Shown here piece after piece: positions 1-37,691 of a stretch of DNA of 37,691 bases. The notes beneath the pieces were generated by a model. That model did not search any database. It saw only the letters and a program-made list of their open reading frames with translations, and had not been told where the DNA came from. The DNA comes from Candidatus Heimdallarchaeota archaeon (GTDB lineage: Archaea; Asgardarchaeota; Heimdallarchaeia; Heimdallarchaeales; Heimdallarchaeaceae), in NCBI GenBank assembly GCA_016839945.1, contig JAEOTE010000054.1, forward strand, positions 1 through 37,691, given 5' to 3'. Made by a program: the position numbers and the translations under genes. How positions within the stretch are numbered: position 1 is the first letter of the stretch; the number at the start of each line of letters is the position of its first letter.

Positions 1-1
1 A

Positions 2-664
2 AATAAAGAATGGCAGATATTTAAACAGTCAATTGATATGGAGAAAATTCTAAGAATTGATACAAAAACATTGACAGCCCATGAATTTAAAGGAAATTCA
101 TTCATCTCACATGTAAGAATTGCTACACATGGGAATGTTTCCTATGATAATACTCATCCTTTTGACAGAGAGTTGTATGACAAAATGTGGGTATTTGCAC
201 ACCATGGACGTTTACGCATTTATCGTCAGATTATTGATAGCTTTGAAGTATTCAAACCAACTGGGGACACTGATTCAGAAGCTGCATTCTGCTCAATTCT
301 GGAAGACATTCGCATTTTAGGACGAAAAGATGAAGGAAAAGAATTAGCGCAAGTGATAGAAAAAAGAGCAATTGAGCTTTCCAAACAAGGGGGAATAAAT
401 TTTCTTCTTTCAAATGGGGATATTATGTACGCATTTTATTCAGGGTATAAGTCTCTATATTATACGACACTAAGACCACCGTTTGAGGAGTACATAAAAG
501 CAGAAGATTATCAAGTTAAATTTTCATTAAAAACTGTAGATCTTGAAAGCCCAATCACTATCTTATCCTCCGCTATTTTAAACAAAGATTTAGATTGGAA
601 AGAATTTGATCAACGAACTCTTTATGTTTTCAAAAATGGAGAAAGAGTAAAGCATGTTTACTAA
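2..664 (+). CDS. Class II glutamine amidotransferase (YafJ/EgtC-like, GATase_4), 5' truncated by the window edge
   Basis: Motifs 'ISHVRIATHG', 'NTHPF', 'FAHHG', 'GDTDSEAAF'. The frame is open from base 2 (NKEWQIFKQSIDM...), so the true start lies upstream of the window. Confidence 0.85.
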   Translation, partial: NKEWQIFKQSIDMEKILRIDTKTLTAHEFKGNSFISHVRIATHGNVSYDNTHPFDRELYDKMWVFAHHGRLRIYRQIIDSFEVFKPTGDTDSEAAFCSILEDIRILGRKDEGKELAQVIEKRAIELSKQGGINFLLSNGDIMYAFYSGYKSLYYTTLRPPFEEYIKAEDYQVKFSLKTVDLESPITILSSAILNKDLDWKEFDQRTLYVFKNGERVKHVY

Positions 665-666
665 TT

Positions 667-1530
667 TCAATCTTCTATTTTCAAATATTTTCTAACAAAC
701 TTAGTCATTTCAGCTGAATGAGTTGCTTTGTTAGTTTCCATCTCAAAATACTCTGAATTTTTAATTCTATCATGTATTTGTTTTGATAATTGGGCAGTAT
801 GCATTTTATCAGTTTCCATACCAAGAACAACAACTTTGTTGTCCATTTTTTCATATAAATCCCAAATTTTTATGAAGCAAGTTCTTTTTGCAACTGCTCT
901 CCATTTCTTAGGATTAGCCTCTTCTAAGACACGGATATATTTCGCTGCCTGTGCAGGATCTTCACTTTTGAATTTCCTAACCCACCATCTCCAGATAGGT
1001 TTTGTAAAATAAAACAAAAAAGTAGGCAAAACATGCATTATATAGCGGGTTGTTGGTGGCATATTGAATTGATATACAGGACCTATAAGGAATGTTATTA
1101 AGGGATCCAGTTTTTTATTTGCCAAAACATCTGCTATTATTAGAGTACTGTAGGAAGAAGTGATAACTGCTAATTTCTCTTGGGGAATTTTTAGATACTC
1201 AACTACTTCTTTGATATCTGAACCCATTCTATCTAAATCGTTTTTTAGTCGCTTTCCTTTCGCAGGTCTGAAAGATCCTTTCTCTCTGCTTTCAATATAA
1301 AGAATGTTGAAGTCTTTGCTAGCTTCCATCAACATATCATCCCAACCAGGAACAACTGTTCCCCAACCTGGAATTAATAAAAATGTGTAACCATTGAATG
1401 TATTTTTTTCAGCTTTAGTTTGTAAGATTTTCACTTCTGAACCATCTGACATTTGAATATAGCTTTCTTCTGCTATTTTCTCATATTCAGTAACCATGTA
1501 TTCACTCAAAGCGCTAGTTGATTTAGTCAT
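667..1530 (-). CDS. Alpha/beta hydrolase fold protein
   Basis: 'LLIPGWG' oxyanion region, 'TSSYS' nucleophile-elbow-like motif, C-terminal D and H. Shares the 'YIESREK.S' motif with the 4997-5956 paralog. Confidence 0.75.
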   Translation of the reverse strand: MTKSTSALSEYMVTEYEKIAEESYIQMSDGSEVKILQTKAEKNTFNGYTFLLIPGWGTVVPGWDDMLMEASKDFNILYIESREKGSFRPAKGKRLKNDLDRMGSDIKEVVEYLKIPQEKLAVITSSYSTLIIADVLANKKLDPLITFLIGPVYQFNMPPTTRYIMHVLPTFLFYFTKPIWRWWVRKFKSEDPAQAAKYIRVLEEANPKKWRAVAKRTCFIKIWDLYEKMDNKVVVLGMETDKMHTAQLSKQIHDRIKNSEYFEMETNKATHSAEMTKFVRKYLKIED

Positions 1531-1638
1531 CTCTGAAGCGAAAACAGAATTTTACTTTAAAATAATTGTTGTATGAGTGTTATTTAAATGAAATTATTAA
1601 GAAATTGGCATCTAGAAGTCTAATACTCACAGAATATT

Positions 1639-3225
1639 TCAGGATTCTTCTTTCCTAATGATTTCTCTTTTCTTAACTTCTTTTGGAGGTTCAGGCATTT
1701 CCTTAATTTCGGATAATTTTTTTTCTGTTTCCACTTTTCGGTAAAATGATTTGGAAAGCTTGATTTTTCTTAAAGTTTCTTTAATTTCTTCATTAGATTT
1801 TCTTTGATACTCACCCCAATCTTCTGAATAAATTCCTTGTTTTTTAGCAAGATCTACCTCAAAGTTTTCCAAAATTTGTTTTGTATTAAAAACTGACATT
1901 TTGTTAACAATATATACACAATTATCAATAATCTTCCATATTAAAGTTCGAATTTTCTCACTTAATGTCTCTTTATCTACATTTTGGACAAGAGTGTCAG
2001 TTAAATTTGTTATTGTTTGTTTTAGTGATTTTAGGGTCTGTTTATCCAGATATTCTGGAATATTTGAAGCAATTAAATTAGTTTCAGAAAGAGTTCGAGT
2101 AAGTTGTCCTTCTAAAAGAACTGTGCTCTTTGCAAATTTTCTGACTTCAAATCTCTTAACAAGGCTTTGAAGTGCTTTAGTAGAATTTCTTACGTCAATT
2201 TTGGTTTCGTTTTGGAAGTAAGCTAATATCTTCTTGTTTATTGATACACTCTCTTTGACAAATTTATCGGAATATTTCTGGCTTGTGAGTTCATTAAGAG
2301 CTTTTTCTACTATACTTAATATCTCAACATCTTTATTTTCCAATTTCATGAGAAAATAGGCTAATTCTAGCTGCGAATAATATGGAGCTGTTTCTATCTC
2401 ACTTTTAAATAATTTCTCAACTTCTTTCTTTATTTCTACATCAATTTGATCAAGTGCATCAGATGTATCGAGTAGATGCAAAAATCTAAGTAGATCTGTT
2501 AAACTTAATTCCTCTGATACTTTTTTGTCGCTAATAATTTCAAGTATAATTTCGCTAATCATTACATTACTTGATAGATGTTCAGAACCAAGAATAGACC
2601 ATAAATCAGACAACATAGCTAATTTATTCATCTGATCTTCATCTTCCTCAAAATGTCTAAGAAATCTTTCAACAAGTAATATCTCGTGAGAATATATCTG
2701 TCTAAAAGGTTGATATTTATTCAAGACTTTGGGAAGTTCTGGAGAGTAATGGCCATCACTTACATATTCATTGATTTGTGCTTCTGATTTCTCATTACCA
2801 CTCAAATAGCTCTCGAAAAGTTTTTCACTCATCTCAATTGGTACTTCTGAACCGGTTATTTGTGCTTCATATAGAATGCTAGTTGATAGCTTAATGATTA
2901 ATCCTTCAATCCTATCAATCTTATTAATTATGACATCATGATCTTTTGATAGCTTTTGAACTCCCTTTAAAATCATGATATCAATTTCTTTACCTTTAAC
3001 TCCATATGGTCCAAGTTCTTCCTTAAGAATTTCTCTAAATTCTTCTAAATTCTCTGCTGTAACTAGTTCTTCCTCTATATCTTTGTTGAGTTTCTTCTTG
3101 AATTTACTTTTTATTCTTTTGTAAAGGAAATCAGCAGCTGATTGTCCTCCTAAACGTTTAACCATTTCAACAAGAATACCTAATATGAATGTTCCAACAG
3201 TTATAGGGATGAACATAACTTTCAA
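1639..3225 (-). CDS. Hypothetical, mostly alpha-helical protein with a hydrophobic N-terminus
   Basis: 528-aa ORF, E/K/L/I-rich, no recognised catalytic motif. The start may be the ATG at 3216. Confidence 0.6.
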   Translation of the reverse strand: MKVMFIPITVGTFILGILVEMVKRLGGQSAADFLYKRIKSKFKKKLNKDIEEELVTAENLEEFREILKEELGPYGVKGKEIDIMILKGVQKLSKDHDVIINKIDRIEGLIIKLSTSILYEAQITGSEVPIEMSEKLFESYLSGNEKSEAQINEYVSDGHYSPELPKVLNKYQPFRQIYSHEILLVERFLRHFEEDEDQMNKLAMLSDLWSILGSEHLSSNVMISEIILEIISDKKVSEELSLTDLLRFLHLLDTSDALDQIDVEIKKEVEKLFKSEIETAPYYSQLELAYFLMKLENKDVEILSIVEKALNELTSQKYSDKFVKESVSINKKILAYFQNETKIDVRNSTKALQSLVKRFEVRKFAKSTVLLEGQLTRTLSETNLIASNIPEYLDKQTLKSLKQTITNLTDTLVQNVDKETLSEKIRTLIWKIIDNCVYIVNKMSVFNTKQILENFEVDLAKKQGIYSEDWGEYQRKSNEEIKETLRKIKLSKSFYRKVETEKKLSEIKEMPEPPKEVKKREIIRKEES

Positions 3226-3268
3226 TAGAAATACTAAGTTAATGATATTTAATTTTGTTTAAAGTATT

Positions 3269-3290
3269 AAAAAAAAAGAAAAAAAAGAGA
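3269..3290 (-). terminator. Oligo-T archaeal terminator
   Basis: A-tract on + (T-tract on -) immediately after the stop of 3295-4350. Confidence 0.5.
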
Positions 3291-3294
3291 ATAC

Positions 3295-4350
3295 TTAGGA
3301 AATTCTTAATTGTTCTTCTGAGAAACCTTTGAACTCCAATCTGATTATTTTAGATATTTCTGTAATCATTCCTATTGCTGTTGCTACACATACAAAAACA
3401 ACTCCAATTAATATGTAAAGTCCAATGTCTGCTCCAGGGAATGAAGTTAATAGTGGATCTTTGAGTATAGCAGTGTTATATTGTAGCTGTAGGAATAGAG
3501 CTATGATTAAGCTTTGAGGAACCAAATACAATCCTAAGAATAACTGTTGAAGTCGAAGATGATCTCCAATCAAAGCTTGAGAAAATCTAATGAAACCTGA
3601 AATAACCAGTATTCCTCCAAAATATCTTATCCATGGAACAAGAAGTGTCATATCAAAGACATAGTAGGGTGTATAGTTAAAGAATGGGAAGAATATCAGT
3701 AGAAAACCAAAACTCAATCCCAAAATCCCTTCAATAAGAAAACCACCTTGACTTGAAATTACTCGTTTTGGTTTCTTTGGTTTAGCAGGTTTCTTAATTT
3801 TTGGTTCTTTTATTGCTGTAATCCTTTCTACTCTAAGATCTTTAGGTAGAAAACCATGCATAGACAATTGAACAAATACTAAGCTTATTGCTGCAAATCC
3901 TATTGCAAAGCCAGTAAACATTCCTTCAAACATTTGTGCTATAACTTGTCCAGCTTGACCTTTTCCAACAGTAAATGCCATTGTTATTAAGTTCACAAAG
4001 AAAACAAGAACACCAACTATTATCAATGATTTATAGTACCAAGGCCATAATTCTTCAGTGATATAGAATTTTGGTTTACCTCGTTTTCTGTACTCTTTAG
4101 CAATCTTACGGGGATTACCCATTTGATCAATTGCCTCTCGTACATGTTGTACTTGGGGGTCTTCACTCTGGGCAAGTTCTGATGCCTTATCCCAAATGTG
4201 ACTTTCTAATTCCTCTAGAACATCCTTTAGTTCTTCAGCATTAGTCTTTAACCAAATTGGTAGTTTTTTGGTTACTTCATCTAAGAATTGTTTTACTAAC
4301 AAGAACTCATCAATAAGTTCATCATCACTAATTCTTTTACTCATTTTCAT
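3295..4350 (-). CDS. HAAS-domain multi-pass membrane protein (PadR partner)
   Basis: N-terminal 'FLDEVTKKLP...DVLEELESHI...MGNPRKIAKEY' matches the HAAS pattern. It is followed by several TM helices and lies 4 bp downstream of padR. Confidence 0.75.
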   Translation of the reverse strand: MKMSKRISDDELIDEFLLVKQFLDEVTKKLPIWLKTNAEELKDVLEELESHIWDKASELAQSEDPQVQHVREAIDQMGNPRKIAKEYRKRGKPKFYITEELWPWYYKSLIIVGVLVFFVNLITMAFTVGKGQAGQVIAQMFEGMFTGFAIGFAAISLVFVQLSMHGFLPKDLRVERITAIKEPKIKKPAKPKKPKRVISSQGGFLIEGILGLSFGFLLIFFPFFNYTPYYVFDMTLLVPWIRYFGGILVISGFIRFSQALIGDHLRLQQLFLGLYLVPQSLIIALFLQLQYNTAILKDPLLTSFPGADIGLYILIGVVFVCVATAIGMITEISKIIRLEFKGFSEEQLRIS

Positions 4351-4354
4351 TACC

Positions 4355-4876
4355 TCACTTTGCTAATCCTTCTATATTGAGTCCGCATATGTTGCAGAAC
4401 TTGATATCCTCCTCTTGTGGAATTTTATTTGCACAATTGGGGCAATACAAAAATTTCTTTTCAGGAAGTTTAACTTCTACTTCCATTAGAGGGGAAATTG
4501 CTTCAAGAAGCTTGGAAAAGAATCCCATCATGTGATTGTATAATCTGATTCCTTCCTCTGTTAATTTGTAATATTTGCGAGGACGACCACCGGATTCTTT
4601 CCTTTCTGATGTCAATAATCCGTCTCTCTCCAGTTTTCTAAGAATTGGATAAAGTGTGCCTTCCTCTATTACTAATATCTTCTTTGTTTCAGCTTCTAGT
4701 TCTTTTAACAACTGATATCCATATATCCCGTCTTTAAGATGACGTTTAACAATAGATAATGCAGACAAGGTAGAAATACCACGTAGTAACTCTGATTCAA
4801 AACTCTCAACATAGGATCGGAATTGTTCTGAGCCAATCAAGGCTTCAGGACGGTATGTTTTTATGTTTCTGAACAC
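4355..4876 (-). CDS. PadR-family transcriptional regulator with C-terminal zinc ribbon
   Basis: 'YGYQLLKEL...EGTLYPILRKLERDGLL...RPRKYYKLTEEG', plus CPNC...CNIC. Confidence 0.9.
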   Translation of the reverse strand: MFRNIKTYRPEALIGSEQFRSYVESFESELLRGISTLSALSIVKRHLKDGIYGYQLLKELEAETKKILVIEEGTLYPILRKLERDGLLTSERKESGGRPRKYYKLTEEGIRLYNHMMGFFSKLLEAISPLMEVEVKLPEKKFLYCPNCANKIPQEEDIKFCNICGLNIEGLAK

Positions 4877-4918
4877 TTTTTTTCACCTTTTTATTGTGTG
4901 TAATTTACCTTTCTACCA

Positions 4919-4939
4919 ATACTATAACACATATAGTAT
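4919..4939. promoter_or_regulatory. Inverted repeat ATACTATA-N5-TATAGTAT, probable PadR autoregulatory operator
   Basis: Perfect 8-bp arms 43-63 bp upstream of padR, overlapping a minus-strand TATA-like CTTATATA. Confidence 0.6.
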
Positions 4940-4996
4940 ATAAGCCTTACCATATACGATTTAGTTTAATTAACATAGATTAAAGTCTCTCTACTC

Positions 4997-5956
4997 TCAA
5001 TCTAAAGGAATTTCAAAAATTTTTAAAGGAGGGGGAATTGAGTCAATATCTTCAAAACTTGAAAAGATATTTGCTATGATTCCAAAGAAATGTTCTCTTT
5101 CTTCGTCTGATACTCCTGTTATTAAAAGCTTACAATTTGGAATTGATTTTACATAGTGATAATATTCTTCACTTTTATGTAAATTATCTGCAGGACCATG
5201 GCAGATTACAACATTATTTTTGATTTTTGGCAACTCATTGATAATGTTAAAATCTCTAATATGCATTGAACTCTTCCTAAACTTCCAAGGTTCAGCTTCC
5301 TTGATGAAAATCAGAATTTTATCTCTTTGAGTGACATTCTTAGGGTCAGGTAAGAAAGTATGAGCTAAAATCATTCTTATTATCCCTAAAACAAATGGAG
5401 GAGTTATAGGATTAATAACATAAGTGAGAAATTTAGCGTAATCCCATCTTATTATTGGATCATAGAGAATTGAAACATCTGGGTTGAAGTAATTATTAAT
5501 CAATCCTTGTAGAATCATAGCTCCACCGTAACTTGATCCTGCAATGTTATACTTTCTCTTATCAATTTCAATATGTTCTAAGACAACCTTAATGTCTTTA
5601 GCTAGCTGATCAATCTTGAAATTCGCTTTTCTTCCTCTCTCAATTCGACTAGATTTTTTTTCTCTTGATTCTATAAAATAATATTCTGTTGTGTTATGAT
5701 TTGGTATGTGAAAATCTTTCCATATTTGAGGTGGACTAAAAAAACCAGAGACAAATACAAAGGGTTTCTTTACAGTTGGTTTTTCAGGTTTATAGTGGAA
5801 AACTCTAATCTCTCCTCCTTCTACAGGGACATAGAAACTCTCACTTACTCCCTCCTCATAAAAAACTGGTACATCTTTTTTTCCTTTATCTAATAAATCT
5901 CTTACAGCTTTTTTTTGTTCATTAGATAGTTCAAATATGTTATTTTCTGATGACAT
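4997..5956 (-). CDS. Alpha/beta hydrolase
   Basis: 'FVSGFF', 'GSSYGG' nucleophile elbow, 'ICHGPAD'. Paralog of 667-1530. Confidence 0.8.
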   Translation of the reverse strand: MSSENNIFELSNEQKKAVRDLLDKGKKDVPVFYEEGVSESFYVPVEGGEIRVFHYKPEKPTVKKPFVFVSGFFSPPQIWKDFHIPNHNTTEYYFIESREKKSSRIERGRKANFKIDQLAKDIKVVLEHIEIDKRKYNIAGSSYGGAMILQGLINNYFNPDVSILYDPIIRWDYAKFLTYVINPITPPFVLGIIRMILAHTFLPDPKNVTQRDKILIFIKEAEPWKFRKSSMHIRDFNIINELPKIKNNVVICHGPADNLHKSEEYYHYVKSIPNCKLLITGVSDEEREHFFGIIANIFSSFEDIDSIPPPLKIFEIPLD

Positions 5957-6604
5957 TTAATCATCCCCTGGATAACACAATTTCCAATCTGGATGGAATG
6001 AATGAATCATTTCCATTATCTCTTTATATCCCTCTTCGGAAAAATATTTCTTTGGACAGCTTCTTTCCCCTTCTTCTATTACTTCAAAATGAATATGAGC
6101 TCCTTCATCTGCAAGTAGAAATCTTGCTATTTCTTGTCCTTGCTCAACCCAGTCCCCTTTTTTAACTTTGATCATCTGAAGTTGCATCTCTAAATCCTTT
6201 TCATTGTGTGACCACGATTCAAAACTATAATTTAAGACTACAGTTAAATTGTATCGAATATTAATGCCAACTTTGTACCTCCTTTCACCATCAAATTCTC
6301 GCCAATTTGATGCAATAATTCTGCCAGGAGCAGCAGCATTTACCCTTGAATTATTCTTGAGATAATAATGAATTCCTTGATGTTTAAATCCCCAGGGGCA
6401 ACTATTTGAATCACTATATCCTACATCAAATGCATAAACATCAGACCTATTTTCATAAATTACGTCCATATAATTAAGATGATTTGAAAGATAACGATCA
6501 CCTGGATTGAAAGTTATTCTATCCCAGAATAGATATAATATTGTTGCTCCAGAACTTACTCCTGCTATAAGTACAATGATTAGAATCACTTTGAGTTTTC
6601 CCAT
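5957..6604 (-). CDS. M23-family metallopeptidase-like, N-terminal membrane anchor (copy B)
   Basis: 'HQGIH' (HxxxD variant), 'VKKGDWVEQGQEIA', 'AHIHFE'. The start was moved to ATG 6604 by alignment with the paralog's MGKLKVIL. Confidence 0.75.
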   Translation of the reverse strand: MGKLKVILIIVLIAGVSSGATILYLFWDRITFNPGDRYLSNHLNYMDVIYENRSDVYAFDVGYSDSNSCPWGFKHQGIHYYLKNNSRVNAAAPGRIIASNWREFDGERRYKVGINIRYNLTVVLNYSFESWSHNEKDLEMQLQMIKVKKGDWVEQGQEIARFLLADEGAHIHFEVIEEGERSCPKKYFSEEGYKEIMEMIHSFHPDWKLCYPGDD

Positions 6605-6606
6605 GT

Positions 6607-7260
6607 TTAACCATCTTCTGGATAGCACAATTCCCATCCTGGATTATATGAATGTATCATCTCCATTATCTCAGTATATCCCGATGTGGAGAAATATTTT
6701 TGGGGGCAGCTCCTTTCTCCTCCTTCAATAACATCAAAATGAATATGTGCCCCTCCATTAACATATAGAAATCTTGCAATTTCTTGCCCTATTTCTACCC
6801 AGTCTCCAACCTGTACCTTGAACATAGCAAGTTGTTTATCTTTGTCGACTTCTGTTGTAGTCCAGGGTTCAAAATTATATCCAATTTCTACAGTTTTATT
6901 GAATCTGATCCAAATTCTGGCATGGAATCTATTCTCTACTCCCTCTCCATAATCTTTCCATTCTATCTTTTCTACTCTTCCAGGTGTTGCAGCAAGAACT
7001 TTAGTATTGTTAAGTAGGAAGTAATCTATTCCTTGATGTTTAAATCCCCAGGGGCAACTATCAGTCTCACTATAACCTTCATTAAAAGCATAAATATCAG
7101 ACCTGTTTTCATAAATCACATCCATATAATTAAGATGATTTGAAGGATAACGATTTCCGGCATTGAAGGTCAACTTACCCCAAAAGAAATAAAGAGCAGT
7201 AGCACCAACACCAGCACCTACTATTAGTAAGATAATTAAGATTACCTTGAGCTTTCCCAT
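6607..7260 (-). CDS. M23-family metallopeptidase, N-terminal membrane anchor (copy A)
   Basis: Canonical 'HQGID' and 'AHIHFD' zinc motifs, 'VLAATPGRV', 'VQVGDWVEIGQEIA'. Confidence 0.8.
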   Translation of the reverse strand: MGKLKVILIILLIVGAGVGATALYFFWGKLTFNAGNRYPSNHLNYMDVIYENRSDIYAFNEGYSETDSCPWGFKHQGIDYFLLNNTKVLAATPGRVEKIEWKDYGEGVENRFHARIWIRFNKTVEIGYNFEPWTTTEVDKDKQLAMFKVQVGDWVEIGQEIARFLYVNGGAHIHFDVIEGGERSCPQKYFSTSGYTEIMEMIHSYNPGWELCYPEDG

Positions 7261-7293
7261 TACTATGCATATTAGAAAGATGGTTTAAAAGTT

Positions 7294-8193
7294 TTAAGCA
7301 TAGAATTTCTGAAGGTCATCTACAATGGCTTTTATTATGTTCCTGTCAGAAAAATAGCAAGCATGACTCATAGGGTTCCAACCTTTTAGAATACCTCCAG
7401 AGAAAACCTCTTTATCAATAATCATTGGATATTCGTTCTTTCTAGCATTCTCACATCTTTTAGCATATTCTTCGTTAATAACACCTATTGGATAGGCTAT
7501 ATAATCGCTTTTGTTGTAGAAATTCACCCATTTATTAACTTCAATTGGTTTTCCAAACTTTGGGTTAGAGAATAGAAGAGTTACTAAAGGTAAAGGATTT
7601 CCTAATGTATAAAGAAATCTCAGTGTTTCTCCTCTTTCTAATGGGGTTTTTGTTTCCTTAAAGGAAGCAGTATTTCTAGAATCTTGAAGATATGATAGAA
7701 AATAGTAGGTAATAATAGCTCCTAAACTATGAGCAAACATTATCAGATTAACATTACCTCCTAATTCTGAAGCATGTTTCTTAAGCTCATCTAGAAACTT
7801 AGTATTAACCTTTTCAAACAGAGACTCATTGTTTTCTTTGTATAACAAGTACATTATAGGATAGCCAAAACAATCAAATAGAAAGGATTTAACTCCACTC
7901 CAACCAGGAACAGATTTCTTAAAGAAGATCGATTTTTTCTGATTTCTAGCTCCCATCTCATACTTCTCTTTCAATTCCTCTAAAGTAGGATCCATGAACT
8001 CAGACCATTTCAAGTCCTTAACAACCACTTTATCCTTAAGATATTCAATTTTGTTGACTTGTTTTAGTAGTTTATTTTTACACTTAGCAAACTCTTGATC
8101 AAAATATGTATATTCTAGGTCATTGGTATCCTGATTGAATTCTTTTATCATTACACCATGAGTAACTAAAATCAATGTTTTTTCATTGTTCAT
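7294..8193 (-). CDS. Lipase-like alpha/beta hydrolase
   Basis: 'LVTHG', 'AHSLG' elbow, 'YTLGNPL', 'WVNFYNKSD', 'SHACY'. Confidence 0.7.
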   Translation of the reverse strand: MNNEKTLILVTHGVMIKEFNQDTNDLEYTYFDQEFAKCKNKLLKQVNKIEYLKDKVVVKDLKWSEFMDPTLEELKEKYEMGARNQKKSIFFKKSVPGWSGVKSFLFDCFGYPIMYLLYKENNESLFEKVNTKFLDELKKHASELGGNVNLIMFAHSLGAIITYYFLSYLQDSRNTASFKETKTPLERGETLRFLYTLGNPLPLVTLLFSNPKFGKPIEVNKWVNFYNKSDYIAYPIGVINEEYAKRCENARKNEYPMIIDKEVFSGGILKGWNPMSHACYFSDRNIIKAIVDDLQKFYA

Positions 8194-8321
8194 GTTTTAC
8201 CACTCTCTTAAGAAAAACACATTAAAAACTATTTTCAAACTTAAAAATATTGTTGAAACTTCGATACCCTAAAATATTTTAGATTGTGTTCCGTATGTTT
8301 CTTATCTATAGGTGAAAATTC

Positions 8322-8786
8322 ATGAATGACAAAGAAAAAATAGAGTTTTTTGTTAACCAGATTAATTTAGAAAAAGAAATTGTAGAAGCTGCAGAAAGTT
8401 CAATTAAAGATGTTAAGAATGAATTAGTTAGAGAATTGATTCTTGCGATTGCACTTGATTCGAAAAAACATGCAGGAATGCTAAATGCTCTTTTAACAAT
8501 AACTTCCTCTGTTCAACCTTTCATAGAAGAAGAAAAACTAGATGAGCTTTCAGAGAACATTGAAAAACATATTGAACTTGAAGCTAAAGCAATTGAAACC
8601 TATAAAGAAATACTTCCAGAATTAGAAAATGATCAAGAAAAAATAGTTATACAAGCCATATTAAGTGATGAGTTACGGCATCATGCTCTATTAAAAAGAA
8701 TCCTTACATCTATAAAAGAAAGAGAAGCTTTAACTCAAGAAGATTTCTGGGATTCAATAAAGGATGATTTCATTCCTCAATATTAG
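8322..8786 (+). CDS. Ferritin/rubrerythrin-like four-helix diiron protein
   Basis: Two repeated halves with E...'DSKKH' and E...'DELRH' motifs. AGGTGA RBS upstream. Confidence 0.75.
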   Translation: MNDKEKIEFFVNQINLEKEIVEAAESSIKDVKNELVRELILAIALDSKKHAGMLNALLTITSSVQPFIEEEKLDELSENIEKHIELEAKAIETYKEILPELENDQEKIVIQAILSDELRHHALLKRILTSIKEREALTQEDFWDSIKDDFIPQY

Positions 8787-8844
8787 CTTTTTTTTCGAAT
8801 TCCCAACATTTATTAGTGTAATTGGTGTCTAAAAGATTGATTCT

Positions 8845-9717
8845 ATGAAAATGAAAGAGATAGGAACAAGAGGTTTACTATTTTCTTTTGATAATCCATA
8901 CAAGACCAATATTTATGTAATAAATGGCGAGAAATTCGTTTTTATTTGTGATACGTTCCTTGGACCTGATCCCATGAATGAGGTTATTAAAGAACTCAAG
9001 AAAAAAGGTTTTCTTCCTAAACCTGTAATAGTATTTAATTCTCATCATGACTATGACCACATTTGGGGAAACCAATGTTTCAAAGATTCTATAATAATGT
9101 CTCACGAAATGTGTTTAAATAAAATCGAAGATATCGGAGAAAAAGATTTAGAAGATTATAAAGATCATCAAAAAGGTGATGTTCAACTTACTTTACCTAA
9201 TGTGGTTTTTAAAGATAAGGTATTTTTTGAAGAAGAAGGAGTAGAGTTTTATCATACACCTGGACATACTGAAGACTCAGCTTCGTGTTTCGATCATATT
9301 GATGAAGTTTTGTTCGTAGGAGACAATCTTGAAACTCCTCTACCTTATATACGTATATTAGATATACCTGAATACATAGCTACACTAGAAGAATATCTGG
9401 AAAGGGAACCCGTTATTATACTGTCAGGACATGATGATATAATGTTTACAAATGAATTTCTTCAGCAAAATCTTAACTATTTGAAAGAATTTCAAGAGGA
9501 ATCTGTTGATAAAACTAATTTTACTCAGAAACATAAAGGAATACACTTTATGAATCTCCAACACATAGGGGAACTACTTAAAGAAAGAGGAGATATGATG
9601 GGAGCATTATCATATTATGAAGAAGCTCTAAATATACTGAAAGAGATTGAAAGTAGTCCCCAGATAGAGACTAAGAAGGAGGAGTTAAAGAAAATTATAG
9701 GGGAATTAAAAAAATAA
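8845..9717 (+). CDS. Metallo-beta-lactamase fold hydrolase with C-terminal TPR-like helices
   Basis: 'SHHDYDHIWGN', 'TPGHTEDS', 'GD', 'SGH'. The C-terminus 'GDMMGALSYYEEALNI' is TPR-like. Confidence 0.85.
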   Translation: MKMKEIGTRGLLFSFDNPYKTNIYVINGEKFVFICDTFLGPDPMNEVIKELKKKGFLPKPVIVFNSHHDYDHIWGNQCFKDSIIMSHEMCLNKIEDIGEKDLEDYKDHQKGDVQLTLPNVVFKDKVFFEEEGVEFYHTPGHTEDSASCFDHIDEVLFVGDNLETPLPYIRILDIPEYIATLEEYLEREPVIILSGHDDIMFTNEFLQQNLNYLKEFQEESVDKTNFTQKHKGIHFMNLQHIGELLKERGDMMGALSYYEEALNILKEIESSPQIETKKEELKKIIGELKK

Positions 9718-9781
9718 TTGATTAAAACTACTATTGAATTAAGTTTTTCGCACAAAAGTTTTAAAAATACCATGTTCAAGA

Positions 9782-9821
9782 TAGAGATATCTCTACTAGT
9801 ATAAATTTAGAACTAGTATAA
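9782..9821. promoter_or_regulatory. Palindrome cluster upstream of iorA
   Basis: Perfect palindrome TAGAGATATCTCTA (9782-9795), followed by ACTAGTATAA twice (9795-9804, 9812-9821). Confidence 0.4.
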
Positions 9822-9855
9822 CTATCTATAATATCGATTACAATGGTTAACGACA

Positions 9856-11766
9856 ATGAAAGCAGCAGATTCTAAAACAGATATAGATGTAGTTGAAGGA
9901 GAGGGGGAAGAAGTTCAGTTACTTATGGGTAACAGAGCAGTTGTTCAAGGTTTACTTGAAGCTAAAGTTGGCTTAACTACTGCTTATCCGGGAACTCCAA
10001 GCACTGAAATTCAAATGCAATTGTATAAGTTGCATCAAAAAGGGCAGCTTTATTTTGAGTTTTCAGTCAATGAAAAAGTAGCTTTTGAGATTGCAGGAGC
10101 AGCTGCACTTTCTGGTGTTCGATCAGCTGTAATAATGAAACATGTGGGATTGAATGTTGCCTCAGATTCATTAATGGCTCTTGCATATTTTGGAGTTATA
10201 GGAGGAATGGTAGTTGTTGTTGTTGATGACCCAGGATGTTTGTCTAGTCAAAATGAACAAGATTCTAGATTCTGGGGAAAATTCTCACACTTACCAATTT
10301 TGGAACCCTCAACTTCTCAAGAAATTAAAGACACAATAGTTCAAGCTTATGAATTATCTGAAAAGTATAACACAATAATCTTAGTTCGATTAACAAGCTT
10401 TACTTCATTAAATACTGCAGAAGTTAAGATGAAAGTTGTTGAAGAGAAGTTAGCAAAAGATGGTGACTTCTTCAAGGATATAAGATATGCACTTCCAGCA
10501 AGGTATGTTCTCCACAAAGGTTTGCATGCCATTCTTGAACAAATAAAAGAGGATGAGGACTTTTTAGGAAATAATGAGCTTAAATATGGAGATTCAATAT
10601 CTGATAGATTGATCATCACTCAAGGTGCTATCTATCCAATGGTTGAATACATGAGAAACCTCAATAATTTAGACATTCCTATTTTGAAGATAAATGCAAT
10701 TCATCCTTTAAATGAAAAACAAATTGGTGAATTTCTTAAGAAATACAAATACATCTACTTCGTTGAGGAACTTGAAAGCTATCTAGAAAGTGAAATATTA
10801 AGTATAATTGGTAAATACAACTTAAATTTGAAAGTATTTGGGAAAGAACAACTTGCTATTCCTGAAGAAAATAGAATTTTACCCGATGTATTAAGTGAAG
10901 CTTTCAAGAGGATTGCTACAGATCCGAATAATGAAGAAATATTTAAGGTTAAACCTCCAGTGCCATCTCCATATGCACATGTTTTTGGAAGAGTAGATCA
11001 ATTAATCCCCAGAACAATTCCACGTTTATGTGATGGTTGCTGTCATAGAGGTGCGTTCTATTCAATAAAGAGAGCAACTAAGAAAACAGACATAATTCCT
11101 TCTGATATAGGCTGTTACGCCTTAGGACAAGTGTTTCCTGTAGATATAGGAGATTTCTGGCTATGTATGGGAGCAAGCATAGGAACAGCAATAGGATTCT
11201 CATTAACAAATGATAAGCCTGTAGTAGCAGTTATAGGAGATGGAACATTCTTCCATGCAGGTATTCCTCCTCTTATTGACGCTGTTCTTTATAATCACAA
11301 CATTACAGTAGCGATTCTAAATAACTCTCTTACAGCTATGACTGGAGGACAACCCACTCCCAGCTCAGATGAGAAAAAAGCAAAAAATCAAAGACAGCTA
11401 GATATTGAGCAGGTAGTTCGAGGTTTAGGAGTTGAATATGTAAAATCAGTAAGAGTTGAAGACACAAAAGAAAATACCAAGATATTTAGAGAAGCAATGG
11501 CTCATGAAGGACCTTCAGTTGTAATTTTTAATGGTGAATGTGTTGTTGAGCTTTACAGACATAGTTTGGATTTAGGTGAAGCACCATATGTTGATGAAGA
11601 GCTCTGCAATATGTGTGGAACATGTTTTATTGAATTCTCTTGTCCTTCAATCATAAAGAAGGATGGTCAGATTGTTATTAGAGAAGATACGTGCACTGCA
11701 TGTAATATTTGTGTAGGAGTTTGCCCTCAAACTGCAATTATTCCTCGCAAGAAGAAGAAGGTGTAA
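9856..11766 (+). CDS. iorA: Indolepyruvate:ferredoxin oxidoreductase alpha subunit
   Basis: 'AYPGTPSTEI', 'NEKVAFE', 'MKHVGLNVA', 'SSQNEQD', TPP motif 'IGDGTFFH...NN..TAMTGGQ', two C-terminal 4Fe-4S motifs. Confidence 0.95.
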   Translation: MKAADSKTDIDVVEGEGEEVQLLMGNRAVVQGLLEAKVGLTTAYPGTPSTEIQMQLYKLHQKGQLYFEFSVNEKVAFEIAGAAALSGVRSAVIMKHVGLNVASDSLMALAYFGVIGGMVVVVVDDPGCLSSQNEQDSRFWGKFSHLPILEPSTSQEIKDTIVQAYELSEKYNTIILVRLTSFTSLNTAEVKMKVVEEKLAKDGDFFKDIRYALPARYVLHKGLHAILEQIKEDEDFLGNNELKYGDSISDRLIITQGAIYPMVEYMRNLNNLDIPILKINAIHPLNEKQIGEFLKKYKYIYFVEELESYLESEILSIIGKYNLNLKVFGKEQLAIPEENRILPDVLSEAFKRIATDPNNEEIFKVKPPVPSPYAHVFGRVDQLIPRTIPRLCDGCCHRGAFYSIKRATKKTDIIPSDIGCYALGQVFPVDIGDFWLCMGASIGTAIGFSLTNDKPVVAVIGDGTFFHAGIPPLIDAVLYNHNITVAILNNSLTAMTGGQPTPSSDEKKAKNQRQLDIEQVVRGLGVEYVKSVRVEDTKENTKIFREAMAHEGPSVVIFNGECVVELYRHSLDLGEAPYVDEELCNMCGTCFIEFSCPSIIKKDGQIVIREDTCTACNICVGVCPQTAIIPRKKKKV

Positions 11767-11769
11767 GAA

Positions 11770-12393
11770 ATGAGTGGTAACGAAAATAAACCAATAAATA
11801 TTGCAATCGTAGGTTTAGGTGGTCAAGGAGTTATAACTCTTGCAAAGTTAATAGCAAACACCAATTTTATGTTAGGAAAGAAAGTATGCTATAATGAGCA
11901 GCATGGTTTGTCTCAAAGAGGGGGATCAGTTCAATCTTCTATAAGAATAAATGAAGCTGATAATCCTCTCTTTGCTGCTAAAGATACTGACTTTATAATA
12001 GGTCTAGAAAAGCTAGAAACTCTTCGATATCTATATTTAGCTAAAGAAGCTAAACCTAAAGTTTTAGTCTCAAATAGATACGATATAAGAACAACATCTG
12101 ATCTTGGTTTGGAAATGTTTCCAGAAAGTGATGATATTGATAAAGAGATATTGAAATATTCCTCTGCTACTTACATCTTTGATGCATTAGGCTTTGAAGC
12201 TAGTGTAAAATCAAAATTAAAACCAGTTAATGTAGCTGTTTTCTCTGTTTTGACCACATTCCCAGAATTAGGATTACCAACTGGAAAAGCAGAAGATTAT
12301 GTTATGGAATATCTAGGAAGAAATATCCTCTTGAAGCAAATAAATAAGAAAGCTTTCAAAGAGGGTCCAAAATGGATGAAGAAGGTGGAGTGA
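11770..12393 (+). CDS. iorB: Indolepyruvate:ferredoxin oxidoreductase beta subunit
   Basis: 'GLGGQGVI', 'HGLSQRGGSV', adjacent to iorA. Confidence 0.9.
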   Translation: MSGNENKPINIAIVGLGGQGVITLAKLIANTNFMLGKKVCYNEQHGLSQRGGSVQSSIRINEADNPLFAAKDTDFIIGLEKLETLRYLYLAKEAKPKVLVSNRYDIRTTSDLGLEMFPESDDIDKEILKYSSATYIFDALGFEASVKSKLKPVNVAVFSVLTTFPELGLPTGKAEDYVMEYLGRNILLKQINKKAFKEGPKWMKKVE

Positions 12394-12398
12394 AAGAT

Positions 12399-13436
12399 AT
12401 GAAAATTGTAGTTGTTGGTCCAGGTGCTATTGGTTGTGCAGTAGCAGCTAGTGTTGCTCAAGAAGATACAGAAGTTTTCATTTTAGGTAGAGAGAGACAT
12501 AAAGAGTACTTCAAGAAAAATCCTGTAGTATACAAAAGTTATACAGGAGATTTTAGTTCTAAAGTAGAAGCTATCACAGTAGATGATTTAAAAAATGGTA
12601 ATGTAAAACCTGATGCGCTTTTCATAACATTGAAAGCAAATCCTACATTGGCTTTTGTTAAAGATTTAGAGGATGCATTGTCAAAAGATACTCATATTGT
12701 TTCACTTCAAAATGGTTTTACCGCACAAGATCTTTTTGATAAAACAAAGTTCGAGAATGTTTATCCCTGTGTAATCGGTTTCAATGTTCTTCTTGAAAAT
12801 GATGGAGTTGCAGTTCAAACTACTGATGGAGATATCATCGTAGGAAAACTTACAGCTGATATGTCTCCAGAGAAAGGCAAAGATGTCCCTGAATTTATTG
12901 TAAATGCTCTTTCTAAAATAGCTCCTACCTCAATCTCTGATAATATCGTTAGTGATGTTTGGATGAAAGTTATGATTAATTGTACAATTAATCCAATTTG
13001 TGCAATCGGTAACTTTGCGCTTGGAGAAATTGCATCTGACGTTTCTGGTCTCACATTAGCTTTGTGGACATGGAAAGAGTTAATCCATGTTGTTGATGCC
13101 TTGGAACTTAAGCTCAATCCATTCCAAGGAAGACTTTATCCTGAGATGCTTTATAATTATGACATAATCAGTTTTGGGATTGCAAGAACAGTAGTTACAA
13201 GAATGACAAGGGAAAACAAGGACGCAATAGTGTCAACTTTGCAAGATATACGAAATAACAAAACAACTGAAATAGACTATCTAAATGGTAAAGTAGTAGA
13301 GCTTGGAAAAGAATACAATGTAAAGATGCCTATTAATGAACTCCTAATTGAAACAATCAAGAAGCTAGAAAAAGGTGAATTAAAACCTTCAAAAGGATTG
13401 ATCAAGAAGCTCTATAATCAGATAGTTCTGAGTTAG
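12399..13436 (+). CDS. panE: Ketopantoate reductase (PanE/ApbA) family
   Basis: 'VVGPGAIG', 'SLQNG', 'WMKVMINCTINP', 'STLQDI...TEIDYLNG'. The start is placed at the ATG of MKIVVVG. Confidence 0.8.
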   Translation: MKIVVVGPGAIGCAVAASVAQEDTEVFILGRERHKEYFKKNPVVYKSYTGDFSSKVEAITVDDLKNGNVKPDALFITLKANPTLAFVKDLEDALSKDTHIVSLQNGFTAQDLFDKTKFENVYPCVIGFNVLLENDGVAVQTTDGDIIVGKLTADMSPEKGKDVPEFIVNALSKIAPTSISDNIVSDVWMKVMINCTINPICAIGNFALGEIASDVSGLTLALWTWKELIHVVDALELKLNPFQGRLYPEMLYNYDIISFGIARTVVTRMTRENKDAIVSTLQDIRNNKTTEIDYLNGKVVELGKEYNVKMPINELLIETIKKLEKGELKPSKGLIKKLYNQIVLS

Positions 13437-13530
13437 AGTTTCTTCACAAAAGAGTTTCATGAGTTAAATTTTTTAACTAAGAGGTACACTTAAGTGTGAG
13501 AAATTTTGAAAATATAATATAAAATTAGAA

Positions 13531-13863
13531 GTGATAAATTTGAAGATTGCAGAATTAGAACCAGATAAGAATTTTGACATTGTCAAAGTAAGAATTATAT
13601 CAAAACAAGGACCTCGTCAAGTTGAAGCTAGAGGACAAACATTGTTTGTTTGGGATATTTTAGTAGTTGATGATACAGACTCAATAGTCTTAACCTTATG
13701 GGGTGCTCAAGCAGGAGAGAAATACAACGTAGGAGACATTGTAACTATTGAAAATGGCTGGTGTAAAATGTTTCAAGACAAAAAACAAATCACCTTAGGT
13801 CGAAATGGAAAAATGTTTCCTGCTGAAGATGATCCAAGCATTCCAACAAGCGTTCCTGAATAA
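13531..13863 (+). CDS. Single OB-fold ssDNA-binding protein (SSB/RPA-like)
   Basis: 'KIAELEP...DDTDSIVLTLWG...GDIVTIENGW...QITLGRNG' fits an archaeal single-OB SSB. Confidence 0.8.
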   Translation: MINLKIAELEPDKNFDIVKVRIISKQGPRQVEARGQTLFVWDILVVDDTDSIVLTLWGAQAGEKYNVGDIVTIENGWCKMFQDKKQITLGRNGKMFPAEDDPSIPTSVPE

Positions 13864-13877
13864 AAGAGAAAAGAAAT

Positions 13878-14753
13878 TTAGATTTCTTTTTCAAATGTTG
13901 TACCTTTTCCATCAAACTTGAAACCATATTTCTCATAGGTGGGAATGATATTTTTAGTTTGATGATTGAAGAACATTTGTAATCTTTCTACTCCTTTTTC
14001 TTTACTTTTTTCTACAATTTCTGCTAACAATGCTTTCTTTACTTCATCTTCTCCAAAAATATATCCATTAATCGCTAGTTTGGGATCATCTGTAAGATAA
14101 GCTAAAGCTCTACCAACTATCTTGTCATCTTTTCGAACGATTAAATGAGCAATCACTCCATCAAAATTCTTAATAGTTTCAAAATTTTGCTTAGCTGCTT
14201 CTTCTGTGTAACCATATTTTTTCATAAAAATCTCTACCATTGGTTCAACATCTTTTTCGTAATCAAATGATAGAACTTCTATTTTGTCATCTTTTTCTAT
14301 TGAGAGATCTTTTACATTTGCTAAATAAATATAGAAACTATCATCTCTCTTCTTGAAATTCCATTTTTTGACTAATTCTAATGCATTCCCCCAATGGTCT
14401 GAAGCTTCAGCTCTTATCTTCTTAATTCCTTTTTTCTTAAAAACCTCAACTATTTCGTTAAATAGTAGTTCTTCTGCATCTTTATGTTCAGAAATAACAA
14501 AAGGTAGTCTAAGAAATCCAAATTTTTCTTCTTCTGTTTCAGTAACTGCAGCTGTCAAAAATCCAACAAGTTTGTCATCCTTAAAACAGTATAATCTTGT
14601 TTCTGGATCAAAACCCTCTTGAGAGTATGCTTGCTTTAATTGTTCAACAGGTGTTTGACCAAAATATTTCCAATCTTTAACTACTTCTGATCCTACCTTA
14701 AACTGATTTTCAATAAACTCTTCTTGGTATTGTTTAATTATATATTCTGACAT
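13878..14753 (-). CDS. Tandem GNAT-fold N-acetyltransferase
   Basis: Two GNAT-like halves: 'DDKLVGFL', 'DDKIVGRA', 'YEKYGF'. Confidence 0.7.
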   Translation of the reverse strand: MSEYIIKQYQEEFIENQFKVGSEVVKDWKYFGQTPVEQLKQAYSQEGFDPETRLYCFKDDKLVGFLTAAVTETEEEKFGFLRLPFVISEHKDAEELLFNEIVEVFKKKGIKKIRAEASDHWGNALELVKKWNFKKRDDSFYIYLANVKDLSIEKDDKIEVLSFDYEKDVEPMVEIFMKKYGYTEEAAKQNFETIKNFDGVIAHLIVRKDDKIVGRALAYLTDDPKLAINGYIFGEDEVKKALLAEIVEKSKEKGVERLQMFFNHQTKNIIPTYEKYGFKFDGKGTTFEKEI

Positions 14754-14812
14754 GACTTGATAAAATCATAGGTATTTATAAAATTCTGCTCCTTTAACTG
14801 AAACAGAACTCT

Positions 14813-15169
14813 CTAGCATGTTAAGTGAAGTGCAGCTGCTACAATTTTATTTTCTTTTACTAGTTTATTATACTCTTCTACTGCTTCAGATGTTTTTTTA
14901 GCAACAACTACAATATTTCTTTCATTCAGCTTTTGAATGACATCAGAAGGAACATTCATCTTACCATAAGAACCAGTACCAACAACTAAAACATCTATTT
15001 TTTTCTCATCAAGAATAGCTAAATCCTCTAAATGCAGAGAATGACCGTCTTTTCTCCACCATTTAGTTTTTATTTCATCGGGAAAGATAATTAAATCTCT
15101 AGAAAATGTTTCACCACCCACAACAATCTTACCAAAGCGATATTTGTCTATGGTATTCATTTTATTCAC
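14813..15169 (-). CDS. Mth938-like (DUF498) protein
   Basis: 'YRFGKIVVGG..F.RDLII', 'WWRKDGHSL', 'VVGTGSYG', C-terminal 'LHLTC'. Confidence 0.9.
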   Translation of the reverse strand: MNKMNTIDKYRFGKIVVGGETFSRDLIIFPDEIKTKWWRKDGHSLHLEDLAILDEKKIDVLVVGTGSYGKMNVPSDVIQKLNERNIVVVAKKTSEAVEEYNKLVKENKIVAAALHLTC

Positions 15170-15270
15170 ATTTATTGGTTTAAAATTTTAATATGTAGAC
15201 ATTGGGATATCTTTAATTAATACTTCCTATCAATATTCACATAGCCAGAATTAAATAAAAAGGTGAAAAA

Positions 15271-16053
15271 ATGGAACCATTTGTAGTTACAATAATTATA
15301 GCTGTATGTTCTGTAATTGGTGGTATTATTGTTATCTTGCTATTAGCAGGAATAAGAATAACAATGGAATATGAACGACTTGTAGTTTTTAGATTGGGGC
15401 ACTATAAACGAACCATTGGACCTGGTTTAGTCTATGTAACACCAATAGTAGAATCAGCAAGAAAAGTTGATCTGAGGATTATTACGCAAGATATTCCCAG
15501 ACAAGAAGTCATGACAAAAGATAACATTCCAGTTTTAGCTAATACTGTTGTTTACTTCAAGGTTGAGAGACCTGCTGATGCAGTAATTAAAATAGAGAAT
15601 TATGTTTACGCAGTTAGACAATATACCCAAGCAGCATTACGAGATACAATGGGGACTATGGAACTCGATCAGGTGTTAATAGAACGTGATAGGATTGCTA
15701 ACGATATACGACAAATTGTTGATAAGGAAACCAGTGAATGGGGAATTGACATTCAAAGCATTAAAATCCAAGAAATTGAATTGCCAGCTGAAATGAAACG
15801 AGCTTTTGCTAAACAAGCTGAAGCTGAAAGAGAAAAACGAGCTGTTATTATTCAATCCGAAGGAGAAGCAATTGCTGCCAAGAATCTTGCAGCTGCTGCT
15901 CAAATGCTATCTAAAGAAAGAGGCGCACTAGCTCTTAGAACATTGCAAACCATAAGAGATATAGCTCAAGATCCAAGTGAAAAAATTGTTATATTTATGC
16001 CTAATGACCTTTCTGAAGGAATAACTGAAATTGTTAAGAAAACCAAAAAATAA
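15271..16053 (+). CDS. SPFH/stomatin-like (slipin) protein
   Basis: 'EYERLVVFRLG', 'VDLRI', 'QEVMTKDN', 'QAEAEREKRA', 'LRTLQT'. Confidence 0.92.
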   Translation: MEPFVVTIIIAVCSVIGGIIVILLLAGIRITMEYERLVVFRLGHYKRTIGPGLVYVTPIVESARKVDLRIITQDIPRQEVMTKDNIPVLANTVVYFKVERPADAVIKIENYVYAVRQYTQAALRDTMGTMELDQVLIERDRIANDIRQIVDKETSEWGIDIQSIKIQEIELPAEMKRAFAKQAEAEREKRAVIIQSEGEAIAAKNLAAAAQMLSKERGALALRTLQTIRDIAQDPSEKIVIFMPNDLSEGITEIVKKTKK

Positions 16054-16064
16054 GAGGGAAAGAC

Positions 16065-16733
16065 TTGCTCGAACCCAATACTCGCTATATACAAATAGCA
16101 TTCAATCGCGATGCTTCTCAAGTGAGAAGGATTTTACCAAAGATCCCATATGATCCTAGAATAATTATTGAAGCAGGAACTCCATACATAAAATTAACTG
16201 GAGCAGCAGGTATTCGATTGATAAGAAGAATGTGGAAAGGTATGGTTGTTGCTGATCTCAAAGTAACTGATGGAGCAGTTAGAGAGATTTTGTTTGCAAG
16301 CAGATCTGGTGCAAATGCAGTTACAGTGATGGGTTCAGCTCCAACTGTAACTATAGATTTATTCAACGCTAATTGTGCTAGACTTGGTGTATATTCTATG
16401 ATAGATATGTTAGGTGTCACTGATCCACTTCGAAAACTCCTTCCTCTGAGAAATAAACCCGATTTTATTGTTATCCATAAAGGAAGAGATGAAGAAGCTG
16501 ATGCTCGAAGTATAATACGTTACAAGGATATTTCTAAAGTGCATTCCAAGTATAAAACATTCATTGCAGTTGCAGGTGGTTTAGAACCACACAGTGTTAG
16601 ATCAGCTTTTTTCAATGGAGCTGATGTAGCTGTCTTGAATGTAATTGCAGCAGATGATCCAAATGCAGGATTACATGAAAACGATGATTTCCCAAATCTA
16701 ATTCCTGCGATTCTTCGGGAAGTAGGAAAATAG
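16065..16733 (+). CDS. OMP decarboxylase/hexulose-6-phosphate synthase (HUMPS) family TIM barrel
   Basis: 'IIEAGTP', 'ADLKVTDG', 'HKGRD', 'AVAGG'. Confidence 0.8.
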   Translation: MLEPNTRYIQIAFNRDASQVRRILPKIPYDPRIIIEAGTPYIKLTGAAGIRLIRRMWKGMVVADLKVTDGAVREILFASRSGANAVTVMGSAPTVTIDLFNANCARLGVYSMIDMLGVTDPLRKLLPLRNKPDFIVIHKGRDEEADARSIIRYKDISKVHSKYKTFIAVAGGLEPHSVRSAFFNGADVAVLNVIAADDPNAGLHENDDFPNLIPAILREVGK

Positions 16734-16755
16734 ATTTTTTTCTTTCTTTTTTATT

Positions 16756-17613
16756 TTAACAATCAAATTCTATTGTTGTTCCCACAGAACAATTTCTAAC
16801 AATATTATTTCCAAATTCCTTCTTCATCATACGGATTGCTTTAGTTCCTGTACTATGATTAAGATATAATATCGGACTTTTAAGTTCCCGTTTAATATTA
16901 TTAATGACTTGTTCGACTTTCTGTTTTCTGGAAAAAACCATATGCACTCCCCCAATTACTGCATGAATGTCGTCATTAAAAAGCTCCTTTGCTTTGTTGC
17001 ATGTATTTAGTAGTCCAGAATGACAACAACCAGTTATCAATACAAGACCCTCAGAAGTTTGAAGCACTATAGATTGATCATCGATGACTGTATCATATCC
17101 CCACGAACCATTTGTTTTACATTTGTAGTGTCTGGAAAGATTCTGGACATTGGTTCTTTCCTTCAGAGAAATTTCACCTGTAGTGAAAAGTTTGGAGGTA
17201 ATTTGAATAGATTCTTTGCTAAAGATGAGCTGAACTTTTTCTTCTATTTCAGGTTCAAAAATAGGAAAGCCTGCATTCCACATTTTTCTACTTCTAATAA
17301 ATGAATACCTTTGAATTGTTGCATCAGGATGAGTAAATATAGGTAGTTTATTTGTAGTAGTTCTAGCGTTAACAAGACCAATCAAACCTCTAACATGATC
17401 CATGTGACCATGAGTGAGAAAAACTTTGTCAATTTCATTTGGATTTATATTGAGTTTCTTCATATTGTAAATTAAACGCCATCCTATCAAACCTAAATCA
17501 GAAATTATTTGCTCTTTATTTATTGATATGTGAAAAGACACTCCATTTAATCCACCAAGATTTCGCCATTTGAAAAATTGAGAATCATAGACCGTCGTAA
17601 TTTTAACTTTCAT
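16756..17613 (-). CDS. MBL-fold metallo-hydrolase (COG1237-like)
   Basis: 'THGHMDH', 'TTGEI', 'DDQSI', 'TGCCHSG', 'IGGVH'. Confidence 0.85.
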   Translation of the reverse strand: MKVKITTVYDSQFFKWRNLGGLNGVSFHISINKEQIISDLGLIGWRLIYNMKKLNINPNEIDKVFLTHGHMDHVRGLIGLVNARTTTNKLPIFTHPDATIQRYSFIRSRKMWNAGFPIFEPEIEEKVQLIFSKESIQITSKLFTTGEISLKERTNVQNLSRHYKCKTNGSWGYDTVIDDQSIVLQTSEGLVLITGCCHSGLLNTCNKAKELFNDDIHAVIGGVHMVFSRKQKVEQVINNIKRELKSPILYLNHSTGTKAIRMMKKEFGNNIVRNCSVGTTIEFDC

Positions 17614-17703
17614 GCATTATCCTCAAACACTATTTGTAACCATTCTTTAAATTTACCCAAAACGCTTTAATTATTAAAGAAAAAATAACAACTTAGTGAT
17701 TTA

Positions 17704-18549
17704 ATGAAAGCATTCATATCAGTTGATCTAGAAGGACTTCCTTTTGTTGTTACTCTTGGTCATTTAAATCTTAAGGGCTCTTTATTCAAAGAAGCTAGGG
17801 AAATAGCTACTAAATTAACTTTAGCAGTTACTGATGAATTACATAAGAATGGTTATGATAAGATAATTATAGCAGATAGTCATGGTCCTGCAATCAATCT
17901 ACTTGTTGAAGATTTACCAGAATGTGTAGAATTAGTTAGAGGAACCCCTCGTCCAATTAGCATGGTTGCTGGAGTAGAGGGATGTGATGTCGCTATTTTC
18001 ATAGGATATCATGCGAAGTTTGGAACAGAAAAATCAACATTCGACCACACCTATAGTGGTGGAAGCATTCACAAACTTGAAGTAAATGATATCGTAGTAA
18101 GTGAGTTTCTATTGAATGGATATACTGCAGGAGAATTAGGTGTTCCTGTTATCCTTGTAGCAGGAGATGCTCAGCTTTTAGAAGACGATGTAAAAAAACA
18201 CGCTCCATGGGCAGAACCAGTAATCCTTAAACATTCCTTAAGCAGATTTGCTGCTAGAAGTCCAAGTTTAGTGCAAATAGAGAAAGAACTACGTGAAGCT
18301 GTTAATAAAGCAATAATTAATGTAAAGGAAAACAACGTCAAACCGTTAGTAACAAAAAAACCAGTGAAATTAACTGTAACATTAAGAGATACTCACCAAA
18401 CAGATGTAGTTTCATTATTACCAATAATAAAACGAGTTGATGCTCTCACTGTTGAATATATATCCACCGATATGGTTGAAGCTTACAAAACATTTCAAGC
18501 AATAGTGTACCTTGCATCAGCTGCTTCTAACATGCTGAAACATATGTAA
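17704..18549 (+). CDS. dppA: M55 family D-aminopeptidase
   Basis: 'ISVDLEG', 'DSHG', 'GYHAK', 'HTY', 'VSEF', 'AGD'. Confidence 0.9.
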   Translation: MKAFISVDLEGLPFVVTLGHLNLKGSLFKEAREIATKLTLAVTDELHKNGYDKIIIADSHGPAINLLVEDLPECVELVRGTPRPISMVAGVEGCDVAIFIGYHAKFGTEKSTFDHTYSGGSIHKLEVNDIVVSEFLLNGYTAGELGVPVILVAGDAQLLEDDVKKHAPWAEPVILKHSLSRFAARSPSLVQIEKELREAVNKAIINVKENNVKPLVTKKPVKLTVTLRDTHQTDVVSLLPIIKRVDALTVEYISTDMVEAYKTFQAIVYLASAASNMLKHM

Positions 18550-18555
18550 TAATCC

Positions 18556-19458
18556 TTAACTTGTTAATTGTAATTTCTCTTCAATTGTATTTGCAATTTT
18601 GAGAAGTGTTTCTTGTATCTCTTTTTCCTCTTTATTTCTTGATTCCATTTCAATTACGGTTTTCTTCTCAATCATTGCACTTGTAAAAATATGATTGTGA
18701 GGAATACTTGCAATTACTGGAGATTTCTCTTTACAGATTTCTTCAATCTCTTTAGTAATATTTGAGTTAATATCGGCTTTGTTAACAATAACATAGGCTC
18801 TTATTCGAAACTGCTCCAAAAGTGTTAAGACTCGCTCTAGATCATGCTTTCCAGAAATTGTTGGTTCAGTTACAACTAGTGCTAAATCAGATCCGGTAAT
18901 TGAACTAATTACTGGACAACCTATTCCTGGAGAACCATCAATTAATATGAGCTCTCTATTGAGTTCCTTAGCTACTTCATTGGCTTTCTTTCTTACTTCT
19001 GCAACCAATAATCCTGAACTTTCTTCTCCTGGTTTGAGCTTTGCATGAACCATCTTCCCAATTCTAGTTTCTGAAATGAAATAATGACCTGAAACATTTT
19101 CTTTCATCATCACTGCTGATTCAGGACAAACATGGTAACATAAGCTGCATCCTTCACACTTGAATGGTTGCACAAAGAAATCAGGATCTATTGCATCAAA
19201 TCTGCAAGAATCTCTGCATATGTTACATTTTGTACATACATTGAGATCAATTTCTGCTTTTTTCAAACCACAATATTCATGAGTAAATGATTCCCTAGGC
19301 GTAAAAATTAAATACAGATCAGCTGCATCAACATCTGCGTCAGCAAGTACTATTTTATCCTTCATAATGTGTGCTAAAGAAGCTATAATCGATGATTTAC
19401 CTGTACCTCCTTTTCCAGAAATTACAGTCAGCTGTTTTGTCTTACTCTGGCTATTCAT
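18556..19458 (-). CDS. MinD-superfamily P-loop ATPase with inserted 2x[4Fe-4S] ferredoxin domain (COG1149)
   Basis: 'SGKGGTGK', 'DADVD', two CxxCxxCxxxC motifs, 'DGSPGIGCPV', 'EPT'. Confidence 0.92.
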   Translation of the reverse strand: MNSQSKTKQLTVISGKGGTGKSSIIASLAHIMKDKIVLADADVDAADLYLIFTPRESFTHEYCGLKKAEIDLNVCTKCNICRDSCRFDAIDPDFFVQPFKCEGCSLCYHVCPESAVMMKENVSGHYFISETRIGKMVHAKLKPGEESSGLLVAEVRKKANEVAKELNRELILIDGSPGIGCPVISSITGSDLALVVTEPTISGKHDLERVLTLLEQFRIRAYVIVNKADINSNITKEIEEICKEKSPVIASIPHNHIFTSAMIEKKTVIEMESRNKEEKEIQETLLKIANTIEEKLQLTS

Positions 19459-19459
19459 T

Positions 19460-20296
19460 TTAGACCATCTCCTTTATTTCTAGAGCAAGCTGTGTGAAGT
19501 CATCCTGCCACTTAGGAAATGCTTGTACCAAAGTTTTACCTAAAGAATATTGTCTAGCAATTTCCAAATCAAAAGGTATTTTCATTAGAATGGATATCTG
19601 TTCTTTGTCACAATATTCCTCCATTTCCTCATTTCCCATTCCATCCTTGTTTATTATTACACCAAATTTCTTGCCTAATTGTCTAAGAGCTTCTACTACA
19701 ATCTTCATATCAGAAAGACCAAATGGAGTAGGTTCGCCTATCAACAGAACAAAATCAGTATCAATTACAGTTTCGACCATTGAACATGAAGAACCAGGAG
19801 GAGAATCAAAAATAACAAAATCTCTATCTTCTTTAACAAACTCTTTCAACTTTGTTATTACTGGTGTTGCTAACTCTTCACCAACAATAAGCTCACCATA
19901 GTTAAAAAGAAGGTTCTGTTCTCTTCCTGAATAAATAGTACCTATAGGTCTATACCTTTCAGTTATGGCATTAACAGGACACACTGCAGAACAAACCCCG
20001 CAACCATGACATATTTTTTCAAAAAGAAGAACTTCTCCTGGAAGATTTGCTAGTGCATTATACTCACAACTATCACTGCACTTTCCACAGAGTGTACATG
20101 TCTCCTTATCTATAACAGGAACAGGGATCTCTGCTTTATCAATAGGTTGAACTCGATGACAAAGAAATAGAGCACTGTTAGGTTCTTCTACGTCTGCATC
20201 TAAGAGTTGAACATTTTTGAGCGATAAAGCTAAGCTCGTGGCAACCAAAGTTTTACCTGTTCCACCTTTTCCTGAAACTATAGCTATCTGAACCAT
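19460..20296 (-). CDS. MinD-superfamily P-loop ATPase with inserted ferredoxin domain (COG1149), second paralog
   Basis: 'SGKGGTGKT', 'DADVEEPN', ferredoxin motifs, 'DSPPGSSC', 'EPTPFG'. The start was trimmed to MVQIAIV. Confidence 0.92.
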   Translation of the reverse strand: MVQIAIVSGKGGTGKTLVATSLALSLKNVQLLDADVEEPNSALFLCHRVQPIDKAEIPVPVIDKETCTLCGKCSDSCEYNALANLPGEVLLFEKICHGCGVCSAVCPVNAITERYRPIGTIYSGREQNLLFNYGELIVGEELATPVITKLKEFVKEDRDFVIFDSPPGSSCSMVETVIDTDFVLLIGEPTPFGLSDMKIVVEALRQLGKKFGVIINKDGMGNEEMEEYCDKEQISILMKIPFDLEIARQYSLGKTLVQAFPKWQDDFTQLALEIKEMV

Positions 20297-20309
20297 TCCA
20301 GTCACTAAT

Positions 20310-20657
20310 CTAATGTTTACAACCATCATCTGAGGTTGCTTCTCTTATTTTCCCTTCTTTAAAATCAGATATGACTTTACTGATTTTTCCTTCTGCTCCA
20401 ACAAAGACTCTTAAACCAAGTTGAGCACAAAGGGATATAGCTCTAGCTCCTATCCCTCCACAGATAAGTCCATTACAATGCTTTTCTAGAAATTCTGCAG
20501 GAAGACCTTTTCCTCCAAAATGGTCGCTTTTATTTTCAATAACTTCTATTTCATCAGTTTCTTCATCCCAGATTGTGAAGAATGGTGATCTACCAAAATG
20601 GTAACCTAATTCCTCATCTAAACCTTTTTCCCCTTGTGAGGGTATCGCATATTTCAT
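20310..20657 (-). CDS. NifB/NifX-family (IPR003731) protein
   Basis: 'MKYAIP', 'HFGRSPFF', 'ICGGIGARA'. AGGTGA RBS before ATG 20657. Confidence 0.9.
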   Translation of the reverse strand: MKYAIPSQGEKGLDEELGYHFGRSPFFTIWDEETDEIEVIENKSDHFGGKGLPAEFLEKHCNGLICGGIGARAISLCAQLGLRVFVGAEGKISKVISDFKEGKIREATSDDGCKH

Positions 20658-20665
20658 CTTATCAC

Positions 20666-20995
20666 CTATATTTCTTCTAATTCGTTGTTCTTCCACTTCT
20701 CAATAAGTTCTTTAGCTGAGGTTTTTAATCCATTGTAGATTTTGGTATCGGAACCTTTCAGAACTTTGAATGCGTTAGGACCAACTTCTGGTGCTATTAC
20801 TGCTTTTACATCTAGTGAAACTAGAAATTGAACTGCTTGTATCCCTGCTCCACCTCTAGCTTGTACAGCTGGATTATCAATTATCTCTATTTCTGAAGTT
20901 TCACTATCGAAGATCAGATAATATGAAGATCTACCAAATCTATCAGACATCTGACTTGTTTCACTCTTTTCTACTACTGGTATTGCAATTTTCAT
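20666..20995 (-). CDS. NifB/NifX-family (IPR003731) protein
   Basis: 'MKIAIP', 'RFGRSSYY', 'GGAGIQAVQ', 'GPNAF'. The start was trimmed to ATG 20995. Confidence 0.9.
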   Translation of the reverse strand: MKIAIPVVEKSETSQMSDRFGRSSYYLIFDSETSEIEIIDNPAVQARGGAGIQAVQFLVSLDVKAVIAPEVGPNAFKVLKGSDTKIYNGLKTSAKELIEKWKNNELEEI

Positions 20996-21011
20996 TATTT
21001 CACTTCTTAAT

Positions 21012-21314
21012 TTATACATCGGAATCTTCAGATGGCCAAGACGCAAATTGTAAAGCTTTTCCCTGAAAGATTGCATCTGCAATTTTTTTATGGGCAGTAT
21101 TGAGTTCACGACTAAAAGACGGTTGAGAGATACTCATTTTTTCAGCAGCTTCAGTTTGCTTAATCCCTATATAATCTGCATAATAAATTGCTGTAATCTC
21201 TTCTTTTGTTAAAATTTGAACATCAATGCTTTTCATTGGAACTCCAATGGGTTTGTACACGCTCCCTTCAAAATTAATGCAATTTCGTTTTAATTTGCGT
21301 TTTTGGATCATCAT
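21012..21314 (-). CDS. DUF134 HTH DNA-binding protein
   Basis: 'YKPIGVP', 'EE..AI..AD..G.KQ.EAAEKM.ISQPSF', 'AHKKIADAI..GKAL'. Confidence 0.9.
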   Translation of the reverse strand: MMIQKRKLKRNCINFEGSVYKPIGVPMKSIDVQILTKEEITAIYYADYIGIKQTEAAEKMSISQPSFSRELNTAHKKIADAIFQGKALQFASWPSEDSDV

Positions 21315-21349
21315 ACCTACGTTTTCTTTTACTTAAATAAATGTTTAGG

Positions 21350-21367
21350 TATGAATAATTATTCATA
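21350..21367. promoter_or_regulatory. Perfect 18-bp palindrome TATGAATAATTATTCATA (operator)
   Basis: Read directly from the sequence. It lies just upstream of a TATA-like tract of the DUF134 gene. Confidence 0.7.
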
Positions 21368-21418
21368 ACTTATTGATAAGAATAGCTATTTAGAAGTATG
21401 AAAAAATGCTAATCTATA

Positions 21419-21751
21419 CTAATCAATAATTGTTATATTGATCTGATTGTGCTTGTTAATTGCTTCTGCTAATCTTAATCGAATAGATTTCAGATATCTC
21501 CATACAGATGTTTGAGATATATTCAGCTTTTCTGCTATCTCTTGTTGTGTTAATCCCTCTATATCTGAAAGTTGTAGTATTTGTAATTCAAAGCTAGTTA
21601 ATTCAATAGCAACTTGATCTTTAGTGATTCTGCGATTTATATCTATTGGATAAGAAACAGGTGGTCTCCCTATACCTCTATGATGTCTTCGCCCTCTACC
21701 TCGACCATGTCTTCCTCCTCTTCGGAAACCATATTCATCTGGGTCTGACAT
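21419..21751 (-). CDS. DUF134-like/sigma70-r4-type HTH protein with Arg/Gly/His-rich N-terminus
   Basis: 'RRGGRHGRGRGRRHHRGIGRP' followed by 'LSDIEGLTQQEIAEKLNISQTSVWR'. Confidence 0.8.
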   Translation of the reverse strand: MSDPDEYGFRRGGRHGRGRGRRHHRGIGRPPVSYPIDINRRITKDQVAIELTSFELQILQLSDIEGLTQQEIAEKLNISQTSVWRYLKSIRLRLAEAINKHNQINITIID

Positions 21752-21809
21752 TTTTGGAACCTACACTATTTTGAGAAAAAAAGGAATTAAAAAGGTTTTG
21801 AGTAAGAAT

Positions 21810-22157
21810 CTACTTTGCAGGTTTCCTAAGTGATTCTAGATACTCAATCTCCTCTTTAAGACTTTCAATATGCTTTTTCAGTAAAGATATTTCATAATCA
21901 ATAGCTTCTGGACTTTTAGGAACACCATATGGGTCCCATCTAGCTGATTCAGGTGGTGAAACAAATCCTGTGTCCTTTAGTCTTGATTGATACTCTGGCA
22001 TAGCCCACCAACCTCGCGGAAGATCAGGATACCAATCGCAATTAGGGCTATAACCTCTTCTTCCTCCTCCACCATATCCTCTCCCCCTTCCATATCCTAG
22101 ACCTCTACCATAACTTGGTCCTGGTCCATATCTTCTATTTCTAAACATTGTACTCAC
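21810..22157 (-). CDS. DUF5320-like Gly/Arg-rich protein with C-terminal coiled coil
   Basis: 'GRGLGYGRGRGYGGGGRRG', 'CDWYPDLPRGWWA', C-terminal heptad repeat. It is in the family's usual position next to DUF134/NifB-NifX genes. Confidence 0.7.
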   Translation of the reverse strand: MSTMFRNRRYGPGPSYGRGLGYGRGRGYGGGGRRGYSPNCDWYPDLPRGWWAMPEYQSRLKDTGFVSPPESARWDPYGVPKSPEAIDYEISLLKKHIESLKEEIEYLESLRKPAK

Positions 22158-22161
22158 TTTT

Positions 22162-22229
22162 TGGGTTATTATTCAATATTATTTAAACGTCAGTAAATAT
22201 AAATCTATCTTTTTATGGGTTATAATTCA
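22162..22229. promoter_or_regulatory. Two further copies of the TGRRTWATWATTCA motif flanking a TATA box
   Basis: TGGGTTATTATTCA (22162-22175) and TGGGTTATAATTCA (22216-22229), with a minus-strand TTTATA at about 22198-22203 between them. Confidence 0.6.
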
Positions 22230-22309
22230 ATAAAGAATCTGTCTATAAAAAACAGAAAATGCTTATACAATATTCTCTAGCTTTTCCTTTTTTTTTCTCT
22301 TTTTAGTGG

Positions 22310-23215
22310 TTGATAAAGATTTTAAATGTTTTAAACAATACTATTGTTGTGATTATACTCGAAAGAAGCGATGATTATGACGAGAACTTCGAGATAGATT
22401 TCAATTTAAGGAATCTAGTAAATACAATTCTTATGCATCTCAACTCGTTCTTAGAGTATTTAGCAGATAACCATCCTGATCAATTCCTTCCATATATTAG
22501 AGCTTTAGGGAAGAAACTTTCTGATATCATTAAAAAAGAAGAAGTTTCTGCTGTTGTTTTTTCATTACTCAGGAATTACAGATTAAAACAAAAAGGTAAG
22601 GATTTAGTAATACTAGACTTCTTCCGCTTGTTACAAAGTAAACTTATTGAAGTTATTAAAATCTCACTTAATCTTAACAAATATTACTTTTCCAAACGAG
22701 GGACGAAGTTAAAAATAAAGTTATTTGACAGAACCAAGGGAAGAATCATCCCAAACTATCTGATTGTTGTTGTACTTAAAGACTTCATGCAAAGAGAGGA
22801 AGCCATTGAATTCTATAAGGAATATATTGATTATGTTTATGAAAGCAAAGAAGTAGCTCCCCCTACAATGGAGTATGTGGAAGAGATGGTGGAGTTATTT
22901 GAAAAAGAATACAAACACACACACAATTTTGTTGCTTTTAAACAAGTAGAAGGACAAATTGGAGTGAAAGTAAAAAAATGCATGATTCGAGAGGTTTTAA
23001 GGGATTTTGATGAGAATTATGATAAGGAATTAGCATATTATGCTGTTTGTTATCAAGATTTTCACACAACGAAGAGGATGAATAAGAACTTTAGTTTAAC
23101 AAGAGAAAAAACGGTAATGATTGGAAATTCCTATTGTGATTTTTGTTGGGTAGATAAAAGATATGAGAAAGAAATAAAACATCCTGAAAAAGAATTCTGG
23201 GTGGATTTGGAATAA
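22310..23215 (+). CDS. L-2-amino-thiazoline-4-carboxylic acid hydrolase-like (V4R-related) domain protein
   Basis: C-terminal 'KKC...VCYQDF...LTREKTVMIGNSYCDFCW'. The start is uncertain. Confidence 0.75.
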   Translation: MIKILNVLNNTIVVIILERSDDYDENFEIDFNLRNLVNTILMHLNSFLEYLADNHPDQFLPYIRALGKKLSDIIKKEEVSAVVFSLLRNYRLKQKGKDLVILDFFRLLQSKLIEVIKISLNLNKYYFSKRGTKLKIKLFDRTKGRIIPNYLIVVVLKDFMQREEAIEFYKEYIDYVYESKEVAPPTMEYVEEMVELFEKEYKHTHNFVAFKQVEGQIGVKVKKCMIREVLRDFDENYDKELAYYAVCYQDFHTTKRMNKNFSLTREKTVMIGNSYCDFCWVDKRYEKEIKHPEKEFWVDLE

Positions 23216-23225
23216 GATAATATCT

Positions 23226-24440
23226 TTAGATTATTTTCGTCTTTCTTCCGACCTTTTCAAAGATTTCTAATGCTTGATCAAGTACATCATCTGTCATGGT
23301 TGCCATATATGAAGTTCGAACCAATTCTCTTCCTTCTTGGGTTGCAGGAGCCATAACAGGATTAGTGAAAATTCCTACTGGTTTATGTTTATACAAATCC
23401 ATGAAGAAACTCAAGGTTTTCTTAACCCCTCCAATTATCAATGGAACAATAGGTGTTTCAGAAGGTCCAGTATCATAACCCATATCTGATAAACCATTTC
23501 TCATTTTATCTCCAATTTCAGTTAATCTATTTTTATAAGATTCATCGTTTTCAATTAAATCTAAGATAGCTATTACTGTAGCACAAGTAGCAGGAGGTGG
23601 GCTTGCTGAGAAGATAAAGGATCTAGCTTTATGACGTAGCCAGTTGCAGATTTTCTTATTTGCAGCTATATATCCACCAACTGTTGCAAATGTTTTGGAA
23701 AAGGTTCCCATTGTAACATCTACTCTATCTAAAAGATCAAAGTGAGCTGCAGTACCTTTACCATAAGGACCTATAACGCCTACAGCGTGAGCATCATCAA
23801 CATAAACTCCAGCCTCTCTCTCTTCAGCTAAATCTACAATGGTATCTAGTTTCGCAATCGCTCCTTCCATACTAAATACGCCGTCAGAAACAATCAGAGC
23901 TTTTCCTTTTGGTACTTCTTTAATACATTTTTCAAAGTCTTCCATATCATTATGTTTGTAGATTTTCTTATTCTCTGAATCATTTTTACCTAATCTAATT
24001 CCATCAATAATTGATGCGTGATTACATTGATCAGAAACAACCCACTCATCTTTCTCTGAAAGCAGAGCTGAAAGAGTTCCAAGATTTGCTTGCATTCCAG
24101 TAGAATACACAACACAATCCTCTGTACCAACAAATTTTGCTAATCTCTCTTCTAGCTCTATGTGAATTTCCATAGTACCATTAAGTAATCTTGAACCTGT
24201 TGAGCCAACACCATATTCATCAATTGCCTCTTTTGCTGCTTTCTTCACTTTGGGATGAGAAGTCATTCCAAGATAGTTGTTACTTCCACACATGATTGTT
24301 TCTTTTTTCTCATCCATTATAACAACAGGATTTTGTTCTCCACTGATGGGATGGAAATAAGGGTAATAGCCTTGAGCTTTAGCAATAGTAGGTTCTCCAA
24401 AACGATAATAACGATTGCATTTCTTGAAGAATTTTGACAT
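23226..24440 (-). CDS. PLP-dependent alpha-oxoamine synthase, bacterial serine palmitoyltransferase-like
   Basis: 'GYYPYF', 'GSNNYLG', 'GSRLLNGT', 'NHASIIDG', 'DGVFSMEG', 'DDAH', 'GTFSK', 'FIFSASPPP'. Confidence 0.85.
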   Translation of the reverse strand: MSKFFKKCNRYYRFGEPTIAKAQGYYPYFHPISGEQNPVVIMDEKKETIMCGSNNYLGMTSHPKVKKAAKEAIDEYGVGSTGSRLLNGTMEIHIELEERLAKFVGTEDCVVYSTGMQANLGTLSALLSEKDEWVVSDQCNHASIIDGIRLGKNDSENKKIYKHNDMEDFEKCIKEVPKGKALIVSDGVFSMEGAIAKLDTIVDLAEEREAGVYVDDAHAVGVIGPYGKGTAAHFDLLDRVDVTMGTFSKTFATVGGYIAANKKICNWLRHKARSFIFSASPPPATCATVIAILDLIENDESYKNRLTEIGDKMRNGLSDMGYDTGPSETPIVPLIIGGVKKTLSFFMDLYKHKPVGIFTNPVMAPATQEGRELVRTSYMATMTDDVLDQALEIFEKVGRKTKII

Positions 24441-24460
24441 ATCTATCCACCAAACTTAAC

Positions 24461-24490
24461 ACTAAATATAACAATATGATTATATTTAGT
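24461..24490. promoter_or_regulatory. Inverted repeat ACTAAATATAA-N8-TTATATTTAGT upstream of the SPT-like gene
   Basis: Perfect 11-bp arms, 21-50 bp upstream of the ATG. Confidence 0.55.
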
Positions 24491-24616
24491 TGAAATCAAA
24501 CCAATAATTCTTCTACTTATATTTAAAATGTTTCACGCAAATGAAATAGCTTCGAAACAATTTCAAGGTTTTGGAGTAGTGTTTCTAATTAAAGGAAAAT
24601 AGAAATAAGAAAGTAG

Positions 24617-25093
24617 TTAGTACCCTTTGAGTGTTCTAACTGGACCACTGCATTCTGGGCATTCTCTTTCTCCAGTTCTTACTTCAAATCCACAATACTC
24701 ACAAAATCTAGGTTTTTTAACACCTGAAGATGTATAGTTTGGTGAGAAAGGACCTATTAGATTTTTCCTCATATTAGTAACAGCTGATGAAATGGTTTTC
24801 CTTCTAGAGGTTACAAAAGAAAACAATATAGGCATTCCTAGCAAAGGCAGTGCTCCAGCTACACCAAATAGGATGTAATTACCAATCCATAACTTATCTA
24901 AATCAACACCACCGCCACCGCCAATATCACCAAAAGACATGAAGATAAAAGCGAGTCCTGCTATTACTCCCCCAACTTCTAATAATCCAAATAAAATTAA
25001 AGCGTATTTGAAACCTTTTCCTTTTTTATCTGTAGACTTTGATGTCATTCTAAATATTCTATTCTTTTTAATTTTTAAAGTTTGAGGGTACAT
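24617..25093 (-). CDS. Two-TM membrane protein with C-terminal zinc ribbon
   Basis: Two hydrophobic helices, CEYC...CPEC. Confidence 0.7.
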   Translation of the reverse strand: MYPQTLKIKKNRIFRMTSKSTDKKGKGFKYALILFGLLEVGGVIAGLAFIFMSFGDIGGGGGVDLDKLWIGNYILFGVAGALPLLGMPILFSFVTSRRKTISSAVTNMRKNLIGPFSPNYTSSGVKKPRFCEYCGFEVRTGERECPECSGPVRTLKGY

Positions 25094-25102
25094 GCAATAT
25101 TC

Positions 25103-26308
25103 TCAAGATTTTTGTTCTTTTATAAGAAAAATTCCTGAATTCATGTCAACTTCTTTTTGTAACATCTGAAAAGCAAAAGCTGATGTTGAAAAAGGTATAG
25201 CATCCAAAATTGTTGCAATCCTTGCTAATTCCTCATCAAACATTCGAACATAAACAGTAATATTGGGATATTTTTGTTTCAATGCTTTAGTCAGCATTAT
25301 AGCATCAGAAAGAAATTCTTCTTCATTCCAACAAATGTATACTTGTGAAACATCTTTAAGATTGCAAAAATCCTCTATACTTTCAAGATATTTGACTTCC
25401 TCATTATAAACATGTATAGTCTCAAGATCAAATAAATCAAGATCAATTATAGGATCAATAACATAAATCTCCTTCTTTAATTCCTCTCCGATGTATTGAA
25501 TAATCCTTTTAACGGTAGAATCATTTCCTAAAATTACTACTGAACCATCGATACCTTCAGTCCATTCCTTTATTGATTCCATGATCCAACCTGAGGTTGA
25601 GAAAGTATATGCATCCCATGGTTCTTCTTCCAAATATTCTCGGAAATGTTCGTCAAACATCCTCATAAACAATTTACAGTCTTCATTAAGTTCTCTTGCT
25701 TTCTCAGCAGCAATTAGAGAACTGCGTAGGTTACTTGAAACGCAAAAAACTTCTTTGCATTTCTTAATACCTGATAGCTCTATTATGTCATCACTTGTGT
25801 AATCCCCCACAACTACAGGCTGTCCTAAACTGATCAATTCTTCAACTAAACCCATTTCTTGTTCAACTAAAACATAAGGACGTTTATGTTCCCGTAGAAA
25901 TTCTACGATTCTTTCTCCAAGATGGTTATAACCCAACACAACAGTGTGATTGGACTGACGTTTAGCTAAATCTCTTGCACGATTCACTGGATTAAAACTG
26001 TAATATTCAAGCAAAACTGTAACAATTATACTTAGAATAAGAAGTTCAAATAAAAGAGGAAAAAGGAATCGATAAATTGAATAGAAAATTGATGCAGTTC
26101 CTTCTCTTAACAATAAGGATGTTAGAATAATATTGGAGAAGCTTTTATCAGCTTCAACTACAGAAAAAACAACTAATCCAATTACCCAGAACAAAACAAG
26201 GATTAAAGCAGCAATTAGTAATTGTTTTATTTTTCCTTTTAACAAGAAAAAACTTGCTTTCTTTGAAGTTTTAGTAGAAGAACGTTTAGTGCTTCTAGAT
26301 GCTTGCAT
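25103..26308 (-). CDS. TrkA-N/RCK domain membrane protein (K+ channel-like)
   Basis: Two N-terminal TM helices, 'HTVVLGYNHLG', 'VVVGD', and a second degenerate RCK 'VVILGND'. Confidence 0.75.
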   Translation of the reverse strand: MQASRSTKRSSTKTSKKASFFLLKGKIKQLLIAALILVLFWVIGLVVFSVVEADKSFSNIILTSLLLREGTASIFYSIYRFLFPLLFELLILSIIVTVLLEYYSFNPVNRARDLAKRQSNHTVVLGYNHLGERIVEFLREHKRPYVLVEQEMGLVEELISLGQPVVVGDYTSDDIIELSGIKKCKEVFCVSSNLRSSLIAAEKARELNEDCKLFMRMFDEHFREYLEEEPWDAYTFSTSGWIMESIKEWTEGIDGSVVILGNDSTVKRIIQYIGEELKKEIYVIDPIIDLDLFDLETIHVYNEEVKYLESIEDFCNLKDVSQVYICWNEEEFLSDAIMLTKALKQKYPNITVYVRMFDEELARIATILDAIPFSTSAFAFQMLQKEVDMNSGIFLIKEQKS

Positions 26309-26366
26309 GTATAAAAAATGAATCTATAAGATAAAAATCTTTGTTCGAGAATTCAATCTACTAAAG

Positions 26367-26762
26367 TTAGCCTTCTTCCTCAAATTCAAGAGAAACAGAA
26401 TTTATACAGTATCTTAATCCTGTAGGTTTTGGTCCATCATCAAAAACATGTCCAAGATGTCCGCTACAGTTTTTGCAGAGAACTTCTGTTCTAACCATAC
26501 CATGTGATGTATCTTGTTGTTCCTCAATATTTTCATCTTTTTCTGGAGAATGAAAACTAGGCCAACCACACCCAGAATCAAATTTAGTTTCTGAAGTGAA
26601 TAAAAGAGCTCCACAACCTGCACATTTGTATGAACCTTTTTCTTTATGATTCCAAAACTTTCCTGTAAAAGCTGGTTCAGTACCCTTTAATCTTAAAATC
26701 TGGTATTGTTCGTCTGATAATTCTTCTTTCCATTCTTTTTCTGATTTCTTGGGTAAGTTCAT
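26367..26762 (-). CDS. msrB: Peptide-methionine (R)-S-oxide reductase
   Basis: 'GTEPAF', '[11 protein letters not shown]', '[11 protein letters not shown]', 'RYCINS'. Confidence 0.97.
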
Positions 26763-26826
26763 GTGATTAACAATTAATAAAGAGGATAAATAAAACTAAT
26801 TCTTTAACAAAAATCCTTTACATATT

Positions 26827-27096
26827 TCAAGCATCAATTTTCTCGATTTCCCAAATAAGTCTAACCTCTGGATCTGGGCATTCAATGTGTTTTACATCAG
26901 ATAACCAATCTGACTCTTCATCATGTTTTCGTTGGATACCTGACAAGAAAGGTAGTAATGTTGATAATGACCAAATACAAATTTTTTCTCCTTCTGGAAC
27001 AAATAATGCATCACCGTCTATAATGAAATTATCACCAATTTCGTGAATAGGACATTTCCCAAGCATACTAGTTACACTAACTTTGAGTTTGTACAT
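26827..27096 (-). CDS. TIGR04076-like small Cys protein
   Basis: 'GKCPIHEIGD.F', 'ICIWSL..LLP', 'CPDP'. Confidence 0.75.
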   Translation of the reverse strand: MYKLKVSVTSMLGKCPIHEIGDNFIIDGDALFVPEGEKICIWSLSTLLPFLSGIQRKHDEESDWLSDVKHIECPDPEVRLIWEIEKIDA

Positions 27097-27240
27097 TTGA
27101 TATTCCTCGTTTACTTGTCAAGTAATATTATAAGCTTAAGTGATTGAAGAATTTTTCTGAAAAACAATGATTTATTACCTTCTCTCATAATTACCTTTAT
27201 TTTGCAAATAATTATATAGTCCAAACAACCATAATCCTAA

Positions 27241-27783
27241 ATGAATGCGAAAGATGATGATGTAAAAGGATACAAAAGAAGTATTCATGAAAGTCGAAAA
27301 GATATAGCTGGAGAACATAAACTATCAGATTTGGGACAATTGTTTTTTCTAATTACATTTTTGATAATCTGGGGATTGGATTCATTTTATTTCAGATTTT
27401 CCACTTTTTTAGCAGATTATGGGTATATCTACATTAGAGCTCCAATAGCCGCTATTTTGTTCATAATAGCTGGATTTTTAGCTTACAAAGGTTTAAAACA
27501 AGTATTCAATGAAGTAAGAGATTCTCCTGCAGTTATAAAAACTGGTGTATTTGCATATTCAAGACACCCAATATATTTTGGCTCCATTCTTGTTTATGTT
27601 GGATGGATTCTATTAACAATGTCCCTGATTTCTTTGGGTTATTGGGTGATTATCGTCATATTCTATGAATATATTGCTACATATGAAGAGAAACTACTTT
27701 TGAAACAATTTGGGAAAGAATATGAAGATTATAAAAAACAAGTACCAAAATGGATACCAGGAACGAAATTTAAGAAGAAATAA
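27241..27783 (+). CDS. Isoprenylcysteine carboxyl methyltransferase/PEMT family membrane protein
   Basis: 'TGVFAYSRHPIYFG', 'EEKLL..QFGKEY..Y...VPKWIP'. Confidence 0.88.
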   Translation: MNAKDDDVKGYKRSIHESRKDIAGEHKLSDLGQLFFLITFLIIWGLDSFYFRFSTFLADYGYIYIRAPIAAILFIIAGFLAYKGLKQVFNEVRDSPAVIKTGVFAYSRHPIYFGSILVYVGWILLTMSLISLGYWVIIVIFYEYIATYEEKLLLKQFGKEYEDYKKQVPKWIPGTKFKKK

Positions 27784-27819
27784 AGATTTTCAGATATAAT
27801 AAATAATAGAAAAATTTCG

Positions 27820-27960
27820 GAAAGGTTAGTAAATTACTGCATGTCCATGGTAGAAGGCAATGTTCTTTTTCTCAACCTTTCTTACTTCATGATTGTAAAT
27901 CCACTCATTTTGATTTTCTGGTTCTTCTTGTTTGACTTTGTTTGTCAATTTTTTCACCTA
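27820..27960. repeat. Imperfect direct repeat, copy 1 (partner 29930-30070, offset 2110 bp)
   Basis: Ungapped alignment by eye. Similarity runs from just past the stop codon to the RBS of the microprotein. Confidence 0.9.
27826..27948 (-). CDS. Unannotated 40-aa microprotein, copy 1 (MTNKVKQEEPENQNEWIYNHEVRKVEKKNIAFYHGHAVIY)
   Basis: AGGTGA RBS then TTG start (alternative in-frame GTG at 27957), TAA stop, T-rich tail. 33/40 identical to copy 2, with many synonymous changes. Confidence 0.75.
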   Translation of the reverse strand: MTNKVKQEEPENQNEWIYNHEVRKVEKKNIAFYHGHAVIY

Positions 27961-27974
27961 TGTATACCTTAACT

Positions 27975-28021
27975 GGTCACATATTTTGAAGCTGGTGAGA
28001 AAAAGTGACCAAAAGGTGACC
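27975..28021. promoter_or_regulatory. Cluster of GGTCAC/GTGACC boxes upstream of microprotein copy 1
   Basis: GGTCAC 27975-80, GTGAG 27995-99, GTGACC 28005-10, GTGACC 28016-21. Confidence 0.45.
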
Positions 28022-28037
28022 AAGAAACAAACTAATT

Positions 28038-28448
28038 CTAAATTTTATGTGATAATTCCCATTTCTTAAGAATTATATCTGCCATCCCTCTAATTATCTC
28101 TGCTTCATCTTCTTCAATTACATTACATGCTTGATCGTCTGGTAAGAGTTTGCATATTTCAGAAGTTAACTCACTAATTAGTTCTTTAACAATATTAGGA
28201 GATATTCCATCTCCAACTTCTTTTATTAAAACAACTGCAAAGCAATTTGTGGCTTCTAGATAAACTTCACTGCTCTTTGTAGTAAATTGTTCTGGTTCCC
28301 CTATATCTACCTCAACAAGGAAATTTCTGATTGCTACAATTAATCCAGAAAAAAGAATAGCATCTGCAAGTTTGTCTGTTCCAGATACTGGATCATAATA
28401 ATAAACTGGAACACCACCTGGAGAGATAATATAGAGAGACTTAATCAT
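28038..28448 (-). CDS. Longin/roadblock-like domain protein (eukaryotic signature type)
   Basis: 'IKSLYIISPGGVPVYYY' beta hairpin, then helix 'AILFSGLIVAIRNFLVEV', the pattern typical of Asgard longins. Confidence 0.7.
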   Translation of the reverse strand: MIKSLYIISPGGVPVYYYDPVSGTDKLADAILFSGLIVAIRNFLVEVDIGEPEQFTTKSSEVYLEATNCFAVVLIKEVGDGISPNIVKELISELTSEICKLLPDDQACNVIEEDEAEIIRGMADIILKKWELSHKI

Positions 28449-28517
28449 CAGTTCTTAAAACTAATATCATTTTTTATATCTTTTCATAGGTTTTGAAAAG
28501 AGAAGGTAATTGGATGA

Positions 28518-28745
28518 TTAATAAAACCAATTAAAAACAAAGAGAAAACAAGAAGTAAGAGCAAGAACGATTGCAGAAACTAGCATGGTTAAAGCTAATT
28601 TAAACAGATATCTTCTGTATTCCTCTTTTTTATCAGTTTTAAAATACCTACTGATTCTTATTGGTAGAATTATAACTAGTGTAATAACAGCTAAAGAAGA
28701 AAAAGTAAATGATAATATGACAATCTGACCTACTATATCAAGCAA
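28518..28745 (-). CDS. Small two-TM hypothetical protein
   Basis: 75 aa, two hydrophobic helices around a basic loop. Confidence 0.5.
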   Translation of the reverse strand: MLDIVGQIVILSFTFSSLAVITLVIILPIRISRYFKTDKKEEYRRYLFKLALTMLVSAIVLALTSCFLFVFNWFY

Positions 28746-28810
28746 ATAAATCGTGTTAGATTCTCATTTATATTTATTAATTTTTACCCCATCAAGGATT
28801 TTTAATATAC

Positions 28811-29833
28811 TTATTCCCAGAGTTGAATTATTTCCAATCCATCCCCTGAAGCATCGAATATGTAAGCTAGATTATCAACAACTTGAACTGCCCTAATATA
28901 ATCCCCAGCTTCATGAAACTGACCAATCTCAACCATTTTCCCAATATTACTAATATCTATTATTTCCAACCCATCTTCATAATCTGCAACAAAAGCTATA
29001 TTATCAATAACATGAATGTAAGCTGGTTTACCTCCGTTATGAAAACGCCCAAGTAATTTTGGCTTGTGTAGATTGCTTATGTCATAGATTTCAACTCCTC
29101 TATCCATATTAGCTCCATAGAGAATGTTTCCAATAATTTGAAAGTGTCTGATTTGCCCCCAACTTCCTATTTTACCGGTCTTAACAGGATCTGCAGGATT
29201 TGATACATCAAACACATCTATACCATTTGGAGTGCTTATGAGAGCATAATTGTTGAGTATCTTAAGATATCCAAAGGAATTAGAAGTAAGATAAGATCCA
29301 ACTGATTGAGGAGAATAAGGATTGGATATATTGTAAATATATAATCCCTCATAAGCAGAAATATATGCAAGGTCATTGTATACATCAATACTCGCTGTAT
29401 CTTCAGAAACAGGAATGTTTGTAATTTTTATTATGTTGGTTAAGTTACCTATATCTAGTATCTCCATACCCTGATGGTGATCAGCAACATAGAGTAAATT
29501 GTCTATCAAACGAGTTGTATGTGCTCCTCCACCATCAAAGAAACGGTTAATTATTTTAGGATTAAGAGCATCACTAACGTTAACGAAAGAAACACCTAAT
29601 TCAGAAATTATAACTATATCATTATGAATAAGTAAACCTTCACAATAAAGTTCAGCAGGATGAACAGATGAAAGTTTTACAAGATCTAAAGTATGATTCA
29701 CTCTGTTTGATGTTTTTAATGGTTGAAAGATGATCCCCAACGTAATAGAAATAGTAAGAATAAGAAATATGGGTATTATAATTTTCCATTTCAATAATAG
29801 TTTGATTTTTTGCATGGATTTTTTCTCATTCAA
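28811..29833 (-). CDS. LVIVD-repeat beta-propeller protein with N-terminal anchor
   Basis: Repeated 'LYVAD...GMEILDI.N', 'GLYIYNISNP..P', 'GVEIYDISN', 'AFVADYEDGLEIIDISN'. Confidence 0.88.
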   Translation of the reverse strand: MNEKKSMQKIKLLLKWKIIIPIFLILTISITLGIIFQPLKTSNRVNHTLDLVKLSSVHPAELYCEGLLIHNDIVIISELGVSFVNVSDALNPKIINRFFDGGGAHTTRLIDNLLYVADHHQGMEILDIGNLTNIIKITNIPVSEDTASIDVYNDLAYISAYEGLYIYNISNPYSPQSVGSYLTSNSFGYLKILNNYALISTPNGIDVFDVSNPADPVKTGKIGSWGQIRHFQIIGNILYGANMDRGVEIYDISNLHKPKLLGRFHNGGKPAYIHVIDNIAFVADYEDGLEIIDISNIGKMVEIGQFHEAGDYIRAVQVVDNLAYIFDASGDGLEIIQLWE

Positions 29834-29929
29834 ATACTTATATAGATTATTTTACAAATATCAATTGAACTGATTCAAAACTTTTATTTGAAGAAAGACA
29901 TCAATAACAAATTAAAGAAATTAGAAAAG

Positions 29930-30070
29930 GAAAGGCTAGTATACAACAGTATGCCCATGGTAGAAAGCGAAGTTTTTCTTTTCAACCTTTCTTACTTCAT
30001 GATTGTAAATCCATTCATTTTGATTTTCTGGTTTTTCTTGTTTGATTTTTTGTGCCAATTTTTTCACCTA
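29930..30070. repeat. Imperfect direct repeat, copy 2
   Basis: Aligns without gaps to 27820-27960. Confidence 0.9.
29936..30058 (-). CDS. Unannotated 40-aa microprotein, copy 2 (MAQKIKQEKPENQNEWIYNHEVRKVEKKNFAFYHGHTVVY)
   Basis: Same RBS/TTG context as copy 1, TAG stop at the homologous position, T-rich tail. Confidence 0.75.
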   Translation of the reverse strand: MAQKIKQEKPENQNEWIYNHEVRKVEKKNFAFYHGHTVVY

Positions 30071-30080
30071 ACCGAACATA

Positions 30081-30132
30081 GTTCACCCTTTAAAAATAAC
30101 TTGCTCACACATTGTGGTCACAAGTTGTGACT
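30081..30132. promoter_or_regulatory. TCAC-N5-GTG(A) boxes upstream of microprotein copy 2
   Basis: GTTCAC 30081-86, then CTCAC-acatt-GTG-GTCAC-aagtt-GTGAC 30104-30131. Confidence 0.5.
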
Positions 30133-30259
30133 GAAAACAGAAAAAAATGATTGTTAAAAGTCAAAGTATGCTAATAAATCAGAAGTAAATGATGATGTTT
30201 ATTCAGAAAAAGAAGAAATAAATAGTTATGTTTTTTCATCATTAGAAAGGGTGTATTGA

Positions 30260-31339
30260 ATGAGTAAAGTTGGTTCTTCCTATATTATAGAGATAGAGCT
30301 GTTTAATCCTGATAGCTGTTCCAAAGAGAGTTGGGATTTATATCATGAGTATCGTACTACTCTACATAAGCAGCGTTTTCCTGATAGACCTTTGACTGTA
30401 ACCAATAAGCAAGCAGAAAAAGGTTTGAAAATGTTTAAAGAACACCCAGAAATAGAAGGATACATTTTCACTATAGAGGATACAACAAAAAACAAACAAG
30501 TTGGAGATCTAATATGCTCACTTCCACGTATAGGCTCTGAAACCTATAAAGAAAACAAACATTATATGGAATTTTATATCAACATTTTAGAAAATTATCA
30601 TCGCAAAGGTATAGGAACTTTAGCTTTAGAAAAAGTAAAGGAAGTAGCAAAACAAAACGAAAAGACATTATTAGCTACTGACACATATTACCCAAGTGGT
30701 AAAGCATTTCTTGAAACTATTGGAGCAGAATTAGATATAGGTATAGAAAATAGGTTACAACTAGAAAATATTGATTGGTCAATGGTAGAAAAATGGGTGG
30801 AAGAAGGACCAGAACGTTCCCCAAAAATAAAGTTAGTAAAGCTGGGTTCTATCCCTGAGGATTTGATAGAACAATTTAGTAAGATATATACTGAAACCTA
30901 CAATCAACAACCTTGGGATGAACTAGATGATGTGGCATTTACTTTTTCTCCAAAATATTTCAGGCATTTGAAAAAAGTTTTCGCAGAAACTGGAGTAGAA
31001 TGGTTAGTTATGGTTACAATAGAAGAGGATGAAAAAATATCCGGGTTAACAGAAATGAGATACAATCCTGGAAACAAAACCATGATAACTCAAGAATTAA
31101 CAGGCGTGAAGGAAGAATATAGGGGAAGAGGATTAGGAAAATGGTTGAAAGCAGCAATGCTTCTAGAAATAAAAGAACGTTTTCCAGATGTTAAAACTGT
31201 TCGAACAGAAAATGCTACAACTAATGTACCAATGTTATCAATAAATGATAGACTAGGATTCAAGTTTTTCAGAGAATCAATAGAAGCTCAAATAAAACTA
31301 GAACAATTAAATAAATATCTAAAGCAAAGAGCAAGATAA
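30260..31339 (+). CDS. Tandem GNAT N-acetyltransferase
   Basis: 'YHRKGIGT' and 'TGVKEEYRGRGLGKWLKA...NVPMLSINDRLGF'. Confidence 0.88.
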   Translation: MSKVGSSYIIEIELFNPDSCSKESWDLYHEYRTTLHKQRFPDRPLTVTNKQAEKGLKMFKEHPEIEGYIFTIEDTTKNKQVGDLICSLPRIGSETYKENKHYMEFYINILENYHRKGIGTLALEKVKEVAKQNEKTLLATDTYYPSGKAFLETIGAELDIGIENRLQLENIDWSMVEKWVEEGPERSPKIKLVKLGSIPEDLIEQFSKIYTETYNQQPWDELDDVAFTFSPKYFRHLKKVFAETGVEWLVMVTIEEDEKISGLTEMRYNPGNKTMITQELTGVKEEYRGRGLGKWLKAAMLLEIKERFPDVKTVRTENATTNVPMLSINDRLGFKFFRESIEAQIKLEQLNKYLKQRAR

Positions 31340-31399
31340 ATCATTTCTTATATTTGATAAAAGCTAAGGTTTAATTATATTTTCAAATTATATCTCTTT

Positions 31400-32335
31400 A
31401 TGAAAATCGGTTTACAAGTTCCTAATTTTACCTTTCAGGGAGGAAAGGAAACCTTTGCAGAAAATATCAAAGAAATAAGCATTCAAGTTGATAAAGCGGG
31501 TTTCAACAGTCTTTGGGTAATGGATCACTTTTTCCAACTTGGTGATGGGAAAGGAATACTTCTAGGTCCTGCTGAAGATGATATGTATGAAGGCTATTCT
31601 GTTTTGAACTATATGGCAGCTTTAACAAAGAATGTTAAGTTAGGCACTATGGTAACTGGAAACATCTATCGCCATCCAGGAATGCTAGTAAAAACAGTTA
31701 CTTCACTTGATATTCTTTCAAAAGGAAGAGCTTACTTTGGAATTGGAGCAGGATGGTTTGAAAGAGAATCTGTAGGTTTAGGAATTCCTTTTTATGATTG
31801 GACAATGCGTTTTGAAATGTTAGAAGAAGCTCTACAAATAACAAAACTAATGTGGTCAGAAAGAAATGGAGAAGAATACAAAGGCAAACACTATGACTTA
31901 AAAGAAACTATGTGTCACCCTCAACCAATCCAGAAATATCCACCAATTTTGATAGGTGGGATGGGACCAAAGAAGACTCTTAGATTCGTTGCAAAATATG
32001 CAGACGCATGCAATCTTTTCATTGGAAGAGGAATGAATGCCGTGGAAGAAGCAATCAAAGTCCTAAAGAAACATTGTGAAAATGAAAAGCGTCCCTATGA
32101 AGAAATAGAAAAAACATCCTTAGGAAGTGTATTCTTAGATCAACCAAATGTCCCGGAAAAAAGCCAAATAGGAGCAAAGAATCTAAAAACAGTAGAAGAT
32201 ATAATCGACAACCTAAAGTTACAAGCAGAAATGGGAATAGATCATGCTCTCTTCAATATGCGAGATCCATTAGCAAGTCAAGAACCACTAGAAATATTCA
32301 AAAATGAAATAATTCCTGCAGTGGAGGATTTTTGA
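31400..32335 (+). CDS. LLM-class (probably F420-dependent) oxidoreductase
   Basis: 'SLWVMDHFFQ', 'LGTMVTGNIYRHPG', 'GIGAGWFERE', 'ILIGGMG.KKTLR.VAKYADACN'. Confidence 0.9.
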   Translation: MKIGLQVPNFTFQGGKETFAENIKEISIQVDKAGFNSLWVMDHFFQLGDGKGILLGPAEDDMYEGYSVLNYMAALTKNVKLGTMVTGNIYRHPGMLVKTVTSLDILSKGRAYFGIGAGWFERESVGLGIPFYDWTMRFEMLEEALQITKLMWSERNGEEYKGKHYDLKETMCHPQPIQKYPPILIGGMGPKKTLRFVAKYADACNLFIGRGMNAVEEAIKVLKKHCENEKRPYEEIEKTSLGSVFLDQPNVPEKSQIGAKNLKTVEDIIDNLKLQAEMGIDHALFNMRDPLASQEPLEIFKNEIIPAVEDF

Positions 32336-32394
32336 GTTTAATCTAATAGACGATATATTTGCTTGAAATGAAATAAAAATTATTTAGATTAAAT

Positions 32395-32895
32395 TCATTT
32401 CTTAATTTTTGAAAGAATCTCCTTTTCTTTTTTTCTGAGGAAAGCAAGAGATATCATAGTTTTATGGTCACTTATGTTTGCTACAACAGACCAAGCTTTA
32501 TGAACTCCTCTAGCTTTGATTCTGTTTGGTAATCCTTCTACTATAAAATTTGAATAAATAGCTGGAATTCCTTCTTCAGGATACTCACACATATCTAAAT
32601 ATTCATCTTCTTGTAATAATCTTATTTCCGAAAGAAGATCTCCTGTTTTATCAAAATCATCTGCTGCAACAAATTCAGCATAAGGATATCCACCAATAAA
32701 AACAACAACTCTTTTTCTGTTTAATCCGTAAGCTTTTCTTTCAGTATGACCAATCTGAACTTCGTGTGTACCATCGTTATCCAAGGCTATATATTGAACC
32801 ATTGTGTATTTCTCAATATTATCAAACCACTGATATTCAAAATCCTCCTTTACTCCCAAAAAACTCGTTATTTTCATGTATATAATGAATACCAT
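32395..32895 (-). CDS. Hypothetical protein
   Basis: 166-aa ORF with globular composition, no recognised motif. Confidence 0.55.
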   Translation of the reverse strand: MVFIIYMKITSFLGVKEDFEYQWFDNIEKYTMVQYIALDNDGTHEVQIGHTERKAYGLNRKRVVVFIGGYPYAEFVAADDFDKTGDLLSEIRLLQEDEYLDMCEYPEEGIPAIYSNFIVEGLPNRIKARGVHKAWSVVANISDHKTMISLAFLRKKEKEILSKIKK

Positions 32896-32935
32896 CTACT
32901 TAAAATTCTTTTGAATAAGTGGCATAGTTATTCGT

Positions 32936-32956
32936 AAAAAGAAAAAAAAAGAAAAA
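32936..32956 (-). terminator. Oligo-T terminator
   Basis: Long A-tract on + directly after the stop of 32961-34673. Confidence 0.5.
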
Positions 32957-32960
32957 TAGT

Positions 32961-34673
32961 TTATTGATTGAGTTTTTTACGTCGAATTCTCATTGTTATA
33001 ACTAGCATAGCTATTATTGTCATCATACTAATTGGTATAGCAAATTCCCAAATATGTGCTAATTTATATTCTACAACTATACAATTTGATATTGAACTAT
33101 TATAATGTACATTATCGGCTACAACGACATAATAGTAGATTCCTGTTCCAGGGAGTGTATCTAGTTGTGTTTCTGTACTAGTTGTGTATATTGGAGTTAA
33201 ATGATCAACTGACCAGATATATGATGAATCTCTATAAACATAGTATTGTCTAACACCTTTTACATCATCCCACTCTAGATTGAGTAAGTCAGTGTTTATC
33301 AGATCGGGGAAAATAGTAGCTAAGGTGGGTTCTGTAGGTGGTCCAATAAACCTCTTAAAGAAGATATCTTGGTCGTAACCATAATACGACAAATTAGTAT
33401 AATCAGACCATGCTATATTTACACTTCCGTACTTGCCAACAGCAATAGTTGCGAATCTAGAACCAACAGAACTATCAGTGGAAATAACCTCAGTTCTACT
33501 CCAAGTATCTGTATGAGTTGAGTACATCCGATAGAAGATATCTGAATCTGTGTCAGCACCATCATAAACTGAAGCGTCTTCCCATACAATATAGATATTA
33601 TCTTCCAGATCTATTTCGATGGATGGAAACCAAGAAGAATGATCTCCAGCATCTGAAATTACCTCTGGTACTGTCCAATTTGCAGCAACACTGTCATAGA
33701 TTACATAGAAAATATCATGATCTGTTTTAGAACCGTCAAATTGTGATTCATCACTCCATACAATATGAATGTTATCAAGAGAATCAACTGCTATATCGGG
33801 ATCATATGAAAGATCAGTGCTCATATAGGATATAACATCTGCTGGTTGCCAAATTTTTGTTGATACATCTAAATACTTGTAGAAAATATCATGATCTGCT
33901 CCAGCTCCTGCATAATCTGTATCGTCGTACCAAACAACATGAACATTCCCCAAAGAATCAATAGCTAGTTGAGAAACATAACTTCCTTGATTGCTTTCTG
34001 GAGAAACAAGCTGTGTAGTTGACCAAGCTTGTTTAGTTTCGTTCCATATTTTATAGAAAATATCAAAATCTCCACCTGCTCCTAAAATATCAGAATCATC
34101 ACTCCAAGTTACATATATGTTATCAGATGAATCGATTGCAATTGAGGGACCAGTAGAGTGGTCAAGGCTTTCAGTTGAGATAGTAGTAATGCTAGACCAA
34201 GTTTGTGTAGAAGATGTCCAATTCCTATATAGAATGGTTTGAGAATTTTCTTCCCAAACGAAATGGACATTGTTTGCTGAATCAATAGCTATATCGGGAA
34301 CCATTGATTCTAAAGAGCTTTCAGAGATAACTTGAATAGCAGTCCATGTATTAGAAACTGCATTCCATCGTTTGTAAAAGATGTCTCTGTCAGTTCCAGA
34401 TCCTAAATAATTAGATGGATCAAACCAAACAACATGAAGGTTGCCGAGAGAATCAGTCACAATTTCAGGAAATTCGGAATTTTGAGTACCCACATCAGAT
34501 AGAAGTTCAGTATCAGTCCAAAACCAGTTAGAATCTCTAATTGATTGAAATTGTTCAGCATCTGAATTTACAAGGAGAGTATTTTGAGAAGCAAGAAGTA
34601 CAGTTGTTATGAGTAAAAGAAGAAAAACAAATCTTAGATCTTTAGTTACTTTTCTTTTTTTTATTTTAATCAC
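32961..34673 (-). CDS. Cell-surface beta-propeller repeat protein with FN3-like domain and C-terminal TM anchor
   Basis: Signal/anchor, about six ~60-aa repeats 'P.IAIDS..N.H.VW.D.....G.D.DIFY..W....TW', then 'LEWDDVKGVRQYYVYR...YYYVVVA', a TM helix and a basic tail. Confidence 0.8.
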   Translation of the reverse strand: MIKIKKRKVTKDLRFVFLLLLITTVLLASQNTLLVNSDAEQFQSIRDSNWFWTDTELLSDVGTQNSEFPEIVTDSLGNLHVVWFDPSNYLGSGTDRDIFYKRWNAVSNTWTAIQVISESSLESMVPDIAIDSANNVHFVWEENSQTILYRNWTSSTQTWSSITTISTESLDHSTGPSIAIDSSDNIYVTWSDDSDILGAGGDFDIFYKIWNETKQAWSTTQLVSPESNQGSYVSQLAIDSLGNVHVVWYDDTDYAGAGADHDIFYKYLDVSTKIWQPADVISYMSTDLSYDPDIAVDSLDNIHIVWSDESQFDGSKTDHDIFYVIYDSVAANWTVPEVISDAGDHSSWFPSIEIDLEDNIYIVWEDASVYDGADTDSDIFYRMYSTHTDTWSRTEVISTDSSVGSRFATIAVGKYGSVNIAWSDYTNLSYYGYDQDIFFKRFIGPPTEPTLATIFPDLINTDLLNLEWDDVKGVRQYYVYRDSSYIWSVDHLTPIYTTSTETQLDTLPGTGIYYYVVVADNVHYNSSISNCIVVEYKLAHIWEFAIPISMMTIIAMLVITMRIRRKKLNQ

Positions 34674-34768
34674 CTTTAGATTTTTTTAATCAAAGCTGTG
34701 TACTATTTGTTTTTGTAATAAAGCTTTCTCGAATAAGGATGAAAAATCTAAAGGGAAAAACTAGAAAA

Positions 34769-35704
34769 CTATTCAGATAATTTTTCGTCCATTGCTTGTA
34801 ATTGATTGAGAATTTTGATGTATAATTCCCTTATTACAGCAGGAGTTACTGATATCTGTGCTTTCTCTCTTAGATACATGGGCGGGTCAAGAAGTCGAAC
34901 TAAATTCAGAATCTCTTCTAGTAAATCATGTGGGTAATAAACTCCTATCATTTTTCCTTCTGGTTGACCTGATCCAGATTCACCAGCTGTTTGAATAATG
35001 ATTTTTGAAATTCCAAACAATCGATCAAAAGGAGTCCTTCTCGACACTAGATTAGTAATTGTACGGAAAGGAATTACAGCACGTTTTTTTGTTATAACAC
35101 CTTTATGTATTACTATCTCTGTATCTAGAATCTCATACCTAATAGATTCAATGTACAATTTTACTAAAAATAAAATTGGAAGTAATACAAGTATAACAAT
35201 TCCTGTATATATGGAAGCATAAACAATTTTTCTGAGTGCAATGAAAGAAATATTGGTTAGAATTTTAAAATCCACGAAGCCTGCTACAAACATCAAAGAG
35301 ATCCATGTAGGGAGAGCGAAGAATAAGAAAATAGCTAGGTAATTAGCTCTTTTCGCTTCTTTTCCTGGTTTGAATTCTTGAATTGTAATTCCCAATTGAA
35401 GAGTTTGAAAATAATTTACTTGCTCTTCATCTTCACTTATAGAATAAACTTGCTTAAGAATTTCTAATGCTTTTTCTCCAATGGGAGTTAACCTATACTC
35501 TCCATCTCTTTGTTTCTCTATCAAACCAGTAAGCTGCTTAAGATGAAAATTTAATTTTCCTGTAGTTAAATCTAATTCTCTTAATAAATCGGAATAATTA
35601 AGAAAAGAATAATCGTAAATAAGATTCAATATTTTTCTTCGAAGTTTATGTGATACAGCTTTCAAAACCCATTCTGATTCGAAGGTTAATTCTGGAACTA
35701 ACAT
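34769..35704 (-). CDS. ArsR-like winged HTH fused to two TM helices and a bacterial PH (bPH_2) domain
   Basis: N-terminal 'LKAVSHKLRRKIL...TGKLNFHLKQL..LI....GEYRLTPIG'. C-terminal 'YEILDTEIVIHKGVITK...IPFRTITN....PFDRLFGI..I.IQTAG'. Confidence 0.85.
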   Translation of the reverse strand: MLVPELTFESEWVLKAVSHKLRRKILNLIYDYSFLNYSDLLRELDLTTGKLNFHLKQLTGLIEKQRDGEYRLTPIGEKALEILKQVYSISEDEEQVNYFQTLQLGITIQEFKPGKEAKRANYLAIFLFFALPTWISLMFVAGFVDFKILTNISFIALRKIVYASIYTGIVILVLLPILFLVKLYIESIRYEILDTEIVIHKGVITKKRAVIPFRTITNLVSRRTPFDRLFGISKIIIQTAGESGSGQPEGKMIGVYYPHDLLEEILNLVRLLDPPMYLREKAQISVTPAVIRELYIKILNQLQAMDEKLSE

Positions 35705-35841
35705 TTTTTCTCCTCATATAATAAATTGTGTTAATCTTTTTCAATATTTAGTGAGAAAAAAAGTATTTCAATAGTTTTGACAACTTTTCTTTTCAAAATT
35801 GTTTATTAAATAGGAAAACAAAACCTCCTCAGTGAAAATCT

Positions 35842-36483
35842 ATGACAGAAAAAGAAACTAAAGCCTTCAAAGTAGGAGAGCAAAAAGTGTTGGAAACTTT
35901 CAGACCACACAAAAAGTATAGAATCATAATCTCAACTAAGATTTTTTTGATCTATCTGAGTAGTTTAATAACCCTCTATGCCAGTATAATCGCTGTCCCA
36001 ATTGAAAAAGTAATGGGATGGTTAGAGTATAGTTTAGTCGTAGTAGGAGGTAGTCTACCTATCCTTTTGATATTTCTTATATTCGTTAATCCATATTTCA
36101 AAGCTATAAGTTTTGAACTTACTACACAAGAAATAATTGTGCATAAAGGGATCATAACAAAAAGTACCAAAATTGTTCCTTATCGGAATATAACTAATTT
36201 TGTGATGAGAAGAGGGTTATTGCACAGAATGATAGGTGGGGATAATTTCGGAACAATAGTTGTCGAGACAGCTGGACAAGGTCCTCAACAAGCTCACCCT
36301 GAACAAAGAATTGTTGGGATAATGGATTTGGCTGAATACACTGAAAAGATACGAGGAATATTATCAAAAATGAAAGGACAAGCAGCAGTAACAGCTGATA
36401 CTGAAACCGCTTCCTCTCTGGATGAAGAAGAGATTTTAACACAGATGTTATCGACTCTAAAACAAATAGAAACAAAGCTATAA
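35842..36483 (+). CDS. bPH_2 (YdbS-like) membrane protein
   Basis: Two TM helices, 'FELTTQEIIVHKGIITK...VPYRNITN...G.I.VETAG'. Confidence 0.85.
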   Translation: MTEKETKAFKVGEQKVLETFRPHKKYRIIISTKIFLIYLSSLITLYASIIAVPIEKVMGWLEYSLVVVGGSLPILLIFLIFVNPYFKAISFELTTQEIIVHKGIITKSTKIVPYRNITNFVMRRGLLHRMIGGDNFGTIVVETAGQGPQQAHPEQRIVGIMDLAEYTEKIRGILSKMKGQAAVTADTETASSLDEEEILTQMLSTLKQIETKL

Positions 36484-36537
36484 GCTTTTCTCTTTCTTTT
36501 TTTATATGCAAAAGTTCTTTATATGAGACTGAAATAA

Positions 36538-36894
36538 ATGTATACTGAAATGAGTTTTCGTGGTAGACGTTCATTTAATGGTGTTTTGTTTGGATTGTTT
36601 GCAGTACTGATTACCCTGCTAGTACTTGGAATAGTTACAGGAAGAGCTATTTTCTATATCTTATTTGGAGTGACGCTTCTCTTTATAATCGTTAGTGTGA
36701 TAGGTTTATTCACTTTCTTAAAAAAGACTGCAGCAGGTAGTCCAAGTGTTCGTAAAAGTACTTACGACATCACTGGAGGTCGGGATCTTACAAGCACTGC
36801 TCCCCCAAAGGAAGAACAAAAAAGCAAGTTTTGTGATAGTTGTGGAATGAAACTAGAAGCTGGAGTAAAAACTTGTCCTAATTGTGGAAAGTAA
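36538..36894 (+). CDS. Two-TM membrane protein with C-terminal zinc ribbon
   Basis: CDSC...CPNC at the C-terminus. Confidence 0.75.
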   Translation: MYTEMSFRGRRSFNGVLFGLFAVLITLLVLGIVTGRAIFYILFGVTLLFIIVSVIGLFTFLKKTAAGSPSVRKSTYDITGGRDLTSTAPPKEEQKSKFCDSCGMKLEAGVKTCPNCGK

Positions 36895-37000
36895 TCAATC
36901 TCTTCTTATTATTTCTTCTTTTATTTTCTTCATTTTCTGCTTCAATTGTCCTTTTCATTTGGTTTGGTTTATTAATGTCCATTCCCAATTCTACTTAGAA

Positions 37001-37411
37001 ATGCACGGAAATAATCATAGACATAGAAACAAAACAGGTGGATTAGTAGCTTTCTTATTGCTCTTGTTAGGGGTGTTTATATTCTTTGGAATGTTTACAG
37101 ATGTAGTCAGTCATATATTCTGGCCATTTCCAACAGTAGGAATATTAATCTTTATCCTGATTATATATAGTATTTCAAGTTCAAGAAGAAGGAGAGTAAG
37201 ACAGAGACCAGTTCAATACCAAAAATATCAGAGACATCAACAATATCAACCCACAGAGAATCCTTATTGGAAAAATCAAGAGAAGGATTTTATTCCCTCA
37301 CAAAAAGTTGAACAAATGGTAAGAAATGAACCTGTGTTCTGCAATTTCTGTGGAGTTAAGTTGGAAGAAAAAGCCAACTTTTGCGTAAATTGTGGAAGAA
37401 GGTTGGATTAG
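37001..37411 (+). CDS. Two-TM membrane protein with C-terminal zinc ribbon
   Basis: CNFC...CVNC. The start is placed at ATG 37001 (MHGNNHRH) rather than 36884. Confidence 0.7.
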   Translation: MHGNNHRHRNKTGGLVAFLLLLLGVFIFFGMFTDVVSHIFWPFPTVGILIFILIIYSISSSRRRRVRQRPVQYQKYQRHQQYQPTENPYWKNQEKDFIPSQKVEQMVRNEPVFCNFCGVKLEEKANFCVNCGRRLD

Positions 37412-37545
37412 AAAAATCCACCGATTTATTTTTTTAGATTTGTAAATTTCTCACTTTTTAAAGTTCAAGAAAAAAATAGTGTAATCCCTGTTCCAGTTAG
37501 TCTATTTTGAGTAAAGTAATTTAAGTGCTTAAGAGTTTATAATTT

Positions 37546-37691
37546 ATGGAAGTTCAAAAGATAGGGTCTCGAGGAATATTATTCAATCTACCAAGTGATC
37601 CATTTACTGTCCAAATCTATTGTATAAACAGTCCAAATTACCTTTTCATTGTTGATACTGGTGTCGTACTGGAAAACCAGATGGAGGAAGT
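37546..37691 (+). CDS. MBL-fold hydrolase, N-terminal fragment (3' truncated)
   Basis: MEVQKIGSRGILFNLPSDPFTVQIYCINSPNYLFIVDTG resembles the N-terminus of 8845-9717. Confidence 0.7.
   Translation, partial: MEVQKIGSRGILFNLPSDPFTVQIYCINSPNYLFIVDTGVVLENQMEE

Follow-up and report, generated by a model that had tools for sequence, protein, structure and literature searches.

The window analysed here, a stretch of 37,691 nucleotides from a Candidatus Heimdallarchaeota contig, carries on its minus strand a gene for an alpha-oxoamine synthase (P0001) that resembles bacterial serine palmitoyltransferase (SPT). The gene and its surroundings are laid out as follows:

22310-23215, plus strand: ATC_hydrolase-like gene, neighbour of the P0001 gene
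23226-24440, minus strand: SPT-like alpha-oxoamine synthase P0001, a 404-residue open reading frame with an ATG start
24441-24616, minus strand: AT-rich intergenic region of 176 bp upstream of P0001, with TATA-like TTTAAATA / TAAATATAA boxes picked out by eye; probably the gene's own archaeal promoter
24617-25093, minus strand: P0276, a small protein of 158 residues with two predicted transmembrane helices and, at its C-terminus, a zinc ribbon (CxxC...CxxC)
25103-26308, minus strand: TrkA_N protein, neighbour of the P0001 gene
26367-26762, minus strand: MsrB, neighbour of the P0001 gene

The first-pass annotation, made from the letters alone, had placed an alpha-oxoamine synthase at 23226-24440 without giving its strand. 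The frame is present, and every string quoted from it occurs in P0001: KAQGYYPYF (residues 21-29), GSRLLNGT (82-89), GTFSK (245-249) and RSFIFSASPPP (273-283). The family assignment is borne out by the top NCBIfam models for the protein, which are those of SPT, KBL and BioF, and by its Pfam match, Aminotran_1_2 (E 1e-52); as had also been stated, no bio, tdh or ACP gene adjoins it when the neighbours are checked by Pfam and translation. A bacterial origin of the contig had been raised as a possible objection. The contig is archaeal: the closest homologues of P0001 (65-75% identity) belong to Candidatus Heimdallarchaeota in NCBI, and tblastn shows synteny with a 51-kb contig of a Heimdall MAG for the TrkA_N, ATC_hydrolase-like and 141-residue genes, with POR and Lactamase_B Pfam domains at both loci. 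P0276 has no match among the Pfam and NCBIfam profiles, and its homologues (32-38% identity) adjoin the synthase or its short-chain dehydrogenase (SDR) in L012, L013, L015, L017, L018, L035 and L041; it is a recurrent neighbour of the synthase in the genus, and any functional link between the two would be putative.

The best curated NCBIfam model for P0001 is SerpalmtaseCFB (NF047600, the Bacteroidota SPT equivalog), at 435 bits against a curated cut-off of 640, under which it falls; P0068, an archaeal representative, reaches 447 bits, and a Parabacteroides SPT reference passes at 683.6. The runners-up are TIGR01825 (394 bits), Kbl (390) and BioF (348), and P0001 also falls under the curated cut-offs for KBL (390 vs 460 bits for NF005394, 311 vs 493 for TIGR01822) and BioF (348 vs 426 for TIGR00858). 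Among solved enzymes the best relative is the SPT of Sphingobacterium multivorum (PDB 8GUH/3A2B; 332 bits), followed by Thermus BioF/KBL at 275 bits, KBLs at about 250 and proteobacterial SPTs at 220-235; that KBLs outscore the proteobacterial SPTs counts against an SPT reading. The AF2 model of P0001 (pLDDT 94) has 8GUH as its top Foldseek match, and its fold is non-discriminating, with a TM score of 0.92 to SPT and to KBL alike. A housekeeping short-chain enzyme, either glycine C-acetyltransferase (KBL, of threonine catabolism) or BioF (of biotin synthesis), would account for the 348-394 bits scored by the KBL and BioF models, for the Thermus enzyme in second place, for a fold that fits KBL equally well, and for the name 8-amino-7-oxononanoate synthase that JGI and NCBI give to several P0001 homologues. 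The failure to reach the KBL and BioF cut-offs speaks against it, as do the sequence motifs, the trees and the content of the genome, and we hold it to be scarcely likely.

Six motif states are common to the archaeal clade and the Bacteroidales SPT references and absent from KBL and BioF: G-x-YPYF, GSR[FL]LNGT, FSMEG, GTFSKS[FL]A, R..IFSAS and L[IV]R.S.MAT. The earlier reading of GSRxLNGT and GxYPYF as marks of SPT rather than of BioF or KBL therefore holds on real sequences, and in Sphingobacterium SPT the YPYF segment provides a hydrophobic core at the pocket for the substrate (PMC10196870). KBL (E. coli 1FC4 and the Bacillus tdh-kbl operon) and TIGR01825 proteins share fold, chemistry and 34-43% identity with P0001, which nevertheless differs from KBL at the six motif sites and has no tdh neighbour.

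Trees were built with IQ-TREE (LG+G4, 55 rows) and FastTree (108 rows), from a sample that leaves out proteobacterial SPTs, eukaryotic SPTs and CFATs and whose unnamed rows are top matches to the query. In the IQ-TREE analysis P0001 lies in an archaeal clade of Asgard and Thermoplasmatota sequences with support of 100/100, and this clade falls together with the cut-off-passing Parabacteroides SPT in a cluster of 35 rows (93/89), within which it stays separate, in a polytomy. KBL and Bacillus-type BioF lie outside the cluster, and the FastTree topology is concordant. Clustering of P0001 with BioF or KBL had been named beforehand as grounds for abandoning the SPT assignment; AU tests reject both unions, that of the archaeal sequences with KBL (delta lnL 71.7, p 0.008) and that with Bacillus-type BioF (delta lnL 57.5, p 0.010), for groups that were named after the tree had been seen. 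A separate paralog in the same genome, C32, groups with the KBLs, apart from P0001, and fills the KBL-like position. In the 88%-complete assembly neither BioB (best match 57 bits vs a cut-off of 225) nor a zinc-type Tdh was found, and neither the window nor 19 related loci have a bio or tdh gene close to the synthase.

The catalytic set of P0001 comprises N54, Y56, G82-S83, H141, S190, D215, H218, T246, S248, K249 (the PLP lysine) and R375, and all of N52, Y54, G80, S81, H138, S185, D210, H213, T241, S243 and K244 of S. multivorum SPT are conserved in it. Among the PLP- and substrate-contact residues named in PMC10196870, only A79 (T in P0001) and M271 (I in P0001) are changed. P0001 resembles the S. 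multivorum and Bacteroidales enzymes (the latter exemplified by a Parabacteroides distasonis protein, L004:3974-5161) over its full length, at about 42-46% identity, as a soluble single domain of some 400 residues with the same catalytic and PLP contacts, motifs and tree cluster; it differs from the Bacteroidota SPTs in its sub-threshold profile score, its own archaeal clade and these two substitutions.

The gene context of the relatives gives the enzyme a setting. In all four Thermoplasmatota orthologs an AMP-binding fatty-acyl-CoA ligase, the synthase and an SDR form a run on one strand. An SDR lies directly upstream of the synthase in nine Heimdall relatives; the ligase is found upstream in one relative (L021) and PlsY in one. 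The best models for the synthase-linked ligases are those of long-chain-fatty-acid-CoA ligases, at about 480 bits and under their cut-offs. Two synthase-adjacent SDRs, one of each type (L036 and L035), were scanned; both match NF049977 best and over the full length of the model, with 327 and 243 bits. NF049977 describes 3-ketodihydrosphingosine reductase (KdsR), has a cut-off of 400 bits, which a single control genome exceeded and under which both SDRs fall, and is presumably based on BT_0972 of Bacteroides thetaiotaomicron. BT_0972 is the 3-ketosphinganine reductase that carries out the second step of the pathway (PMC9278070). The neighbourhoods set the two groups apart, the archaeal relatives having a FadD-like ligase and an SDR beside the synthase whereas the Bacteroidales SPT gene has a diacylglycerol-kinase-family gene. 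In two of the Thermoplasmatota operons there are also hexapeptide acyltransferases downstream and a divergent sulfotransferase, a hint that the product is modified. A threonine-synthase-like/PadR fusion that adjoins the ligase was considered as a possible cysteate synthase and set aside, its match being only to generic ThrC.

Taken with the conserved catalytic residues, these features lead us to propose that P0001 is probably a bacterial-SPT-like alpha-oxoamine synthase that joins an amino acid, likely L-serine, to a long-chain acyl-CoA to give a 3-keto long-chain base. We infer the length of the acyl chain, the identity of the amino acid, the product and what becomes of it as follows. P0001 would act as a soluble PLP-dependent enzyme of the homodimer type. 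Its substrate, a small amino acid and most probably L-serine, would enter as an external aldimine with the PLP on Lys249. The aldimine would then undergo decarboxylative condensation with a long-chain acyl-CoA supplied by the single FadD-like ligase of the genome, yielding 3-ketodihydrosphingosine or a closely similar compound. The adjoining KdsR-like short-chain dehydrogenase of most relatives would next reduce the keto base to a sphinganine-like base, a step whose gene in this sublineage no longer appears beside the synthase and has no ortholog that we could find.

Serine specificity in Sphingobacterium SPT depends on largely water-mediated contacts (PMC10196870), so that it cannot be read from the sequence of P0001, and it is possible that the substrate is alanine, glycine or another amino acid instead of serine. 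P0001 could accordingly be a long-chain alpha-oxoamine synthase that is not serine-specific and that joins alanine, glycine, threonine or cysteate to a fatty acyl-CoA, its product being a 1-deoxy base or some other non-canonical base of an amino-lipid, or else a sulfonolipid-type base or an aminoketone used in signalling. Threonine in place of the Sphingobacterium A79, the position of the archaeal clade apart from the cut-off-passing SPTs, the sulfotransferase and hexapeptide acyltransferases of the two Thermoplasmatota operons and the failure to find a KdsR-type reductase in this genome would all fit such an enzyme. Among the known systems close to P0001 are the cysteate fatty acyltransferases or CFATs (Capnocytophaga CFAT, 28EH; Alistipes SulA, 7U7H), SPT-related long-chain-base synthases of Bacteroidota that are built on the same scaffold and whose pocket is reported to have a Gly-Ala loop and a trans-subunit lysine. 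P0001 has the Gly-Ser-Arg loop of SPT rather than the Gly-Ala of these cysteate enzymes, which it matches at 218-221 bits as against 332 for SPT, and the neighbouring SDRs of its relatives match the ketosphinganine reductase model best. We consider a non-serine enzyme unlikely, though it is the alternative that we would take most seriously.

The remainder of the pathway is unevenly represented in this genome. An ortholog of the synthase-linked ligases, with 50-59% identity to them, lies on another contig and is the only AMP-binding gene found. No KdsR-type reductase ortholog was found in this genome (G000) or in its sisters G202 and G298, whose assemblies are 72-88% complete; a search for KDSR homologs, which had been suggested as a check, returned a best match in G000 of 172 bits, to a different paralog, against the cut-off of 400. 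The earlier proposal of sphingoid-base or amino-lipid synthesis gains weight from the relatives, in which a long-chain acyl-CoA ligase and a KdsR-like reductase accompany the gene; for this genome it is tempered, the reductase being neither adjacent nor recovered as an ortholog. The best SDR of the genome, C50, was examined as the missing ortholog and rejected, having 36-37% identity to the partner type and being a paralog that occurs alongside the true partner in both G193 and G026; it could still perform the reductase's job. A search for a TLC/Lag1 ceramide synthase (PF03798) gave no match in the genome, and the control likewise gave none, so that this negative carries no information; no ceramide-synthase step was identified.

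G000, G202 and G298 share a rearranged synthase locus without the SDR, and about half of the genus has no synthase gene. These facts, together with the missing KdsR-type ortholog in all three genomes, would be expected if the synthase of this sublineage were a relic, left over when the module came apart and its reductase disappeared, and now in another role or on its way out. We think this very unlikely, since the catalytic residues are all intact, the ligase ortholog has been kept, and the gene has a dN/dS of 0.05-0.06 at a dS of 0.6-0.7 (relative to the two sister genomes), which indicates strong and continuing purifying selection. Moreover, the related complete genome G026 also keeps its SDR unlinked from the synthase, and the incompleteness of the three assemblies bears on the apparent loss. 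Our preferred reading of P0001 as a long-chain-base synthase extends to a wider model, on which we would put no better than even chances: that some archaea among the Asgard and Thermoplasmatota build sphingoid bases from fatty acids with a ligase, synthase and reductase module of their own, from which the reductase was dropped in this sublineage. On this model the product here may be the keto base, or some other enzyme may deal with it.

Sphingolipids are regarded as a trait of eukaryotes and of some bacteria, and archaeal membranes as being made of isoprenoid ethers. According to a Black Sea metagenomic survey, none of the archaeal MAGs encoded an Spt-like protein (PMC11334938), and we found no report of an archaeal SPT in the searchable literature. 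Eukaryotic sphingolipid metabolism has recently been claimed to show Asgard affinity (PMC12872458), and P0001 touches both on that claim and on the 'lipid divide'. The first-pass annotation had pointed to the origin of eukaryotic lipids, for which we find no direct support. The eukaryotic enzymes (SPTLC1/2, LCB1/2) share the fold and probably the type of reaction, but P0001 scores only 155-175 bits against them and has neither membrane anchor nor heterodimer partner; its match to human SPTLC2 (175 bits) is below that of a Bacteroidota SPT (219 bits). To judge by these scores P0001 is apparently nearer to the bacterial SPTs than to the eukaryotic ones, and we see no special eukaryotic kinship. 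Because the SPT-like gene is conserved, under selection and linked in relatives to a ligase and a KdsR-like gene, the synthesis of long-chain bases by archaea becomes directly testable. If it is borne out, sphingolipid-type chemistry would be a trait of all three domains, and would occur in the same archaeal groups as bacterial-type acyl-lipid genes such as PlsY. This genome itself has two PlsY genes and one DegV gene, which point to fatty-acyl metabolism.

The synthase studied here, P0001, belongs to the aminotransferase class I/II family of Pfam and is encoded by the following open reading frame:

23226..24440, reverse strand: P0001 synthase, 404 aa, from ORF call and translation

The first-pass annotation had described this protein as resembling serine palmitoyltransferase (SPT) more than 8-amino-7-oxononanoate synthase (BioF) or glycine C-acetyltransferase (KBL), in a probable Asgard archaeon; family models, trees, AU tests, motifs and homologues support an SPT-like, not a BioF or KBL, identity and an Asgard source. 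Each of the four strings it quoted (KAQGYYPYF, GSRLLNGT, GTFSK and RSFIFSASPPP) is present in P0001, and a Pfam scan of the window bears out the absence of bio, tdh and ACP genes from the neighbourhood of the synthase. The top NCBIfam model is SerpalmtaseCFB, the Bacteroidota SPT (435 bits, cut-off 640), ahead of TIGR01825 (394 bits, cut-off 535), Kbl (NF005394; 390 bits, cut-off 460), BioF (348 bits, cut-off 426), and the beta-proteobacterial (327 bits, cut-off 500) and alpha-proteobacterial (278 bits, cut-off 670) SPT models; P0001 falls below the cut-off of each of these six ranked models. Of the solved structures, the SPT of Sphingobacterium multivorum (8GUH/3A2B, 332 bits) matches best, with a Thermus BioF/KBL enzyme second (275 bits), followed by KBLs (about 250 bits), Sphingomonas-type SPTs (220-235 bits), a cysteate acyltransferase (218 bits) and human SPTLC2 (175 bits).

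Six motif states are common to the archaeal clade (the Asgard and Thermoplasmatota orthologs of P0001) and the SPT references, and are not found in KBL or BioF.

Motif states of the archaeal clade and SPT, compared with KBL and BioF
N-terminal region: G-x-YPYF; absent from KBL/BioF
Loop: GSR[FL]LNGT; VR.I.GT in KBL, GSRLTTGN in Bacillus BioF and protein P0194
Motif: FSMEG; FSMDG in KBL/BioF
Motif: GTFSKS[FL]A; GTLSKA.G in KBL/BioF
Motif: R..IFSAS; different in KBL/BioF
Motif: L[IV]R.S.MAT; ARIR in KBL/BioF

In the Sphingobacterium SPT, Tyr25, Tyr27 and Phe28 of the YPYF motif, together with Phe83/Leu84, are part of the hydrophobic cores found at the substrate pocket and at the dimer interface, and N52, G80, S81, H138, S185, D210, H213, T241, S243 and K244 contact PLP or substrate (PMC10196870). 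P0001 keeps every one of these contact residues, and differs from that enzyme in having Thr for A79 and Ile for M271. Cysteate acyltransferases are reported to carry Gly-Ala at the Gly-Ser position of SPT (PMC13692747), whereas P0001 has Gly-Ser, as in SPT. Recognition of the serine side chain in the Sphingobacterium structure is largely water-mediated (PMC10196870), and thus the amino-acid substrate is not readable from sequence. An AlphaFold2 model of P0001 (pLDDT 94) has 8GUH as its top Foldseek match; KBLs equal SPT in TM-score to this model (0.92), so the fold does not tell the two apart.

The annotated references for our trees were drawn from plasmid and chromid records and comprised a Parabacteroides distasonis protein above the NCBI SPT cut-off (683.6 bits), Bacteroides finegoldii and Prevotella homologues, E. 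coli Kbl and BioF, Rhizobium ALAS, tdh-adjacent Kbl from Legionella and Bacillus, and a Bacillus BioF from within a bio operon; the unnamed rows are top matches to P0001, and proteobacterial SPT, eukaryotic SPT and cysteate acyltransferase are not represented. With FastTree (108 rows), the archaeal clade (support 99) lies within a 71-row clade (99) that contains the Bacteroidales SPTs, with KBL and BioF outside it. In the IQ-TREE analysis (LG+G4, 55 rows; ultrafast bootstrap/SH-aLRT), the archaeal clade has support of 100/100 and forms a 35-row cluster with SPT-like sequences at 93/89; the KBL clade is supported at 90/94. For groups defined only after inspection of the tree, the AU test rejected a union of the archaeal clade with KBL (delta lnL 71.7, p 0.008) and one with Bacillus-type BioF (delta lnL 57.5, p 0.010). 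In both trees the Thermoplasmatota sequences are nested among Asgard ones, where their sister group is a pair of Loki sequences; such nesting suggests that the gene, or the whole module described below, was transferred between the two phyla.

The nearest homologues of P0001 (65-75% identity) are named Candidatus Heimdallarchaeota, the next tier (~60%) comes from Thermoplasmata/Thermoplasmatota, Lokiarchaeota and Thorarchaeota, and the window locus is in synteny with a 51-kb contig of a Heimdall MAG. In a protein library (1.8 billion sequences, grouped at 50% identity) one representative stands for the archaeal clade; the matches that follow have 48% identity or less, and many carry additional fused domains. 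The Bacteroidota SPT model is the best for all 10 of the nearest library representatives scanned (447-625 bits), none of which reaches the cut-off. Of 301 genomes sampled across the phylum, about 27 carry an ortholog with at least 55% identity, and 9 more have relatives at 45-50%. The window's own genus is represented by 22 sampled genomes, roughly half of which are among those with an ortholog. Most other genomes with a match reach only ~40-45%; these hits, assigned as a group, are taken to be a KBL-like paralog.

Genomic context in relatives is the strongest clue to function. Activating a fatty acid, condensing it with an amino acid and reducing the 3-keto group together lead to a sphinganine-like base. 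All four Thermoplasmatota-type orthologs (P0037, P0056, P0080 and P0084) lie in a one-strand run of an AMP-binding enzyme (~550 aa), the synthase and a short-chain dehydrogenase/reductase (SDR, 272-275 aa). An SDR lies directly 5' of the synthase in two Heimdall relatives (P0004 and P0017, by exact look-up), and the pair recurs in 7 more loci of the window's genus, one of them truncated by a contig end and another (L019) possibly the P0017 locus itself, given the matching identities. The ligase is found 5' of the synthase in one family member (L021). The flanks read around P0027, P0107 and the synthase of genome G026 hold no ligase, SDR or PlsY. Two SDRs were scanned against NCBIfam, and NF049977 (3-ketodihydrosphingosine reductase, cut-off 400) is the best model for both: 327 bits for that of Thermoplasmatota (L036), and 243 bits for that of Heimdall (L035), where a generic SDR model is nearly tied. 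This reductase step has been characterised for Bacteroides BT_0972 (PMC9278070). The synthase-linked ligases match long-chain-fatty-acid-CoA ligases best (~480 bits, below cut-offs). We infer the substrate, product and downstream fate of the P0001 reaction: most likely, the enzyme builds a long-chain base out of a fatty acyl-CoA and a small amino acid, which is probably serine.

Two Thermoplasmatota operons (L045:1885-3012, 7488-10350; L047:1875-3023, 7143-9471) have a divergent sulfotransferase and an epimerase/3-beta-HSD-type gene flanking the ligase-synthase-SDR core, and 2 or 3 hexapeptide-repeat acyltransferases after it; these additional enzymes may serve to sulfate or acylate the base. 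A Heimdall MAG (GCA_014730365.1) has a PlsY gene directly 5' of its SPT-like gene on the same strand (L044:4097-4759, +). The gene clusters around bacterial relatives of the synthase vary and are of lipid or polyketide type (L032 Thioclava and L033 Methylocystis plasmids; L023 Aureispira, L031 Rubrobacter). In one type the synthase is extended at its N-terminus and accompanied by an ACP encoded in a separate, adjacent gene, as well as by an AMP-binding enzyme, a PKS, a class-III aminotransferase and a methyltransferase; the other type has a stand-alone synthase, an NAD(P) oxidoreductase and a ~380-aa hypothetical protein.

The synthase locus is rearranged in the same way in the window's own assembly (G000) and its closest sister genomes (G202 and G298; 92-94% identity): the order is TrkA_N protein, two-TM zinc-ribbon ORF, synthase, with a convergent ATC_hydrolase-like gene and no SDR. 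No ortholog of the partner-type SDR was found in these three assemblies, which are 72-88% complete. The best SDRs of G000 (contig C50) and G202 share no more than 36-37% identity with the partner type, and G298 has no match at an E-value limit of 1e-25; the C50 type coexists with the true partner in genomes G193 and G026 and is thus a distinct paralog. In the one-contig genome G026 the partner SDR (51% identity) is kept ~2 Mb from the synthase. Purifying selection on the synthase is strong (dN/dS 0.05-0.06, dS 0.6-0.7, against G202 and G298). In this sublineage, then, the module genes are scattered and the searches recovered no reductase ortholog, while the synthase stays strongly constrained.

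A single AMP-binding (acyl-CoA ligase) gene was detected in the 3.0-Mb G000 assembly (C145:12144-13841; L039:8145-9845, +). Its product has 59% identity to the synthase-linked ligase of genome G220 and 50-54% to the Thermoplasmatota operon ligases; this gene, retained in G000, is orthologous to the ligase that accompanies the synthase in relatives. The divergent gene paired with it encodes a PLP enzyme that resembles threonine synthase and is fused to a PadR-type winged helix (L039:6401-7747, -). G000 also has two PlsY-family (acyl-phosphate:glycerol-3-phosphate acyltransferase) genes (C15:10788-11414 and C175:40477-41094), a model with matches in none of four archaeal control genomes, a DegV fatty-acid-binding-type gene (L040:3942-4817, on C50) and two DAGK_cat lipid kinases; the PlsY pair and DegV are consistent with a fatty-acyl lipid capacity of the lineage.

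G000 encodes a second alpha-oxoamine synthase:

G000:C32:25535-26728: KBL-like paralog

The protein scores highest with TIGR01825 (454 bits) and Kbl (419), and only 311 with the SPT model. Trees place it with an enzyme from a haloarchaeon and with KBLs of Firmicutes and proteobacteria that are linked to tdh; the KBL-like role therefore already has a candidate. Neither biotin synthase (best match 57 bits, cut-off 225) nor zinc-type threonine dehydrogenase was found in the 88% complete G000. At L030:1801-4077 (Halobellus limi plasmid) the haloarchaeal gene lies just 3' of a NAD-dependent epimerase/dehydratase-family gene, which may represent an SDR-type threonine dehydrogenase pairing; the C32 paralog is without such a neighbour.

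Bit scores give no sign of a special kinship of the archaeal clade to eukaryotic SPT, the Parabacteroides SPT scoring 219 bits against human SPTLC2 and P0001 175. We found no description of an archaeal SPT in the literature searched. A Black Sea study combining lipidomics and metagenomics found Spt-like proteins in no archaeal MAG, and states that sphingolipid production has never been reported for archaeal groups (PMC11334938). A 2026 Nature paper gives eukaryotic sphingolipid metabolism a global Asgard association, in passages that do not mention SPT (PMC12872458), and a 2026 preprint reports Asgard sister relationships for GBA2, SGPL1 and SGPP1, not SPT.

Two further genes lie near the synthase in the window:

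24617-25093, reverse strand: zinc-ribbon protein, 158 aa, two predicted TM helices, C-terminal CxxC...CxxC
27241-27783, forward strand: membrane protein, 180 aa, ICMT/PEMT/steroid-reductase-like methyltransferase superfamily

The 158-aa protein has no family match; no fewer than 7 related loci of the genus have a homologue (32-38% identity) next to the synthase or its SDR, and that it tethers or regulates the soluble synthase is pure speculation. The 180-aa protein, of a lipid- or prenyl-modifying type, has isoprenylcysteine O-methyltransferase as its best NCBIfam match (49 bits) and is a neighbour by position alone, 2.8 kb from the synthase.

Follow-up and report, generated by a model that had tools for sequence, protein, structure and literature searches.

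Two paralogous genes for a 40-residue microprotein behind two distinct conserved promoter blocks in a heimdallarchaeal contig, with a proposed place in a small regulon

Two minus-strand ORFs situated 2110 bp apart in the window (the whole stretch of DNA that was analysed, 37 691 nt) are, to judge from sequence comparison, translated monocistronic genes for a soluble protein of 40 residues. They are old paralogs, each defined by the ~70-nt block upstream of it, T1 for copy A and T2 for copy B. We put at about even the chances that they encode microproteins which belong to a small regulon, are induced under the control of a transcription factor and bind a partner.

The two genes and the selection acting on them

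The ORFs, their flanking signals and the neighbouring genes were placed as follows.

27826..27948, minus strand: microprotein copy A, 40 codons plus TAA (stop included), TTG start; paralog with the T1 promoter
27954..27960, minus strand: Shine-Dalgarno sequence of copy A, TAGGTGA, 5-6 nt before the start
27808..27825, minus strand: CCTTTCC and oligo-T tract after the stop of copy A, probable transcript end
29936..30058, minus strand: microprotein copy B, 40 codons plus TAG (stop included), TTG start; paralog with the T2 promoter
30064..30070, minus strand: Shine-Dalgarno sequence of copy B, TAGGTGA, 6 nt before the TTG start
29923..29935, minus strand: CCTTTCC and T-tract after the stop of copy B, putative termination site
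27241-27783, plus strand: PEMT/ICMT-like gene, convergent to copy A
28811-29833: LVIVD-repeat gene, ~100 nt past the tail of copy B

The first-pass annotation had presented the pair as a duplicated, unannotated 40-aa gene under purifying selection, and the sequence was found as it described. One copy used as a query finds the other with a tblastn E-value of 7e-23, thus their resemblance is not due to chance; no third copy was detected by tblastn in the 3.0-Mb assembly. With no indels between them, the copies differ at 19 bases, distributed over codon positions 1/2/3 as 7/0/12; counted by codons, there are seven synonymous changes, a TAA/TAG swap of the stop and seven amino-acid changes, residues 10-29 being identical despite four silent changes. 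The NG86 estimates for the pair are dS 0.84, dN 0.087 and omega ~0.10. A ratio near one had been named earlier as a sign against the genes; omega is 0.1-0.2 for the closest ortholog pairs, with a median of 0.34 over 210 pairs, 98% of them <1. Nor did the homologs show the stops that would speak against this frame, none of the 28 six-frame matches being interrupted within it. Of 26 homologs, only 14 are open in the antisense frame; plus-strand ORFs of 43 and 80 aa lying over the genes were considered and rejected, as this mirror frame is interrupted in the other 12. At the level of codon evolution both ORFs are confirmed as real, selected protein genes, with purifying selection acting on the protein.

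An in-frame GTG situated 9 nt upstream of the TTG could give a 43-aa product. Since this GTG sits within the GGTG of the Shine-Dalgarno sequence and does not keep the frame in several relatives, we rejected it and take the product as 40 aa. Relatives have ATG exactly at the position of the window's TTG, and a Shine-Dalgarno/start arrangement of the copy A type, TAGGTG(C/A)AAAAA-ATG, is conserved genus-wide; the TTG starts of the window copies may result in low translation. The product has a mass of ~4.9 kDa and the two window proteins have pI of 6.8 and 9.1. In agreement with their unannotated status, copies A and B are absent, in both the 40-aa and the 43-aa (GTG) form, from a collection of 15 billion proteins, in which homologs from other assemblies are present as 'hypothetical protein'.

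A pyrimidine/T-rich tail follows the stop codon in all homologs. With a predicted promoter and a T-rich tail for each copy, the genes look like those of an independently transcribed small-protein family, as proposed in the first-pass annotation; some read-through from copy B into the LVIVD-repeat gene may occur.

An orphan family of two sister genera

In a six-frame search of 400 genomes of the phylum, open homologs of 39-42 codons were found in 18 of the 24 genomes of the same genus and in both genomes of the sister genus (2/2), with none in the 83 other genera sampled. This is an orphan family, with members limited to a pair of sister genera within a single family of Asgard archaea. The first reading of the sequence had not recognised it, and database searches agree: Pfam, NCBIfam and PDB-sequence profile searches gave no matches, Rfam gave none at E ≤ 1 for the region 27600-30300, and the best score of an ESM Atlas feature search, 0.79, was below a meaningful level. 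A full-text literature search returned nothing relevant on Asgard small proteins or on the operator words described below. An exhaustive HMM search of 1.84 billion representative proteins produced 11 matches, all stand-alone and 37-42 aa long; therefore the protein is a microprotein and not, as had been held open, a fragment of a known larger protein. A word-indexed search restricted to lengths of 22-74 aa yielded 27 clusters, with lengths of 40-43 aa.

Across ~40 sequences the ATG/TTG start, the Shine-Dalgarno sequence, the length, the stop position and the aromatic C-terminus are conserved. Among 39 aligned members only M1 and G35 are invariant, and A2, K4 and Y18 are nearly so. Divergent members (G007, G042, G004 and G020) have low protein identity and were recognised via the T1 block. 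In the window's lineage the coding identity of A and B is 80-82%, and identity to T2 orthologs elsewhere is 38-58% (identity table and tree); the coding parts of A and B appear to have been homogenised in this lineage while the promoters stayed distinct.

Two functions proposed earlier concern the residues of the C-terminal half: metal binding by the histidines of a YHGH motif, and a leader-plus-core precursor of a modified peptide (RiPP). The window copies do start with a polar stretch and finish with an aromatic/His-rich one whose last residue is Tyr. However, the YHGH motif is specific to the window's lineage, and the histidines are replaced in many members: H20, a variable position, by R/K/P/Y; H34 by N/F/Y/L, mostly N; and H36 by Q, in ~40% of the aligned members. 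Cys is absent, and no GG/GA or other cleavage motif exists in a family in which just the initial Met and one Gly do not vary. A Pfam scan of all ORFs found no maturation enzyme (radical-SAM, YcaO, lanthipeptide-type LanM/LanB, ATP-grasp, P450 or other) within ~8 kb in the window, and the same type of scan found none among the recurrent neighbour clusters of 17 relative loci. Mycofactocin (MftA)/PqqA-type precursors end in GVY or carry E-x3-Y and have an adjacent radical-SAM enzyme and chaperone; the C-terminus here is hydrophobic-x-Tyr/Phe with no preceding Gly-Val, and no radical-SAM gene is nearby. With His not conserved and no maturation enzyme linked, the metal-binding and RiPP readings are unsupported, and we consider either of them extremely improbable.

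The neighbourhood itself varies by subgroup, with PEMT/ICMT-like, flavodoxin-like, DinB-like, GNAT and hydantoinase genes seen. The convergent neighbour of ~180 aa belongs to three different families across loci (PEMT/ICMT-like, flavodoxin_5 and DinB), and the divergent subgroup adjoins hydantoinase genes instead. A conserved neighbour as a specific partner of the microprotein was rejected because the neighbour family changes between loci and subgroups.

The T1 and T2 promoter/operator blocks

The two blocks were delineated from alignments of upstream regions (21 for T1, 8 for T2); the E-values are those of nhmmer, for T1 against a profile of orthologous upstream regions.

27955..28022, minus strand: T1 promoter/operator block, E 3.8e-19
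28016-28021 and 28005-28010, minus strand: two direct TGGTCAC boxes of T1
27992-27999, minus strand: T1 element CTCACCAG
27981-27988, minus strand: TATA-like A/T element of T1
27973-27980, minus strand: inverted GTGACCAG of T1
27962-27967, minus strand: GTATAC of T1
30065..30131, minus strand: T2 promoter/operator block, E 1.4e-19
30118-30130, minus strand: perfect palindrome TCACAA-C-TTGTGA of T2
30105-30117, minus strand: imperfect copy of the palindrome, abutting the perfect one
30088-30099 (TATA), minus strand: BRE/TATA-like GCAAGTTATTTTTAAAG of T2
30075-30081, minus strand: CTATGTT of T2

In T1, GGTCAC boxes flank the TATA-like element on both sides; in T2, a doubled TCACAA-N-TTGTGA palindrome lies upstream of the TATA. 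The TATA-like element would be ~38 nt before the start codon, with the TATA and transcription-start positions assigned from spacing only. Pattern scans matched T1 in 23 and T2 in 22 of 25 genus genomes, while the reversed-pattern controls gave no match for either. Further copies of the blocks occur in the window's own genome (nhmmer E-values 3e-7, 1e-9 and 8e-5). We infer that sequence-specific transcription factors, one or two in number, bind the TCAC/GTGA boxes; each block may have a factor of its own. Candidate regulators are a coiled-coil/wHTH protein of 156 aa, encoded in a T1-like operon at C21:13723-14193, and a wHTH protein of 263 aa on contig C88.

The nucleotide similarity of A and B extends from TAGGTG on the 5′ side to CCTTTCC, just past the stop, on the 3′ side. 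The first-pass annotation had noted this boundary correctly, but had taken it as a simple sign of a coding gene; similarity ends sharply at the ribosome-binding site because A and B carry different, individually conserved promoter cassettes.

Both blocks are more strongly conserved than the coding sequences and the proteins, and this raises the question of whether the selected entity is mainly DNA (an operator/promoter cassette) or a small RNA, with the ORF a tolerated by-product of little protein function. Besides the better conservation of the upstream blocks, it would fit this account that divergent members retain T1 at 35-45% protein identity, that the same cassettes precede unrelated ORFs and that T1 boxes occur within small ORFs on another contig. 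Upstream of A and B, however, the boxes lie before the ORFs and not within them; omega lies at 0.1-0.3, dS being saturated, A and B do not differ at any second codon position, and length, stop position, start codon, Shine-Dalgarno sequence and C-terminal aromatic residue are kept throughout the family. As to RNA, no Rfam match and no covariation were seen. An RNA structure in the T1 block was rejected: pairing by RNAalifold is limited to the invariant boxes, the covariation term is -0.14, and, given this lack of covariation, T1 is better understood as DNA operators. We regard a selected DNA or RNA with an idle ORF as very unlikely.

Other genes behind T1 and T2

A T1 array with GGTCAC/GTGACC boxes is present at positions 23190-23250 of contig C88 (nhmmer E 3e-7), and T1 lies upstream of the orthologous MFS_3-type transporter gene in at least 10 relatives. 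MFS_3 is the 'transmembrane secretion effector' type of transporter, and we term the gene an efflux-pump gene. An autoregulated wHTH factor divergent from the first MFS gene on C88 was considered as a candidate and rejected, the intergenic region having no T1 boxes. The T2 cassette is found also upstream of an unrelated microprotein family of 32-34 aa, and a single TCACAA-N-TTGTGA palindrome, the T2 core, precedes an S9 peptidase gene in the window's genome and at least four relatives. Homology between the 40-aa and the 32-34-aa families was rejected (hhalign probability 0.6%); the cassette and a loosely similar build are all they have in common. The genes described here have the make-up of those for regulon-type small proteins, i.e. 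a product of <50 aa, a promoter of their own and an operator common to a transporter gene and other genes.

Presence of a peptidase and a pump among these genes leads to the thought of an exported, processed peptide (a signal or an antimicrobial), with the S9 (prolyl-oligopeptidase-family) peptidase cleaving the 40-mer and the 32-34-aa family and MFS_3 exporting them. Sharing of T1 with the transporter in many genomes, the palindrome before the peptidase gene and the use of one promoter cassette by two unrelated small-peptide families would all agree with it. Still, a signal peptide, a double-glycine leader and a conserved cleavage site are all lacking; selection extends over the whole length, the N-terminal MAEK included; no Pro is conserved in the family (P10 is present only in the window's lineage); neither the peptidase gene nor the pump gene adjoins the microprotein genes, and T1 and T2 may have separate regulators. 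Such export and processing is, in our opinion, unlikely. An extended version is a long shot: the 40-mer, the 32-34-aa family, the S9 peptidase and the MFS_3 exporter would form a peptide signalling circuit in which the cell makes precursor peptides, trims and exports them and then senses them, the factor or factors that bind T1/T2 closing the loop. If true, it would give Asgard archaea their first described quorum-sensing-like peptide system.

The 33-aa family behind T2 is very basic (pI 9.8), and its co-regulation with the 40-mer, along with the Lys/Glu-rich N-terminal half of the latter and a stand-alone gene with a strong Shine-Dalgarno sequence, could point to a small protein that associates with nucleic acids or ribosomes, for instance an RNA/DNA binder induced by stress or a factor of the hibernation type. 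However, the window proteins have a pI that is close to neutral or mildly basic and no similarity to known ribosomal or chromatin proteins, and the two-genus distribution argues against a role in core machinery. We find this role quite unlikely.

Predicted structure and proposed mode of action

An AF2 model computed with the 39-sequence alignment has a helix at residues 10-25 and strands at 30-33 and 36-39. Its overall confidence is low (pLDDT 63.6, pTM 0.22), with pLDDT of 77 for the last ten residues. The model suggests a charged helix and a C-terminal beta-hairpin around the invariant G35. The earlier idea of a beta-strand ligand agrees with the predicted hairpin and may hold. A Foldseek search of the model against PDB gave no hit at E ≤ 0.001 (best E 6.4), which is no surprise for a low-confidence model of 40 residues. 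A homodimer prediction for two copies with the 39-row alignment scored 0.01, a value that speaks neither for nor against self-association. Features of a type I toxin or a membrane microprotein are not seen: GRAVY is -1.2 and the longest hydrophobic runs are the 4-5-residue strands of the hairpin.

Under the partner-binding explanation, the one that we prefer, a transcription factor or factors would bind the TCAC/GTGA boxes around the TATA-like element. If the boxes are such sites, the microprotein genes would be turned on or off in step with those of the pump and the other microproteins, and all of them would make up a small condition-specific regulon. The protein would begin with a disordered, charged segment, continue as a short helix and end in a hydrophobic/aromatic beta-hairpin that turns at the invariant Gly. 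Inside the cell the hairpin might dock by strand addition onto a partner protein, perhaps the co-regulated transporter or a different member of the regulon, in the way that MntS or SgrT modulate transporters; otherwise the protein might dock onto itself.

In metagenome-assembled archaeal genomes, small proteins routinely go unnoticed. The pair makes a clean, testable case, with clear selection on the protein and ~40 natural variants, and with regulatory DNA conserved enough to define operators and a small regulon (efflux pump, peptidase and second microprotein family) in uncultivated Asgard archaea. What is new here, as the alignments present it, is a pair of old paralogs defined by two different upstream blocks that are better conserved than the proteins. 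A synthesizable 40-mer and two 70-bp operators are reagents that could lead to an Asgard transcription factor, to the signal it responds to and to the partner of the microprotein. As the family is limited to two genera, it tells more of lineage-specific regulation than of eukaryogenesis.

Comparison with known systems

The TrmB-family 'Thermococcales glycolytic motif' is TATCAC-N5-GTGATA. T2 resembles it in having an inverted TCAC...GTGA core beside BRE/TATA, a resemblance only; it differs in the N1 spacing between TCACAA and TTGTGA and in the flanks, and no TrmB-type gene is linked.

The small proteins sP26 and sP36 of Methanosarcina mazei bind glutamine synthetase or GlnK/AmtB under control of NrpR, whose operator is GGAA-N6-TTCC. 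Sequence and operator are unrelated to ours and there is no link to nitrogen genes here, while the general plan, an archaeal stand-alone microprotein gene behind an operator-controlled promoter with presumed binding of a larger protein, would be similar.

MntS and SgrT of Escherichia coli, ~42 aa long, are encoded in a regulon with the transporter that they modulate. Unlike in that system, the host is an archaeon with BRE/TATA-type promoters, there is no sequence similarity, and transporter binding is in the present case hypothetical only. In common with MntS and SgrT, we have a soluble protein of ~40 aa, found in a narrow lineage, with a promoter of its own and an operator that recurs before a transporter gene (T1, MFS_3).

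Two microprotein genes in the window

Read on the minus strand, the interval 27700-30200 corresponded exactly to the first-pass description of two small ORFs, which we call copies A and B. Each starts with TTG six bases after TAGGTGA. The features of the region are as follows.

Features around copies A and B
27826-27948, minus: copy A, 40-codon gene (stop TAA, 27826-27828)
27841-27972, plus: 43-aa ORF mirroring copy A
27955-28022, minus: T1 block upstream of copy A
28038-28448, minus: 136-aa protein, no significant Pfam match
28518-28745, minus: 75-aa membrane protein
28811-29833, minus: 340-aa LVIVD-repeat beta-propeller with an N-terminal membrane anchor
29888-30130, plus: 80-aa ORF mirroring copy B
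29936-30058, minus: copy B, 40-codon gene (stop TAG, 29936-29938)
30065-30131, minus: T2 block upstream of copy B

In pairwise alignment of the copies with their flanks, near-identity reached from TAGGTG at one end to CCTTTCC, shortly after the stop, at the other and no further; the flanks aligned no better than unrelated AT-rich DNA. The 132-nt frames differed at 19 positions (7, 0 and 12 at codon positions 1, 2 and 3), and recounting gave the same seven synonymous codons, stop swap and seven replacements as had been reported from the sequence. A tblastn search of the whole 3.0-Mb assembly (32% GC) returned copies A and B at E about 1e-23 and otherwise noise, i.e. two copies and no more. Neither protein, with either possible start, was present in a collection of 15 billion proteins, as expected of genes described as unannotated.

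Evidence for a protein-coding gene

A six-frame search of 40 relatives detected open frames of 42-60 codons, free of internal stops, in 16 of the 24 same-genus genomes. With a 19-sequence profile homologs were found in 18 of the 24 and in one sister-genus genome; a 39-sequence profile run against 400 genomes of the phylum matched both sister-genus genomes and no genome of the other 83 genera. Almost all relatives have ATG exactly at the position of the TTG in the window, while the upstream GTG is part of a GGTG Shine-Dalgarno (SD) sequence and, in several genomes, does not share the reading frame; this makes the product 40 aa long (39-42 aa in relatives). Its C-terminal residue is Tyr or Phe, with one exception in the family.

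Purifying selection, proposed earlier from the two copies, was borne out by Nei-Gojobori estimates: dS 0.84, dN 0.087 and omega about 0.10 for A versus B, omega of 0.1-0.2 for the closest ortholog pairs, and a median of 0.34 over 210 informative pairs, 98% of them below 1. When 1.84 billion representative proteins were searched exhaustively with an HMM, 11 matched, all of 37-42 aa; a word-indexed search, restricted to 22-74 aa, gave 27 clusters of 40-43 aa, the named ones being ‘hypothetical protein’, with one NCBI entry labelled Candidatus Thorarchaeota archaeon. The gene is accordingly a stand-alone protein-coding gene and not a fragment of a larger protein. Pfam, NCBIfam, PDB sequences, Rfam and the ESM Atlas did not recognize the family. 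We hold it very probable that copies A and B are real translated genes. Of 26 homologs, 12 have interruptions in the antisense frame that yields the plus-strand ORFs of 43 and 80 aa; the two ORFs are probably spurious, a consequence of the purine richness of the sense strand.

No residues but M1 and G35 are invariant, with A2, K4 and Y18 close behind; the YHGH motif of the window, suggested earlier as a His-based metal site, is not a feature of the family. AlphaFold2, given a 39-row alignment, produced a low-confidence model (pLDDT 63.6) in which the N-terminus is disordered, residues 10-25 form a helix and 30-33/36-39 a hairpin with its turn at (N/H)-G; pLDDT was 77 over the last ten residues. 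The protein is hydrophilic (GRAVY -1.2; pI 6.8 and 9.1 for the two copies) except for the aromatic/aliphatic hairpin, and searches returned no structural or sequence neighbours.

Two conserved upstream cassettes

Alignment of the 110 nt upstream of every homolog resolved two types. T1 has a direct repeat of the TGGTCAC box (start positions 11 bp apart in the window), followed by TTTTT-CTCACCA, an A/T-rich TATA-like element, an inverted GTGACCAG, GTATAC and TAGGTG-(C/A)AAAAA-ATG. T2 has a perfect palindrome, TCACAA-N-TTGTGA, directly followed by a second, imperfect one, and continues with GCAAGTTATTTTTAAAG (BRE/TATA-like), CTATGTT and TAGGTG. Conservation sets in abruptly at the first box and exceeds that of the coding region; T1 is almost intact in four genomes (G004, G007, G020 and G042) despite protein identity of only about 35-45%.

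A structured RNA leader was considered for the blocks. In RNAalifold only the invariant boxes of T1 paired, with no compensatory changes, and Rfam had no match to the blocks; we accordingly interpret them as DNA to which proteins bind around a promoter. Between the TATA-like element and the start codon there are about 38 nt in either type; with the spacing usual from an archaeal TATA box to the transcription start, transcripts would begin about 10-12 nt upstream of the start codon, at the SD. It is probable that T1 and T2 are operator-controlled promoters.

Further copies of T1 and T2

Pattern scans of the 25 genomes of the genus had matches in 22 genomes for T2 and in 23 for T1; the reversed-pattern control gave zero. 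Within the window's genome, nhmmer with both blocks located T1 at C88:23190-23250 (E 3e-7), a tandem arrangement ahead of an MFS_3/MFS_1 transporter gene, and T2 at C69:16470-16536 (E 1e-9), before a 33-aa ORF. It also placed T2 at C103 (E 8e-5), where a T2-like palindrome separates tandem 87-aa paralogs without significant Pfam match. The second T1 copy at C88:23190-23420 (locus L096) is degenerate; immediately upstream come another MFS paralog and a gene for a 263-aa wHTH protein. The 33-aa ORF (C69:16362-16536; L094:2366-2537, minus) is very basic (pI 9.8), looks unannotated and stands behind a full T2. The C-termini of the C103 paralogs (1599-2228, L093), ...LHKGSLL and ...LHRGSFL, resemble the 33-aa family.

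Across the genus, T1 precedes the 40-aa family with its divergent members; in many genomes, the orthologous MFS_3 transporter of ~481 aa; and a protein of 113-125 aa that in the window's genome is the first gene of an operon ending in a weak coiled-coil/wHTH protein. That operon (C21:13723-15030, L133), behind a T1-like array of three GTGACC boxes, encodes proteins of 125 aa, 101 aa (membrane) and 156 aa (coiled-coil, weak match to HTH_24, E 0.005); this 156-aa protein is a candidate for a factor that acts on the T1 boxes and thereby on its own operon. In G005 the first gene has a 113-aa ortholog with T1, and the box variant recurs in G008 and G022.

The full T2 cassette precedes either the 40-aa family or a Lys-rich 32-34-aa family ending in ...H(K/R)G(S/T)L(L), with orthologs behind T2 in at least nine other genomes of the genus; hhalign detected no homology between the two families. 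A single palindrome precedes an S9 peptidase gene in the window's genome (C133) and four relatives, and another instance separates a membrane-protein gene from a bactofilin-domain gene. At C133:46867-49017 (L097) a perfect TCACAA-A-TTGTGA stands directly before the 713-aa S9 (prolyl oligopeptidase family) gene; the relatives have related palindromes (L070, L077, L078, L091), and at L091, where the gene that follows was checked, it is the ortholog.

Evolution of the two copies

In many genomes a T1 gene and a T2 gene, one of each, are separated by a few kb (2 kb in G016, 5 kb in G017, 9 kb in G001). T1 and T2 proteins are only 35-42% identical in G001, G017 and G021, and the T2 proteins of these genomes group with that of G023 in a separate clade (100/99 support). 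In the lineage of the window (G000 and G016) the T2 gene shares 80-82% identity with its T1 counterpart in the same genome and only 38-58% with T2 genes elsewhere, while the promoters have stayed type-specific. The simplest reading would be an old duplication followed by homogenization (gene conversion) of the coding part before G000 and G016 split, an event that dS of 0.84 argues was not recent. Homogenization confined to the coding part would explain why similarity between A and B ends exactly at the RBS and stop codon.

Neighbourhood and possible action

Between copies A and B lie the LVIVD, 75-aa and 136-aa genes, into which transcription from copy B may read through; in G003 the same trio precedes the T1 gene. 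A PEMT/ICMT-like methyltransferase gene is convergent with copy A and a double-GNAT gene divergent from copy B; in relatives the convergent neighbour of ~180 aa resembles PEMT, flavodoxin or DinB, depending on the locus. The divergent subgroup has another conserved context, flanked by gelsolin-domain and hydantoinase A/B genes. Its 41-aa members (L131 in G007:C83, L132 in G004:C22, L129 in G041:C16, L130 in G042:C98) follow an aldo/keto reductase and a 225-238-aa gelsolin-repeat protein (Pfam on the G007 copy) and have T1; some 100 nt further downstream, in the same orientation, come genes for hydantoinase/oxoprolinase A and B.

As neighbours differ among relatives and no maturation enzyme is present beside the 40-aa gene, synteny indicates no specific partner. 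The absence of such an enzyme also leaves the earlier suggestion of a RiPP precursor unsupported, and that of a His-based metal site is likewise not supported. The most likely action, put forward tentatively, would be that of a microprotein that is inducible, stays inside the cell and binds a partner; the chief alternative is a peptide that is exported or processed.

The core of the first-pass interpretation, a novel and presumably independently transcribed small-protein family under selection, holds. Our main addition is regulatory: two deeply conserved putative operator-promoter cassettes would place the two genes under common control with a second microprotein family, a peptidase and an efflux-type transporter. 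What is new is an orphan family and a putative, previously undescribed regulon in two Asgard genera.
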